Below are positions 1-64,000 of a stretch of DNA of 64,000 nucleotides, piece by piece (positions within the stretch are counted from its first letter, which is position 1; every line of letters begins with the position of its first letter). Source of the DNA: an uncultured Bacilli bacterium (lineage in GTDB: Bacteria > Bacillota_I > Bacilli_A > RF39 > UBA660); assembly GCA_944372425.1 (NCBI GenBank), contig CALVZC010000003.1, positions 6,570 through 70,569 of the forward strand. The letters run 5' to 3'. The notes below the pieces were generated by a model. That model had not been told where the DNA came from. It saw nothing but the letters and a program-made list of their open reading frames with translations, and did no database searches. The position numbers were made by a program, and so were the translations under genes.

Positions 1-598
1 CAGGTGCTTCAGTATCACATTCTCCCCAAATTAAAAGAGTAGGACATTTAATTTTCTTTGCACAATTACTTAAATCTTCATTTACCGTATTAACTAAAAT
101 TTGTCTCATCACTGGACTTGCATTTCGATAATCTCTGGAACCAATATGCTTTTTTGCAAATTCCTCAAACTTATTTAAAATCGGAATCTTTTTTAATTGT
201 TTTAATGTTCTTGTTTTCAAACTAAGCTTTTCTACTTTTCTAATACATGGTGCTCCTAAAAGAATAAGTTTTTCTGTATCATAATTTGCTGCATAGATAA
301 TCCCTATTCTTCCACCAAAAGAATGTCCTATTATTATTGGATTATCAATTTTTAACTTATTAAGAATTTCTTTTAAAATTTCACAGTAATCATAAATTGT
401 AAGTGCTTCTTTAGGTTCTTGAGAACTACCATGTCCAGGTAAATCTAAAATAGTGACTTTAAACTTATTAGCTAATTTTTTACCTAATGGCTCCATCATT
501 TGAATATTTTGTCCCCAACCATGAAGTAATATAACGTCACTACCCTCACCATATTGTATGTAATTTATATCTAAATCTTTAACTTTAATTATCATCAT
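1..598 (-). CDS. alpha/beta-fold hydrolase; C-terminus runs off the window start
   Basis: Own translation from the ATG at 598 gives MMIIKVKDLDINYIQYGEGSDVILLHGWGQN...IIIGHSFGGRIG, with a GxSxG nucleophile elbow. The frame is open to base 1. It is absent from the ORF track because no stop lies inside the window. Confidence 0.7.
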   Translation of the reverse strand, partial: MMIIKVKDLDINYIQYGEGSDVILLHGWGQNIQMMEPLGKKLANKFKVTILDLPGHGSSQEPKEALTIYDYCEILKEILNKLKIDNPIIIGHSFGGRIGIIYAANYDTEKLILLGAPCIRKVEKLSLKTRTLKQLKKIPILNKFEEFAKKHIGSRDYRNASPVMRQILVNTVNEDLSNCAKKIKCPTLLIWGECDTEAP

Positions 599-681
599 TA
601 CACCCATAATAATTATAACAATTATCAAATTCTTATTCAATTTTTAATATTATTATTTACAAAAAACTTTACAAAATGCAA

Positions 682-1689
682 TTATATTAAAGAGTCTCTA
701 ACAAATATTTCAACATTTTTATCAATATAAACATCGACCAAAGCTTTATCAGTTATTTTTACAAATCCCATACCATTTATAACAATATCTTGATGATAAC
801 CAACTTCTAAATTTCTTTTAATAATGTTTTTCAATGTCTCATTTTTATTGCTATTGAATTTTTTTATTTTTAAATCATTTGACACAAAAAATGTAAAGCT
901 ATTTTTAGAACCCTCTATATAATCAATTCGTATTAATTCATTAATTAAAAGACTTTGTCCTGCTTTAATTTGATAAGTTTTAGGCTTAATTTCTTTTCGT
1001 GGTATTATTTTTTTCATAATCGAAAAATCAACATAATTAATAATATTTCCTCTATCTATTAATCCTGGAGTATCTATTAAATTTAAATCGTCACTTAATT
1101 TAATACTTATTTTATTTAATGTCGTAGATGGTAAAACAGAAACTGTCAAGTCACAATCAAATTCAGAATAATTTTTCATCAATTTTTTTATAAGTGTACT
1201 TTTCCCAACATTAGTATGACCTACAACATAAACATTTTTGCTAGATTTATACTTTTTAATAAATAGAAGTAATTCATCAATATTATAATTTTTCTTCGAA
1301 CTAATTATAATAATATCTTGATAATCAAGATTAAATTTTGAAAAATATTCTTTGATTTTCTCATCATTTACACTTTTTGGTAAAACATCTCTTTTAGTTA
1401 CAACCAATATTAATCGATTACTTATATATTCACGAATCATTTTTATATCTTTTTCAATATTAAATAAATCGACAATGTAAAGTACTAAATCTTTAGTTTC
1501 ATTTATACTTTTTAAAATGTCAATATATTCAGAATTTGACTTTGTTGTAAGTTGATACTCACCATAATTTTTCAATTTAAAGCATCTTGAGCAAAGATTA
1601 TTAGACAAATCAGCTGTATATCCTTCAAACAACATATTAGAATCTTGCAGTTTTACACCACAGCCAATACAATATTTATCTTCATTCAT
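682..1689 (-). CDS. yqeH: ribosome biogenesis GTPase YqeH (circularly permuted GTPase)
   Basis: N-terminal zinc finger CIGCG...CSRCF. The G4-like TKRD motif precedes the P-loop GHTNVGKST, which is the circular permutation. It overlaps the upstream yqeG-type gene as in the Bacillus yqeG-yqeH pair. Confidence 0.85.
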   Translation of the reverse strand: MNEDKYCIGCGVKLQDSNMLFEGYTADLSNNLCSRCFKLKNYGEYQLTTKSNSEYIDILKSINETKDLVLYIVDLFNIEKDIKMIREYISNRLILVVTKRDVLPKSVNDEKIKEYFSKFNLDYQDIIIISSKKNYNIDELLLFIKKYKSSKNVYVVGHTNVGKSTLIKKLMKNYSEFDCDLTVSVLPSTTLNKISIKLSDDLNLIDTPGLIDRGNIINYVDFSIMKKIIPRKEIKPKTYQIKAGQSLLINELIRIDYIEGSKNSFTFFVSNDLKIKKFNSNKNETLKNIIKRNLEVGYHQDIVINGMGFVKITDKALVDVYIDKNVEIFVRDSLI

Positions 1690-2203
1690 AAAATTCTCCT
1701 TTTTGAAATTTACCTAAATTTTCCATTTTTTTTATTATTCTTTTTTCTATGAACCTATTAACTGAAGTTATTTTTAAATCTTTAGATTCTAACGGTTCTA
1801 CTAGTATAGTAAAAATACCTAATCGATTGCCTCCAAATACATCAGTTACAATTTGATCACCAATAATGCACATTTCACAAGGTTTATAACCATATTCTTT
1901 AATTATTTTTTTAAATCCAAAAGAAAGTGGTTTTAAAGCAAAAGAAATATACGAAATTTTTAAAGCATTAGCTACTATATCCAATCTTTTTTTACTGCTA
2001 TTATTCGATATAACATAAATAGAAAAATCTTTCTTTAGCTTTTTTACAAAACTACATATTTTTTTATCAATAGTATTAGAATTAACTGCTAAAAGTGTAT
2101 TATCTAAGTCAAATAAAATACATTTTATACCATTATTTTTAAGTTTTTCATAATTTATATCAAAAATATTTTTTTTATACATTTTTGGTATATACTTTTG
2201 CAT
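1682..2203 (-). CDS. yqeG: YqeG-family HAD-IIIA phosphatase
   Basis: HAD motif I is present (ILFDLDNTLL). Size is ~170 aa. The gene sits immediately upstream of yqeH and overlaps it. Confidence 0.8.
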   Translation of the reverse strand: MQKYIPKMYKKNIFDINYEKLKNNGIKCILFDLDNTLLAVNSNTIDKKICSFVKKLKKDFSIYVISNNSSKKRLDIVANALKISYISFALKPLSFGFKKIIKEYGYKPCEMCIIGDQIVTDVFGGNRLGIFTILVEPLESKDLKITSVNRFIEKRIIKKMENLGKFQKGEFYE

Positions 2204-2229
2204 TAGATTCCTCCTTAAGAAAGATAAAC

Positions 2230-3687
2230 TTAGTTACCTAAGTTTATCTTCTGTAATTTTTTAGTTTTTTCAATATCTTTATTTTTTTCTTCAGTAACAC
2301 TTTCTTTACTATTTTTGTCTTTGTTTCTTTTTATTAATAATTTTATAAATATTACTAATAATACAATAAATATTATAAGTCCTAGCAAAAAGAAAAAGTT
2401 TAGTCTTGTGTCTTTAACAAATGTAATAGTATACGTACTTTCAGTTCCATCAGTAGCATATACTCTTATCTGTACTACTGCGCCCGGTTCAATTACTGAA
2501 GTTTTTTCAAGCAATGGTTCATCTATTTTTACAGCTTCATCTGTTGCATTAATAATAGGTTTAATTACAATAGAATCTTTATATTTTGACTTATATATAA
2601 TTTCATAATCAAATACTTTTGGATCAAAATCTAATTCTTCGTCACAACCAAAAATTTCAATATCTTTTAAGCTTGTATCAATATCGTAATCCACATTATT
2701 CAAAATAACTTTATATGTTTTATCATTACCATCTTCGCTAGTAACAATTATATTTATAACATTTTCTCCAATAATAATTTCATCTGGTTTTTCTATTTTT
2801 ACAGTTGCTTTTTCATCGACAGATAAAGCCTCTACATCAATTGAAGATAATTTATAAGTTTTTATTTTATATTCTAAAGTATCTTTATCAAAATTTAATT
2901 TTATTTTTCCAGAATTTAATATCAAACTTTTTAAGTCATTATTAGTTCCACGATTATCTAATCTATTAACATTTATGACATATGTTTTTTCAGCATTTGA
3001 AGCCGCTCTAACCTTTATTTCGATAACATTTTCTCCATAATCAAGTTGTACACTTCGAGATCCATAATTTTCTACAAAACTAGCTGTTGAGCTATTCAAA
3101 ACGGCATCTATATTAGCGGTAGTAGTTATTGCTTCTACTTGAATAGAATAACTATAAGTATTTGGTGAAAAATTAACTACTGTTTTGCCATTTAATTTTA
3201 AATCTTTCAACGTGTTGTCAGTAGATTTAATTGCAATAGTTTTTGATACTTTAGGTAAATTACTTATTGTATCATCAGCTTGTGTTACTGCTGTTCCTTC
3301 AAGATTAATTAAAGTATCAGCTTTCGTAACATCTGTTTTTACTTTAAATTTAAGAGTAGCTACTACAGTTTCACCTGCTACACCATTATCATGCGTAAAA
3401 GATAATTTTACTGGACTATCAGTAATTGAATTATTACCTTTCCAATTGTTCTGATTTTCTATTCCAATAAATTCTAAAATAGATGTCTCGTAAGTAAGTT
3501 GTGCACTATATTCATCGATTGTTGATGCAACATTTAACTTTATATCTAAACTTATCGTTTCTCCAGGGCTAGATAAATCCAAACCAACTAAAGTCGTACT
3601 ATCTGCTGCTAAAACAACTTTTGGAATTAATATTCCCAATATTAGAAATATAAAATATTTTTTTAAAAATCCCCTTAATTTACTCAT
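2230..3687 (-). CDS. cell-surface protein: signal peptide, cohesin-like domain, three cadherin-like beta-sandwich repeats, C-terminal TM anchor
   Basis: The N-terminus is hydrophobic (FIFLILGILIPKVVLAA). Three repeats start with [ST]..LKDL/SL.L.. and contain P.T..Y...V and KTY.I..N signatures. The C-terminus has the segment FFFLLGLIIFIVLLVIFI followed by a basic tail. ATG 3687 is preferred over the GTG at 3699 because that GTG abuts the AAGGAG Shine-Dalgarno (SD) sequence. Confidence 0.6.
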   Translation of the reverse strand: MSKLRGFLKKYFIFLILGILIPKVVLAADSTTLVGLDLSSPGETISLDIKLNVASTIDEYSAQLTYETSILEFIGIENQNNWKGNNSITDSPVKLSFTHDNGVAGETVVATLKFKVKTDVTKADTLINLEGTAVTQADDTISNLPKVSKTIAIKSTDNTLKDLKLNGKTVVNFSPNTYSYSIQVEAITTTANIDAVLNSSTASFVENYGSRSVQLDYGENVIEIKVRAASNAEKTYVINVNRLDNRGTNNDLKSLILNSGKIKLNFDKDTLEYKIKTYKLSSIDVEALSVDEKATVKIEKPDEIIIGENVINIIVTSEDGNDKTYKVILNNVDYDIDTSLKDIEIFGCDEELDFDPKVFDYEIIYKSKYKDSIVIKPIINATDEAVKIDEPLLEKTSVIEPGAVVQIRVYATDGTESTYTITFVKDTRLNFFFLLGLIIFIVLLVIFIKLLIKRNKDKNSKESVTEEKNKDIEKTKKLQKINLGN

Positions 3688-3704
3688 AAAAAACTTCACT
3701 CCTT

Positions 3705-5171
3705 CTAGTTATTTACTGAATGTCTAACCATAGATGTAGACATATCAATAGCTAAAAATTGATAACCATTTGCTTTACCATAATCAATTATATCACTAAT
3801 TGCATTAAGTGTCTTGTAATTATTTTCAAAATCATGCATTAATACAACGTTTGCTCTATTTTTACTTAAGTTTTTAACTACATTGTTGTATACTTCTTCA
3901 CTTGTTTTAGCACCTCCAGCATCATTACTTGATACATTCCAATCAAAATAATGATATCCTCTATTTAAAACTTCTTTAGTTAAAATTGACATAATCCCTC
4001 TAGAATAATTTCTACTAACTGTATTGCTTCCACCACCAGGAAATCTTATTATATTACTTTTCATACCAGTGATTTTTTCTACTTTATCTGAAATTTGATT
4101 TAAATCATTAAAATAAGAATCAACAGAACTATACACATTTGCATAATTATGAGAATAACTATGCAATGCTACTGTATGTCCTTCATCATACTCTCTTTTA
4201 ATTAAATAATCTAAATTACTTGAATGATTGATAACAAAAAAAGTAGCTTTTACATTTTTTTCCTTCAATATATCTAAAAGTTTTGAAGTTATTGTTGAAC
4301 TTGGTCCATCATCAAATGTAAGATAAATAGCTCCTTTTATAGGACTTGAAGTTTGAATTTCTTTAGATACTATAACTGTTCTAGTTACTTTAGTGCTATT
4401 ACCTTTCGAATCTGATACACTATAGTCAATATAATATTTACCTACAACATTAGAATCTACTTTCCCTGAAACTTTTACTTTTTCTGTTAAGTCTCCTTCA
4501 CAATTATCTGAAGCTGTATATCCTGGATCAGAATATTCAGTTTTTTCTGTTATATAATAATTATCCCCACCTTTTAAAGTTATAATGGGTGCTTCATTAT
4601 CCACTCTATTAATTTTTCTGGTAACAGTTGCTTTGTTACCACTACTATCAGAAACTGTATAAGTAACAACATCATCTTTTATATCTACTTTTACTTTATC
4701 AGTCAAATCACCATCATAATTATCAAAAGCATTATAGCCACTTTCTTCGAATTCATACGTTGGACAAACGTTAATATTTTTTTCTCCAGAAAGTGTAATT
4801 ACTGGTTTAACTGTATCGACAATTTCAACCTTTCTAGTTTTAGTAGTAGTAATTTTATTTTTTCTAACTTTGTATTTTATATCATAAATTCCAACCTTTG
4901 TAGTATCAACTTTTCCATTAATCCATACTTTATCGGTTATATCTTTTCCTAAATAACTAGCAGAATATCCTGGTTCATTAAAACTATCTCCATATTCAAT
5001 TTTTAGATATGTCTTACCATTCAAAGTTATCTTAGGCACAAAAAATATATAAAATAAAGAAAAGATAAAAATAAAAGAAATAAATGAAATACCTATAATT
5101 GAAATATTTTTATATTTTAATTTTTTTTCCTTTTTAACTTTTTTTTCTATATAATCATCATTACTATTCAT
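3705..5171 (-). CDS. membrane-anchored polysaccharide (peptidoglycan-type) deacetylase with three Ig-like (DUF5011-type) repeats
   Basis: C-terminal NodB-type motifs are present (LTFDDGP, HSYSH, RFPGG). Three repeats have the pattern Y.EPGY.A.D..DGDLT.KV. There is an N-terminal TM. ATG 5171 follows an AGGTG SD; the track start at 5180 is the GTG inside that SD. Confidence 0.8.
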   Translation of the reverse strand: MNSNDDYIEKKVKKEKKLKYKNISIIGISFISFIFIFSLFYIFFVPKITLNGKTYLKIEYGDSFNEPGYSASYLGKDITDKVWINGKVDTTKVGIYDIKYKVRKNKITTTKTRKVEIVDTVKPVITLSGEKNINVCPTYEFEESGYNAFDNYDGDLTDKVKVDIKDDVVTYTVSDSSGNKATVTRKINRVDNEAPIITLKGGDNYYITEKTEYSDPGYTASDNCEGDLTEKVKVSGKVDSNVVGKYYIDYSVSDSKGNSTKVTRTVIVSKEIQTSSPIKGAIYLTFDDGPSSTITSKLLDILKEKNVKATFFVINHSSNLDYLIKREYDEGHTVALHSYSHNYANVYSSVDSYFNDLNQISDKVEKITGMKSNIIRFPGGGSNTVSRNYSRGIMSILTKEVLNRGYHYFDWNVSSNDAGGAKTSEEVYNNVVKNLSKNRANVVLMHDFENNYKTLNAISDIIDYGKANGYQFLAIDMSTSMVRHSVNN

Positions 5172-5234
5172 AATGAGCACCTCATATATTTATAATAATT
5201 ATAACTTTAATAAGAGAAAAAGTCTATATATTAT

Positions 5235-5927
5235 TTAAGTTTTATTATTCTTCATAAATTCTCTTAAAATTTTCATCAATGCTCTTTTTTCAATACGTGA
5301 GACATAACTTCTAGATATTTTAAGTTCTTTAGCTATTTCTTTTTGAGTCATTTCTTTAGTGTTATTTAATCCATATCTTTTTACTAAAATAGATATTTCT
5401 CTTGGAGTTAATACATTTAAATACTCCATTAATAGTTTTACATTATCTTTTTCATTAATTTTTTCTACGAAATCTGGACTTGGCATTTTTAAAATATCCA
5501 AAATAGTTATCTCATTTCCTTCTTTGTCATAACCGATTGATTCATTAATTGAAATATTTTTATTTGTTTTGTTGTTGCTACGGAAATACATTAAAATTTC
5601 ATTTTCTATACACCTTGCACAATAAGTAGTTATCTTTGTTCCATGACTTTTAGAAAATGAGTCTACACCTTTTATTAATCCAATAGTTCCAATACTTATA
5701 AGATCATCTTGATCAACATTTTTATAATCAAACTTTTTAACAATATGCGCTACTAATCTCAAATTATGTTCAATTAATTTATTACGTGCTATTTTATCAC
5801 CCATATTGGCTTTTCTTATGCATTCTTCTTCTTCTTCACTACTAAGTGGATCTAAAAATACATTGTTTGAATAACTAGTAGTAAATATAAATATTTTTTT
5901 AAGTTTCTCTAACAAATTAAAAAACAT
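5235..5927 (-). CDS. sigK: sporulation sigma factor SigK, with pro-sequence
   Basis: LIEHNLRLVAHIVKKF, DLISIGTIGLIKG and ARCIENEILMY match the SigK/SigE family. The N-terminus MFFNLLEKLKKIFIFTTS/YSNNVFLDPLSSEEE resembles the B. subtilis pro-sigma-K leader and cleavage region. ATG 5927 is preceded by GGGAGGA. The gene is uninterrupted. Confidence 0.8.
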   Translation of the reverse strand: MFFNLLEKLKKIFIFTTSYSNNVFLDPLSSEEEEECIRKANMGDKIARNKLIEHNLRLVAHIVKKFDYKNVDQDDLISIGTIGLIKGVDSFSKSHGTKITTYCARCIENEILMYFRSNNKTNKNISINESIGYDKEGNEITILDILKMPSPDFVEKINEKDNVKLLMEYLNVLTPREISILVKRYGLNNTKEMTQKEIAKELKISRSYVSRIEKRALMKILREFMKNNKT

Positions 5928-5970
5928 ATAATCCTCCCAATAAATTATATGTTTTTTATCTATTAACAAA

Positions 5971-7371
5971 TTATTTTTTAAAATAATTATCTAAAACTAA
6001 TAAATCGCTATATAAAATTTTTTTATCAAAAATTGCCATATAATTATCTCTACCTTTTCCTAAAATAGCAACAATATCATCTTTTTGTGCCATTTCTAAT
6101 GCCATATGGATAGCTTTTTTACGATCAATTTCAATCAAATAATTTCTTTTTGACTTATCTACCATTTCATTTACTATATCTAAAACCTTTTCATATCTTG
6201 GGTCATCCATAGTATATATAACAATATCAGACAAATTCTGAGCAACTTTACCCATACTAGGTCTTTTTTCTTTTTCTCTTCCACCAGCTGATCCAATAAC
6301 AGTAATTATTTTTCTTTTCTTTATACTATTTAAATAAGTTAATACTGATTTAATACCATTTACAGTATGTGCATAATCTAAAAATATTTTATATTCGGTA
6401 TTATAATTTAAAAATTCACAACGCCCATAAGGTGTTTTAATATTTAAAATTCTCTTTCTTATTTCCGAAATATTATAATTTAAAGATAATAAAGTAAGAA
6501 TAGCCGCACTTAAATTATAAACATTGAATTCACCTACCAAAGGGCTTTCAATTATAAAAATATTTTTTTTAAGCATATACTTAATTCTTGTTTTATTTGG
6601 AAATAATTCATAATCAATTATTCTAAGAGTACTATATTTATTTTTTCCATACGTTACCACGCTACAATTACAACTTTTTCTAAATTGCTTATAAAATTTA
6701 TCATCCATATTTAAGATTGCCAATCCATCTTTATCTATATTATGAAAAACTTTCTTCTTGCATTTTAAATAATTTTTTAATGTTTTATGGACATTTAGAT
6801 GATCTTCAGTAAAATTTGTTAAGATACCTATTTTAAACTTAAATCCTTCTAATCTTTTATGTAGCATTCCCTCACTAGAAGCTTCAATAGTTGCATATTT
6901 TAACTTTTCTTTGGCAAATTTATCTAAGTATTTATAATTATACTCAATTGTGGGAGTTGTATTTTCACTATTTGCATTAAAATATTTACCTTTAACACCA
7001 TTTGTTCCAATATAACCACAATAATCATACCCTATCATGTCTCTTATAATAGATGCTGTTGTTGTTTTCCCATCAGTTCCTGTAATTGCTATTATTCCTA
7101 TATTTTTGGCATCACTATAAACATTAGATAAAATATTAATTAATTCTTTATTAATATTTTTAACTTTAACGTATGGTATAGGATATTTCTTACCTTTAGA
7201 AACAATCAAAAAAGATGCCCCTCTTTTAATTGCTTCATCGATATATTGATGTCGATCAACATTTACACCTTTAACACAAACAAAAGCATCGTTTAAAAAT
7301 ACTTCTTTGGAATTGGTTTTAACATCATTAACTAAAACATTAATACAATATAAATCAAATAAGCTTTTCAT
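5971..7371 (-). CDS. murE: UDP-N-acetylmuramoyl-L-alanyl-D-glutamate--diamino acid ligase MurE
   Basis: Mur ligase P-loop AITGTDGKTTT is present. The DNYM and RPSMG-type C-terminal region and the length (466 aa) fit MurE. Confidence 0.85.
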   Translation of the reverse strand: MKSLFDLYCINVLVNDVKTNSKEVFLNDAFVCVKGVNVDRHQYIDEAIKRGASFLIVSKGKKYPIPYVKVKNINKELINILSNVYSDAKNIGIIAITGTDGKTTTASIIRDMIGYDYCGYIGTNGVKGKYFNANSENTTPTIEYNYKYLDKFAKEKLKYATIEASSEGMLHKRLEGFKFKIGILTNFTEDHLNVHKTLKNYLKCKKKVFHNIDKDGLAILNMDDKFYKQFRKSCNCSVVTYGKNKYSTLRIIDYELFPNKTRIKYMLKKNIFIIESPLVGEFNVYNLSAAILTLLSLNYNISEIRKRILNIKTPYGRCEFLNYNTEYKIFLDYAHTVNGIKSVLTYLNSIKKRKIITVIGSAGGREKEKRPSMGKVAQNLSDIVIYTMDDPRYEKVLDIVNEMVDKSKRNYLIEIDRKKAIHMALEMAQKDDIVAILGKGRDNYMAIFDKKILYSDLLVLDNYFKK

Positions 7372-7426
7372 AAATTCACCTAATATAATATATGAAATCT
7401 AAAAATTAAAGAAACAAAGAACTTAA

Positions 7427-8080
7427 TTATTTATAGATAATCATATTAAAATATTCTTTTAAAAATTCTTTTTCTGTAACTATTTGATTATTTTTTCTAA
7501 AAAAATGAGTTTTATCTCTATACATTGAATCAATTTTTTTAATAAATTTAATTTTTTTAAATCTATAATTATTTAGATATCTTTCTAATAAAAATTTATT
7601 AAAATAAAATTTTTTTTTGGAGTATTCATCTAAAATTTTAAAAAAAAGTAAGAAAATAACTATTATAAAGAAAAAAGAATGCAAGTGTAATAAAGAAAAA
7701 AAAACTAAAACGATATAGCTAAAAAAAGAAATAAAGAAAGTTATTTTATAGCTTAACTTATATGAAAGACAAAAAGAAAAAAGTAAATTTAAAATTTTTC
7801 CTCCATCTAGCGGATATATTGGAAGTAAATTAAATGTTAGTAAAATCAAATTAAATATTAATATATCTTCTACTCCTAGTATTTTTAAAAAATAATAGTA
7901 AATTATTTGAAAAATAGGTCCCATTAAGACAATAATTAATTCTTCTTTCAATGGTCTATTTATCTTATCATTTATTTTAGTTATACCACCTAATGGATAT
8001 ATATATATTTTATCAATTTTCCAATTATAATATTTAGCTGTTAGTAAGTGACCAAGCTCATGTATAATTATTATAGACAT
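7427..8080 (-). CDS. spoIVFB: SpoIVFB-type site-2 (M50) metalloprotease
   Basis: HELGH zinc motif and NLLPIYPLDGG motif in a polytopic membrane protein, directly downstream of a SpoIVFA-like gene. The frame stays open to 8182, encoding IIKSIFNYFYVHPLTYILIFISLLTANFKRIIIY, a TM1-like segment. The real start is therefore probably upstream and non-ATG (see finding). Confidence 0.75.
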   Translation of the reverse strand: MSIIIIHELGHLLTAKYYNWKIDKIYIYPLGGITKINDKINRPLKEELIIVLMGPIFQIIYYYFLKILGVEDILIFNLILLTFNLLPIYPLDGGKILNLLFSFCLSYKLSYKITFFISFFSYIVLVFFSLLHLHSFFFIIVIFLLFFKILDEYSKKKFYFNKFLLERYLNNYRFKKIKFIKKIDSMYRDKTHFFRKNNQIVTEKEFLKEYFNMIIYK

Positions 8081-8162
8081 ATAAATAATTATTCTTTTAA
8101 AATTAGCTGTTAATAGTGATATAAATATTAAAATATAAGTAAGTGGATGAACATAAAAATAA

Positions 8163-8765
8163 TTAAATATACTCTTTATAATCTAAAAACTTCCCATCTT
8201 TTTGAAATAATAAGTATATAGTATCACCATTTGCTTCTCCAATGTAACTTCCTTTTTCTAAATAATCATACATTGCTATATCACCAAAATTAATATTAGA
8301 ATACCAAACATCTATTCCATTTTCTTGTTGAACTATTAAAGTATTTCCGTAATCCTCTTTTTCACCTAAAAAAATAACAACACCACTGTTAAGTAAAGGA
8401 ACCAAATATTGATTTGTAACTTTTAATGCTACACCATCTTTATATAAATTTGCACTATCATATACAAAGCTTTCATTAAAAACTTTAACATCATTTGGAA
8501 ATAAATTATTAAGTGGGAATACTTCTCCAAAATTTTCATTATACCAACCTTTAAATTCTGCAAAAGAAAAAGTTTCATTATAAACTATATTATAAAATTT
8601 AGGCTTAAATTCTAAAGATACTTTATTTCCAATTAAAAATAAAATAAATAAAATTAATGAAATAAGAAATTTACTAATTAGTCTTTTACTAAAAGAATTA
8701 AATTTATTATCACTTTTTAAAGTATTCTTATTTAAATATTTATTTAGACTTTTATATTCATCCAT
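8163..8765 (-). CDS. spoIVFA: SpoIVFA-like membrane protein with a degenerate LytM/M23 domain
   Basis: N-terminal TM (LISKFLISLILFILFLIGN). The C-terminus (GVVIFLGEKEDYGNTLIVQQENGIDVWYSNI...GSYIGEA) looks like an M23 fold without the catalytic His residues. It lies between mreD and spoIVFB as in Bacillus. Confidence 0.6.
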   Translation of the reverse strand: MDEYKSLNKYLNKNTLKSDNKFNSFSKRLISKFLISLILFILFLIGNKVSLEFKPKFYNIVYNETFSFAEFKGWYNENFGEVFPLNNLFPNDVKVFNESFVYDSANLYKDGVALKVTNQYLVPLLNSGVVIFLGEKEDYGNTLIVQQENGIDVWYSNINFGDIAMYDYLEKGSYIGEANGDTIYLLFQKDGKFLDYKEYI

Positions 8766-8791
8766 AAAATCATCTCACTTAATAATTATTA

Positions 8792-9262
8792 CTATTTTTT
8801 AAAAAGTAGAACAGAATTCAAAAAATAAAGAACAAGCCCATATAAAATATTTAAAAAGGTACTATTATAAAATTTATATATAAAATTAAAAATATTAAAA
8901 CTTATTAATCCTGGTAATGACAAAAAAAGAAAAGATAAAAAATCATATAAAAATATACATGTTATGAGCATAATAAAAAAAGAAAAGAAACTATCTTTAA
9001 AATTATTTTTAAAAAACTTAATTATTAACCAAATAATAGAAATATTAATTAAAGTTAATGCAATATTATTTATTACAATTCCATATAAAATTGACAATAT
9101 TATAATTATTTTTTTATTTTTTAAATTAAAAAAATAGAAATTACAAATTAAATAAGTTAAAGTTAAATAAGGAAATAATAAAGAAAGATTAGAAAATAAA
9201 TATTTTGAAAAATTTAATATTAAAACATCGAATATTAATGATAAAAATCCCAATATAATCAT
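8792..9262 (-). CDS. mreD: rod shape-determining protein MreD
   Basis: Small, very hydrophobic polytopic protein encoded immediately after mreC. Confidence 0.65.
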   Translation of the reverse strand: MIILGFLSLIFDVLILNFSKYLFSNLSLLFPYLTLTYLICNFYFFNLKNKKIIIILSILYGIVINNIALTLINISIIWLIIKFFKNNFKDSFFSFFIMLITCIFLYDFLSFLFLSLPGLISFNIFNFIYKFYNSTFLNILYGLVLYFLNSVLLFKK

Positions 9263-9263
9263 A

Positions 9264-10010
9264 TTAAATTTTCCTTTTTAAAATAGCTACAAATCTTAGA
9301 TTATTAATATTAGCAGATAAAGATACAGTAGCAATATTACTAATACTGTATAAATCTTCATTTACCATGGAAACTTCACCAATAGTTATTCCACTAGGGA
9401 ATTTATTACTTAAGCCATTAGTAACTATTTTATCACCTATTTGTATATTTATATTTTTATTAATTCCTTCTATTATTAAATTTCCATCTTTTACTTTTAA
9501 AATTTTATTTAGCTCATAATCATTACCTTTTACTTTTACCGAAATACTATTATACTTATCATCTAATGTTATTAATTTTACAGTCGAAGTAGCATTTGAA
9601 ACATCACTTATTGCCCCTATTAAACCACTATTATCTACTACAGCTAAACCTTCTTCAACGCCGTCCATACTACCTTTATTTATTACTAATGTATTAAGCC
9701 AATAAAAATTATTTCTTTCTACTACGGTTGCATAAATTATGTCATATTCGCTCAAAGATTCTTTAATATTTAAAAGAGACTTTAATTCTTCATTTTCTTT
9801 TTCTATTTCATTATTTACATCTTCAATAAAAGAAGCAGTTGGTATTAGCCTAGCTGGATAAAATAAAATATCACGAAAATATTTTTCTATATTGAAAATA
9901 TTATTTATAGCCAAAATGGACATCGTAATTAAAAATAAAAAAAAGAAAAAATAATAATATTTGTTTTTTTTAGGAAAAGAATTTTTAGTATATTTCTTTT
10001 TTCTTTTCAT
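9264..10010 (-). CDS. mreC: rod shape-determining protein MreC
   Basis: TM, then a coiled coil (NNEIEKENEELKSLLN), then a beta-domain ending in VTNGLSNKFPSGITIGEV. ATG 10010 is preceded by AGGTGATAAT. The longer track ORF would overlap radC by 74 nt. Confidence 0.8.
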   Translation of the reverse strand: MKRKKKYTKNSFPKKNKYYYFFFFLFLITMSILAINNIFNIEKYFRDILFYPARLIPTASFIEDVNNEIEKENEELKSLLNIKESLSEYDIIYATVVERNNFYWLNTLVINKGSMDGVEEGLAVVDNSGLIGAISDVSNATSTVKLITLDDKYNSISVKVKGNDYELNKILKVKDGNLIIEGINKNINIQIGDKIVTNGLSNKFPSGITIGEVSMVNEDLYSISNIATVSLSANINNLRFVAILKRKI

Positions 10011-10014
10011 ATTA

Positions 10015-10710
10015 TCACCTATTATTAATTTTCCCATTATCAGAAAAACTATAATAATTATTATTACCAATAATAATATGATCGACAATTGGTATTTTAT
10101 TAATATAGCCTATTGAAACAAGTGAATTAGTTAAGATTATATCATCTTCTGATGGATTTACATCACCACTAGGATGATTGTGAATACAAATTATACTAGT
10201 AGCTGAATATAAATATGCATATTTAAATACTTCTCTTGGATGAACAATACTTTTATTAACTGTACCACAAAACAATAATTCTTTACCTACAAGATGTTGT
10301 CTATTATCAAAATATAAGCAAAAAAATAATTCCTGTTTTTTATCAACAAACGTATTTTTCATATTTTCATATATCATTTGTGAATTAGTATAATTAGAAA
10401 AATTTATTATTTCTTCTGCCAAAAAAATTCTTCTTCCAATTTCGACAATTGCCAATATCATAGTAGCTTTCGAAATTCCTATACCATTTATTGCATTTAA
10501 TTTACTAATAGTAATGTCTTTTAAGCTAGACATTTTTTTAATTTCTTTAAGAAGTTCTAAAGATAAATCTTTTGCTGATTTTGACTTAGTTCCACATCTA
10601 AACACAATAGATAAAAGTTCTTCATTTGAAAGATTTTTTGCCCCAAAAGAGATTAATCTTTCTCTTGGTCTTTCACTTTTAGGAATATCTTGAATTCTCA
10701 ATAACACCAC
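10015..10710 (-). CDS. radC: RadC-family JAB/MPN domain protein
   Basis: N-terminal helix-hairpin-helix region (ERPRERL). The JAMM motif HNHPSG(D) is near the C-terminus. Confidence 0.85.
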   Translation of the reverse strand: MVLLRIQDIPKSERPRERLISFGAKNLSNEELLSIVFRCGTKSKSAKDLSLELLKEIKKMSSLKDITISKLNAINGIGISKATMILAIVEIGRRIFLAEEIINFSNYTNSQMIYENMKNTFVDKKQELFFCLYFDNRQHLVGKELLFCGTVNKSIVHPREVFKYAYLYSATSIICIHNHPSGDVNPSEDDIILTNSLVSIGYINKIPIVDHIIIGNNNYYSFSDNGKINNR

Positions 10711-10735
10711 CTAATAAATTATTACCTTTATTAAA

Positions 10736-11182
10736 TTATTTTCCTAAGACCATTTCTTCATAACTAGATAAAATAACATCATTTATAGATATAATATTTT
10801 CTTCATCATCAACTTCTGACATTAATATATCATATTGCTCTAAATTACTAACAAATTCAATATTATTAACTACTGTCGGCTTAATATATGTATCATAATT
10901 TTTATTAGAATATAAATTTTTAATTTTATTAGCATTAATTAAATCTGTTGTCATTCCAACATATACATTATAAACGCCATCTTCTTCTAGTATTATATAT
11001 TCATCATCTAAAGAAAAATCTTTTTCTAAATCGTCTTTATTATTATAGCTTCCTGCTTGAATTAAATACACGTTATAATCAGTATTTTCTAAATTTTTTC
11101 TATAAGTAGAATACACAATTTGTGCGGATATAAAACCTAAAACAATAGAAATTACTAATGGTATAACAAAATTTTTTTTCAT
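10736..11182 (-). CDS. membrane-anchored protein, possibly with a SPOR-like domain
   Basis: N-terminal TM. YLIQAGSYNNKDDLEKDF ... YNVYVGMTTDLINANKI resembles the SPOR beta-alpha-beta pattern. The assignment is tentative. Confidence 0.4.
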   Translation of the reverse strand: MKKNFVIPLVISIVLGFISAQIVYSTYRKNLENTDYNVYLIQAGSYNNKDDLEKDFSLDDEYIILEEDGVYNVYVGMTTDLINANKIKNLYSNKNYDTYIKPTVVNNIEFVSNLEQYDILMSEVDDEENIISINDVILSSYEEMVLGK

Positions 11183-11251
11183 ATAATCACCTATTTAAAT
11201 ATAGCATTTATTATTGTCGAAAAAAGTCAAAAAAAACAAACATAAAGTTTG

Positions 11252-11452
11252 TTATTTACTTGTATTATTTCTTTTTTCTGTTTTTCTAGCATCACGACAA
11301 GCTTTACATCTTTTAGGTTCGTTTGTAAAACCTTTTTCAGCATAAAAAACTTGATCTCTAGCTGTAAAAACAAATTCAGTTCCACAGTCTACGCATTTTA
11401 TAGTCTTATCTTTAAATTCTGCTTCTGCCATCACTATCTCCTCCTTAATCAA
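11252..11452 (-). CDS. small zinc-ribbon protein (CxxC ... CxxC)
   Basis: 66 aa with CVDCGTEFVFTARDQVFYAEKGFTNEPKRCKACR. AAGGAGGAG SD upstream. The overlapping plus-strand ORF 11249-11455 is its shadow. Confidence 0.7.
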   Translation of the reverse strand: MIKEEIVMAEAEFKDKTIKCVDCGTEFVFTARDQVFYAEKGFTNEPKRCKACRDARKTEKRNNTSK

Positions 11453-11552
11453 TAAAAATAATTGGACCTGCTACCTAGTTATCTTTTCTTTTTTTAAGAA
11501 GAGAGAATAATTAGAAATATAAATCCAGTGAATATAATATATCACATGGACA

Positions 11553-11581
11553 ATTATAGCATACCATTAAATAATACGCAA
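11553..11581 (-). promoter_or_regulatory. sigma-A-type promoter for the zinc-ribbon gene
   Basis: On the minus strand: TTGCGT, 17 nt, TATAAT, with a TGc extended -10. It lies about 100 nt upstream of the start codon. Confidence 0.5.
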
Positions 11582-11679
11582 GATTCTATTTATTTATTAC
11601 ATTTTTTGTGTTAATTTTCATTTGGAAGTCCGTTTTTTCAAGCGGATTTTACTCTAAAAATTTACGTTTATTACATTTT

Positions 11680-12882
11680 TTAAAAATTAAACATTATCCA
11701 TTCTGGCTTAAAAATTAAAAGTAATCCCATAATAAGCATAATAATTCCACCAATTAATGATGAATATTTTCCATATTTAGAACTTGCTGTTGCAATACTT
11801 AAAGTACAAACCGCAATAACAAATACAATCATATCATCTAACATATAAAATAGTGTATAAACTAATAAATATAAAATTCTACTAATTCCTGTTATTTCAT
11901 TAATAGCTAATATTTCTGCAAAAGTAGCTGGGAAAACTGTCGAACAAGCAAGTTCTACTAAATTAACTGAAATTGCTAAAGTTACCACTCCTAAAAAAGC
12001 TAATAATAAATTTTTTTCTGTTGTAAATTTTTTTATTCTATGAAAGATTTTCTTCCTTTTAGTGCTATTTACAACTTGACATCCTTCATTTTTACTATTT
12101 TTAACTTTTAAATATTTTTTCAAATTATAAAAACCTATTATAATTGCAACAACACCAATAAGACTTCGAATTAAAGGCATCGATATCATTGAAAATACTG
12201 TCGTAAGTCCAAGCATAGATAGAAAATATACTAGACTAGATACAAAAAGGAAACTTATTCCTAAAAATAACATTCTCTTTTTGTTTTTCATATCAAATAA
12301 CATATTTATTAAAAATAATAAAACCCACATAGCGCAAGGATTAAAGCCATCAACTAGTCCTAATATAATTGCTACTAACAAAATAGAAACTTCTTTAACA
12401 TCAACTCTTCCCAATAGAGGTATTTCTTCTTTATTTTCATCGACAATATTTAAATTATTATCATCTAAATCTAACTCTAAATATTTTCGTAATTGGTTTT
12501 CTATTTTTTCTCCAACGTAATCATTATATCCAGAATATGATTCTTTTCCAATTACTGTAAATGGTACACTAATATTTTCATTTTTACCAAGAAGTTTTTT
12601 TACACTTAACATTAAATTTTTATTATGATTATCGTACCAAGTTTCATATCGAAATACTCTAACATTATTTTCATATTTTTTAATTATCTCATCTAAAAAT
12701 TTTTCTTCTTTAGCACAATGTTCACAGCCATCTCCATAGAAAAAATAAATATTTACAATTTCTTCTTCGATAAATTCACCAGTAATTCCATAAACTAAAT
12801 CATCATATTCACTTGAAAGTGCAAAAACTGGAAAAGGTATTAAAATTAGGAAAGAAAAGAAACACATCATTATTTTTTTCAT
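11680..12882 (-). CDS. membrane thiol-disulfide oxidoreductase: thioredoxin-fold CxxC domain fused to a DsbD/CcdA-like polytopic domain
   Basis: Signal/TM segment, then YGDGCEHCAKEEKFL (CxxC), then a multi-TM region with Cys-containing GFNPCAMWVLLF and ELACSTVFPA. ATG 12882 follows the upstream stop directly. Confidence 0.6.
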   Translation of the reverse strand: MKKIMMCFFSFLILIPFPVFALSSEYDDLVYGITGEFIEEEIVNIYFFYGDGCEHCAKEEKFLDEIIKKYENNVRVFRYETWYDNHNKNLMLSVKKLLGKNENISVPFTVIGKESYSGYNDYVGEKIENQLRKYLELDLDDNNLNIVDENKEEIPLLGRVDVKEVSILLVAIILGLVDGFNPCAMWVLLFLINMLFDMKNKKRMLFLGISFLFVSSLVYFLSMLGLTTVFSMISMPLIRSLIGVVAIIIGFYNLKKYLKVKNSKNEGCQVVNSTKRKKIFHRIKKFTTEKNLLLAFLGVVTLAISVNLVELACSTVFPATFAEILAINEITGISRILYLLVYTLFYMLDDMIVFVIAVCTLSIATASSKYGKYSSLIGGIIMLIMGLLLIFKPEWIMFNF

Positions 12883-12883
12883 T

Positions 12884-13147
12884 CTATACACCATTCTTCC
12901 TAATAAATTCTAAAACTTCTTCTTCTTTTTTTTCACCTATTAAACGTGATTTTTCAATACCATTATTTATAGCTATTATAACTGGTAAAACATTTCCAAC
13001 CTGATAAGATTCTATTTTTTCTTCATCCATATCTAAATCGTAATCTATAAATTCAATATTTTTAAATTCTTCTTTTACCTTATTCCAAAATTTATTCATA
13101 ATTATACATGCAGGGCACCACATAGCACCTATTTTTATTATTTTCAT
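12884..13147 (-). CDS. thioredoxin-family protein
   Basis: 87 aa with a WCPAC active-site motif. Confidence 0.75.
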   Translation of the reverse strand: MKIIKIGAMWCPACIIMNKFWNKVKEEFKNIEFIDYDLDMDEEKIESYQVGNVLPVIIAINNGIEKSRLIGEKKEEEVLEFIRKNGV

Positions 13148-13151
13148 TTAT

Positions 13152-14279
13152 TCACCTCAAACTAGTAAGTCTTTCATAACAAGCCGAAAAAGATTTTAAA
13201 AATTCTAAGCATTCTTCTTCAGTTGTAAGATATGATAAGCTTATTCTAATACTAGAAGAAGCAATTTCTTCATTTTTTGTTAGTGCGAAAACTGCTTTTG
13301 AAAAATTACTATTTTTTGAACAGGCTGTTTGTGTTGATATATATATATCATATTCTTCTAAAGCATGTTGCATAGTTTCAGGTTTACAATTTAGAATGCT
13401 AATATTAAGTATTTGTGGAATACAATTTTCATTACTATTTATTCTAACTAAAGGATATTTTTTCAATTTATCAACTAACATTTTATTTATTTTTTTTACG
13501 TACTGATATTTTTTTTCAATATCTATAATAGCTAGACGAAGCGCTTTAGCAAGAGACACTATTAATGGTAATGCTGGAGTCCCACTTCTAAAAGCAGTAG
13601 TACTTTTACCACCGTGTATTAATGGTTCTAAAGAAACATTTTCTTTTTTTACTAAAACACCAATACCCTTTATACCAAAAAATTTATGTGCGGAAAAAGA
13701 AACCAAATCGATATTATTTAAAGAAATAGCTTCTTTTCCTATACTCTGTGTCATATCAACATGAAAAAAACATTTAGGGAATTTTTTTACTATATTAGCT
13801 ATTTCTTCAATCGGTTGCCTTATTCCTATTTCACTATTAACGCTTGCTACTGTAACTAAGATAGTATCGTTTCTAATAAGTTTTTCTAGCTTGTTCAAAT
13901 CTATTAATCCATTTGGCAATGTTTCAACAAAGTCAATATCATATCCTTCTTTTTGTAAATAGCTAAGTGGACCATAAATTGAGGAATGTTCAAAATTAGT
14001 AGTTATAATGTGTTTTCCTCTATTTTTATATTTATCTGCAATACCTTTAATAGCTAGATTATTAGATTCACTTGCACCACTAGTATATATTATTTCACTT
14101 GCTTTGACATTTAAAATGTTAGCAACTTGTAAAGTAGAAGCTTCAATCAATTTTTTAGAATCAAGACCCAATTTATGAAGAGAATTAGGATTTCCTGGAT
14201 AATCAAGTGCTGCTTTACAAAAAGAATCTAAAACTTCTTTATTTACTGGAGTTGTTGCAGAATAATCTAAATAAATCAC
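13152..14279 (-). CDS. cysteine desulfurase (NifS/IscS class V aminotransferase)
   Basis: LDYSATTP at the N-terminus. PLP-lysine motif SFSAHKFFGIKGIG. GTPALPL region. GTG start after a GAGGTGA SD. Confidence 0.8.
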   Translation of the reverse strand: MIYLDYSATTPVNKEVLDSFCKAALDYPGNPNSLHKLGLDSKKLIEASTLQVANILNVKASEIIYTSGASESNNLAIKGIADKYKNRGKHIITTNFEHSSIYGPLSYLQKEGYDIDFVETLPNGLIDLNKLEKLIRNDTILVTVASVNSEIGIRQPIEEIANIVKKFPKCFFHVDMTQSIGKEAISLNNIDLVSFSAHKFFGIKGIGVLVKKENVSLEPLIHGGKSTTAFRSGTPALPLIVSLAKALRLAIIDIEKKYQYVKKINKMLVDKLKKYPLVRINSNENCIPQILNISILNCKPETMQHALEEYDIYISTQTACSKNSNFSKAVFALTKNEEIASSSIRISLSYLTTEEECLEFLKSFSACYERLTSLR

Positions 14280-14294
14280 AATATCACCTCATAT

Positions 14295-14768
14295 TTATTT
14301 TATGATTAATTCATTTTCAGTAATGACACTTTTCATAGTTCCACATAATGGATCATCAGGAATTTGAATTGAATTTCTAACGCCTGGTAAATTAATTAAT
14401 ACCCTAATTAAAGTTGGAATAAAAAATAGTGCAATAGTAGCCAACGCCCTTTTAAGAATTTTACTACCTGCTTTTTTTAAGGCATCGTTCTCTTGAGATA
14501 AAACAGCTTGCCCAAAGTCAACTGCAATTAAAACAATTAATGCTATTGGACCAAGTATCCTAAACCATCCCAATGCATCACTAATTAAATCTAATGCTTC
14601 CTTAGTAAAAATTCCATCACAATTAACAGAAACCTCGCTACCAGAAACAATATTAAAATCAGTATTAAGCTCATTATCGTAAGATATTTTGTAATCTAAT
14701 GCATTAACCTTAAAGTTTACACATAATATCATAAAAATAAGAAATAAGAAAAGAATATTTTTTTTCAT
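14295..14768 (-). CDS. secreted/membrane protein: signal peptide plus two TM helices; paralogue of the N-terminus of ORF 48666-49742
   Basis: MKKNILFLFLIFMILCVNFKVNA signal. CDGIFTKEALDLISDALGWFRILGPIALIVLIAVDFGQAV...KRALATIALFFIPTLI aligns residue for residue with 48666-49742. ATG 14768 is preceded by GGGAGGA. The longer track ORF runs through a terminator. Confidence 0.65.
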   Translation of the reverse strand: MKKNILFLFLIFMILCVNFKVNALDYKISYDNELNTDFNIVSGSEVSVNCDGIFTKEALDLISDALGWFRILGPIALIVLIAVDFGQAVLSQENDALKKAGSKILKRALATIALFFIPTLIRVLINLPGVRNSIQIPDDPLCGTMKSVITENELIIK

Positions 14769-14831
14769 AAATCCTCCCAAACATAATATAAGTATAACAT
14801 TTTTATACGTAAAAAAAAAGAAAAAAGAAAA

Positions 14832-14856
14832 TAAAAAAACCTTGAATATCAAGGTA
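14832..14856 (-). terminator. rho-independent terminator after the tRNA cluster
   Basis: Perfect hairpin CCTTGA-ata-TCAAGG at 14840-14854. On the minus strand it is followed by a T-run; A/T runs flank both sides. Confidence 0.7.
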
Positions 14857-14867
14857 TAATTTTTTTT

Positions 14868-14944
14868 TGGTGACCAGTATGGAATTCGAATCCATGAATG
14901 CCGCCGTGAAAGGGCGGTGTGTTAAGCCACTTCACCAACTGGCC
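14868..14944 (-). tRNA. tRNA-Glu (anticodon UUC)
   Basis: Reverse complement folds as a cloverleaf. Anticodon stem CCGCC/GGCGG with loop CTTTCAC. GTTCGAATCC-type T-arm and an encoded CCA end. Confidence 0.9.
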
Positions 14945-14951
14945 AAAAAAA

Positions 14952-15028
14952 TGGCGCCCCAACTAGGACTTGAACCTAGGACCCCTTGATTAACAGTCAA
15001 GTGCTCTAACCAACTGAGCTATTGAGGC
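14952..15028 (-). tRNA. tRNA-Asn (anticodon GUU)
   Basis: Reverse complement is GCCTCAATAGCTCAGTTGGTTAGAGC... Anticodon stem CTTGA/TCAAG with loop CTGTTAA. GGTTCAAGTCC T-arm and an encoded CCA end. Confidence 0.9.
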
Positions 15029-15035
15029 AACTATA

Positions 15036-15112
<77 letters not shown>

Positions 15113-15143
15113 ACTAATGACCAATAACCGGTCGTACTTCTAA

Positions 15144-15172
15144 AGTATATACTATGTTTTTGAATATTGCAA
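15144..15172 (-). promoter_or_regulatory. sigma-A-type promoter for the tRNA cluster
   Basis: On the minus strand: TTGCAA, 17 nt, TATACT. It lies about 30 nt upstream of the tRNA-Ile 5' end. Confidence 0.55.
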
Positions 15173-15191
15173 GTTTTTTTTTATTTTTTAT

Positions 15192-15929
15192 TTAAAAATT
15201 AACATCAAAATCATCAACTAATCCAAAATCAGAATAATTTAATGATATTTTTAATAATGAAACCTCATCATAATCATTAAATAAATTAGTAAAGTCCATA
15301 TTTATTCCTACAATAATATTGTTTTTTATATCTAGTTCTATAGTATTTAACAACTCATCATCACCAACAATTAAATTATAATTAGAATCTACAAAAGATG
15401 ATAAAATTCCATTAGTTATTTCATAACTATTCTCTGATATTTGCCTTGAACTAGCCAATATTTCTTTTAAAATTTCATTATCAAAATGATTAATATAAAA
15501 ATATGGCAACATAGAAACAGTGTAAGATTCATTTTGTTTAATCTTCACTAGCTCCCCACTTACTAAATAATTTACTGTACTACTTCCATCCGTCAAATTA
15601 AAATCATACTTTCTATTAAATCTTTTGCCACTAGAAACATAAATATTATCATTATAATATATTTTGAATTCAAAATTATAATTATTAAGATCTATATACG
15701 AAAACAATGATTTAATATATAAATTTTCATTTTCTTCGTTATCATTATCTACAATTTCATTGTTTAATATCTCATTATTAGATTCACTATAATTATCAGT
15801 ATTTTTTATATTTAATCTCAAAAAAATAATCAAAATTACAAATATTATTATATAAATTGCTAAAATTAATCTTGAACGGTATTTTTTATCAAAAACTAAA
15901 CTAGAATAATTAAAATCATTATTATTCAT
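15192..15929 (-). CDS. hypothetical single-pass membrane protein
   Basis: 245-aa ORF with an N-terminal TM (LILAIYIIIFVILIIFL) and an Asn/Asp-rich ectodomain. No motif recognised. Confidence 0.5.
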   Translation of the reverse strand: MNNNDFNYSSLVFDKKYRSRLILAIYIIIFVILIIFLRLNIKNTDNYSESNNEILNNEIVDNDNEENENLYIKSLFSYIDLNNYNFEFKIYYNDNIYVSSGKRFNRKYDFNLTDGSSTVNYLVSGELVKIKQNESYTVSMLPYFYINHFDNEILKEILASSRQISENSYEITNGILSSFVDSNYNLIVGDDELLNTIELDIKNNIIVGINMDFTNLFNDYDEVSLLKISLNYSDFGLVDDFDVNF

Positions 15930-15936
15930 AAAATCC

Positions 15937-16878
15937 CTACTCTTTCATAAACCTTCTTCCTAATAAATTATCTTTGTCTATACCATTTAAATATTCAGAA
16001 GCTTTAACTTTCTTTTTACCTTCAATTTTCAGCTCTTCAATTATTATCTCACCATCAATAGTTTTTACTCCAATACCATCTTTATATATGTTAACTATTG
16101 TTCCGCTTAAAGCTTTGCTTAAATTTTTACCTATTCTAGATTTATATATTTTTACGATTTTTCCATCTAATAATGAATATGCCCCTGGATTTGGTGATAA
16201 TCCTCTTATTTTATTATATACATTCAAAGTGGTAGTATCAAAATCTAAAAGCTCATCTTCTCTTTTTATTATTTTTCCAAAAGTTACTTGCTTTTCATCT
16301 TGTTTTATTGGAACTATCGTACCATCAATTATTTTAGGTAGTGTTTCTAATAAAAGTTTGCACCCTAAAACACTAAGTTTATCATGTAATTCTCCGGTAT
16401 TCATTTCAAATGAGATATTTATTTCTTCTTGTGATAAAATATCACCAGCATCCATAGATTCATTCATATACATAATAGTAATTCCTGTTTTTTCATCTCC
16501 ATTTATAATTGCTCTATGAATTGGAGCTCCTCCTCTTAATTTTGGCAGTAATGAAGCATGAACGTTAATACATCCATATTTGGGAAAATCAAGTATTTCT
16601 TTTGGAATAATTTGTCCATAAGCACAGGTTATAATTATATCTGGTCTCATATTTAAAACTTCGTTATACTCATTTTTTATCTTAATAGGTTGAAGAACTT
16701 TTATATTATTTTCCAAAGCTACTTTTTTAACTGGTGAAAACATTACTTCTTTGTGTCTTCCTACTTCTTTGTCTGGTTGAGTAACGACTCCTATAACATT
16801 ATATTTTTTTATTAATCCTTCAAGTATTGGAACACTAAATTCAGGTGTACCCATAAATAAAACTTTAATATTGTCCAT
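15937..16878 (-). CDS. fmt: methionyl-tRNA formyltransferase
   Basis: VLFMGTPEFSVP and the HASLLPKLRGGAPI motif. ATG 16878 is preceded by AGGTGA. Confidence 0.9.
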   Translation of the reverse strand: MDNIKVLFMGTPEFSVPILEGLIKKYNVIGVVTQPDKEVGRHKEVMFSPVKKVALENNIKVLQPIKIKNEYNEVLNMRPDIIITCAYGQIIPKEILDFPKYGCINVHASLLPKLRGGAPIHRAIINGDEKTGITIMYMNESMDAGDILSQEEINISFEMNTGELHDKLSVLGCKLLLETLPKIIDGTIVPIKQDEKQVTFGKIIKREDELLDFDTTTLNVYNKIRGLSPNPGAYSLLDGKIVKIYKSRIGKNLSKALSGTIVNIYKDGIGVKTIDGEIIIEELKIEGKKKVKASEYLNGIDKDNLLGRRFMKE

Positions 16879-16953
16879 AATATCACCTATAAAAATTATA
16901 TAATTATATTTATAATAAATCAAATAAAAACTTGCTAATAATAAGCAAGTATT

Positions 16954-19488
16954 TTAATTATTATTCTTTATTATAGATAAACGATTTTCTTCTTCTTCTA
17001 ACTTTTTTCTATCTAAATCAACTATATTTTTAGGTGCTTTATTTACATAATTCTCATTGCTTAATAATTTTTTTCTTCTAGCAATAGAAGCTTCTAATTT
17101 TTTAATTTCTTCTTCTATATTATTTTTATTTTCTTCACCATGATAATAATATGTAATATCTATTAATTCAGATTTATAATTAGAAGATAAAAGTTCTTGA
17201 TTAGGGTTACATAATTGTTCTTCTTTAATTTTTAATTGTGATAAATATATATTTCTAATTTCATCAGAAACTTTTATATCGACAATTGAATCTTTCGTAA
17301 TATTATTATTAGCTTTCATATTTCTTATAGCAATTATGTCTTTCATTATTTTTTCTAATCTTATGCTTTCATCAGCAAATATATGTTTTTTATTATACTT
17401 TGGATAATTTGAAATCATAATTGAATCAGCTTCTTTTATAGGCAACATAGAATAAATTTCCTCTGTAACATATGGCATCATCGGATGTAACATTTTAAGA
17501 ATATCTGTTAACACTAAAAGTAATACACTTTTAGTAGTATTATTCATATTTACTTTAGAAAGTTCAATATACCAATCACAAAAATCATCCCAGATAAAAG
17601 AATATAAAATAGCTCCAACATTATTAAATTCATAATGATCCATATTACGTCTTACTTCTTTTATAGTATTATTAAGTTTAGTTAAAATCCATTTATCACA
17701 TAAACTTAAATTGTTCAATGAAAATTCTTCTTTAGAAAGATTTTCGATATTCATTAATACGAATCTTGAAGCATTCCAAAGTTTATTAATAAAGTTCCAA
17801 TTAGAAGATACTTTTTCAGTATCAAATCTAATATCTGTTCCCATACTTGATGCTGTTGTTAAATAAAACCTTAAGGCATCTGCTCCATATTCTTCAATTA
17901 AGTCCATTGGATCAATTCCATTTCCTAAACTTTTTGACATTTTTCTTCCTTCTTTATCACGAATAAGTCCATGAATTATACAATCCTTAAATGGTCTTGT
18001 TTTCATCTGTTTTAATGATGAAAATGCCATTCTTGCTACCCAAAAGAAAATAATATCATATGCTGTTACTAATACATCAGTAGGAAAAAATCTTTTTAAA
18101 TCTTCTGTTTCATCTGGCCATCCTAAAGTACTAAATGGCCATAATGCACTAGAAAACCATGTATCTAATACATCATTATCTTGAATCCAATCTTTTTCTT
18201 TTGGTGGTTCCAATCCAACATATATTTCATTATCTTTATACCATGCAGGTATTCTATGTCCCCACCATAACTGACGAGATATACACCAATCATGACAGTT
18301 TTCCATCCAATGTTTTAATATTTTTTCAAAATTTTTAGGAAAAAAATTTATTTTTCTTTTAGCATCTTTTTGAAAAGACAATAAATCATTTGCCATTTCA
18401 TCCATTTTTACAAACCATTGTTTAGATAAGTATGGTTCGACAACAGCATCAGTTCTCTCACTATGACCTACACTATGAGTCATTTTTTCAATTTTAATTA
18501 ATAATCCAGCTTCTTTTAAATCATTAACTAATTTTTTTCGACATTCTTCACGAGTAAGTCCACAATATTTACCTGTTAATTCATTCATTGTTGCATCTTC
18601 ATTCATTATGACAATTCTTTCTAAATTATGTCTTTCACCTACTTCAAAGTCATTAGGATCATGAGCAGGAGTTATTTTAACTACACCTGTTCCAAAAGTA
18701 GGATCAGCATGTATATCAGAAATAATAGGAATACTTTTATTTACAATTGGTAAAATTACTTTTTTCCCTACTAATTTTTTATATCTTTCATCGTCAGGAT
18801 GTACTGCTACTGCTACATCTCCAAATAAAGTTTCCGGTCTTGTTGTAGCTACTTCTAAATATTCATTTGTTCCTTCAATATAATATTTTAAATGATAAAA
18901 TGCCCCTTCATCTTCTTTATATATAACTTCCTCATTAGATAGTGCTGTTTTTGCAACAGGATCCCAATTTATAATTCTTTCACCACGATAAATTAGTCCT
19001 TCATTATATAAATCAACAAAAACTTTTGAAACTGCTTTATTAAGACCTTCGTCTAAAGTAAATCGTTCTTTTGAATAATCAATACTTATTCCTAATTTTG
19101 CCCACTGCTTATGAATATTTTCTTTATGTTCAAAAGTCCACTTCCAACATTCATCTAAAAACTTTTCTCTTCCTATTTCATATTTATTAATATTATCTTT
19201 TTTTAATTTATTAACCACTTTAGCTTCAGTTGCAATAGCAGCATGATCCATTCCTGGTAACCAAAGTGTATCATAACCATCCATTCTTTTATATCTAATA
19301 ATTACATCTTGAATACTACCATTTAAAGCATGTCCTAAATGTAAATTTCCTGTTACATTTGGTGGTGGTATAACTATACAAAATGGTTTTTTTGACAAAT
19401 CCTTACCTGATTGAAAATAGCCTTTTTCTTTCCATATTTTATATTTATCTTTTTCAACGCTCTTGTGATCATATTTTTTTTCTAACAT
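16954..19488 (-). CDS. valS: valine--tRNA ligase
   Basis: Class I motifs PPPNVTGNLHLGHA and KMSKSLGN, a C-terminal coiled coil, 844 aa. Confidence 0.95.
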   Translation of the reverse strand: MLEKKYDHKSVEKDKYKIWKEKGYFQSGKDLSKKPFCIVIPPPNVTGNLHLGHALNGSIQDVIIRYKRMDGYDTLWLPGMDHAAIATEAKVVNKLKKDNINKYEIGREKFLDECWKWTFEHKENIHKQWAKLGISIDYSKERFTLDEGLNKAVSKVFVDLYNEGLIYRGERIINWDPVAKTALSNEEVIYKEDEGAFYHLKYYIEGTNEYLEVATTRPETLFGDVAVAVHPDDERYKKLVGKKVILPIVNKSIPIISDIHADPTFGTGVVKITPAHDPNDFEVGERHNLERIVIMNEDATMNELTGKYCGLTREECRKKLVNDLKEAGLLIKIEKMTHSVGHSERTDAVVEPYLSKQWFVKMDEMANDLLSFQKDAKRKINFFPKNFEKILKHWMENCHDWCISRQLWWGHRIPAWYKDNEIYVGLEPPKEKDWIQDNDVLDTWFSSALWPFSTLGWPDETEDLKRFFPTDVLVTAYDIIFFWVARMAFSSLKQMKTRPFKDCIIHGLIRDKEGRKMSKSLGNGIDPMDLIEEYGADALRFYLTTASSMGTDIRFDTEKVSSNWNFINKLWNASRFVLMNIENLSKEEFSLNNLSLCDKWILTKLNNTIKEVRRNMDHYEFNNVGAILYSFIWDDFCDWYIELSKVNMNNTTKSVLLLVLTDILKMLHPMMPYVTEEIYSMLPIKEADSIMISNYPKYNKKHIFADESIRLEKIMKDIIAIRNMKANNNITKDSIVDIKVSDEIRNIYLSQLKIKEEQLCNPNQELLSSNYKSELIDITYYYHGEENKNNIEEEIKKLEASIARRKKLLSNENYVNKAPKNIVDLDRKKLEEEENRLSIIKNNN

Positions 19489-19490
19489 TT

Positions 19491-20222
19491 TTATACCTCT
19501 AATCTTTCTAATAATTTATTCTTTATTTCATTAAATAGTTCTTTGTTTGAATCATTAACTTCTATACTATCTAAAAATTTCTTATAATATCCTTTATCCT
19601 TTAATATTTTTATACTCTCCTTATAATTAAAATCAAATATAAAAGCCATAGTACATAAAAGAGAATCTGTTTTATTTTTTGTATCAACAATATTAATAGG
19701 TTTACCATCATTTATATATTTAATTATTTTAGAACTAGGTGCTTCTAAAATAACATTATTATAATTTTCTATTTTGACTCGAAATATATCTATTTTATCA
19801 CTGTCTCTTATTATATTAGTAAATAATCTTTCTTTATCACTTAATGAATCAGGTACTTTATACTTGTTATGATATTTTATTGCTTTTTTTATAATTTCAT
19901 CATATTTATTATCATTAATAAAGTTACGAATTAATCCTTCTTCAAATAATATTTTAATTCCTATATCGGCATGATCTATATTTTTATCTTTAAAACCACC
20001 TGTAATAGTTACTTGTTTAAATCTTCCAATATCATGAAGATAACCAATTAATTTTGCTAGATTTTTTTCTTCTTCAGATAAATTTAATTTATTGGCAAGC
20101 TCATAACTTATATTAGCAACTTCTATAGAATGATAATACTTTAGCATTATTTTTTTATTATCTAAATTAAAATTATAAACATAATCTTTAAATTTCTGAT
20201 TAATTAAATTAAAATCGAACAT
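19491..20222 (-). CDS. HD-domain phosphohydrolase
   Basis: The H...HD signature is present (HSIEVANIS ... YLHDIGRF). It is the first gene after the T-box leader and lies 2 nt upstream of valS. Confidence 0.7.
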   Translation of the reverse strand: MFDFNLINQKFKDYVYNFNLDNKKIMLKYYHSIEVANISYELANKLNLSEEEKNLAKLIGYLHDIGRFKQVTITGGFKDKNIDHADIGIKILFEEGLIRNFINDNKYDEIIKKAIKYHNKYKVPDSLSDKERLFTNIIRDSDKIDIFRVKIENYNNVILEAPSSKIIKYINDGKPINIVDTKNKTDSLLCTMAFIFDFNYKESIKILKDKGYYKKFLDSIEVNDSNKELFNEIKNKLLERLEV

Positions 20223-20231
20223 ATTCCCTCC

Positions 20232-20425
20232 AATAAAAGAGTCCTTATATATAATATATAAGGACGAAATATCGCGGTACCACCTTAATTCGTAAAAAAA
20301 TTACGCAGCTTTATACCTATAACGCTAGTAATGCGGAGACTTTCTATTTACTTAAAAGTTCTACTCCATTGCTACCTTCTATTATATAAAGTATTAGTTC
20401 ACACCTACCACTAACTCTCTTAAAT
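20232..20425 (-). promoter_or_regulatory. T-box leader (tRNA-sensing riboswitch) with terminator, upstream of the HD-valS operon
   Basis: On the minus strand, in order:
- AGAGAG (GA/K-turn motif).
- Distal loop TGGTAGGTGTGAA.
- Candidate specifier region GAAGGTAGC at 20371-20379.
- T-box AATTAAGGTGGTACCGCG.
- Terminator hairpin GTCCTTATATA...TATATAAGGAC at 20241-20265, followed by Ts. Confidence 0.85.
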
Positions 20426-20708
20426 TTAATATAATATACTCCTCAATTTCATAGTAATTGTAAAAATTATAATACTTTTTTTATATTTTGTAAATTGTTA
20501 GTAAATATTTTTTATAAAAAACTATTTAGAAATTTTTTTAATAATAAATATATAAAATGTTCATACTAACATATTTACTATTAAGACCAAATACAAAAGT
20601 ATTAAATATATTATTATAATTTTATTAATATTAAAGAAATAACTAATAATTTTTTTATTATTAAATTTATCACTCTTTATACTTCTATTATTTATTAAAC
20701 CACAAAAA

Positions 20709-22094
20709 TTATAAGCACAAAACCAAACGGAAAGAAAAGGAGCTGTAAGCATGACCGTTGTAGTTGCCGAAATAGAACGCACCCGCGTCAGAACCGACGT
20801 TATAGATGCCACCACGGTAAAACCAAGGACCACTAGAGCGAACAAACGAAGATGTATCAGTATACCATGATGATTTACCACTTTGAAATGGTCCCATCTC
20901 TCCTGTTCCATCTCCTAATATTCTTCTAGAAGAATTATAATAATCACCATAATTATAAACATCATAATATTTGCTTTCTGGAAAGTCTATTCCTTCTGTA
21001 TAATTACTTCCATCGGTCAATGTTCCATTAAATCCGGAATTATAAGAAGAACTATTGCCAGACATTAAATTCCCATTTACATCTTTAATCACTCCCATCA
21101 CATATTCATAAGTTCCTCCTGACATATCATATATTCCTGTTATATTCCCTGTTGTACTTGCTAAATATCCGACTGTTGTATTCCACATTGCTACATCTGT
21201 TGTACTTTCCATTCCATTTTCTGTTGTTGCTGCATACCCAGTTAAATAATTAGAATTGTTATTTATTCTTACTTCATAATTTATTCCATATATAGAATGT
21301 GATAAATATGCTACTGCCCCCCATTCCGTATTCTTCATCATATGAGAATCTAACTCTCTTTGGTAATTATAACTTACTGTAAAGGCATTTGCTACTTGTA
21401 TACTTCTCCAACTGTATACATTTGGTTTTACTATTACTTTATCTACTTCTGTTGTATTCTTTTGAGCTCCACCTACGCTTGTTGCCCCACTATATCCTGT
21501 CTCAAACTTTCCTACCCATATCCCTGTAGTATTGAATGCTAAAAAGGCCGGATGAGTCATATAATCTCCCACTTCACAATTTCCACTTTCTCCTGATATC
21601 ACTGGAGTTGTACATTCTCCAGAAACACTATCACTTGTATTGGTTGTTCCAAATCTTATCTCTATTGAATGTACTTTACTTTTATCTGTTTCTATCCAAT
21701 TTGTATAATTTCCTAAATCCCATAACTTATAACTATACTTCGGTATCCATACAAAATAACTCTCTATTTCTTCTTCTGGTATTATTTCTCCACTAACATA
21801 TTCTTTATTTTCATTTTTTAATATTACTGCATTTGCCCATCTTTTTTCTTCATAATTATACCACTTACTTGTTAAATCTGCTTTCTTTACTGTTCCATCA
21901 TCTTCTATTGTTACTGGTATTAATGGTTCTTCTAACTTCGGTTCTGTTCCATTTAATATTGCTTCTACATAAATCTCATATGGACCAACTGTTGCTTCTC
22001 CACTTATTGATAATTCTGCATTAAAAGCTCCATATCCTATCGATAATCCTAAAATTGTTATTGTTATTAAAAACATTATTTTTGGTTTTATCAT
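20709..22094 (-). CDS. secreted protein of unknown function; the C-terminal signature resembles an FGE-sulfatase/C-type-lectin-like fold
   Basis: The N-terminal signal-anchor MIKPKIMFLITITILGLSIGYGAFNAE resembles the TasA/camelysin-type signal region. The C-terminus is WFYRGGIYNVGSDAGAFYFGN...SFSFRLVL. The protein is Gly/Asn/Tyr/Ser-rich. Confidence 0.6.
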   Translation of the reverse strand: MIKPKIMFLITITILGLSIGYGAFNAELSISGEATVGPYEIYVEAILNGTEPKLEEPLIPVTIEDDGTVKKADLTSKWYNYEEKRWANAVILKNENKEYVSGEIIPEEEIESYFVWIPKYSYKLWDLGNYTNWIETDKSKVHSIEIRFGTTNTSDSVSGECTTPVISGESGNCEVGDYMTHPAFLAFNTTGIWVGKFETGYSGATSVGGAQKNTTEVDKVIVKPNVYSWRSIQVANAFTVSYNYQRELDSHMMKNTEWGAVAYLSHSIYGINYEVRINNNSNYLTGYAATTENGMESTTDVAMWNTTVGYLASTTGNITGIYDMSGGTYEYVMGVIKDVNGNLMSGNSSSYNSGFNGTLTDGSNYTEGIDFPESKYYDVYNYGDYYNSSRRILGDGTGEMGPFQSGKSSWYTDTSSFVRSSGPWFYRGGIYNVGSDAGAFYFGNYNGHAYSSFSFRLVLCL

Positions 22095-22225
22095 AATATT
22101 ACTTCGCGCCTTTCATATATCAATTTATTTCTTATTTCATATACGAATTTTATCATTATTTCTTTAAATATTATGATTAAACCTATTTTGTCTTTTAAGG
22201 TAAAGCTTTCTAATTTAGTAAAGTG

Positions 22226-22236
22226 CCCCCCCCCCC
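22226..22236. repeat. homopolymeric tract: 11 consecutive C (G on the minus strand)
   Basis: Counted directly as gtgCCCCCCCCCCCactc. It lies in the 201-bp intergenic region, about 130 nt upstream of the ATG (22094) of the secreted-protein gene. Confidence 0.95.
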
Positions 22237-22296
22237 ACTCGAATGTTTGTTTGTATATTTATTTTCCATCTTCTACCTTCTTTCTATTTTATAATT

Positions 22297-23532
22297 TTAT
22301 TTTACATTATTTTTTAAATCATTTGTTTCACTTTTTGTCTTTTCCAACAAATTATCAAAATATTTTTTTATGTCTTCTTTATCACCATTTACTTTTAAAC
22401 TACCTTCCATATAAGCTTTATATTCAGCTTCTATTTCTTCTCTTTTCTTTCTTCTTACTCCATTTTCCTCTACTGTATATTCTAATCGTAATTGTGGATA
22501 TTCATCTAATGTTTTAGGATTATCAAATACATAGTTATCAAATAAATCATTTAAATCATGTACTTCGTCTTTATACATCCTAGTTGTTAACCCCAAAAAC
22601 TGTTCGTGAAATTCACGATTAGTTTCTATTTTTTCTAAATCAGCTTCAGTTGGAGAAATTCCTAATTTTTTCATATATTTCAATGCTAAAATGGAAGAGT
22701 CTAAAAATGCTTGATTTTCACCTGATAAAAACACATAATTATCATGATAATACTTTCTATCTGATTTTCCTAAAATAAAATCTTTTAATATAGTCATATC
22801 TTTTGCTGACACATAGGCATTCTTGCTTCGTACAAACTGATTTACATGAGTGATTTCATGAAAATAAGTTTCAAATAAATTCATTGAATTTCCATTAATA
22901 AATTCTCTTACAACATTCCTATCTATTGCAATATTACCATAAAATGATGAACCATAATTTTCTTTCTCTTTATCTTCAGAAATATAACAGTGTTTAGACT
23001 TTATTCCAAACATAGTTTCAATTGATTTTTCCATAAATATTTTTACAGTTTTTTCAGCAGTCTGAAGATCAACATTATATTCTTTGTTATAAATTGCTTT
23101 GTATAAAACATCAATTATACCTAATTTAATTTTATCATTTAAGTGATTATTAATTAATAAAAAGCTTAAAAAACTATAATCATCTTGATTAAGTTTTTCA
23201 TCATTAGTAATTTTTCCTATTAAACATTTTGAATGTTCTTTTAATATTTCATGATAATTAGTATCAATTAATATTTGATTTACAGATGGAATTTGATATC
23301 TATTAAGATTATATAGATTATTAAAAAGCTCATTAACTTCTGTTATATTTTTCAAATCAACTTGATTTCTAAATTCTATAATTAAACTATTTAATCTAGA
23401 TATAAGCTCCGTTAACACAGGATTTTTTGTATCACAACTACTACAAGTATCCTGAATATATTCTCCTCCACAACAAGTACATTTAGGTATTTTATTTATT
23501 TCTTTACATACATCAATAATTTCGTCATTCAT
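22297..23532 (-). CDS. hypothetical protein with an N-terminal zinc ribbon and an HExxH motif
   Basis: CTCCGGEYIQDTCSSCD at the N-terminus and FHEITHVNQF in the middle. No TM segment seen. Confidence 0.5.
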   Translation of the reverse strand: MNDEIIDVCKEINKIPKCTCCGGEYIQDTCSSCDTKNPVLTELISRLNSLIIEFRNQVDLKNITEVNELFNNLYNLNRYQIPSVNQILIDTNYHEILKEHSKCLIGKITNDEKLNQDDYSFLSFLLINNHLNDKIKLGIIDVLYKAIYNKEYNVDLQTAEKTVKIFMEKSIETMFGIKSKHCYISEDKEKENYGSSFYGNIAIDRNVVREFINGNSMNLFETYFHEITHVNQFVRSKNAYVSAKDMTILKDFILGKSDRKYYHDNYVFLSGENQAFLDSSILALKYMKKLGISPTEADLEKIETNREFHEQFLGLTTRMYKDEVHDLNDLFDNYVFDNPKTLDEYPQLRLEYTVEENGVRRKKREEIEAEYKAYMEGSLKVNGDKEDIKKYFDNLLEKTKSETNDLKNNVK

Positions 23533-23591
23533 AAAGATCCTTTAATATAAATATATTATTTTCTAACTTTAATAATTTTTTTATTAATTAA

Positions 23592-24617
23592 TCACTTATT
23601 GGGATCTACTAATATTTTAACAGCAGGATCAATACCTGAAGTTAATCTTTCATAAGCACTCTGTACTCCATCAAGTCCTACAATATCATCAATAAATTTA
23701 GTAACTTCTATAGATTTATTTGAAATCAAATCAATACATGTTTTAAATTCTTCTTTTGTATAGCCAATTGCACCTTGTACTGTTAATTCTTTCATTACTG
23801 ACATTACAGTATAAATATTTATTGCATCCATTGCTACCCCTACTAATACTACAGTTCCACCTGGTTTTACCAAAGTAAATGCACTATTAACTGCAGGAGC
23901 ACTTCCCACACATTCTATTACTACATCAAAACCACCATTTGTTTTTTTCATTAAATTCTCAATATAATTAGGATCTTTAGCATTATACCATTCATCACTA
24001 ACTCTTAGTGATACTGCTTTTTCTCCTCTTTTTTCATTGGTTTCAGATACTACTACCAAACTAGCACCAGCTTTTTTAGCAAACATACTTGATACAAGTC
24101 CAATTATTCCACCACCAATAACTAAAACTTTAGCTCCAATTTCAATTTTCGCTAAATGAACAGCATGTAACCCAACTGCAACTGGTTCAACCATTGCACC
24201 TTCTTCAAAAGACATATTATCAGGTAATTTATAAACCATATCAGAACGAACAGATAATTTTGGTGCTAGTCCTCCTGGATTAGTTAACGAAAGACCAACA
24301 GCATTATCCCAAGTAACTCTACAATATTGTGGATTACCACTTTTGCATGCTTCACAAACTCCACATGGTGATATTGGTAAAGCTGTTACTCTATCCCCAA
24401 TTTTAAAAGCTTCATTATTCCCATTATCGGTAATAACTCCTGCAAATTCATGACCTAAGACTAACTCTTTAGGATTACCACTAACCCAATAATGTATATC
24501 AGAACCACATATACCACTTTTTTTAACATCAATTATAACTTTTCCATTACTCTTTATAGGTTCTTCTCTTTCAACTACTTCAAATTTTTTAACATCTTTT
24601 AAAACAACACTTCTCAT
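23592..24617 (-). CDS. zinc-dependent medium-chain alcohol/polyol dehydrogenase
   Basis: GICGSDIH, GHEFAGVI, the structural-zinc Cys cluster CGVCEACKSGNPQYC, and Rossmann motif VIGGGIIG. Confidence 0.85.
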   Translation of the reverse strand: MRSVVLKDVKKFEVVEREEPIKSNGKVIIDVKKSGICGSDIHYWVSGNPKELVLGHEFAGVITDNGNNEAFKIGDRVTALPISPCGVCEACKSGNPQYCRVTWDNAVGLSLTNPGGLAPKLSVRSDMVYKLPDNMSFEEGAMVEPVAVGLHAVHLAKIEIGAKVLVIGGGIIGLVSSMFAKKAGASLVVVSETNEKRGEKAVSLRVSDEWYNAKDPNYIENLMKKTNGGFDVVIECVGSAPAVNSAFTLVKPGGTVVLVGVAMDAINIYTVMSVMKELTVQGAIGYTKEEFKTCIDLISNKSIEVTKFIDDIVGLDGVQSAYERLTSGIDPAVKILVDPNK

Positions 24618-24635
24618 TTTTACCTCCTTAAATAC

Positions 24636-25061
24636 TTATTTATCAAATTTTAATAAATTTAAACCAATATTGTCATCAAATTTCCTATCGACATTTCCAT
24701 CAATTATCATTATAATTATTTCACAAGTTGCGCTAACAATAGCACTATTTAAATGACCACCATAAACATTATTATTTTTATCAGCTACACTCATATGTAA
24801 ATGCTGATATACTTGTCCTTCTTTTAAAGTAATATTACCAGTTAAAGATACAATTTCAAAATCCCCTTCATAAGTATTAGAAAAATACTTTTTTTCTTTT
24901 GTATCAAAAAGACCTATAGTGAATTTACCAACTGCTCCTATGCCACTAACAAATGCAAGATTAATATTTTCTAAAGTTGCAACATCAATTATTTTTTCAA
25001 TTATATCTTCACCTTTATCTATACGTATAACTATATTTTTATTAAATTTTTGGTATTCCAT
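24636..25061 (-). CDS. PPC (DUF296) domain protein
   Basis: 141 aa. The pattern VIRIDKGEDIIEKI ... FEIVSLTGNI ... HLHMSVAD..G.VYGGHL is typical of the PPC/DUF296 fold. The gene is 18 nt upstream of the dehydrogenase gene. Confidence 0.55.
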   Translation of the reverse strand: MEYQKFNKNIVIRIDKGEDIIEKIIDVATLENINLAFVSGIGAVGKFTIGLFDTKEKKYFSNTYEGDFEIVSLTGNITLKEGQVYQHLHMSVADKNNNVYGGHLNSAIVSATCEIIIMIIDGNVDRKFDDNIGLNLLKFDK

Positions 25062-25216
25062 ATAACCTCCTTATAATATAATTATAACTCAAAATTACAA
25101 AATTTATATAAATTTAGTTAATTTTATTTTTTCTTTTTAAAAATAGGTTTTAATCATCACTAATATATTTATCTTGAATAATTTATATTAGGAATAATAT
25201 AAAAGGAGTGATTTAT

Positions 25217-25600
25217 TTGAGTGAAAGTAAAAATTGCCTTATTGATGTTTTAAAACTTATAGATAATTTGCAAAAGTGTTCATTACAAGAAGAAAATTAT
25301 GACAATTCCTGTTCAAAACCTTTCTTAGGTGGTAGCAATAACATTTTTGTCTACAATACAAGACCAGTAACTTTCTTTCTATGTGACAATACACAATTAA
25401 CACTAACTTACTATGTCAATAACGTGGCAAATACTAGTAATGTTTTTCGAATTGAAAATGTTAATGATTCTTGTATTACAGTAAGATTATTGGTTACAAA
25501 TTCTGATGGAACATTCTCATCTACTAACGAAACAGCACTTATCAATATTAATTGTATTTGTGCTATAAAATGTTTAAGTGATATAAGTCTAGATTTATAA
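25217..25600 (+). CDS. CotY/CotZ-family cysteine-rich spore coat/crust protein, copy 1
   Basis: The pattern C..VL..I..LQ....C.KPFLG....NTRP..F....SNVFRIENVNDSCITVRLL ... CICAIKCL resembles B. subtilis CotZ/CotY. TTG 25217 lies 8 nt after the GGAG; the track GTG at 25208 overlaps the SD. Confidence 0.55.
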   Translation: MSESKNCLIDVLKLIDNLQKCSLQEENYDNSCSKPFLGGSNNIFVYNTRPVTFFLCDNTQLTLTYYVNNVANTSNVFRIENVNDSCITVRLLVTNSDGTFSSTNETALININCICAIKCLSDISLDL

Positions 25601-25618
25601 GAAAGGAGGATACCTATT

Positions 25619-26008
25619 ATGTGTGGAGATAAAAACAACTGTCACGAGAATAATTGTCTAGCAAAAGTTCTTGAAAAAATTATTTTGCTTCAAAGAACTG
25701 AAAATAATCAAGAAACTGGTTGTAATAAACCTTTCCTTGGAAATTTAACAACACTTGCAAATACTAGACCAATAAATCTATATTCTTGTTGTACAAATAA
25801 ACTTTGGGAAATGCCATATAACTACAATAGTCAAACAGGAACTAGTAGTTTTTTTAGAATAGAAAATATAAATGAAAATTGTGCTACTTTTAGAATTTTA
25901 ATAAAAAATGATTCTGTATATACAGCTACTAATAACTTTTTTATAATAAATTTAAACTGCATAAGTACAATTAAATGTCTAGCAGATACATCAATATCCA
26001 ATCTTTAA
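25619..26008 (+). CDS. CotY/CotZ-family cysteine-rich spore coat/crust protein, copy 2
   Basis: Tandem paralogue of copy 1 (CLAKVLEKIILLQ, CNKPFLGN, NTRPINLY, SSFFRIENINENCATFRIL, CISTIKCL). AAAGGAGGA SD upstream. Confidence 0.55.
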   Translation: MCGDKNNCHENNCLAKVLEKIILLQRTENNQETGCNKPFLGNLTTLANTRPINLYSCCTNKLWEMPYNYNSQTGTSSFFRIENINENCATFRILIKNDSVYTATNNFFIINLNCISTIKCLADTSISNL

Positions 26009-26036
26009 AAGGTAGAAATTAATCTACCTTTTATTT
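26009..26036. terminator. bidirectional terminator hairpin between convergent genes
   Basis: AAGGTAGA-aattaa-TCTACCTT at 26009-26030 sits between the stops at 26008 (+) and 26031 (-). A T-rich tail follows on the plus strand. Confidence 0.6.
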
Positions 26037-26315
26037 TATATTTTTTATTTTACCAACTTCTAAATACGAACCATCTTCTAATAAAAGTTTATTATCAATT
26101 TTACTTAAAATTTTCGTTTTTATGATACTATCATCAAACAATATTATTTCAACATTTCTATTAAAATATTTAAAAAAATTTTCTTCTGTTAAAATGTCTG
26201 ATGTATTATTAATATTTTTTTCTTGACTTTCATTATAAAACGAATAATACGTTTTTTTATTGTTAGTTGTTATTTTATTATTAATTTTATTGATGTCTGG
26301 TAATCTTTTATTCAT
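26031..26315 (-). CDS. hypothetical small protein
   Basis: 94-aa ORF with an Asn/Lys-rich N-terminus and a beta-rich C-terminus (VEIILFDDSIIKTKILSKIDNKLLLEDGSYLEVGKI). No motif recognised. Confidence 0.4.
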   Translation of the reverse strand: MNKRLPDINKINNKITTNNKKTYYSFYNESQEKNINNTSDILTEENFFKYFNRNVEIILFDDSIIKTKILSKIDNKLLLEDGSYLEVGKIKNIK

Positions 26316-26394
26316 ATTATCACTCTTTCTATTCCATTTTATGTATTTAATAAATAATATTTACTTTTTTTATCATAATAATATTGGTGATAAT

Positions 26395-27522
26395 ATGAAA
26401 ATATTAAAAAATAATAAGATATATATAATATTTTTACTTTTATTTATTATAATAAGTTTTTTAAGTATTTATTCTTCTTCTATGTATTTATCTCCCACAT
26501 TAGGAAAGCTTTATTATAAACAAATATTTTGGTATTTAACAGGAATATTGTTAATTGCGCTAATAAGTAAAATAAAATTAAAAAATTTATATAAATATTC
26601 ATTATTGTTTTATATTATTAATGTTATTTTGTTAGCTGGACTTCTTTTATTTACAAAGTCAATTAATGGTAGCAAATCATGGTATATTATTTATGGAATT
26701 ATTAGTATTCAACCTAGTGAATTTATGAAAATTACTTTAATATTATTTAATTCTTATATAATATATAGTTTTTATAAAAAAGAAAAGGAGCTACCTTTTA
26801 ATAAAGAATTTATTCTTATAACTACTATTTTAATTTCACTTGTAATACCAAGTATTCTAACTTTTTTACAACCAGACACTGGTAGTGTTATAATTTATTG
26901 TGTTATTTCTCTTGCTATGCTTTTTGCTAGTGGTATAAATAAGAAATGGTTTATATGCTTTTTTATTGTTCTTGCTATATTATTTGGAACTTTTTTATAT
27001 TTATATTTTTATAATGAAAATCTTTTTATAAAAATCTTTGGAAACAATTTTTTTTATCGAATGGATAGACTTGTAAACTGGAATACTGGAAATGGAATGC
27101 AATTAAATAACTCGTTAATTTCTATTGGATCTAGTGGCTTTTTAGGACATGGTTTTAACAAAACACCTATGTATTTCCCTGAAGCAGGTACTGATTTTAT
27201 TTTTACTGTTTTTGCTTCAAATTTTGGATTTTTAGGGTGTATACTTCTTATAACGTTTTTTATATTTTTTGATATTTATTTACTAAATATAACTAAAAAC
27301 ATATATTCAATTCAAGATAAATGTACAACTATTGGAATACTTTCTGTTATTTTTTATCAACAAGTTCAAAATGTTGGAATGACTATTGGACTATTACCAA
27401 TAACAGGAATTACTCTTCCTTTTATAAGCTATGGTGGTTCTAGTTTATTATCATATATGATACTTTTAGGAATAATTATTAATATAGTTAATACAGATAA
27501 AAAGAAAAAAGCTTATAAATAA
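26395..27522 (+). CDS. SEDS-family glycosyltransferase (FtsW/RodA/SpoVE)
   Basis: Polytopic protein with PSEFMKI and the C-terminal signature LLPITGITLPFISYGGSSLL. ATG 26395 follows a GGTGA SD. The track extension (26260-26394) overlaps the divergent gene. Confidence 0.85.
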   Translation: MKILKNNKIYIIFLLLFIIISFLSIYSSSMYLSPTLGKLYYKQIFWYLTGILLIALISKIKLKNLYKYSLLFYIINVILLAGLLLFTKSINGSKSWYIIYGIISIQPSEFMKITLILFNSYIIYSFYKKEKELPFNKEFILITTILISLVIPSILTFLQPDTGSVIIYCVISLAMLFASGINKKWFICFFIVLAILFGTFLYLYFYNENLFIKIFGNNFFYRMDRLVNWNTGNGMQLNNSLISIGSSGFLGHGFNKTPMYFPEAGTDFIFTVFASNFGFLGCILLITFFIFFDIYLLNITKNIYSIQDKCTTIGILSVIFYQQVQNVGMTIGLLPITGITLPFISYGGSSLLSYMILLGIIINIVNTDKKKKAYK

Positions 27523-29525
27523 GCTTTTGCAATCTCAATTATTTTAATTGGACAACCCATAAATTTTATAGCATTATCACGATTATCTATAACTAAATAA
27601 TCACCAAGACCATCTGGTATATTGTCAATCTTGCTAGCAATTAAAATTGTATTTCTAGAATATATATCACAAAGTTCTTTTATAACATCAGAATTAAATT
27701 CATCATCATCAAAATATATTTCTGTAAGAATGTCATCATTATCGTCTTTTACAGAATAAAGAGTAACACAATATTTATTTTGATTAGGAACAATTTTAAT
27801 TACTGTATGTCTGCCATCTTTTTCATAAACGCGACTTGCCAAATAGACATTTTTAATGATAGATAAACGTTCAGTTGGTTCTTTTTCATCATCCAAAGAC
27901 ACTGTTTTACTATCTAAGTTATTTTCTTCTTCATCATTAACAATATTTTTATGAGTAGTTAAATAGGTGATAATTTTTTCTTCCAAAATACACACTTCTT
28001 GCATTATAGTAGGATGATTAACAGCAAAATCTAATTCTTTAACATTAGAAAGAGCAGTAAGCAAATATTCAATTTTATCGATGTCTGATTTATTTACTGG
28101 ATCATTATCTTCAATTTGACGAAGATTAATTTCTTCTTCATACTTCATACTATTTTCTAATATAAATTTTGCGTTTTCTTCAGCAAGTTTTTTTAATTCC
28201 TCGTTCTTTCTTTCTAAGTCAAAAATTCTTTTTGCCTGTTCTTCCGCTGCTTTAATTATTTCTTTTCTTTGACGTTCCTTTTTTAGTATAATTTTTGCAA
28301 ATTCTTCAGCATCCTTCTTTATTTGTTCTCTTTCCTTTAAAACTTTAATCAATTCTTTAGCCTGTTCTTCCGCTGCTAAAGATAGGAATTCATGTCTTTT
28401 ATCTTTAGATAAGCTTTTTTCTTCAATTACAATAGGATCATTAATTATAGTTGAAAAATCAGGTCTTGTATTTTCTTTTATACTTTTTAGTTTGGATATA
28501 ATATCATCTTTTTTAGTTTCTTTCATTTTAGAATCACCTTTATTATAAAAATCTTTTAATATCAATCTAGTACTGTTCAAAAAATCATTACAAATTTTAA
28601 CATATTCATCATTTCCCAAAAGCTTATAATATCTTTTTTTACTATCCCAATATTCCATAAACTTAGAACTAAATATTAAAGCATTATTTTTTGCTGATTC
28701 AAGAGCTAAGTGTATTATATCTACATTGTTCAACATAAATGTTTTATTATTGTTTTCATATTCAGCGCAAATCAAAGCTTTCATGTATATATCATCAACA
28801 TCATATGAAAAAGTATTAAAATCATCACATAGCCTTTTTATTAAATCATCATCTGGATATTGCTTTTTTATATCATTCCATACATTTTGATCATTTATAC
28901 CTAAATTGTAAGCATAACGAGCTAAATCAAGAATTACCAAATTTTCTATTTCCTCTTTATTTTCTCTATTACGTTTTTCTAAAAATTTTATGTCATCAAA
29001 TGAATCAAAATCATCTAAATCTCCTAAAAATTCTACTCGATATTTAGCATACTGCAAAGCAATATTATGACTTATATATTTTACATATTTTTCATTTTCT
29101 ACTGAATTTATATTTATATCTCTAATAGGATTTTTATTTAACAAATTAAAATTTTCTTCGAATTTAGCTACAATATCCATCATATTAACAGGAAAGTTTC
29201 TTAATACAAGCATTTCTTTTTGATCATTTCTAGTTAAAATTAAATTTCCATTTAATTTTGAACCTTTAATAATTCTTTTTATTATATTGATATTTTTGCT
29301 AAAAAAATGCACCAATATTTTAGGGAATATTCTCGTTAGAAAGTCAAAATCAAAAGGTAAAATATGACGTACACTAGAAATAACGCCATTTTTTGATATA
29401 GTAATATATATATAATTATCTTTTTTTAAGTCCAAACATAATGCTATATTGTCATTATTTATAATGCTACTATGATACATATCATATTTGTGAAATAAGG
29501 TTTCTAATTCATTATTTAACGCCAT
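27513..29525 (-). CDS. hypothetical 670-aa cytoplasmic protein with a central charged coiled coil
   Basis: No TM seen. The centre holds four tandem AEE.AK units (AAEEQAKELI, DAEEFAKIIL, AAEEQAKRIF, LAEENAKFIL). The flanking N- and C-domains were not recognised. Confidence 0.55.
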   Translation of the reverse strand: MALNNELETLFHKYDMYHSSIINNDNIALCLDLKKDNYIYITISKNGVISSVRHILPFDFDFLTRIFPKILVHFFSKNINIIKRIIKGSKLNGNLILTRNDQKEMLVLRNFPVNMMDIVAKFEENFNLLNKNPIRDININSVENEKYVKYISHNIALQYAKYRVEFLGDLDDFDSFDDIKFLEKRNRENKEEIENLVILDLARYAYNLGINDQNVWNDIKKQYPDDDLIKRLCDDFNTFSYDVDDIYMKALICAEYENNNKTFMLNNVDIIHLALESAKNNALIFSSKFMEYWDSKKRYYKLLGNDEYVKICNDFLNSTRLILKDFYNKGDSKMKETKKDDIISKLKSIKENTRPDFSTIINDPIVIEEKSLSKDKRHEFLSLAAEEQAKELIKVLKEREQIKKDAEEFAKIILKKERQRKEIIKAAEEQAKRIFDLERKNEELKKLAEENAKFILENSMKYEEEINLRQIEDNDPVNKSDIDKIEYLLTALSNVKELDFAVNHPTIMQEVCILEEKIITYLTTHKNIVNDEEENNLDSKTVSLDDEKEPTERLSIIKNVYLASRVYEKDGRHTVIKIVPNQNKYCVTLYSVKDDNDDILTEIYFDDDEFNSDVIKELCDIYSRNTILIASKIDNIPDGLGDYLVIDNRDNAIKFMGCPIKIIEIAKAYL

Positions 29526-29687
29526 TTGTACAGCCTCCCTATTATTCTATAATAATATTGTATCATAAATATTGTAAAAGCAACATATTTTTATAAAAAA
29601 AATATAATTAAACATTTAATTATATTAAAAATAAAAGATTTTATTTTTCAAATTTTTTATAAAAATTAAAATTTACAATAAGTTATT

Positions 29688-30692
29688 TTATCTCAATAGT
29701 TCTTCATAGACATTTTTCAACTGTTTTCCGACATTTCTTAAATCCCTTGATTCTGCTATTTTATAAGCTTCTTCTGTCAATGAAGGTAATTTTCCAGCAA
29801 AAAAATCTTTAATTTTCTTTTCAAATTCATCAACGTCTTTTGCTTTGTAAACATTTTTACCATCTTCTAGCCAGCCATCAAATATTTCTATATCACGTAC
29901 AATTGCGTTAGTTTTACAAGCACAAGCTTCGATAATAGGAATTCCTTCTGTTTCTTCTAAAGTTGGAAAAATATATAAATCTACACCACACATTGCTTCT
30001 TTTATAACGTTTTGTTCAACGTAGCCTGGAAAAAACAAATTAGGCAATTTTGTGTTAACTGCTTTTTTTACAGGAGCAGTAGCTGCTGCAAGTGGACTAT
30101 AACCAAACCAAATAAATTTATATTCTGGAAGTCTTTTAGCTAATTCGACAAAATCGACAATTCCTTTTCTTTCTATATAAAGTCCAATTCCCATAATAAT
30201 CTTATCATTTTTAGAAAAGCCATAATCTTTTCTAAACTTTTTACCAAGTTTTTCATCTTTTTTAAAGAAATCCATTTCAATTCCATTAGATATAGCATAT
30301 ATTTTTTTATTTTCTAATCCTTTATAACCTTGTAATAATTTTTTTGAATACAAAGTAGGAGTTACTATTACATCTCCAAGTTTATAACATTTTATTAACC
30401 ATTTTTTAAACATCTTCGAAGTTTGTTTTGAAAATATAAAACCGTTTTTATAATCTTCTTCAGTAGAATGAGCGTGATAAACAATTTTCTTTCCATTTTT
30501 TTTAGCTCTTTTAGCTAACATATAAGATTTAGGAAAATATGTATTAATATGCAATATATCATAATCATCATTTGGATTTAAAGTATAATTAACATTGACA
30601 TATTCTAATGCTTTAATTTGATGTTGAATTGCTTTTCCTAAACCACTTTTTCCTATAGTTTTTAAGCCTTCTGTATATAATAACACTTTCAT
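29688..30692 (-). CDS. GT4-family (GT-B) glycosyltransferase
   Basis: MKVLLYTE...GKSGLG at the N-terminus. The C-terminal E(x7)E-type region is PTLEETEGIPIIEACAC. Confidence 0.75.
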   Translation of the reverse strand: MKVLLYTEGLKTIGKSGLGKAIQHQIKALEYVNVNYTLNPNDDYDILHINTYFPKSYMLAKRAKKNGKKIVYHAHSTEEDYKNGFIFSKQTSKMFKKWLIKCYKLGDVIVTPTLYSKKLLQGYKGLENKKIYAISNGIEMDFFKKDEKLGKKFRKDYGFSKNDKIIMGIGLYIERKGIVDFVELAKRLPEYKFIWFGYSPLAAATAPVKKAVNTKLPNLFFPGYVEQNVIKEAMCGVDLYIFPTLEETEGIPIIEACACKTNAIVRDIEIFDGWLEDGKNVYKAKDVDEFEKKIKDFFAGKLPSLTEEAYKIAESRDLRNVGKQLKNVYEELLR

Positions 30693-30814
30693 ATAGATTT
30701 AAACCTCCTTATAAACCTTATAATTAATTATAACATAAATAATAGATTTAAAATACGCAAGACTTTATAATTTAATAAAAAGTGGCTATATTAGTTAAGA
30801 AAAAATTAACAGTA

Positions 30815-30853
30815 TTAAAAAACTTGCACTTATATTATATAAAAATGCAAGTT
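30815..30853 (-). terminator. rho-independent terminator after sigG
   Basis: AACTTGCA/TGCAAGTT 8-bp stem at 30821-30828 and 30846-30853. A T-run follows on the minus strand. Confidence 0.5.
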
Positions 30854-30907
30854 TTAATATAAAATTACTAATAAAATCTACTGATGATTAATAAATTATT
30901 ATAATTA

Positions 30908-31684
30908 TTAATTTAGGTTTTTCCTTAAATTATCTATTGTCGTTTTTTCAATTCTAGAAATTTGTGCTTGACTAATTCCTAATTCAGAAGCAAGTTCAGT
31001 CTGAGTTTTTCCCATTATGAATCTTTGATCTAAAATATACTGTTCACGCTCATTTAAACTTTTTATAGCATTATCTATTGATAATTTTAAAGCAATATCA
31101 ACTTTATTGTTTTTCTTATCTTCTATTTGATCATATAGATAAATTGTATCGCCACCATCATTGTAAATTGGCTCAAATATACTTACAGGGTTTTTTTTTG
31201 ATTCTAATGCTTCAATAACTTCAAAATTAGTAACATTCAATATTTTAGAAATTTCCTCAATGGTAGGTTCTCTTCCTTCCAACATTAAAACTTTTTCTTT
31301 TATTTTTGTAGCCCTATATGCAATATCTTTCAGTGATCGACTAACTCTTATACTATTATTATCCCTAACATATCTTCTTATCTCTCCCTGAATCATAGGA
31401 ACACAGTAAGTAGAAAATTTTACACCAAAATTTAAGTCAAAATTATCTACAGCTTTTACTAAGCCTATACAACCAACTTGAAATAAATCGTCTTTATTTT
31501 CTTCTACTTTTCCAAAAGATTTCAATATTGATAATACAAGTTTCAAATTTCCATTTATTATTTTATCTCTTGCTGACTTATCGCCCTCTTTATATTTTAA
31601 AAAGAGTGTACACATTTCTTCATTACTTAAAACTTCGATATTTGCTGTATTCACGCCACTTATTTCAACTTTGTGACGTGACAA
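30908..31684 (-). CDS. sigG: forespore sigma factor SigG
   Basis: MSRHKVEISGVNT...VLSNEEM, DLFQVGCIGLVKAVDNFDL, KFSTYCVPMIQGEIRRYVRDNN, PVSIFEPIYNDGGD and GISQAQISRIEK follow B. subtilis SigG almost motif by motif. Confidence 0.85.
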   Translation of the reverse strand: MSRHKVEISGVNTANIEVLSNEEMCTLFLKYKEGDKSARDKIINGNLKLVLSILKSFGKVEENKDDLFQVGCIGLVKAVDNFDLNFGVKFSTYCVPMIQGEIRRYVRDNNSIRVSRSLKDIAYRATKIKEKVLMLEGREPTIEEISKILNVTNFEVIEALESKKNPVSIFEPIYNDGGDTIYLYDQIEDKKNNKVDIALKLSIDNAIKSLNEREQYILDQRFIMGKTQTELASELGISQAQISRIEKTTIDNLRKNLN

Positions 31685-31738
31685 TAATAATTCTCCTTTC
31701 TCTATTATATTAAGACATAGAAAAAAGATTTTTATTCA

Positions 31739-31993
31739 CTAAAAACTAGAAATTATAGTATAAATAATTAAAGATAATAAAATTATTGATAATATAGCAA
31801 CAATAATTTTTAAATCTTTATTTTCGTTATTATTCCAATTACTTTCTTCTATTTCTCTTTGATTATAATTTTCATTATCGTTAGTACTATCATTATCTGA
31901 ACTTTCTAAATCATCCGACAATTGATTGCCACATTCTTGACATACTTTCATCCAATCTTCATTAGTTGAACCACATAAATTACAAACTTTCAT
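31739..31993 (-). CDS. zinc-ribbon protein with a C-terminal TM anchor
   Basis: CNLCGS...CQECGN, an acidic Asn/Asp linker, and the hydrophobic tail IIVAILSIILLSLIIYTII. Confidence 0.55.
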   Translation of the reverse strand: MKVCNLCGSTNEDWMKVCQECGNQLSDDLESSDNDSTNDNENYNQREIEESNWNNNENKDLKIIVAILSIILLSLIIYTIISSF

Positions 31994-33014
31994 GTTTACC
32001 TCCTGATTTCTTATTTTTTTTGCTATTTACTACAAAGTTATATGAATCTCTACACATATCCTCTATATTTAGCTTTGCACTCCAATTTAATATTTTTTTT
32101 GCCTTCTCAGTAGAAGCATAACACATATCGATATCACCTGGTCTTCTTTCAACAATTTTATATGGGACATCTATTTTATTAACCTTAACAAATGTATTTA
32201 TAAGTTCTAAGACGCTATAACCTCTACCTGTACCAAGGTTATAGGTATCTATTCCTTTATCTTTAATTACTTTTTCAATTGCCTTTATATGGCCTTTAGC
32301 AAGATCTACAACATGAATATAATCTCTTACTCCGGTTCCATCTCTTGTTTTATAATCCGAACCAAATACGTTTAAAACATCTAATTGTTTATTGGCAACT
32401 TTAACAATATATGGCATTAAATTATTTGGTATACCATTTGGATCCTCACCTATTAAACCACTTTTATGTGCACCTATAGGATTAAAATACCTAAGTATAG
32501 CAATACTCCAATCATTATCAGAATTATACAAATCCTTAAGTATTCCTTCAATAATTAACTTTGTAGATCCATATGGATTTGTTGTGTGTAAAGGGAAATC
32601 TTCTTTTATTGGAAGTTTTTGCGGATTTCCATAAACAGTAGCACTAGAGGAAAAAACAATTTTTTTACATCCGAATTCTTTCATAACTTCTAATAATGAT
32701 ATTGTAGATAATAAATTATTATGATAATACATAAGAGGTTCTTTTACACTTTCACCTACTGCTTTGTACCCAGCAAAATGTATAACTGCTTGAATATCCT
32801 CTCTATCAAAAATCTTTCTAAGTTTATATTTATCACATACATCACATTTATAAAATGTTACGTTCTTTTTTGTTATAATCCTAATTTTATTGACAACTTC
32901 TCTTTTAGAGTTAGACAAATTATCAACAATTACGACATCAAATCCACTATTAAGCAATTCACAACATGTATGGCTACCAATATACCCAGTTCCACCAGTT
33001 ACTAAAATTTTCAT
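31980..33014 (-). CDS. galE: UDP-glucose 4-epimerase
   Basis: ILVTGGTGYIGSH Rossmann motif and the YGSTK catalytic motif. ATG 33014 is preceded by GGGAGGTAAT. Confidence 0.9.
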   Translation of the reverse strand: MKILVTGGTGYIGSHTCCELLNSGFDVVIVDNLSNSKREVVNKIRIITKKNVTFYKCDVCDKYKLRKIFDREDIQAVIHFAGYKAVGESVKEPLMYYHNNLLSTISLLEVMKEFGCKKIVFSSSATVYGNPQKLPIKEDFPLHTTNPYGSTKLIIEGILKDLYNSDNDWSIAILRYFNPIGAHKSGLIGEDPNGIPNNLMPYIVKVANKQLDVLNVFGSDYKTRDGTGVRDYIHVVDLAKGHIKAIEKVIKDKGIDTYNLGTGRGYSVLELINTFVKVNKIDVPYKIVERRPGDIDMCYASTEKAKKILNWSAKLNIEDMCRDSYNFVVNSKKNKKSGGKHESL

Positions 33015-33015
33015 A

Positions 33016-33843
33016 TTACCTCCCATAATATTTCTCATAATACAATATTCGCGATTTTACAATTAATCTATTTATAAAAAACAGTAAATATATTATTACA
33101 AATATAAATCCGATAAAAAACAATGATAAATATAAAAAGTCTGTCTTTTCTGCAAAATAATTAACTAACTTATTACTAATATAATAAGAAAGATTTATTT
33201 TTCTTAATATAAATATCAATATTTTCTTATTAAAAGCAAATATTAGAAAAGAAGATATTATATTTACTATTCCTAACAATAAAAATGTTTTCCAGTTTTT
33301 TATATATATTTCAAATATAATAAAAATTAATAATATAGAAATGATAATATACACATATTTACTATTAAAAAAATTAATAAAACTATTAAAAGAAGAAACA
33401 AACTGTTTATTATTAATTTTATTTTTAGCGTTATTAAAAAAACCTAAAATATCGTTTTCAATATATTCATATACATCTATTGAATTCTTCTTTTCATAAA
33501 TATTAACTGAATCTCTAACTAACAATTGAAGTCTCTCATCAATAATATTAAAATCATTAGAATATAATTTATCAATATAGTCCTCTATAATATCTTTTAT
33601 TTTATTTTTATCAATATAATCAAATACTTCGTCTGGAACTTTTTTAGTATTTAATATATTACTAATAATTGAATTTTCTTTTATAATTTTTGTAATATCA
33701 ATATCAATAAACAAATTATTAACATTCTTCTTCTGAAATATTACATTTACATATATACCTAAAAATAACAGCAATAATAATATAACTAAAATAACTGAAA
33801 CTATTCTATCTAGGAATTTTAAATCTGAAATTTGCATTTTCAT
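33016..33843 (-). CDS. hypothetical polytopic membrane protein
   Basis: 275-aa ORF with TM segments at the N-terminus and in the C-terminal half. Its stop is 1 nt from the galE start. Confidence 0.5.
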   Translation of the reverse strand: MKMQISDLKFLDRIVSVILVILLLLLFLGIYVNVIFQKKNVNNLFIDIDITKIIKENSIISNILNTKKVPDEVFDYIDKNKIKDIIEDYIDKLYSNDFNIIDERLQLLVRDSVNIYEKKNSIDVYEYIENDILGFFNNAKNKINNKQFVSSFNSFINFFNSKYVYIIISILLIFIIFEIYIKNWKTFLLLGIVNIISSFLIFAFNKKILIFILRKINLSYYISNKLVNYFAEKTDFLYLSLFFIGFIFVIIYLLFFINRLIVKSRILYYEKYYGR

Positions 33844-33849
33844 ATTTGA

Positions 33850-34002
33850 CTATTTGACTTTATTTAAAGTTTTATTACTTAAAGTTTTTATTTTTTTAGG
33901 CATAATTGTTAAGTCTAATCTTCTATTTGCAGCAAATCCAATACAAAATAAATCTATTTGTTGATACAAGTCATTTAAACGTTTAAATTCTTGGTTATCC
34001 AT
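33850..34002 (-). CDS. possible small ORF (50 aa)
   Basis: Own translation gives MDNQEFKRLNDLYQQIDLFCIGFAANRRLDLTIMPKKIKTLSNKTLNKVK. AAAGGTGA SD lies 5 nt upstream. It is below the ORF-track size cutoff. Confidence 0.3.
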   Translation of the reverse strand: MDNQEFKRLNDLYQQIDLFCIGFAANRRLDLTIMPKKIKTLSNKTLNKVK

Positions 34003-34061
34003 AAAATCACCTTTATTATTTTTAATTATAACAAAAATTATTATAAAAAAAAAGAGCTATA

Positions 34062-35441
34062 TTATTTAAGCTCAATTATCATTTCTTTATAATTTTTTCC
34101 TTTCTCTTCAAAATTTTTATATGAATTATAGCTGGAAGCCGCTGGAGACAAAAGACATATTTTATTTTTACTTGTAACTTTATAAGCAAGTAAGACAGCT
34201 TTTTTCATTGAATCAGCATATAAAACATTTTTATTAATTAACATTTTACCTATTTTGTATCCTGTTTCAGGCATACATATAAAATTTTTTATTGCACTTT
34301 TATTTAAATAATCAACAAAATTAGAATAATTTATTTTTCTATCTAATCCACCAAATATTAAAGTATTAACATTTGTTAATGTTTCAATACAATTTATTGT
34401 AGCTTCTGGTATTGTTGCAATACTATCATTGTAAAAAATTATATTATTAAATTTTCCAACATATTCCATTCTATGCTCTAAAGGTTTAAAATCATTTATT
34501 GCCTTTGCAGTCAATAAATTATCTAAGTTTAGTATATTTGAAACAGCAAAAGCAAACATTATATTTTCTAAATTGTGCTTCCCTAATAAATATCTACTAT
34601 CGCTGACATCATATAATTTAAATAAATTATCATTAGTTTTCAAATATATATTTTTCATATCACAAACAACAGAATCATTAACGACTCCTTTTAAATCTTT
34701 AGCAATAACTATTTTCATCAATTTACCATTATAATTATTTTTCTTTACTAGTGATGATAGTGTCTCATTATTTAAAGAATAAATAGCATAATCATTTTTA
34801 TTTTGATATTTAAAAATATTAAGTTTTGATTCAAAATAAGACTCTTTGCTTTCAAAATAATCGAGATGTTCTTCAAATAAATTTAATATTATACTAATAT
34901 GAGGAGATTTTTTTATAAACTCTGTATGATAAGCAGACATTTCCACAATAACTATACTATTTTTTTTAAATTTATCAATATAATCAAAAATTGGTATCCC
35001 AATATTTCCACATAAATATACATCATACCCTTGTGTTTTAATTATATTATAAATAATAGAAGCTGTTGTACTTTTTCCCTTTGTACCAGTTACTCCTATT
35101 ATTTTACATTCACAAAATTCTAAAAATAGATTTGTTTGTGAAGTAATTTTATTTTTAAAATTATTTATGTTAATTTTTTTAAATGATATGCCTGGAGATT
35201 TAATTATAATATCATAATCATTTATATTTTTTAAATAATCTTTACCTAGAACAATTTTGACATTAGTATCATTTATTAAAGTATTAGAATCAATAATTAA
35301 ATTTTCATTTTTATCAAGTATAAAAATTTTTTCATTTCTTAAATATTTTCTTATAAATTTATATGTAGACCTTCCTTCTTTTCCAAATCCAACAATAGCT
35401 ATGCTTTTATTTTTCAATATATTTATTATCTTTCTATACAT
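34062..35441 (-). CDS. murD: UDP-N-acetylmuramoylalanine--D-glutamate ligase
   Basis: N-terminal Rossmann motif (VGFGKEGRS) and Mur ligase P-loop GVTGTKGKSTT. 459 aa. Confidence 0.85.
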   Translation of the reverse strand: MYRKIINILKNKSIAIVGFGKEGRSTYKFIRKYLRNEKIFILDKNENLIIDSNTLINDTNVKIVLGKDYLKNINDYDIIIKSPGISFKKININNFKNKITSQTNLFLEFCECKIIGVTGTKGKSTTASIIYNIIKTQGYDVYLCGNIGIPIFDYIDKFKKNSIVIVEMSAYHTEFIKKSPHISIILNLFEEHLDYFESKESYFESKLNIFKYQNKNDYAIYSLNNETLSSLVKKNNYNGKLMKIVIAKDLKGVVNDSVVCDMKNIYLKTNDNLFKLYDVSDSRYLLGKHNLENIMFAFAVSNILNLDNLLTAKAINDFKPLEHRMEYVGKFNNIIFYNDSIATIPEATINCIETLTNVNTLIFGGLDRKINYSNFVDYLNKSAIKNFICMPETGYKIGKMLINKNVLYADSMKKAVLLAYKVTSKNKICLLSPAASSYNSYKNFEEKGKNYKEMIIELK

Positions 35442-35577
35442 AGTTTATATCAATCCTTTATTAAAATTACATTTTATCAATAAAAATACATCATAAAGGT
35501 AAAATTAATTGCATTATAATAAAAGCATCTAAAACTTACCAATTATTTATAATTTTTATTTTTTTAAATTATAAAAA

Positions 35578-36864
35578 TTAATTTTTTTTCTCAATAATTT
35601 TCTTTCCACCCATATAAGGTTGTAGCACTTTTGGAATGAGTACAGATCCATCACTTTGGTAATTATTCTCAAGTAAAGCAATTATCGCTCTGCTAGAAGC
35701 TAGTACTGTATTATTCAAAGTATGTAAAAAATAAGTTCCTTTTTCACCTTTTGCTCTAATACCTAGTCTTCTTGCTTGTGCATCACCTAAATTTGAGCAT
35801 GAACCGACTTCAAAATATTTTTTTTGTCTTGGGCTCCATGCTTCAACATCACATGATTTAACTTTTAAATCTGCAAGATCTCCACTACAGCATTCAAGAG
35901 TTCTAACTGGGATATCTAAACTTCTAAATAATTCAACTGTGAATTTCCACATTTTTTCATACCATTTCATAGAATCTTCAGGGTTACAAATAACAATCAT
36001 TTCTTGTTTTTCAAATTGATGAACTCTATATATTCCTCGTTCTTCAATACCATGAGCACCTACTTCCTTTCTAAAACAAGGAGAATATGATGTCATTGTT
36101 ATAGGCAATGTATCAGGTTTAATAATTTGATCTTTAAATCTACCAATCATCGAATGTTCACTAGTGCCAATTAAATACAAATCTTCACCTTCTATTTTAT
36201 ACATCATTGCATCCATTTCTGTAAAAGACATAACACCAGTAACTACATCGCTACGTATCATAAATGGGGGAATGCAATAAGTAAATCCCTTATCAATCAT
36301 AAAATCTCTTGCATAAGAAAGTAATGCACTATGCAACCTTGCTATATCTCCAATCAAATAATAAAAACCGTTTCCACTAGTTCTTCCAGCAGAATCTTTA
36401 TCCCATCCATTAAAGCTTTCCATAATTTCAGCATGATAAGGTATTTCATAATTAGGAACTATTGGTTCTCCAAAACGTTCATTTTCTACATTTTGAGTAT
36501 CATCTTTTCCAATAGGTACACTATCATCAATAATTTGAGGAATTATCATCATTTTACTTTTTAAATTCTCTGATAGTTCTGTTTCCTCTTTTTCAATGTC
36601 AATTAATTGTTCATTTATTTTAGAAACATTTTGTTTTTTTTGATTAGCTTCTTCAATTTTCTTTTCTCTAAATAACGCACCTATTTCATCACTAATTTGA
36701 TTTCTTTCTTGTCTTAATGAATCCCCTTTAATTTTTAATTCTCTTATTTTTTGATCTAAATCAATTACTTCATCAACTAAAGGAAGCTTTTCGTCCTGAA
36801 ATTTTTTCTTTATATTTTTCTTCACTTTATCCTTATTTTCACGAACAAACTTTATGTCTAACAT
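35578..36864 (-). CDS. serS: serine--tRNA ligase
   Basis: N-terminal coiled-coil arm (MLDIKFVREN...). Class II core with FRKE, RVHQFEKQE and GSCSN...D.QARRL. Confidence 0.95.
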   Translation of the reverse strand: MLDIKFVRENKDKVKKNIKKKFQDEKLPLVDEVIDLDQKIRELKIKGDSLRQERNQISDEIGALFREKKIEEANQKKQNVSKINEQLIDIEKEETELSENLKSKMMIIPQIIDDSVPIGKDDTQNVENERFGEPIVPNYEIPYHAEIMESFNGWDKDSAGRTSGNGFYYLIGDIARLHSALLSYARDFMIDKGFTYCIPPFMIRSDVVTGVMSFTEMDAMMYKIEGEDLYLIGTSEHSMIGRFKDQIIKPDTLPITMTSYSPCFRKEVGAHGIEERGIYRVHQFEKQEMIVICNPEDSMKWYEKMWKFTVELFRSLDIPVRTLECCSGDLADLKVKSCDVEAWSPRQKKYFEVGSCSNLGDAQARRLGIRAKGEKGTYFLHTLNNTVLASSRAIIALLENNYQSDGSVLIPKVLQPYMGGKKIIEKKN

Positions 36865-36904
36865 TTTATCATCCCTTCTTTTAATAAATCAAAAATTTAG
36901 AATA

Positions 36905-37080
36905 TGACTAGTAAAAAATAAAAAGACCAAGTATAGGAGTGAAAGATCACGGTGCCATCCTAATAGGTCTTAATTTTTATAACGGTTCTACCGGAAATAG
37001 ATACTAAAATTCCCTATTTCACTCATAAGTTGATTCAAATATTTTTATATACAGTTTCCACCAACCACTGTTTCTCTATA
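36905..37080 (-). promoter_or_regulatory. T-box leader upstream of serS; candidate UCA (Ser) specifier
   Basis: On the minus strand: AGAGA, distal loop GGTTGGTGGAAAC, GAA-TCA-A (the codon is plus-strand 37031-37033), and a degenerate T-box ATTAGGATGGCACCGTG followed by a T-run. Confidence 0.65.
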
Positions 37081-37167
37081 CTATAAATAATATTTTACTA
37101 ATCTTACTCATCGATTTATAAATAAATAATATCATTTAAAAATAGCAAAGTCAAATACTTAATAAAA

Positions 37168-38463
37168 TCAAGTAAAATTTTTTAACAAGTCATCAAGTTC
37201 TTTTTGTTCTTCACTTGTTGTTTCTACTTTTTCTATATTTTTTTCAAACCAAGAAGGTAGTTCTTCTTTACTTACATTGTTTTTAATTATGCTACTTTTT
37301 TCTACTAATCTTTTAATTTTTTTATGTTCTTTTTCAGCAACTCTCATAGCTTCTTCTACTGTTTCAATATTCATTCTACACCACTGAGAAGCAACTGTTT
37401 CAACGTAGCTTCTAGTGAATTTGTTATTATTCACTTTAAGTACATATGATATTAAAACATTAACTACCCCGGGTTTCATTTTCTGATTTACCATTAAATC
37501 CTCGATTATTCTAAGTTCACGCATTGTAGGTTCTCCATTTTTATATTTACTTCTCAAATAATCATTTGGAGTAACATTCTCAAATGTATAAATTTGTTTA
37601 GCCCAGTTAGAAGTATCTCCCCTCGGGCTCTTCAAATATTCTGGTTGTTTTGAATAAATTAGAGTAGGAAGCTTACCAGCATTTTCAAATTCATAAAAAT
37701 TTCGACAATTTTTAATTAAATCGTCTCTATTAATCATTCCTTTTTCATTTAAACTGTTTCTTACCATACCTTGCATGTTTAAATCATCAATATTATATGT
37801 AAAAGCTAAAGAATTAATTAAATTTCGTATTTCTAAATTAAAGCATTTATCATTAATAATATTTTTTGGAATACTTGATATTAATAAATCAAAATCAATT
37901 TTATCATTAATGCTAATAGCACCAACATTTTTTTTAACAATATTGTCATTTTCTGTAAAAACGTTTCCACTTATAGAAGTAAATACACTATCAAACGTGG
38001 CAGTAATATCTTTATATTCTCTTAAATTTATTTTTGGTATTTTGAAATAACTAATTATCCTTTCATATTCTTTTTTACCTAAATTATTATATAAAATTAC
38101 GCTTAATATAGGATGATTTAAAAAATCTGCTATTGATAATGGTGAATATAACACATAAACATAGTTATTAACATTTTCTTCTTTTACATATGTTTTAAGT
38201 AATCCAACTGCTTCCAGTTTTTCTCTTGCAATTATTATATCTTGCAGTTTAAGTTGCATTGTACTAACCAAATGATGATGAGTAAGCTCATTACTCATTA
38301 ATTCTCTTTTTTCCAAATCATCTATTAACGTTAAATAAAGGCTAACCGCAGTATGACCAATAATTGGTTGATATAGCATAGTTATTTTTTTCTTATCCTG
38401 TTCTGATAATATTGTTTTATTTACCACTATATAAGTATCAGCGGGCAAAAGTTTTCCATTCAT
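37168..38463 (-). CDS. DnaB/DnaD-family replication initiation and membrane attachment protein (Bacillus-type DnaB)
   Basis: The N-terminus LLPADTYIVVNKTILSEQDKKKITMLYQPIIGHTAVSLYLTL is typical of the family. A C-terminal DnaB_2-like region is present (YVETVASQWCRMNIETVEEA). Confidence 0.6.
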   Translation of the reverse strand: MNGKLLPADTYIVVNKTILSEQDKKKITMLYQPIIGHTAVSLYLTLIDDLEKRELMSNELTHHHLVSTMQLKLQDIIIAREKLEAVGLLKTYVKEENVNNYVYVLYSPLSIADFLNHPILSVILYNNLGKKEYERIISYFKIPKINLREYKDITATFDSVFTSISGNVFTENDNIVKKNVGAISINDKIDFDLLISSIPKNIINDKCFNLEIRNLINSLAFTYNIDDLNMQGMVRNSLNEKGMINRDDLIKNCRNFYEFENAGKLPTLIYSKQPEYLKSPRGDTSNWAKQIYTFENVTPNDYLRSKYKNGEPTMRELRIIEDLMVNQKMKPGVVNVLISYVLKVNNNKFTRSYVETVASQWCRMNIETVEEAMRVAEKEHKKIKRLVEKSSIIKNNVSKEELPSWFEKNIEKVETTSEEQKELDDLLKNFT

Positions 38464-38541
38464 AAAATTACCTCTTTATAAAATTATAACATAAAAAAAA
38501 TATTAAACTATTAATATTTTTTTATTTATATTTTATCATAA

Positions 38542-39096
38542 TCATATATATATACTATCATCTTTAACATAATTAACTTTATAATATGATTTGCAGTTAT
38601 ATAAAACGATATTATTACCATTTAATGTTTTAGGCACATCAATTAATCTCTGATTTTTTGAACCCCTGAATTTTGCCTCTAAACTTTTTAATTTATAAAT
38701 AAACCTTCCATCAACTAAAACATCTATTTCCTTTAAAAAATCCATTATAATAGCATTTTCTTTACTTTTTTTTATAAGTTGCTCATAAGTATATCCTGTG
38801 TAACACCAAACGTTTAAATTAATTTTATGGCAGTATTTTGCAATTTCTAAGCATGCATCTGGTTGTTCAAAAGGATCACCTCCAGAAAAAGTAACGCCTT
38901 CTTCACAGTCTAATGAATTAATTTCTTTTTTCAATTCTTCGATATCTTCTAAATAACCACCATTATAATCATGAGTTTCAGGATTATGACACATAGGACA
39001 ATTATGCGGACATCCTTGAGTCCATATAACTGCTCTTAGTCCTTCACCATCAACAATACTGCCTCTTTGTAATTTACTAGCTAACCTTATAAACAT
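38542..39096 (-). CDS. nrdG: anaerobic ribonucleotide reductase activating protein (radical SAM)
   Basis: CPHNCPMCHN (Cx3Cx2C cluster) and GVTFSGGDP. The gene is directly downstream of nrdD. Confidence 0.9.
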   Translation of the reverse strand: MFIRLASKLQRGSIVDGEGLRAVIWTQGCPHNCPMCHNPETHDYNGGYLEDIEELKKEINSLDCEEGVTFSGGDPFEQPDACLEIAKYCHKINLNVWCYTGYTYEQLIKKSKENAIIMDFLKEIDVLVDGRFIYKLKSLEAKFRGSKNQRLIDVPKTLNGNNIVLYNCKSYYKVNYVKDDSIYI

Positions 39097-39099
39097 ATT

Positions 39100-39270
39100 T
39101 TAAAAAGAATGTTTTACGCGATCATGTTCTTCGGCACGTTTACTATTATTGAATCTATCAACAGTTCCTACAAGGTAACCAGTAATTCTTCTAATTCTTT
39201 CAAATCCAACTCCTTCTCCTGTAGTTTTCTTTTCTTTTTGCGTTGTTTCAAACTCTAATTCTTTTTTCAT
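39100..39270 (-). CDS. stand-alone glycyl-radical tail of class III RNR (56 aa)
   Basis: Own translation gives MKKELEFETTQKEKKTTGEGVGFERIRRITGYLVGTVDRFNNSKRAEEHDRVKHSF. RRITGYLVG...N.SKR.EE...RVKH matches the NrdD C-terminal glycyl-radical motif. It is in frame with nrdD, 18 nt after the nrdD TAA, with a GGAAGAGG SD. Confidence 0.6.
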   Translation of the reverse strand: MKKELEFETTQKEKKTTGEGVGFERIRRITGYLVGTVDRFNNSKRAEEHDRVKHSF

Positions 39271-39288
39271 TTTACCTCTTCCTTTCTT

Positions 39289-41604
39289 TTATCTACAATC
39301 ACATTGTAATGATGTGATTTTTTCTAAACTTACTCCTTCACCCTCACGACGACCACATTTTGGGCAAACATCTTTAATTATTCCAACATATCCACAAACT
39401 GGATCTCTATCTACTGGGTGGTTTACGGCTCCATAACCAATTCCAGCTTCCTTCATTATTCTAACTACCTTCTCAAATGCTTCTAAATTTTCAGAAGTAT
39501 CGCCATCCAATTCTATATAAGATATATGACCTGCATTAGTAAGTGCATGATATGGTGCTTCTAAAGTTATTTTTTTCTTTATAGTAATTGGAAAATAAAC
39601 TGGTATATGGAATGAATTTGTATAGTAACTTCTATCAGTAACACCTTTTATTTTTCCATATATTGCTTTATCCATTGCAGTAAATCTTCCTGATAGTCCT
39701 TCGGCTGGTGTTGCTAAACATGTAAAATTCAAATTGTATTTTTCACTATATTCATCACATTTTTTTCTTATGAATCCAATTATATCTAAACCTAGTTTTT
39801 GAGCTTCTTCACTTTCTCCATGATGTTCTCCAATAAGAGCTTTTAAGCATTCTGCTAACCCAATAAAACCTATGCTTAACGTTCCATGTTTTAAAACTCT
39901 TCTTAATCTGTCATTTGGTTTTAATTTTTCTGAATCTAGCCATACACCTTGTCCCAATAAAAATGGGAAATTGTAAACTTTTTTATTGCATTGGATTTCA
40001 AAACGTTCTAACAATTGATCTTTTACAAGTTCTACTAATTCTCCAAGTTCTTGATAAAATCCTTCAAAATCAGCTTTTTCTCTCTGCTTCGTAGCAATAC
40101 CATGCTTTAAACCCAATCTTGGTAAATTTATTGAAGTAAATGACAAATTACCTCTTCCTGGTGTCACTGCTTTGTCTGGGTCAACATGATTACCTAATAC
40201 CCTAGTTCTGCATCCCATATAGCCAACTTCTGTATTATAATCACCTTCTTTATAATACTGTAAATTAAATGGGGCATCTATAAAAGAAAAATTAGGGAAC
40301 AATCTTTTTGCCGATACTTTACAAGCAAGTTTAAATAAATCATAATTTGGATCTTCTGGATTATAATTTATACCTTCTTTTACTTTAAATATAGAAATAG
40401 GAAATATTGGTGTTTCTGAATGACCTAATCCAGCATCTACTGCCAATAAATAATTTTCCATGACCATTCTTCCTTCAAGCGATGTATCTGTACCAAAGTT
40501 AATTGAAGAAAATGGTACTTGAGCACCAGCACGGGAGTGCATTGTATTTAAATTATGAACAAATGCTTCCATTGCTTGATAAGTAATTCTATTAGTCTTT
40601 TTATAAGCTTTATCTATTGACATTTCAAAAAGTCTTTTAACCATTTCATTTTCTTTTATAAATCTTTCAAAGTATTCCCAAGTTATTCCAATAGTATCCA
40701 ATTTATCTATTTCTTTTACTACACTATTCATATTTATATAACTTTCAAATCCTGAATAGTCTAATAAATCAGAAATAGTTTGTTTTAGTTGCTTTTTAAA
40801 CGTCATCAATACTCCTGGTGCTAAATAAAAATCAAAAGCTGGTATACTTTGTCCACCATGTTGATCATTTTGATTAGATTGAATTGCAATTGCAGCAAGA
40901 GCTGAATAACTCATAATATCTTTAGGAGAACGTAAATGTCCATGTCCAGTAGAAAAACCATTTTTAAATAATTTTTCTAAATCTATCTGCATACAAGTTG
41001 TTGTACCCATTGGCATAAAATCTAAATCGTGTATATGAATATCGCCATCATCATGAGCATCAGCAAACTTCTTTTTCATTAAATAAGCTTTAGCAAATTC
41101 TTTTGATACTGTAGAACCATATTGTAGCATTGTTCCCATAGCAGTATCACCATCAACATTAGCATTTTCTCTTTTTGTATCATCTTCATGAGCACTTTTT
41201 AATCCTAAACCTTCAAGTGTTTTTAAGAATTTATGCTTTTTCTTATCGTCAAAAAACATTTCTCTTGATTGATTTCTTCTCTCACGATAATCTTTAAATG
41301 AATGATACACATCAAGATATCCTTTTTTTTGTAATTCTTCTTCTATTAAATCTTGAATTTGTTCAATTTTAATTTTTTCTTCTTCTTTATATTCCTTTTC
41401 TATTCTTGATATAACTGATTGATAAACTTTTTGAATATCTTTTTCTGTATATACTTTTCCTGTTTCTACTTCAACGTCATCTGGTACAACGATATTATCA
41501 AACCCTTTTTTTATAGCAAGAGCTATTTTAGCACCATCAAAATCAACTTTTTTGCCATTTCTTTTTACTACCTTAAGATTTTCAAAAAAAGTATCTTTAT
41601 CCAT
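39289..41604 (-). CDS. nrdD: anaerobic ribonucleoside-triphosphate reductase NrdD; main body lacking the glycyl-radical tail
   Basis: ATP-cone (VVKRNGKKVDFDGAKIALAIKKGF), a class III core, and a C-terminal Cys cluster (CGYVG..CPKCG...CDC) just before the TAA. ATG 41604 lies downstream of a good promoter. Confidence 0.85.
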   Translation of the reverse strand: MDKDTFFENLKVVKRNGKKVDFDGAKIALAIKKGFDNIVVPDDVEVETGKVYTEKDIQKVYQSVISRIEKEYKEEEKIKIEQIQDLIEEELQKKGYLDVYHSFKDYRERRNQSREMFFDDKKKHKFLKTLEGLGLKSAHEDDTKRENANVDGDTAMGTMLQYGSTVSKEFAKAYLMKKKFADAHDDGDIHIHDLDFMPMGTTTCMQIDLEKLFKNGFSTGHGHLRSPKDIMSYSALAAIAIQSNQNDQHGGQSIPAFDFYLAPGVLMTFKKQLKQTISDLLDYSGFESYINMNSVVKEIDKLDTIGITWEYFERFIKENEMVKRLFEMSIDKAYKKTNRITYQAMEAFVHNLNTMHSRAGAQVPFSSINFGTDTSLEGRMVMENYLLAVDAGLGHSETPIFPISIFKVKEGINYNPEDPNYDLFKLACKVSAKRLFPNFSFIDAPFNLQYYKEGDYNTEVGYMGCRTRVLGNHVDPDKAVTPGRGNLSFTSINLPRLGLKHGIATKQREKADFEGFYQELGELVELVKDQLLERFEIQCNKKVYNFPFLLGQGVWLDSEKLKPNDRLRRVLKHGTLSIGFIGLAECLKALIGEHHGESEEAQKLGLDIIGFIRKKCDEYSEKYNLNFTCLATPAEGLSGRFTAMDKAIYGKIKGVTDRSYYTNSFHIPVYFPITIKKKITLEAPYHALTNAGHISYIELDGDTSENLEAFEKVVRIMKEAGIGYGAVNHPVDRDPVCGYVGIIKDVCPKCGRREGEGVSLEKITSLQCDCR

Positions 41605-41638
41605 TTTAAAACTCACTTCCTTATCTGTCTTTAAGATA

Positions 41639-41667
41639 ATTTTAGACATAAAAAAAACATAAGTCAA
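41639..41667 (-). promoter_or_regulatory. sigma-A-type promoter for nrdD
   Basis: On the minus strand: TTGACT, 17 nt, TAAAAT. This places the promoter inside the track's N-terminal extension of nrdD. Confidence 0.55.
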
Positions 41668-41921
41668 TGCCATTTTTTTACCATTTTTATAAAACCCTTA
41701 TAAAATAAGATTTTTTTAAAAAAATTATTTTTTCAAAAAAGTGTAAAGTCATTTTTTTTGTTTTTTTTGTTTTTTTATTTTTTTGACATTTGTGTTTTTT
41801 CTTTATTTTTCAAGGTCTTAGTCCAATTTATTGTTTTTTTATTTTCTTTTTTTTAAAAAAAATCAAAAATGAAGTTTTTTACTTTTTCTATTTTTTATTC
41901 TTATTTTTCAACATTTTTTAA

Positions 41922-41954
41922 AATAAAAATACCTAATAGTTAAATTACTATTAG
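41922..41954 (-). terminator. rho-independent terminator after the MscS gene
   Basis: CTAATAGT-taaatt-ACTATTAG hairpin at 41933-41954. T-rich sequence follows on the minus strand. Confidence 0.55.
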
Positions 41955-42019
41955 ATGTGTAAAGTAATATTTTTTAGACAGCACTTTAACAAGTATTTTT
42001 ACAATAAGATTACATATAT

Positions 42020-42829
42020 CTATTTATTATTTTTTACATGAACATCAAGTTGTGGATATGGTATACTTATCTTGTTTTTATCAAATTCTTCTTTTACTCT
42101 TTCTTCTAAATTAAACTTTAAATTCCAATAATCTTCTGTTTTAACCCATACTCTAGTAGTAAATATAAGAGCACTATCACCATGTTTTGATAATCTAGCA
42201 AAAATTTCTTCATTTTTTAAAACAAGGTCTTCACTATTCAAAATATCTAATAATATTTTTTTTACCTTTTCAATATTGCAATCATAACTAACAGAAAAAT
42301 CCAAATCTAATCTTCTTTTATCTTGCGATGAATAATTTATAATAGTTTCATTTGATAATGGGCCATTAGGGATTACTATTTTTTTATTATCTGGTGTTTT
42401 TAAAATAGTATAAAATATAGTTATCTCATCTACTGTTCCACTATCAGTATGCGTTTCTATATAGTCACCTACTTTAAAAGGTTTAAAAACAAGTAACATA
42501 AGTCCACCAACCATATTAGTAAGTCCACCTTGCAATGCAAGTCCAATAGCTAATGTTGCTGTTCCAAAAACAGTAAGCATTGAAGTCATTGGTATTCCAA
42601 TATATGCTAATGCTGTTATAAAAACTAAAGTTTTTAAAACAATATTTATAAAACTATTTATAAATGTACGGACACTTTTCTCTAACTTATTAAAACCTTT
42701 TCCCTTGTTTAATACTTTTATAATAAATTTAACTAATCTAAAACCTATTAATAAAATTAATATTAGGCCAATTATTCTAAATCCTAAATCTACTAAACCT
42801 TCGATTATTTTTTCTACAGCTTTTTCCAT
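42020..42829 (-). CDS. small-conductance mechanosensitive channel (MscS family)
   Basis: Three N-terminal TMs, then FKVGDYIETHTDSGTVDEITIFYTILKTPDNKKIVIPNGPLSN, the MscS beta-domain signature. Confidence 0.85.
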   Translation of the reverse strand: MEKAVEKIIEGLVDLGFRIIGLILILLIGFRLVKFIIKVLNKGKGFNKLEKSVRTFINSFINIVLKTLVFITALAYIGIPMTSMLTVFGTATLAIGLALQGGLTNMVGGLMLLVFKPFKVGDYIETHTDSGTVDEITIFYTILKTPDNKKIVIPNGPLSNETIINYSSQDKRRLDLDFSVSYDCNIEKVKKILLDILNSEDLVLKNEEIFARLSKHGDSALIFTTRVWVKTEDYWNLKFNLEERVKEEFDKNKISIPYPQLDVHVKNNK

Positions 42830-42835
42830 ATTACA

Positions 42836-45499
42836 TTAACCTCTTTTTCTAAATTTAATCTTTTTAAATATTTCCATAACTATAAGAATAGGTATACTAG
42901 CTAAAAATGTGTATAAAATATCTATCCATGGCATGCTGTTTGTTTTTAGAAAATGACTTAAAACATCTACTTCCATTACAATAATTTGAAGTATAATTGC
43001 TCCAAAAATACTAAAAGCAATAAACCAATTCCTAGATATTGGCAATTTAAATGTTGATATTTTTTCACTACGACAATTAAGTGCATGTAAGTTTTGCATA
43101 AATACCATTAACATCATGATATATCCTCTTGCTGTATCTACTGGCATATTAATTACTTTTATTAGATATACCCAAACAGCGAAGACAATTACTCCAATGG
43201 TAAATCCAGCTAGTAACGTTTGTTCTAGCATTAATTTGTCAAAAATAGATTCTTTTGGATTACGTGGTTTTTCATCCATAATTTCCTTTTCTTCTCGTTC
43301 AAAAGATAAGGCCATATCTTGTAGTCCATCTGTTACAATATTTAACCATAATAATTGAATAGCAACAAGTGGAACATCTAAATTAAATATTATTGAAAGT
43401 GTAAAAAACAATACTTCTGATAAACCACAAGATAGTAATAGATAAACAACTTTTCTTATATTGCTATAAGCGTTTCTTCCTTCCTCAATACCTGAAACAA
43501 TGGACATAAAATTATCATCTAAAATTATCATTTTACCAGTCTCTTTAGCAACATCTGTACCACTACCCATTGCAATACCTATATTTGCCGTTTTAATAGC
43601 TGGCGCGTCATTTACACCATCACCTGTCACAGCAATAAACTCTCCTTGTCTTTTAAAGGAATTTACTATTTCTAGTTTTTGAATCGGTGTAACCCTAGTA
43701 AATACTTTCTTATTTTTTATAAATTTATCAAAGACTTTATTTCCCTTAGCAAGATATTCTTCTATTTCATTACCATTAGCAACTTCTTCCTGCGAATTAC
43801 TAAGTCCTAACTCTTTAGCAATAGCGAAAGCTGTTAGCGGATGATCTCCAGTAATCATAACAACTTTAATACCAGCTTTTTTACATTCCTTTATTGATTC
43901 AATAGTTTCTTTTCTAATAGGATCTATAAAAGCGACTAACCCAATAAAAGATAGTTTAGGAATATCTTCATCGTTTAATAATTCTTTTTTAGGTATATTT
44001 TCTAACTTATTAGATTTAGCTAGAGCTATAACACGATACCCAGATTTAGCTAAATGATCATTTTGTTGTTGAATTTTTTTTATATCTAATTTTTCTTTTT
44101 TAGAATTAACAATCATACTATCACAAAATGATAGAACCTTTTCCAAAGATCCTTTTACAGTACAAAACTTTTCATCATTTTCTTCATAAAAAACTGCCGA
44201 ATATTTTTTTTCAGATTCATAAGGAATTTTCTTTAATTCCAAATAATTTTTTTCAACGTTAAGTTTTTCTCCTAGTGCTAAAAATGCTATATCAATTGAG
44301 TCCCCAAAACTTTTCCAATTATTATGTTCTTTTTTTAATGTTGCTTCATTATTTATTACACCTAATTTAGCAATACTTATAGCATCACTTATTCTAGCAT
44401 TATCAACACATATTACATTTCCATCTCCATTATATCCAGTACCTTCAATTTCAAAAAGCGAATCATCTGGTAATAAGATACGCTTGGCAGTTTGTTCATT
44501 TACTGTTAGAGTCCCTGTTTTATCACTTGCTATAACTGTACAACTTCCCAAGCTTTCAACAGAATTTAACTTTTTTACTATTACGTTCTTTTTAGACATT
44601 CTATGCGAACCGATAGTTAAAGCTAATGTTAAAGCCAAAGGTAAGCCTTCAGGCATAGCCGATACAGATAATGCTACTACAGAAACAAAAACTTCTTTTA
44701 TATCTTCACCTTTAAAAATCATTATACTAGTTAGTAATACAGCAATAATAACTATTATTATTGTAATTTGTTTTGAAAGTTTTTCCATCCTAATAACCAA
44801 TGGTGATTTTTCATCTTTAGTCTCTAAAACTTTACTAGAAATCTTTCCTATTTCAGTATTTGCCCCAGTCTCTACAACTATAGCAGTTGTTCTTCCTGTT
44901 ACAATGGATGTTCCACCAAAAACCATATTAGATCTATCTGATATTCCTATATTTTCCTCTAATATACTATTATTTTTAACTGACGCTAATGATTCTCCAG
45001 TAAGTACAGATTCATCTGCAGTAAGATTTAATGATGATATAATTCTTAAATCTGCAGAAACTTTATTACCGCTTTCTAACAAAACAATATCACCAATAAC
45101 TAATTCATCAGAATCAACTATTTTTTCTTTTCCATCTCTTATAACTTTACTTTTTACTTTAATTAATTTTTGCAGGCTTTCTGCTTCTTTTCCTGCTTGC
45201 CATTCCTGAACAGTACCAAAAATAGCATCTATTGTAATGATAAAAACTATTGCTATACAATCAATATATTCTTTAGCTAAAAAAGAAAATAATCCTGCAA
45301 TTATCATTACAATAACGATAGGGCTTGCAAATTGCGAAAAAAATATTTTGAGTAATCCATCCTTTTTTTCTTTTGGTAAAACATTTTTCCCATATTTTTT
45401 TATTCTCTTTTTTACTTCCTCATTTGTTAAACCATTTTCGTTGCTATCTAATATTTTATAGATATCTTCAATACTATTATTGTGCCATTTATTATTCAT
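42836..45499 (-). CDS. P-type cation-transporting ATPase, Ca2+ (P2A)-like
   Basis: TGES, phosphorylation site DKTGTLT, MITGDH and the hinge TGDGVNDAPAIK are all present. 887 aa with about 10 TMs. Confidence 0.9.
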   Translation of the reverse strand: MNNKWHNNSIEDIYKILDSNENGLTNEEVKKRIKKYGKNVLPKEKKDGLLKIFFSQFASPIVIVMIIAGLFSFLAKEYIDCIAIVFIITIDAIFGTVQEWQAGKEAESLQKLIKVKSKVIRDGKEKIVDSDELVIGDIVLLESGNKVSADLRIISSLNLTADESVLTGESLASVKNNSILEENIGISDRSNMVFGGTSIVTGRTTAIVVETGANTEIGKISSKVLETKDEKSPLVIRMEKLSKQITIIIVIIAVLLTSIMIFKGEDIKEVFVSVVALSVSAMPEGLPLALTLALTIGSHRMSKKNVIVKKLNSVESLGSCTVIASDKTGTLTVNEQTAKRILLPDDSLFEIEGTGYNGDGNVICVDNARISDAISIAKLGVINNEATLKKEHNNWKSFGDSIDIAFLALGEKLNVEKNYLELKKIPYESEKKYSAVFYEENDEKFCTVKGSLEKVLSFCDSMIVNSKKEKLDIKKIQQQNDHLAKSGYRVIALAKSNKLENIPKKELLNDEDIPKLSFIGLVAFIDPIRKETIESIKECKKAGIKVVMITGDHPLTAFAIAKELGLSNSQEEVANGNEIEEYLAKGNKVFDKFIKNKKVFTRVTPIQKLEIVNSFKRQGEFIAVTGDGVNDAPAIKTANIGIAMGSGTDVAKETGKMIILDDNFMSIVSGIEEGRNAYSNIRKVVYLLLSCGLSEVLFFTLSIIFNLDVPLVAIQLLWLNIVTDGLQDMALSFEREEKEIMDEKPRNPKESIFDKLMLEQTLLAGFTIGVIVFAVWVYLIKVINMPVDTARGYIMMLMVFMQNLHALNCRSEKISTFKLPISRNWFIAFSIFGAIILQIIVMEVDVLSHFLKTNSMPWIDILYTFLASIPILIVMEIFKKIKFRKRG

Positions 45500-45583
45500 G
45501 TTACCTCCACATTATTAATTTTCTAATATTAGTATACCATTAATTTATTACTTTTAAAATATTTAGTATATAAAAAAGAACAT

Positions 45584-54915: not shown

Positions 54916-55167
54916 TTATATCAAAATTATTTCTGACCCATTTCTAATATCTGAATCTTTAACAGTAATATTAACATTATATGGCTTTCCAGTTGCTTTA
55001 CTATATATAGTAGCATCTTTTTTAGATGGATAATGACCACCTGACAATTCAGAAACTGCTTTTGCTAATATACTTGACACTTTATGTATTTTTTTCCCAA
55101 TTGGAATATACACTTCATATCTTTCTCCAATTAAAGGGACTTCAACAACTATAAAAACCTTATTCAT
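54916..55167 (-). CDS. esaB: YukD/EsaB-family ubiquitin-like T7SS protein
   Basis: 83 aa with a beta-grasp-like pattern ending in TVKDSDIRNGSEIILI (compare YukD ...LSDCGITNGDRLEIL). The gene overlaps the essC 3' end by 8 nt. Confidence 0.7.
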   Translation of the reverse strand: MNKVFIVVEVPLIGERYEVYIPIGKKIHKVSSILAKAVSELSGGHYPSKKDATIYSKATGKPYNVNITVKDSDIRNGSEIILI

Positions 55168-58100
55168 TTTTTGTCAACTCCTCTTCTAATAATTTAATTA
55201 AAACAGGAATTCCTCTTTCAACAGTATAACCAAACCTATTTCCAATTTCTTCATATAACTCTTTAGAAGTTTTAGCTAACTTAATTGCAAATTGATTAGC
55301 AATACCGTCGCCTACCCATATCCCCCTATTATTGTTTACTGTATTTCTATACCAATCATCATATTCTATCTTTTTAAATTTGTCAATGCTATCAACTAAA
55401 ACAAAGCAATATTTCTCAAGTTCTTTACCATATTCAAACATTTTACCAAATAAATTTTTATTTTCTAAAGACAATTTAGCTGAAAATTTATCAATACCAC
55501 AAATAACACACACAGTAATTGGAATATTTGCTATGCTATTTTTATCATAATTACTGTTTTTATAAGTTTCTTGTACATTTTTTATTTCATTATACAAATT
55601 TAAGAATTCAGAATCAATTCCTTTACTATAATAATTGACATTACTAAACTTACTATTATCCAATATTTCTTCTGCATCTATCACACTAAATTTTATGTTT
55701 CCTAGCAAACTTATTTCTTTTATAACTTCTGTAATAAATGGTTTAATTGTCATTAAATCTAATGACGTTATTACTGTATTATAATTTCTTAAAAGATCTA
55801 CAGTCGATACTTTAAGACTTTTCTTTTCTACACCTACAGGTATACTATTAATTCCTTTTAAATAATCTTTAACAAAAGAATATGTTACTTTGGCAGGTAA
55901 AATTGGAACTGCCTTAGCCCTATATTCAAATTTTTCAGAAAGCATATTACAAGTTTCTCTTATTGTATCATTAACTTTATCAGGTTCACAAATAGATGCT
56001 GTTTGAAATTCATAAATTGCTCCTAAATCAATAAGACCACGACCAACTATATCAGATGGTTTAGTACCTCTTACATTTCCAAGAATTGAAGAATAATCAT
56101 TTTCATCATTAAGCTGCAACACTAATTTTTGTTTAAAGTTCTGTGCTAATCTATATCTAATCATATTGCTTGCACTAGTTGTAAAAATAAAATAAATTCC
56201 AAACTTTGTTCCTTCTCTAGTTAATTGTAAAATAATATCTTCATAATTATCATAAACTTCTGTAAAAGCTTCATAGTTGTTAATTATAACAATATAATTT
56301 GGAACAGAACTACCGCTAGATTTAACGTATGTTTGATAATCACCACTATAATCAGCAAATAGTTTCTTTCTACGTTCTACTTCGGTTTTTAACATTTTAA
56401 ATAAATTACTGATTTTTTCACTATCGTTTATATATAAAATATCACCAACATGAGGAGACTTTGAAAAGACCCTTAATGATTCTGCACCAAACTCTAAAAT
56501 ATAAAAATTTACTTCTTCTGGTTTGTGCATTATCATTGTTGAATATATTATCGCATTTAACATTTGTTCTTTTCCACTTCCAGCAGAACCATATACAATA
56601 GCGTTTCCATCAGTAGAAATTGGCAAAGTAAGTAATCCTTGTCTTTGATTAAATGGATCATCAAATTCTCCGATTATTGGATTAATGATAAATGAGCTAA
56701 CCGTATAATTGTATTTAGTTGCAAGTTTATCTAAAAATATGAATGCTGGTATTTTATCTAACCATAACTGTTTAATTTTTATATTTTCTTTTTCAGCTAT
56801 ATCAGATAAATATTTAACAATGCTAGTTAACTGCTCACCTTGAGCTGCTACTTTATCTATTCTTATCTCATCTGATTCTTTAATAACAGCTCCTATATTA
56901 TTTACAAAATTCATTGATGTATCTATCTTTTTCTTAACTTTTTCTGTTGGAAAATATGGTGCACCACACCAAGCTGATTGACCCAATCCAAAGAATTCAT
57001 TGTAACCTACTTGTAAATAAAATCTACCAGTCTGTTTTATTAATGCCGCATCAGGGACTTTCAACATATCATTACTATCTGATTTATCTTGTACTTTTAA
57101 GCAGACTCTAAAACGAGCATTTGACCAAATTTGATCATTAACTACGCCACTAGGCTTTTGAGTTGCTAAAATCAAATGTACACCCAAACTACGTCCTATA
57201 CGTGCAGCAGAAATCAATTGATCCATAAACTCTGGCTGTTGGGCTTTCAATTCAGCAAACTCGTCAGAAATAATTAACAAATGTGATATAGGTTCTTTTA
57301 CAAGTCCTTCATGATAGAACTTTTGATATTTGTATATATCAATAGTCCCTTCATTTAATAATTGTCTTGCCTCATTAAAAACAGATTGTCTTCTACGCAA
57401 CTCACTTTGAATTGATACAAGTGATCTATTCATTTCCAAAGTATCCAAATTGGTAATAGTCCCTGCTAAATGTGGTAATTTTACTCCAGTATCATCATTT
57501 TTAAATGCTCCTGCAAGTCCTCCACCTTTATAATCTATTAATATAAATGATACATCATTAGGATGATAATTAACAGCTAAAGATAAAATATAAGTAATAA
57601 TAAATTCTGATTTACCAGAACCAGTCATTCCCGCAATAAGACCATGTGGGCCATGTACTTTTTCATGAATATCTAATTTAAATAGCATTCCGTTTGAATC
57701 AATACCAATAGGAGCTTGCAATGTAGAAGTAGGATTACTCATTTTCCAACGAAAAATAGAATTCAATTGTTCAACTTTACCAACACCATACATTTCTAAA
57801 AAATCAACCAAATTAGGCAATGCATAGCTATCTTTAGTAAATTTTATTGGAATATTAGCAACTTTTCTACAACAGCTTATAAAATTGCTTTGCATATAAT
57901 TATCGATAATAAATTCTTTTTGTTTATCAGATGTAAGTTCACTTTCAAATACTGCTCCGTTTTTCCCATTTATACTTAAAAAAGTAGTACATTCATTTGG
58001 CAATGTCGATAAATTTTCATTTAAAACAATAACATCCATCCCAATATTAGTTTTTGACTTTAATGCTTTAACCATAATTTGAACATTTTTAGAAATTTTA

Positions 58101-59758
58101 TAATTATCTGTTATAATTATATAATATGGTGAAAAAGACTTGTAATCTTCTTTATCTTGATTAATTCTTGGTTCTAAAACTCTTTCCAAATATAATGAAA
58201 TTTCACACATTTCTTCATAGTTAGTAGCAAAAAAACGCATTTGTTTATCATTACTCCAAGTATGTGGCAAAATTTTAACATACTCCCAATCATCAACATG
58301 TTTTTCATCTATAAAAAATACAAATTTTACATCTTCATAACTATGAAAAGTTATTATTTGTAATAGTAACTGTTTCATAAACTCTTTAGTCTCATTCCAC
58401 TTACCTACAGCCCCTAAAATATACTTTTCAGTTAAAGAAATACTTATAGGTACATCTTTTAAATCTTTAGATTTATCAACTAAAGTATTAAGTATATCCT
58501 TTAAATTATCTTCATCCATAGAAAAATGTTCTTCTGGATACTTAATATCCAATTCTAATGGCTTATCACCTATTCCTAATCTTAAAGACAAAAAGTCAGA
58601 ATGATCTATTTTTCTTTCCCATAATTGTCTATTTTTAGTAAGAATTATTTTTTCACACTCGTCCAAAGTTATAAAATTTTCAATTAAAATTTGTTTCTGC
58701 TTTTTCATTATCAAATCGATTTCATTTCTTTTTTCTTCGATATATGCGCCATATTTTTCTTGACGCTCTTTTTCACGTTTTATTTTTTGTTTTTTCTGAT
58801 ATCTTTTTGTTAATAATGGCCATAAAAACATACTTGCTAACATTCCCACTGCCATTACTAACGATGGTAGTGATTGTTGCCAACTTCTTTCACCAGCACT
58901 TATTGCATCAACGGTATTATATAAACTTAAAATTGAAGACATCCCCATTGTCATCATTGGCCCCATTGTATAAATGAAAGGCATTTCTTCTTGTTTTTCT
59001 TTACCAGGTGGAGGATCAATTACCATTTCTTCTTTTTCAATAATAGTCCTAAAACGTGGTGAGCGAAAGAAATAATCATTTTCTTCATATACTTCCAACT
59101 CAGCATTTTTTTCTTCATCAGTAGGTTCAATTGCCACATTTGGTTTTTCATATAACGAAAAAACGTCACTGCTATACTTAACACGATCAAAAGGATTATT
59201 AGTTATTATAAAATTACCAAGAACAACTATTTTTAAGCCAGTTATAAAAATAACATCGCCATGATTTAAAATTTTAGTTCCAATTAACCTTTCATTATTA
59301 ACATAGGTGCCAAACTTACTATTTAAATCTGTTATTTGCCAAATACCATTATTATATGATAGTTTTGCATGCTCGTCAGACACCGTTGGTAAATTGAATA
59401 TAACTTTACATAGTTGACTTTTTCCTATTAAAATTTCTGTTGACCCTTTAACTTCTATTTGAATACTATTAGAATCATAAACAGGACAACAATATAATAA
59501 GGCAATTTCCTCTTTTTCAATTTGGACATAATGAAAACTATAATTTTTTAGAACAACTTCATTTATAATACGATCTTCTTCAATTACCTTATTATCATTA
59601 TTACTTTTTAATAACCATTCCCCGTTTTTTTCCTCAATACTTAATAATTTTCTTTCATTACCACTTTTGTCATTATCTGATACCCAATATGTACCATTAA
59701 CTGCAATTGGTAATGAAACAGAATATATTTTATCTTTCTTTATTAACAAAACTAACAC
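55160..59758 (-). CDS. essC: T7SS ATPase EssC/YukB (FHA-FtsK/SpoIIIE)
   Basis: 1532 aa. Evidence in order along the protein:
- N-terminal FHA region (ILIGKS...SDEHAKLSYNNGIWQITDLNSKFGTYVNNERL).
- Two TMs (MPFIYTMGPMMTMGMSSILSL and LPSLVMAVGMLASMFLWPLL).
- P-loop GLIAGMTGSGKSE with Walker B LLIISDEFAEL.
- A second P-loop, YGSAGSGKEQ.
- GTG start after a GGTGGG SD. Confidence 0.9.
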   Translation of the reverse strand: MLVLLIKKDKIYSVSLPIAVNGTYWVSDNDKSGNERKLLSIEEKNGEWLLKSNNDNKVIEEDRIINEVVLKNYSFHYVQIEKEEIALLYCCPVYDSNSIQIEVKGSTEILIGKSQLCKVIFNLPTVSDEHAKLSYNNGIWQITDLNSKFGTYVNNERLIGTKILNHGDVIFITGLKIVVLGNFIITNNPFDRVKYSSDVFSLYEKPNVAIEPTDEEKNAELEVYEENDYFFRSPRFRTIIEKEEMVIDPPPGKEKQEEMPFIYTMGPMMTMGMSSILSLYNTVDAISAGERSWQQSLPSLVMAVGMLASMFLWPLLTKRYQKKQKIKREKERQEKYGAYIEEKRNEIDLIMKKQKQILIENFITLDECEKIILTKNRQLWERKIDHSDFLSLRLGIGDKPLELDIKYPEEHFSMDEDNLKDILNTLVDKSKDLKDVPISISLTEKYILGAVGKWNETKEFMKQLLLQIITFHSYEDVKFVFFIDEKHVDDWEYVKILPHTWSNDKQMRFFATNYEEMCEISLYLERVLEPRINQDKEDYKSFSPYYIIITDNYKISKNVQIMVKALKSKTNIGMDVIVLNENLSTLPNECTTFLSINGKNGAVFESELTSDKQKEFIIDNYMQSNFISCCRKVANIPIKFTKDSYALPNLVDFLEMYGVGKVEQLNSIFRWKMSNPTSTLQAPIGIDSNGMLFKLDIHEKVHGPHGLIAGMTGSGKSEFIITYILSLAVNYHPNDVSFILIDYKGGGLAGAFKNDDTGVKLPHLAGTITNLDTLEMNRSLVSIQSELRRRQSVFNEARQLLNEGTIDIYKYQKFYHEGLVKEPISHLLIISDEFAELKAQQPEFMDQLISAARIGRSLGVHLILATQKPSGVVNDQIWSNARFRVCLKVQDKSDSNDMLKVPDAALIKQTGRFYLQVGYNEFFGLGQSAWCGAPYFPTEKVKKKIDTSMNFVNNIGAVIKESDEIRIDKVAAQGEQLTSIVKYLSDIAEKENIKIKQLWLDKIPAFIFLDKLATKYNYTVSSFIINPIIGEFDDPFNQRQGLLTLPISTDGNAIVYGSAGSGKEQMLNAIIYSTMIMHKPEEVNFYILEFGAESLRVFSKSPHVGDILYINDSEKISNLFKMLKTEVERRKKLFADYSGDYQTYVKSSGSSVPNYIVIINNYEAFTEVYDNYEDIILQLTREGTKFGIYFIFTTSASNMIRYRLAQNFKQKLVLQLNDENDYSSILGNVRGTKPSDIVGRGLIDLGAIYEFQTASICEPDKVNDTIRETCNMLSEKFEYRAKAVPILPAKVTYSFVKDYLKGINSIPVGVEKKSLKVSTVDLLRNYNTVITSLDLMTIKPFITEVIKEISLLGNIKFSVIDAEEILDNSKFSNVNYYSKGIDSEFLNLYNEIKNVQETYKNSNYDKNSIANIPITVCVICGIDKFSAKLSLENKNLFGKMFEYGKELEKYCFVLVDSIDKFKKIEYDDWYRNTVNNNRGIWVGDGIANQFAIKLAKTSKELYEEIGNRFGYTVERGIPVLIKLLEEELTKNE

Positions 59759-59940
59759 TTAATCCCACCAGCTTCCAAACACACTATTATTATTCTAAAA
59801 CAATGTTAACAAATTTTATCAAATTTATCAATCTAATTTAAAATTTTTCTATTTTTATTTTTAAAATATTATATTATCTAATATTTTTGTATCCATTCTT
59901 ATAACTTTTTTAAATTTAAACTGAATATAAAATTAATAAA

Positions 59941-59982
59941 AGCATAGATAAATTAAAGAAAATTAAATCTTTTATCTATGCT
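59941..59982 (-). terminator. terminator hairpin between the 302-aa gene and essC
   Basis: 12-bp stem AGCATAGATAAA/TTTATCTATGCT with T-rich flanks on both strands. Confidence 0.6.
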
Positions 59983-60017
59983 AATTTTTTTTAAAATATA
60001 TTCAAGAACAAAACAAA

Positions 60018-60926
60018 TTACAATGTTTTTACATCTGAAATTGTTGTTGCTTCAACAAGTTTATTATACATAACTGGATTAGAAGTTTTAGTTTTGGAAG
60101 TCTCAATTCCTTTAGCAAAATTATCTTTAAAATCTCTTTCAAGTTCACTAAGAGTTTTATCCCGAAATTCTTCGGTTGGTCTATATTCACCATTTTCAAA
60201 AACTGCTATAGGCCTTGACCATGTACGTAAATCTTCTGGGTATTCAGTAGCAACGTCACAAATAAAACTACGATTCTCATCCCATGTGCCATTTGCTTTA
60301 ATTCCTTTTGTTACTTGTTGATAAGCTATCCCTAAATTTTCTTTAGATCTGTAAATACATTTTGCATTTGCATTAGAACAAAAAATATTATTCTGAAGCC
60401 TTGGTATTAGATTATAAGTAAAAATGGGTTTATGAGTTGGTTGCAAAACTCTATCAATTAAATTACCCAAAAGCTTTTTACTATCATATTCACAAGTGTC
60501 AGAATAAGAACTATATGATAACTCTATACCATTACTATCATAAATTCTATTTTCATAATCAGTGTATAGAGCAGCATCTAAATCATTTGCAACAGGTCTT
60601 GGTAGTTGATACGTAATACCAAAACTACGTTCTGATATTAAATTCTCTCCTTCTAAAAATATTGCAGTATGAATTATTGCTTCATTGTCTCGTGAAAATT
60701 TAGAATATTTTCCTTTATCAGTTACCACAACAGTTTTTCCATCCTCAGAAACTGAAACTTGATATCTTGTTCTATCGGTAATATCAAATGCAGAATTGCA
60801 AGCATTTTCAAATAAAGCTTGAAACCTAGGATTTGCCAATAAATTTGCATCAATTTTTTCCTTAATTTTTTCAAACTCATATTTTATCATTTCCGAATTT
60901 TCTTTTTGTTTTTCATAAAATTCCAT
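60018..60926 (-). CDS. hypothetical soluble protein (302 aa)
   Basis: Clean ORF with no TM or signal peptide and no recognised motif. It is a monocistronic unit bracketed by terminators. Confidence 0.5.
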   Translation of the reverse strand: MEFYEKQKENSEMIKYEFEKIKEKIDANLLANPRFQALFENACNSAFDITDRTRYQVSVSEDGKTVVVTDKGKYSKFSRDNEAIIHTAIFLEGENLISERSFGITYQLPRPVANDLDAALYTDYENRIYDSNGIELSYSSYSDTCEYDSKKLLGNLIDRVLQPTHKPIFTYNLIPRLQNNIFCSNANAKCIYRSKENLGIAYQQVTKGIKANGTWDENRSFICDVATEYPEDLRTWSRPIAVFENGEYRPTEEFRDKTLSELERDFKDNFAKGIETSKTKTSNPVMYNKLVEATTISDVKTL

Positions 60927-61086
60927 ATAAAACCTCCATATTTAATATAAAATATTATAACATATTTATTAATAGTTTAAAAAAAAGAATATTATAAAGC
61001 AATGTAAATTTTTATAAAAAAAGAAAGAGTTAAAAAGTAATATTGTACATAAATAATTTAAAATATTAATAAGTAGTACATTAAAA

Positions 61087-61123
61087 AACATAGGTTAAGT
61101 AATAACAATTAACAACCTATGTT
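61087..61123 (-). terminator. rho-independent terminator after ileS
   Basis: AACATAGGTT/AACCTATGTT 10-bp stem. A T-run follows on the minus strand, with A/T runs on both sides. Confidence 0.65.
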
Positions 61124-61180
61124 TAAAAAATTAAAATTATTAATCATAAATAATTATAATAATAAAATTCGAATTAAATT

Positions 61181-64000
61181 TTATAATTTTTCAATATCTA
61201 TTTTAACAATAATTCCATTTAAATCAAAGGACTCACAACAATCATTTCTTTCAATTATATCTTTTGCTAAAATTTCATTTTTTATTAATTCAATAAAATC
61301 TTTTATTGAATTTTCAAATTCTTTATTTTTTGAATAATATAAAACAATCCTATCAGAAATATCAAAATTTCTAGTTTTTCTTAATTGCTGTACTTTACTT
61401 ATTAATTCTCTAGATATTCCTTCGTTAATTAAATTATCTGTCAAAGTAGTATCTAATACAATAAAATTATTTTTTTCATTTGACGCATTAAATCCCTCTT
61501 TAGAATTAATTCTTATATCGACCATGTCACTAGTTATTTCATATTCTATATTATCAATATTAATGTTTATAGAACTTCCATTTTTTAATTTAATTATTTC
61601 TTCTTGCTCAGTCTTTTCTAATTCAATAGATAATTTTTTCATATTTGAACCAAAAATTGGTCCGCAAATTTTAAAATTAGGTTTTACTGTAAAAGTCATA
61701 TATTCACTTAAATTATTAGTAAATTCTATTTCTTTTACATTTAATTCTTCTTGAATTAAAACTTTTAAATCTTTTATAATAGGCTCTACCTTTGAATCTA
61801 AAATAACCTTTGCTATTGGTTGTCTTACTTTAATTTTAGCTTCTTCTCTAGCATTTCTTCCTAATGAAATCAAATCACGAACTAAATCCATTTTTTCTTC
61901 TATTTCTTCATTTACTAATTTTTTATTGTATTCTGGATAATCTGCAAGATGTACAGATTCATTATTAGTCAAATTAATATAAATTTCTTCTGAAGTAAAT
62001 GGAGCAATTGGAGCGATTAATTCACATATACCTACTAAAACTTCATAGGTTGTCTGATATACTGCTTTCTTGCTATTATCAAGTTTACTTCCCCAGAATC
62101 TTCTTCTATTTCTTCTAATATACCAATTTGATAAATCTTCGTTAACAAAGAAATTTATATATTTAACCACTTTATTAAGATCATATTCTTCCATAGCATC
62201 CGTAACATTTTTTACAAGATTATTATATTTAGAAATTAGCCATTTATCAATTTCTTCTAAATTGCTATATTTTACTTTAAATTTAGTTGGATCAACTTTA
62301 TCTGTATTAGCATACATTTGAAAAAAAGTATATGTATTTTTTAACGTATTGAAAAATTTAGCTTGGACTTCTTTTATTCCTTCTTCATCAAATTTTAATG
62401 GTGTCCATACAGGTGAAACTGATAACATATACCATCTTGTTGGGTCAGCACCATATTTTTCAATTGTAGAAAATGGCTCTACTGAGTTTCCTTTAGATTT
62501 ATGCATTTTTTGGCCATATTTATCTAATAATAAATCATTTACCAAAACATTTTTATATGGACTTTTCCCCATTACAAACGTAGATATAACTAATAGTGAA
62601 TAGAACCATCCTCTAGTCTGATCTATTCCTTCACTTATAAAGTCAGCAGGAAATTGACTTTCAAATAGTTCTTTGTTTTCAAATGGATAATGATATTGAG
62701 CAAAAGGCATACTTCCTGAATCAAACCAACAATCGATTACATCGCTTACTCGTTTCATTTTTTTTCCACATATTGGGCATTTTATATGGATATTATCGAC
62801 ATATGGTCTATGCAAATCAATATTTTTGTCGATTTTTTCTATTGATTTTTCTACTAATTCATTTATTGATCCAATCATTTCGTCATGTCCACAAGAACAT
62901 CTCCATAAAGGAATTGGAGTTCCCCAATATCTATTTCTAGAAATTGCCCAATCATTCATATTTTCTAACCAATTCCCAAATCTTTTTTCTCCAACATATG
63001 ATGGAAACCAGTTTACTTTTTTATTTTCTTCAATAATTTTATCTTTGTATGCTGTTGTTTTTATATATAAACTAGGTTTAGAGTAATAAACTAATGGAGT
63101 GTGACATCGCCAACAATGAGGATAATTATGTTCCATTTTTTGTTTTTTAAATAATTTATCTTCACTTGCTAAATACTTTATTATATCTATTTCTAGTTCT
63201 TTTTCTACAACTAACCTTCCCTTCCAAGGCCCTTCTGTATAACAACCATTTTCATCAACAGGATTTAATATAGGTAAGTCATATTTTAAACCTACTTCGT
63301 AGTCGTCTTGCCCAAAAGCTGGTGCTATATGGACAATACCTGTTCCATCTTCCATAGTTACATAATCAGCACAAGTAATATAAAATGCTTTTTTATTTAC
63401 ACTTAATATTGGTAAAAACTGTTCGTATTCTTTGTATTCTAAATCTTTTCCTAAATACGTTTCAACAATTTTGTAATCATCACCTAATACTTTATTAGCT
63501 AGTTTTTTAGCTACGATAAAATTATACCCTTTTGACAAGCATTTTACATATTCTTCATTAGGGTTTACACACGCTGCAACATTTGCTAAAAGTGTCCAAG
63601 GAGTAGTTGTCCAAATTAACAAATAGGTGTTTTCTTCTTCTTTTAATTTAAATGGTACTGTTACTGTATTAACGCTTATTTCTTCATATCCTTGAGCTAC
63701 TTCATGAGAAGCTAATCCTGTTCCACATCTAGGACAGTATGGAAGTATCTTTAATCCATCATATATGTATCCTTCATCAAAAAACTTTTTTAATATCCAC
63801 CATTCTGTTTCAATATAACTATTTTCGTAAGTGATATAAGGATGCTCTAAATCAATAAACTGTCCCATTTTAATTGTAAAGTCTTTAAATGCTTTTTCAT
63901 TTTTCCAAACACTTTCACGACATTTTTTATTAAACTTTTCTATACCATATTTTTCTATATCACTTTTACCTTGAAAGCCCAATTCCTTTTCTACTTGTAC
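61181..64000 (-). CDS. ileS: isoleucine--tRNA ligase; N-terminus beyond the window end
   Basis: KMHKSKGN (KMSKS motif), an editing domain and a long C-terminal extension. The frame stays open from 63982 to 64000 (VQVEKEL-GFQGK), so the track's M is an internal TTG codon. Confidence 0.9.
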   Translation of the reverse strand, partial: VQVEKELGFQGKSDIEKYGIEKFNKKCRESVWKNEKAFKDFTIKMGQFIDLEHPYITYENSYIETEWWILKKFFDEGYIYDGLKILPYCPRCGTGLASHEVAQGYEEISVNTVTVPFKLKEEENTYLLIWTTTPWTLLANVAACVNPNEEYVKCLSKGYNFIVAKKLANKVLGDDYKIVETYLGKDLEYKEYEQFLPILSVNKKAFYITCADYVTMEDGTGIVHIAPAFGQDDYEVGLKYDLPILNPVDENGCYTEGPWKGRLVVEKELEIDIIKYLASEDKLFKKQKMEHNYPHCWRCHTPLVYYSKPSLYIKTTAYKDKIIEENKKVNWFPSYVGEKRFGNWLENMNDWAISRNRYWGTPIPLWRCSCGHDEMIGSINELVEKSIEKIDKNIDLHRPYVDNIHIKCPICGKKMKRVSDVIDCWFDSGSMPFAQYHYPFENKELFESQFPADFISEGIDQTRGWFYSLLVISTFVMGKSPYKNVLVNDLLLDKYGQKMHKSKGNSVEPFSTIEKYGADPTRWYMLSVSPVWTPLKFDEEGIKEVQAKFFNTLKNTYTFFQMYANTDKVDPTKFKVKYSNLEEIDKWLISKYNNLVKNVTDAMEEYDLNKVVKYINFFVNEDLSNWYIRRNRRRFWGSKLDNSKKAVYQTTYEVLVGICELIAPIAPFTSEEIYINLTNNESVHLADYPEYNKKLVNEEIEEKMDLVRDLISLGRNAREEAKIKVRQPIAKVILDSKVEPIIKDLKVLIQEELNVKEIEFTNNLSEYMTFTVKPNFKICGPIFGSNMKKLSIELEKTEQEEIIKLKNGSSININIDNIEYEITSDMVDIRINSKEGFNASNEKNNFIVLDTTLTDNLINEGISRELISKVQQLRKTRNFDISDRIVLYYSKNKEFENSIKDFIELIKNEILAKDIIERNDCCESFDLNGIIVKIDIEKL

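Follow-up and report, generated by a model that had tools for sequence, protein, structure and literature searches.

The window analyzed here, a 64,000-nt stretch of DNA from an uncultured, low-GC Bacilli bacterium of the gut, contains an operon that very probably encodes a class III (anaerobic) ribonucleotide reductase (RNR) obligately made of two polypeptides, the radical glycine being borne by the small one. Translated open reading frames (ORFs) and profile searches give the order nrdD (large subunit), small ORF, nrdG, all on the minus strand, with the following features:

41639..41667, minus strand: sigma-70-like promoter candidate TTGACT-17-TAAAAT, 5′ of nrdD and within an over-extended 794-aa ORF
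39289..41604, minus strand: nrdD large subunit, 771 aa plus TAA; ATP-cone, catalytic barrel, and zinc-ribbon Cys cluster, without a glycyl-radical loop
39355..39396, minus strand: zinc-ribbon Cys cluster C-x10-CPKC, CGYVGIIKDVCPKC, on the large subunit; same cluster in fused relatives
39292..39354, minus strand: large-subunit C-terminal extension, 21 residues, GRREGEGVSLEKITSLQCDCR; putative linker copy, then a conserved Cys pair at the end
39289..39291, minus strand: large-subunit stop TAA, the same in 10 of 10 independent assemblies examined
39271..39288, minus strand: intercistronic spacer AAGAAAGGAAGAGGTAAA, 18 nt, with the Shine-Dalgarno (SD) sequence GGAAGAGG at 39282-39275
39100..39270, minus strand: small subunit gene, 56 aa plus TAA; ATG at 39270, stop TAA at 39102-39100
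38542..39096, minus strand: nrdG, radical-SAM activase, 184 aa, starting 3 nt past the small-ORF stop

As a preliminary description of this DNA had reported, the 56-codon ORF comes with an SD and an ATG of its own; it begins 18 nt past the TAA and, in the source genome, shares its reading frame with nrdD. That description also had NrdD ending right after the Cys cluster: the stop does stand at 39291-39289, but the ORF continues for 21 residues beyond CPKC, its C-terminal end being CPKCGRREGEGVSLEKITSLQCDCR, followed by TAA. The true start of nrdD appears to be ATG 41604 (771 aa) and not the first ATG at 41673 (the over-extended 794-aa ORF), because the best promoter-like site and an SD stand 5′ of ATG 41604. 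This site matches the consensus at 10 of 12 positions and is the top site of the region, although it is a consensus match only, in a region where the total of such sites does not exceed the shuffled expectation. For the small ORF, no internal promoter can be claimed (promoter-like sites are not above the shuffled expectation), and no terminator-like sites were found between nrdD, the small ORF, and nrdG.

Large and small subunits

The large ORF scores above the curated cut-offs for the class III RNR catalytic subunit NrdD (PF13597, NF005497/TIGR02487): it matches PF13597 with 623.7 bits over positions 1-531 of 562, NF005497 with 1027 bits (cut-off, 764) over positions 3-715 of 746, and the ATP-cone PF03477 with 49.9 bits. 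The NxN flap (N147-A-N149), the second active-site Cys (C204), and the finger-loop C465 (MGCRTR) do not vary across 23 split and fused sequences; Foldseek gave an NrdD fold, and the closest solved structure is the NrdD of P. copri (8P23/8P2S). One hallmark of NrdD is missing from this polypeptide, namely, the glycyl-radical loop RxxGY at its C terminus. The break falls within the canonical glycyl-radical domain, between the Zn site and the Gly loop.

The small ORF covers positions 533-562 of 562 in PF13597 and 698-744 of 746 in NF005497, and its residues 23-54 align with residues 707-738 of P. copri NrdD (which include Gly711). Its product begins with 17 variable, charged residues, followed by the linker GEGVGFERI, the radical loop RRITGYLVG (encoded at 39192-39166, with the Gly31 codon at 39180-39178), and a tail ending in DRVKHSF, which confirms the radical motif and RVKH tail read previously. 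Searches of the small protein against PF01228 (Gly_radical) and the NCBIfam GrcA models gave no match; at E values up to 0.1, only the C termini of NrdD models were recovered. The small protein is ~6.6 kDa in size, and the large subunit is ~88 kDa.

Part of the linker is present twice. Positions 698-715 of NF005497 are covered by both ORFs, and the ancestral linker motif GEGV-x-[FL]E[KR]I occurs on large and small pieces alike. With a fused-linker HMM, GRREGEGVSLEKI aligns to GRtEaDGvkFERI at 10.9 bits (shuffled sequences: 95th percentile, 1.4; maximum, 9.7), and the first 13 residues of the large C-terminal extension appear to be a kept copy of the ancestral Zn-ribbon-to-Gly linker. The terminal CDC of the large ORF is an extra Cys pair that lies outside the canonical zinc ribbon. 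The preliminary description was thus correct in calling the Cys-to-Gly linker unusually long, the excess being due to the duplication of a linker segment and to the new terminal sequence of both pieces. The duplicated segment suggests that the split originated by a short tandem duplication, followed by the gain of a stop and a new start.

The third gene matches the activase model TIGR02491 at 145.6 bits (cut-off, 126.1), as well as PF13353 and PF04055, such that the cognate activase of NrdD is encoded alongside it. NrdG lengths in split loci (132-198 aa, mostly 167-198) and in fused loci (163-204 aa) overlap, and this comparison reveals no obvious adaptation of the activase to the split.

The source genome has one NrdD locus (lacking the loop), one radical-loop match, and one small ORF. 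No class I/II RNR (PF02867) was detected in this genome, which is 95% complete, or in 14 relatives, including one assembled as a single contig; the same search was positive in 12 of 14 reference genomes used as controls. Reduced-genome bacteria can live by deoxynucleoside salvage, so even as the sole RNR this enzyme is not strictly proven to be essential.

Conservation and selection of the split layout

An index of public assemblies lists the exact 56-aa small protein in 173 blocks. The source genome and most of its relatives are metagenome-assembled genomes (MAGs). In independent metagenome assemblies, the order nrdD, small ORF, nrdG is found in 10 of 10 places read, eight of which have a junction that is base-for-base as in the window, whereas the other two encode an identical small protein behind a 5-nt spacer insertion that places it out of frame with nrdD. 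The comparison of the stop in close relatives, which the preliminary description had called for, shows that it is not unique to this assembly: of 16 genomes from the same genus, 15 have the split layout, which also recurs in ~77 genera of the family; across 201 family genomes, ~79 of the 108 matches to the radical loop sit in frames of 54-76 aa. Split loci also occur in MAGs labelled as Oscillospiraceae, Lachnospiraceae, Fibrobacter, and Desulfovibrio, with GC contents from 0.24 to 0.64.

Across 94 split loci (from relatives plus other lineages), the small ORF lies in frame 0, 1, or 2 relative to nrdD in 30, 40, and 24 cases, respectively, and the nrdD stop codon is TAA in 66, TAG in 23, and TGA in 5. 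The spacer ranges from −1 to 298 nt (median, ~19). Of these loci, 91 have an SD-like core (≥4 nt), 93 start the small ORF with ATG, and 91 encode RITGYLVGT. Even among the 17 loci from the genus and family, all three frame relations occur, with spacers of 13-35 nt (those from the same genus include 16, 17, 19, 20, 23, and 35 nt).

Both pieces are under purifying selection. At a dS of ~1, dN/dS for the small ORF is 0.13 overall, 0.06 in the radical core, and 0.35 at the N terminus; that of the large ORF is 0.086, and that of its C-terminal extension is 0.16 (median, 0.11). Clustered at 90% identity, proteins of 31-98 aa that match the small ORF fall into at least 7,987 groups, and the best 150 representatives at 50% identity are all 52-196 aa long. 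In hundreds of species, the split layout is conserved and under selection. The phylogeny of split and fused forms (FastTree, unrooted) requires at least 11 changes, 7 of which are forced by supported branches.

Alternative explanations

The preliminary description had offered a genuine two-polypeptide RNR as one of several possibilities, and this is the reading that is supported: the split is conserved, both pieces are under selection, nearly all relatives likewise provide the small ORF with an SD and an ATG, and the genome yielded no second RNR. The small protein thus appears to be translated on its own, from these signals. Leaky or programmed readthrough of the TAA would instead yield a fused, active NrdD of ~834 aa and render the internal ATG and SD incidental. 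In the window, the small ORF does lie in frame, 18 nt past one TAA and with no other stop, and because the source-genome frame is unbroken except for that TAA, a low level of readthrough product may be made there. As an explanation of the locus, readthrough has only a very slight chance of being right, and we reject it: 30 in-frame loci of 94 is the chance expectation, spacer lengths differ within the genus and, by 5 nt, between strains with an identical small protein, SD and ATG are kept in nearly all split loci, and neither an Rfam element nor a recoding signal was found in the operon. The frame shared by nrdD and the small ORF in the source genome is accidental. The stop could also have arisen as an error of sequencing or assembly, or through a recent mutation that inactivated nrdD and left it a decaying pseudogene, as one stop alone parts the pieces and MAG assemblies can carry errors; but the identical junction in eight independent assemblies, the recurrence of the split throughout the genus and family, dN/dS values of 0.06-0.16 on all parts, and the lack of an alternative RNR in the source genome and 14 relatives make this vanishingly improbable, and we reject it.

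A further suggestion was that the small protein is a spare of the GrcA/YfiD type, which repairs the oxygen-cleaved enzyme and is not its normal radical carrier. Its build is indeed GrcA-like (small and stand-alone, with a disordered N terminus and a glycyl-radical loop), lone relatives occur in prophage-like and viral contexts, and a related family of 87-98 aa is found either next to intact fused NrdD genes or away from them. For the locus at hand, this role is ill-fitting and very unlikely: a spare would accompany a full-length NrdD with its own loop, whereas the large subunit of the source genome has no radical loop to damage, only a single small ORF exists, and this ORF matches neither PF01228 nor GrcA models. 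Because the large subunit lacks the loop and the genome holds only one small ORF, the small protein must be the primary radical carrier, and we regard it as probably the regular radical-bearing subunit of the source genome. We give almost no weight to a joining of the two pieces into one chain, either after translation (by split-intein-like ligation) or through editing or bypassing of the mRNA. The overlapping linker copies on both pieces would suit such a process; however, neither Pfam nor NCBIfam detects an intein or other extra domain on either piece, the small-protein N terminus is variable and charged and has no conserved nucleophile, the spacer varies from slightly overlapping genes to 298 nt, and an Rfam scan of the operon returned no intron, RNA family, or recoding element. 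A genes-in-pieces arrangement of the Aeh1 type, caused by a mobile element, was considered and rejected: there is no homing-endonuclease gene in the 18-nt spacer and no Rfam intron.

Comparison with known systems

In most respects, the locus resembles single-chain NrdD/NrdG systems (P. copri, 8P23/8P2S; phage T4, 1H78/1H79; E. coli), with which it shares the ATP-cone, barrel, NxN flap, finger-loop Cys, Zn ribbon, RxxGY radical loop, DRVKH tail, and adjacent nrdG; identity to P. copri NrdD is 39-44%. Unlike those systems, the loop and tail here reside on a separate and, as it appears, independently translated 56-aa protein, the large chain extends just 21 residues past the Zn ribbon and closes with a new tail that bears a Cys pair, and the linker segment occurs twice, with one copy on each piece.

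To our knowledge, the radical glycine lies on the catalytic chain in every characterized glycyl-radical enzyme, and the only free-standing radical modules that we know of, GrcA/YfiD and Y06I, all serve pyruvate formate-lyase. GrcA/YfiD of E. coli and Y06I of phage T4 act as autonomous glycyl-radical cofactors for that enzyme (PMC8683613, PMC13450708), and a 2026 review still treats radical “parts” for other enzymes as an open question. Like these modules, the small protein is stand-alone, with a disordered N terminus followed by a glycyl-radical loop, and is presumably activated by a cognate radical-SAM activase to act in trans on a barrel without a functional loop. It differs from them in belonging to the NrdD lineage and not to the PFL/Gly_radical family, in being its enzyme's only radical carrier (not a back-up to an intact enzyme), and in being encoded within its enzyme's operon.

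Benzylsuccinate and alkylsuccinate synthases carry the radical glycine on the large catalytic chain, their small subunits being accessory. These, too, are glycyl-radical enzymes of large catalytic and small chains, but here it is the small chain that bears the glycine. Among RNRs, the class Ia NrdA of Aeromonas phage Aeh1 exists as genes-in-pieces. The NrdJa/NrdJb of Pseudomonas aeruginosa form a split class II RNR, according to Crona et al. (2015), as cited in PMC9669993. In both, as here, an RNR catalytic polypeptide derives from two adjacent genes whose products must assemble; they differ from the present locus in RNR class, in break point, and in that the piece detached here is the radical cofactor itself, and, unlike in Aeh1, no homing-endonuclease gene intervenes. 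We found no published split NrdD in a full-text literature search and in RNR and glycyl-radical enzyme reviews (Siedow et al. 1999, on the A. eutrophus nrdDG, was outside this coverage).

Proposed mechanism and implications

In the proposed mechanism for the two-polypeptide enzyme, NrdG with S-adenosylmethionine would abstract the C-alpha hydrogen of Gly31 from the small protein, either free or pre-docked, and the Gly loop would insert into the large-subunit barrel beside the finger-loop Cys465, from where the radical would pass from Gly31 via Cys465 to the substrate, much as in single-chain NrdD. The glycyl-radical domain of P. copri NrdD forms a very mobile module, which is entirely disordered in the presence of dATP (PMC11226230), and this mobility makes a break in the linker of the domain structurally plausible. 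An AlphaFold2 model of the readthrough product (TAA set to Q; 23-row alignment) has a mean pLDDT of 76.5, with values of <50 at the junction (768-791) and in the Gly loop (806-819); in a fused relative modeled with the same alignment, the whole radical domain (727-775) is also <50.

A bolder proposal, which we consider possible but rather unlikely, is that the small protein serves as a consumable, exchangeable “radical cartridge” for an intact large subunit. If so, oxygen would cleave the chain at the glycyl radical at the cost of only the 6.6-kDa piece, and a fresh NrdG-activated copy would replace it, such that gut anaerobes could recover cheaply and fast after oxygen pulses. The lone phage and prophage copies and the 87-98-aa family would then use the same docking site, and no radical part that acts in trans would have been found before for a glycyl-radical enzyme besides pyruvate formate-lyase.

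If the two-polypeptide reading holds, this whole lineage and many others would have no route to deoxynucleotides other than through an enzyme whose radical loop is detached. With the split locus, trans-docking and exchange following damage by oxygen can be tested directly, and the 6.6-kDa protein would offer a natural minimal substrate on which to study glycyl-radical installation by an activase. Its annotation lags: public data contain thousands of such small ORFs, yet the protein has no curated family or name in Pfam, NCBIfam, or PHROGs, the large gene can appear truncated, and public records label the small protein either “hypothetical protein” or “anaerobic ribonucleoside-triphosphate reductase.”

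Organization of the nrdD locus

Judged from its sequence, the window encodes a class III ribonucleotide reductase (RNR) of a genuine, conserved two-polypeptide type, in which a large chain (the NrdD body without the glycyl-radical loop) and a small protein containing Gly31 are encoded by consecutive cistrons ahead of nrdG:

41667-41639, minus strand: best promoter-like site, upstream of the ATG at 41604
39291-39289, minus strand: stop codon (TAA) of the large nrdD ORF, whose translation ends ...CPKCGRREGEGVSLEKITSLQCDCR
After this TAA, minus strand: 18-nt spacer, AAGAAAGGAAGAGGTAAA, with a Shine-Dalgarno (SD) sequence
39270, minus strand: ATG of the small ORF, 56 codons, translated as MKKELEFETTQKEKKTTGEGVGFERIRRITGYLVGTVDRFNNSKRAEEHDRVKHSF
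3 nt past the small-ORF stop, minus strand: start of nrdG (TIGR02491, 145.6 bits)

This succession of stop, SD, ATG, and 56-codon frame agrees with the preliminary description. The large ORF covers positions 1-531 (of 562) in Pfam NRDD and 3-715 (of 746) in NCBIfam NF005497 (1027 bits; cut-off, 764); the match of the small ORF is confined to the far C-terminal end of these two models (NRDD 533-562; NF005497 698-744). No terminator-like site was found between nrdD, the small ORF, and nrdG, and the operon has no Rfam match. The probable nrdD start is ATG 41604, preceded by GGAAGTGAG; since both the promoter-like site and an SD lie upstream of it, we take the large protein to be 771 aa rather than 794 aa. 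The longest nrdD ORF (794 aa, from ATG 41673) would include the likely promoter in its additional portion (41605-41673), and gene callers differ between 771 and 794 aa in public assemblies.

Origin of the separating stop codon

Besides a genuine two-polypeptide RNR, the preliminary description had considered a sequencing error or inactivating mutation, as well as readthrough of the TAA. Error and mutation are ruled out by identical junctions and by conservation of the pattern in relatives. Public assemblies contain the exact 56-aa protein in 173 indexed blocks. Ten occurrences, drawn from as many different metagenome assemblies, were inspected, and all have the order nrdD-small ORF-nrdG; in eight, the 72-nt junction is identical to the window base for base, and in two (loci L225 and L226), a strain-level polymorphism, a 5-nt spacer insertion (TAAAA), shifts the small ORF, itself unchanged, out of the nrdD frame. 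Comparison of nrdD among close relatives, a check that had been proposed, found the stop-separated tail, by an NF005497 search across 41 related genomes, in 15 of 16 from the same genus and in several further genera of the family, recognizable as a main NF005497 match ending at ~713-721 followed by a separate tail match.

Readthrough would draw on the small ORF being in frame with nrdD in the window, but relatives combine mixed frames and variable spacers with an SD and ATG, which rules it out. At 17 loci from the genus and family, the large ORF always stops 19 to 22 residues past CPxCGR, followed by a spacer of 13 to 35 nt with a GGAGG-like motif, an ATG, and a 56- to 59-aa ORF, with all three frame relations represented. 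Across 94 split loci, distant lineages included, frame relations 0/1/2 number 30/40/24, spacers range from -1 to 298 nt (median, ~19), and the large ORF ends in TAA (66), TAG (23), or TGA (5); the small ORF (47 to 78 aa) is preceded by an SD core of ≥4 nt in 91, starts with ATG in 93, and contains the loop RITGYLVGT in 91. The in-frame arrangement in the window is thus a coincidence, and the survey shows two cistrons that would each be translated independently.

Selection and RNR content

Both pieces are shown to be conserved and, by pairwise Nei-Gojobori estimates among 17 close loci (dS ~1), under purifying selection: dN/dS is 0.13 for the entire small ORF (0.06 in the radical core, 0.35 in the variable N-terminus) and 0.086 for the entire large ORF (0.16 in its C-terminal extension). 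An alignment of 23 sequences, both split and fused (single-chain), shows no variation at the NxN flap (N147/N149), C204, or finger-loop C465. PF02867, the class I/II catalytic domain, is absent both from the window's own genome, which is 95% complete, and from 14 relatives that include a single-contig genome, in a search that matched 12 of 14 control genomes. Because the window's genome also has a single NrdD locus, the split enzyme is the only RNR detected in it, with the caveat that some reduced bacteria live by salvage without any RNR. Conservation, frame, selection, and this sole-RNR evidence together bear out the two-polypeptide option.

That genome has one radical-loop match and no other, so the small protein is the regular subunit here. 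NrdG would generate the radical on Gly31, the loop would dock into the large barrel beside Cys465, and catalysis would then proceed as in single-chain NrdD. AlphaFold2 gave the radical domain a pLDDT of <50 in the readthrough product and in a fused control alike. A further, putative extension of the two-polypeptide reading, that the small protein serves as an exchangeable cartridge, strikes us as improbable.

Anatomy of the break

The closest solved structure is that of Prevotella copri NrdD (39 to 44% identity), whose glycyl-radical domain (residues 676-739) comprises a structural Zn site, a buried Gly711 loop, and a surface tail, and is highly dynamic, becoming invisible once dATP is bound (PMC11226230). 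The break falls within this domain: the large chain keeps the Zn ribbon, and the small one carries the loop and tail. In fused relatives the sequence is CPxCGRTEADGVxFERIRRITGY, and 17 residues lie between the last Cys and the Gly, whereas here the linker is kept on both pieces: the large chain runs on past its Zn ribbon as GRREGEGVSLEKI-TSLQCDCR, GEGVGFERI-RRITGY stands on the small chain, and the ORFs overlap at NF005497 positions 698-715. A fused-linker HMM aligned at 10.9 bits with the 13 residues that open the large extension (shuffled controls: 95th percentile, 1.4; maximum, 9.7 bits). The duplicate linker and the overlap point to a short tandem duplication, presumably followed by the gain of a stop codon and of a new start with its SD; such a duplication also accounts for the over-long Cys-to-Gly linker that had been remarked on.

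A terminal Cys pair (CDC, CC, CSC, or CNC) shifts between the pieces. It usually stands right at the end of the large chain, as in the window (CDCR, 39292-39303); at L022 and L037 the large chains end ...LEGKE without it, and Cys occurs instead at the small-protein C-terminus, as a CSC pair (...TCSCEN) and a single residue (...QSCTE), respectively. L026 is another locus cited for Cys at the small-ORF C-terminus, and the fused protein of L059 has the pair after ...RVKH (FMSECNCD). The pair might supply a fourth Zn ligand to the three-Cys ribbon or act as a redox shuttle.

Distribution and phylogeny

The window (GC, ~25%; nearest public records labelled "uncultured Bacilli bacterium") belongs to a GTDB family of >200 genera of gut MAGs of 0.5 to 1.9 Mb. 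Of 108 radical-loop matches within this family, ~79 fall in frames of 54 to 76 aa and 29 in fused frames, long or truncated by the contig: 28 of these measure 454 to 827 aa, and one, at 182 aa, is cut off by a contig end. In the same family, 94 of 201 sampled genomes have no radical-loop match, among them G020-G024, which carry a different, lower-scoring NrdD type. The remainder of the class is nearly all fused. In family f12, seven single-contig genomes of 0.9 to 1.4 Mb (G314, G323, G383, G389, G435, G453, and G472) have the match in a 170- to 177-aa frame with an in-frame TGA, which suggests Mollicutes-type decoding of TGA as Trp; their true ORFs are probably longer.

The split architecture also occurs in MAGs labelled Oscillospiraceae, Lachnospiraceae, Fibrobacter, and Desulfovibrio (GC, 0.24 to 0.64), whose large chains end CPRCGRREGEAIPPEKLAELRKKYPNMPAFQGIE. 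An unrooted FastTree phylogeny built from 127 NrdD cores, minus their C-termini, places the window's NrdD in a 37-member split-only clade and requires at least 11 changes between split and fused, seven of them forced by supported branches, each of which may be fission or re-fusion. Clustering at 90% identity places the public proteins of 31 to 98 aa that match the small ORF in no fewer than 7,987 clusters, and the best 150 representatives at 50% identity are all 52 to 196 aa; the few matches with a name are listed as "hypothetical protein" or "anaerobic ribonucleoside-triphosphate reductase," and Pfam, NCBIfam, and PHROGs hold no family for the small protein. A split RNR is already known in class II, as NrdJa/NrdJb (cited in PMC9669993). 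Searchable literature yielded no description of a split class III RNR, which is widespread among public sequences and, to our knowledge, undescribed.

Stand-alone radical-loop proteins

Spare parts are reported for pyruvate formate-lyase only, those for other glycyl-radical enzymes being "yet to be determined" (PMC13450708, PMC8683613). A better spare-part candidate than the window's small ORF is a distinct stand-alone family of 87 to 98 aa (L059, JAEWRE010000033.1; L097; L141, G262:C1:778361-778624), in which a novel N-domain of ~50 aa (MKVNVIGGEMSQKEIDAYV...LDIKIDGEYVDINY) precedes an NrdD-type radical loop, the only part recognized by Pfam. Its genomes also have fused NrdD; the L059 member directly follows an intact fused nrdD, the L141 member adjoins recA, unlinked to nrdD, and ~11 sampled genomes of the class have a 92- to 114-aa frame of this type.

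Lone small radical-loop ORFs also occur in phage contexts (L140, G227:C1:656200-659700; L144-L223 from IMG/VR). In G227, a second small-ORF copy adjoins RusA-like and other phage-like genes. Of the best 80 of 536 IMG/VR relatives, viewed with ~3.5 kb of flank in either direction (≥3 kb of it upstream) and with crude motif matching for the NrdD body, 51 have a short ORF with no body nearby, four have a body nearby, and three are fused.
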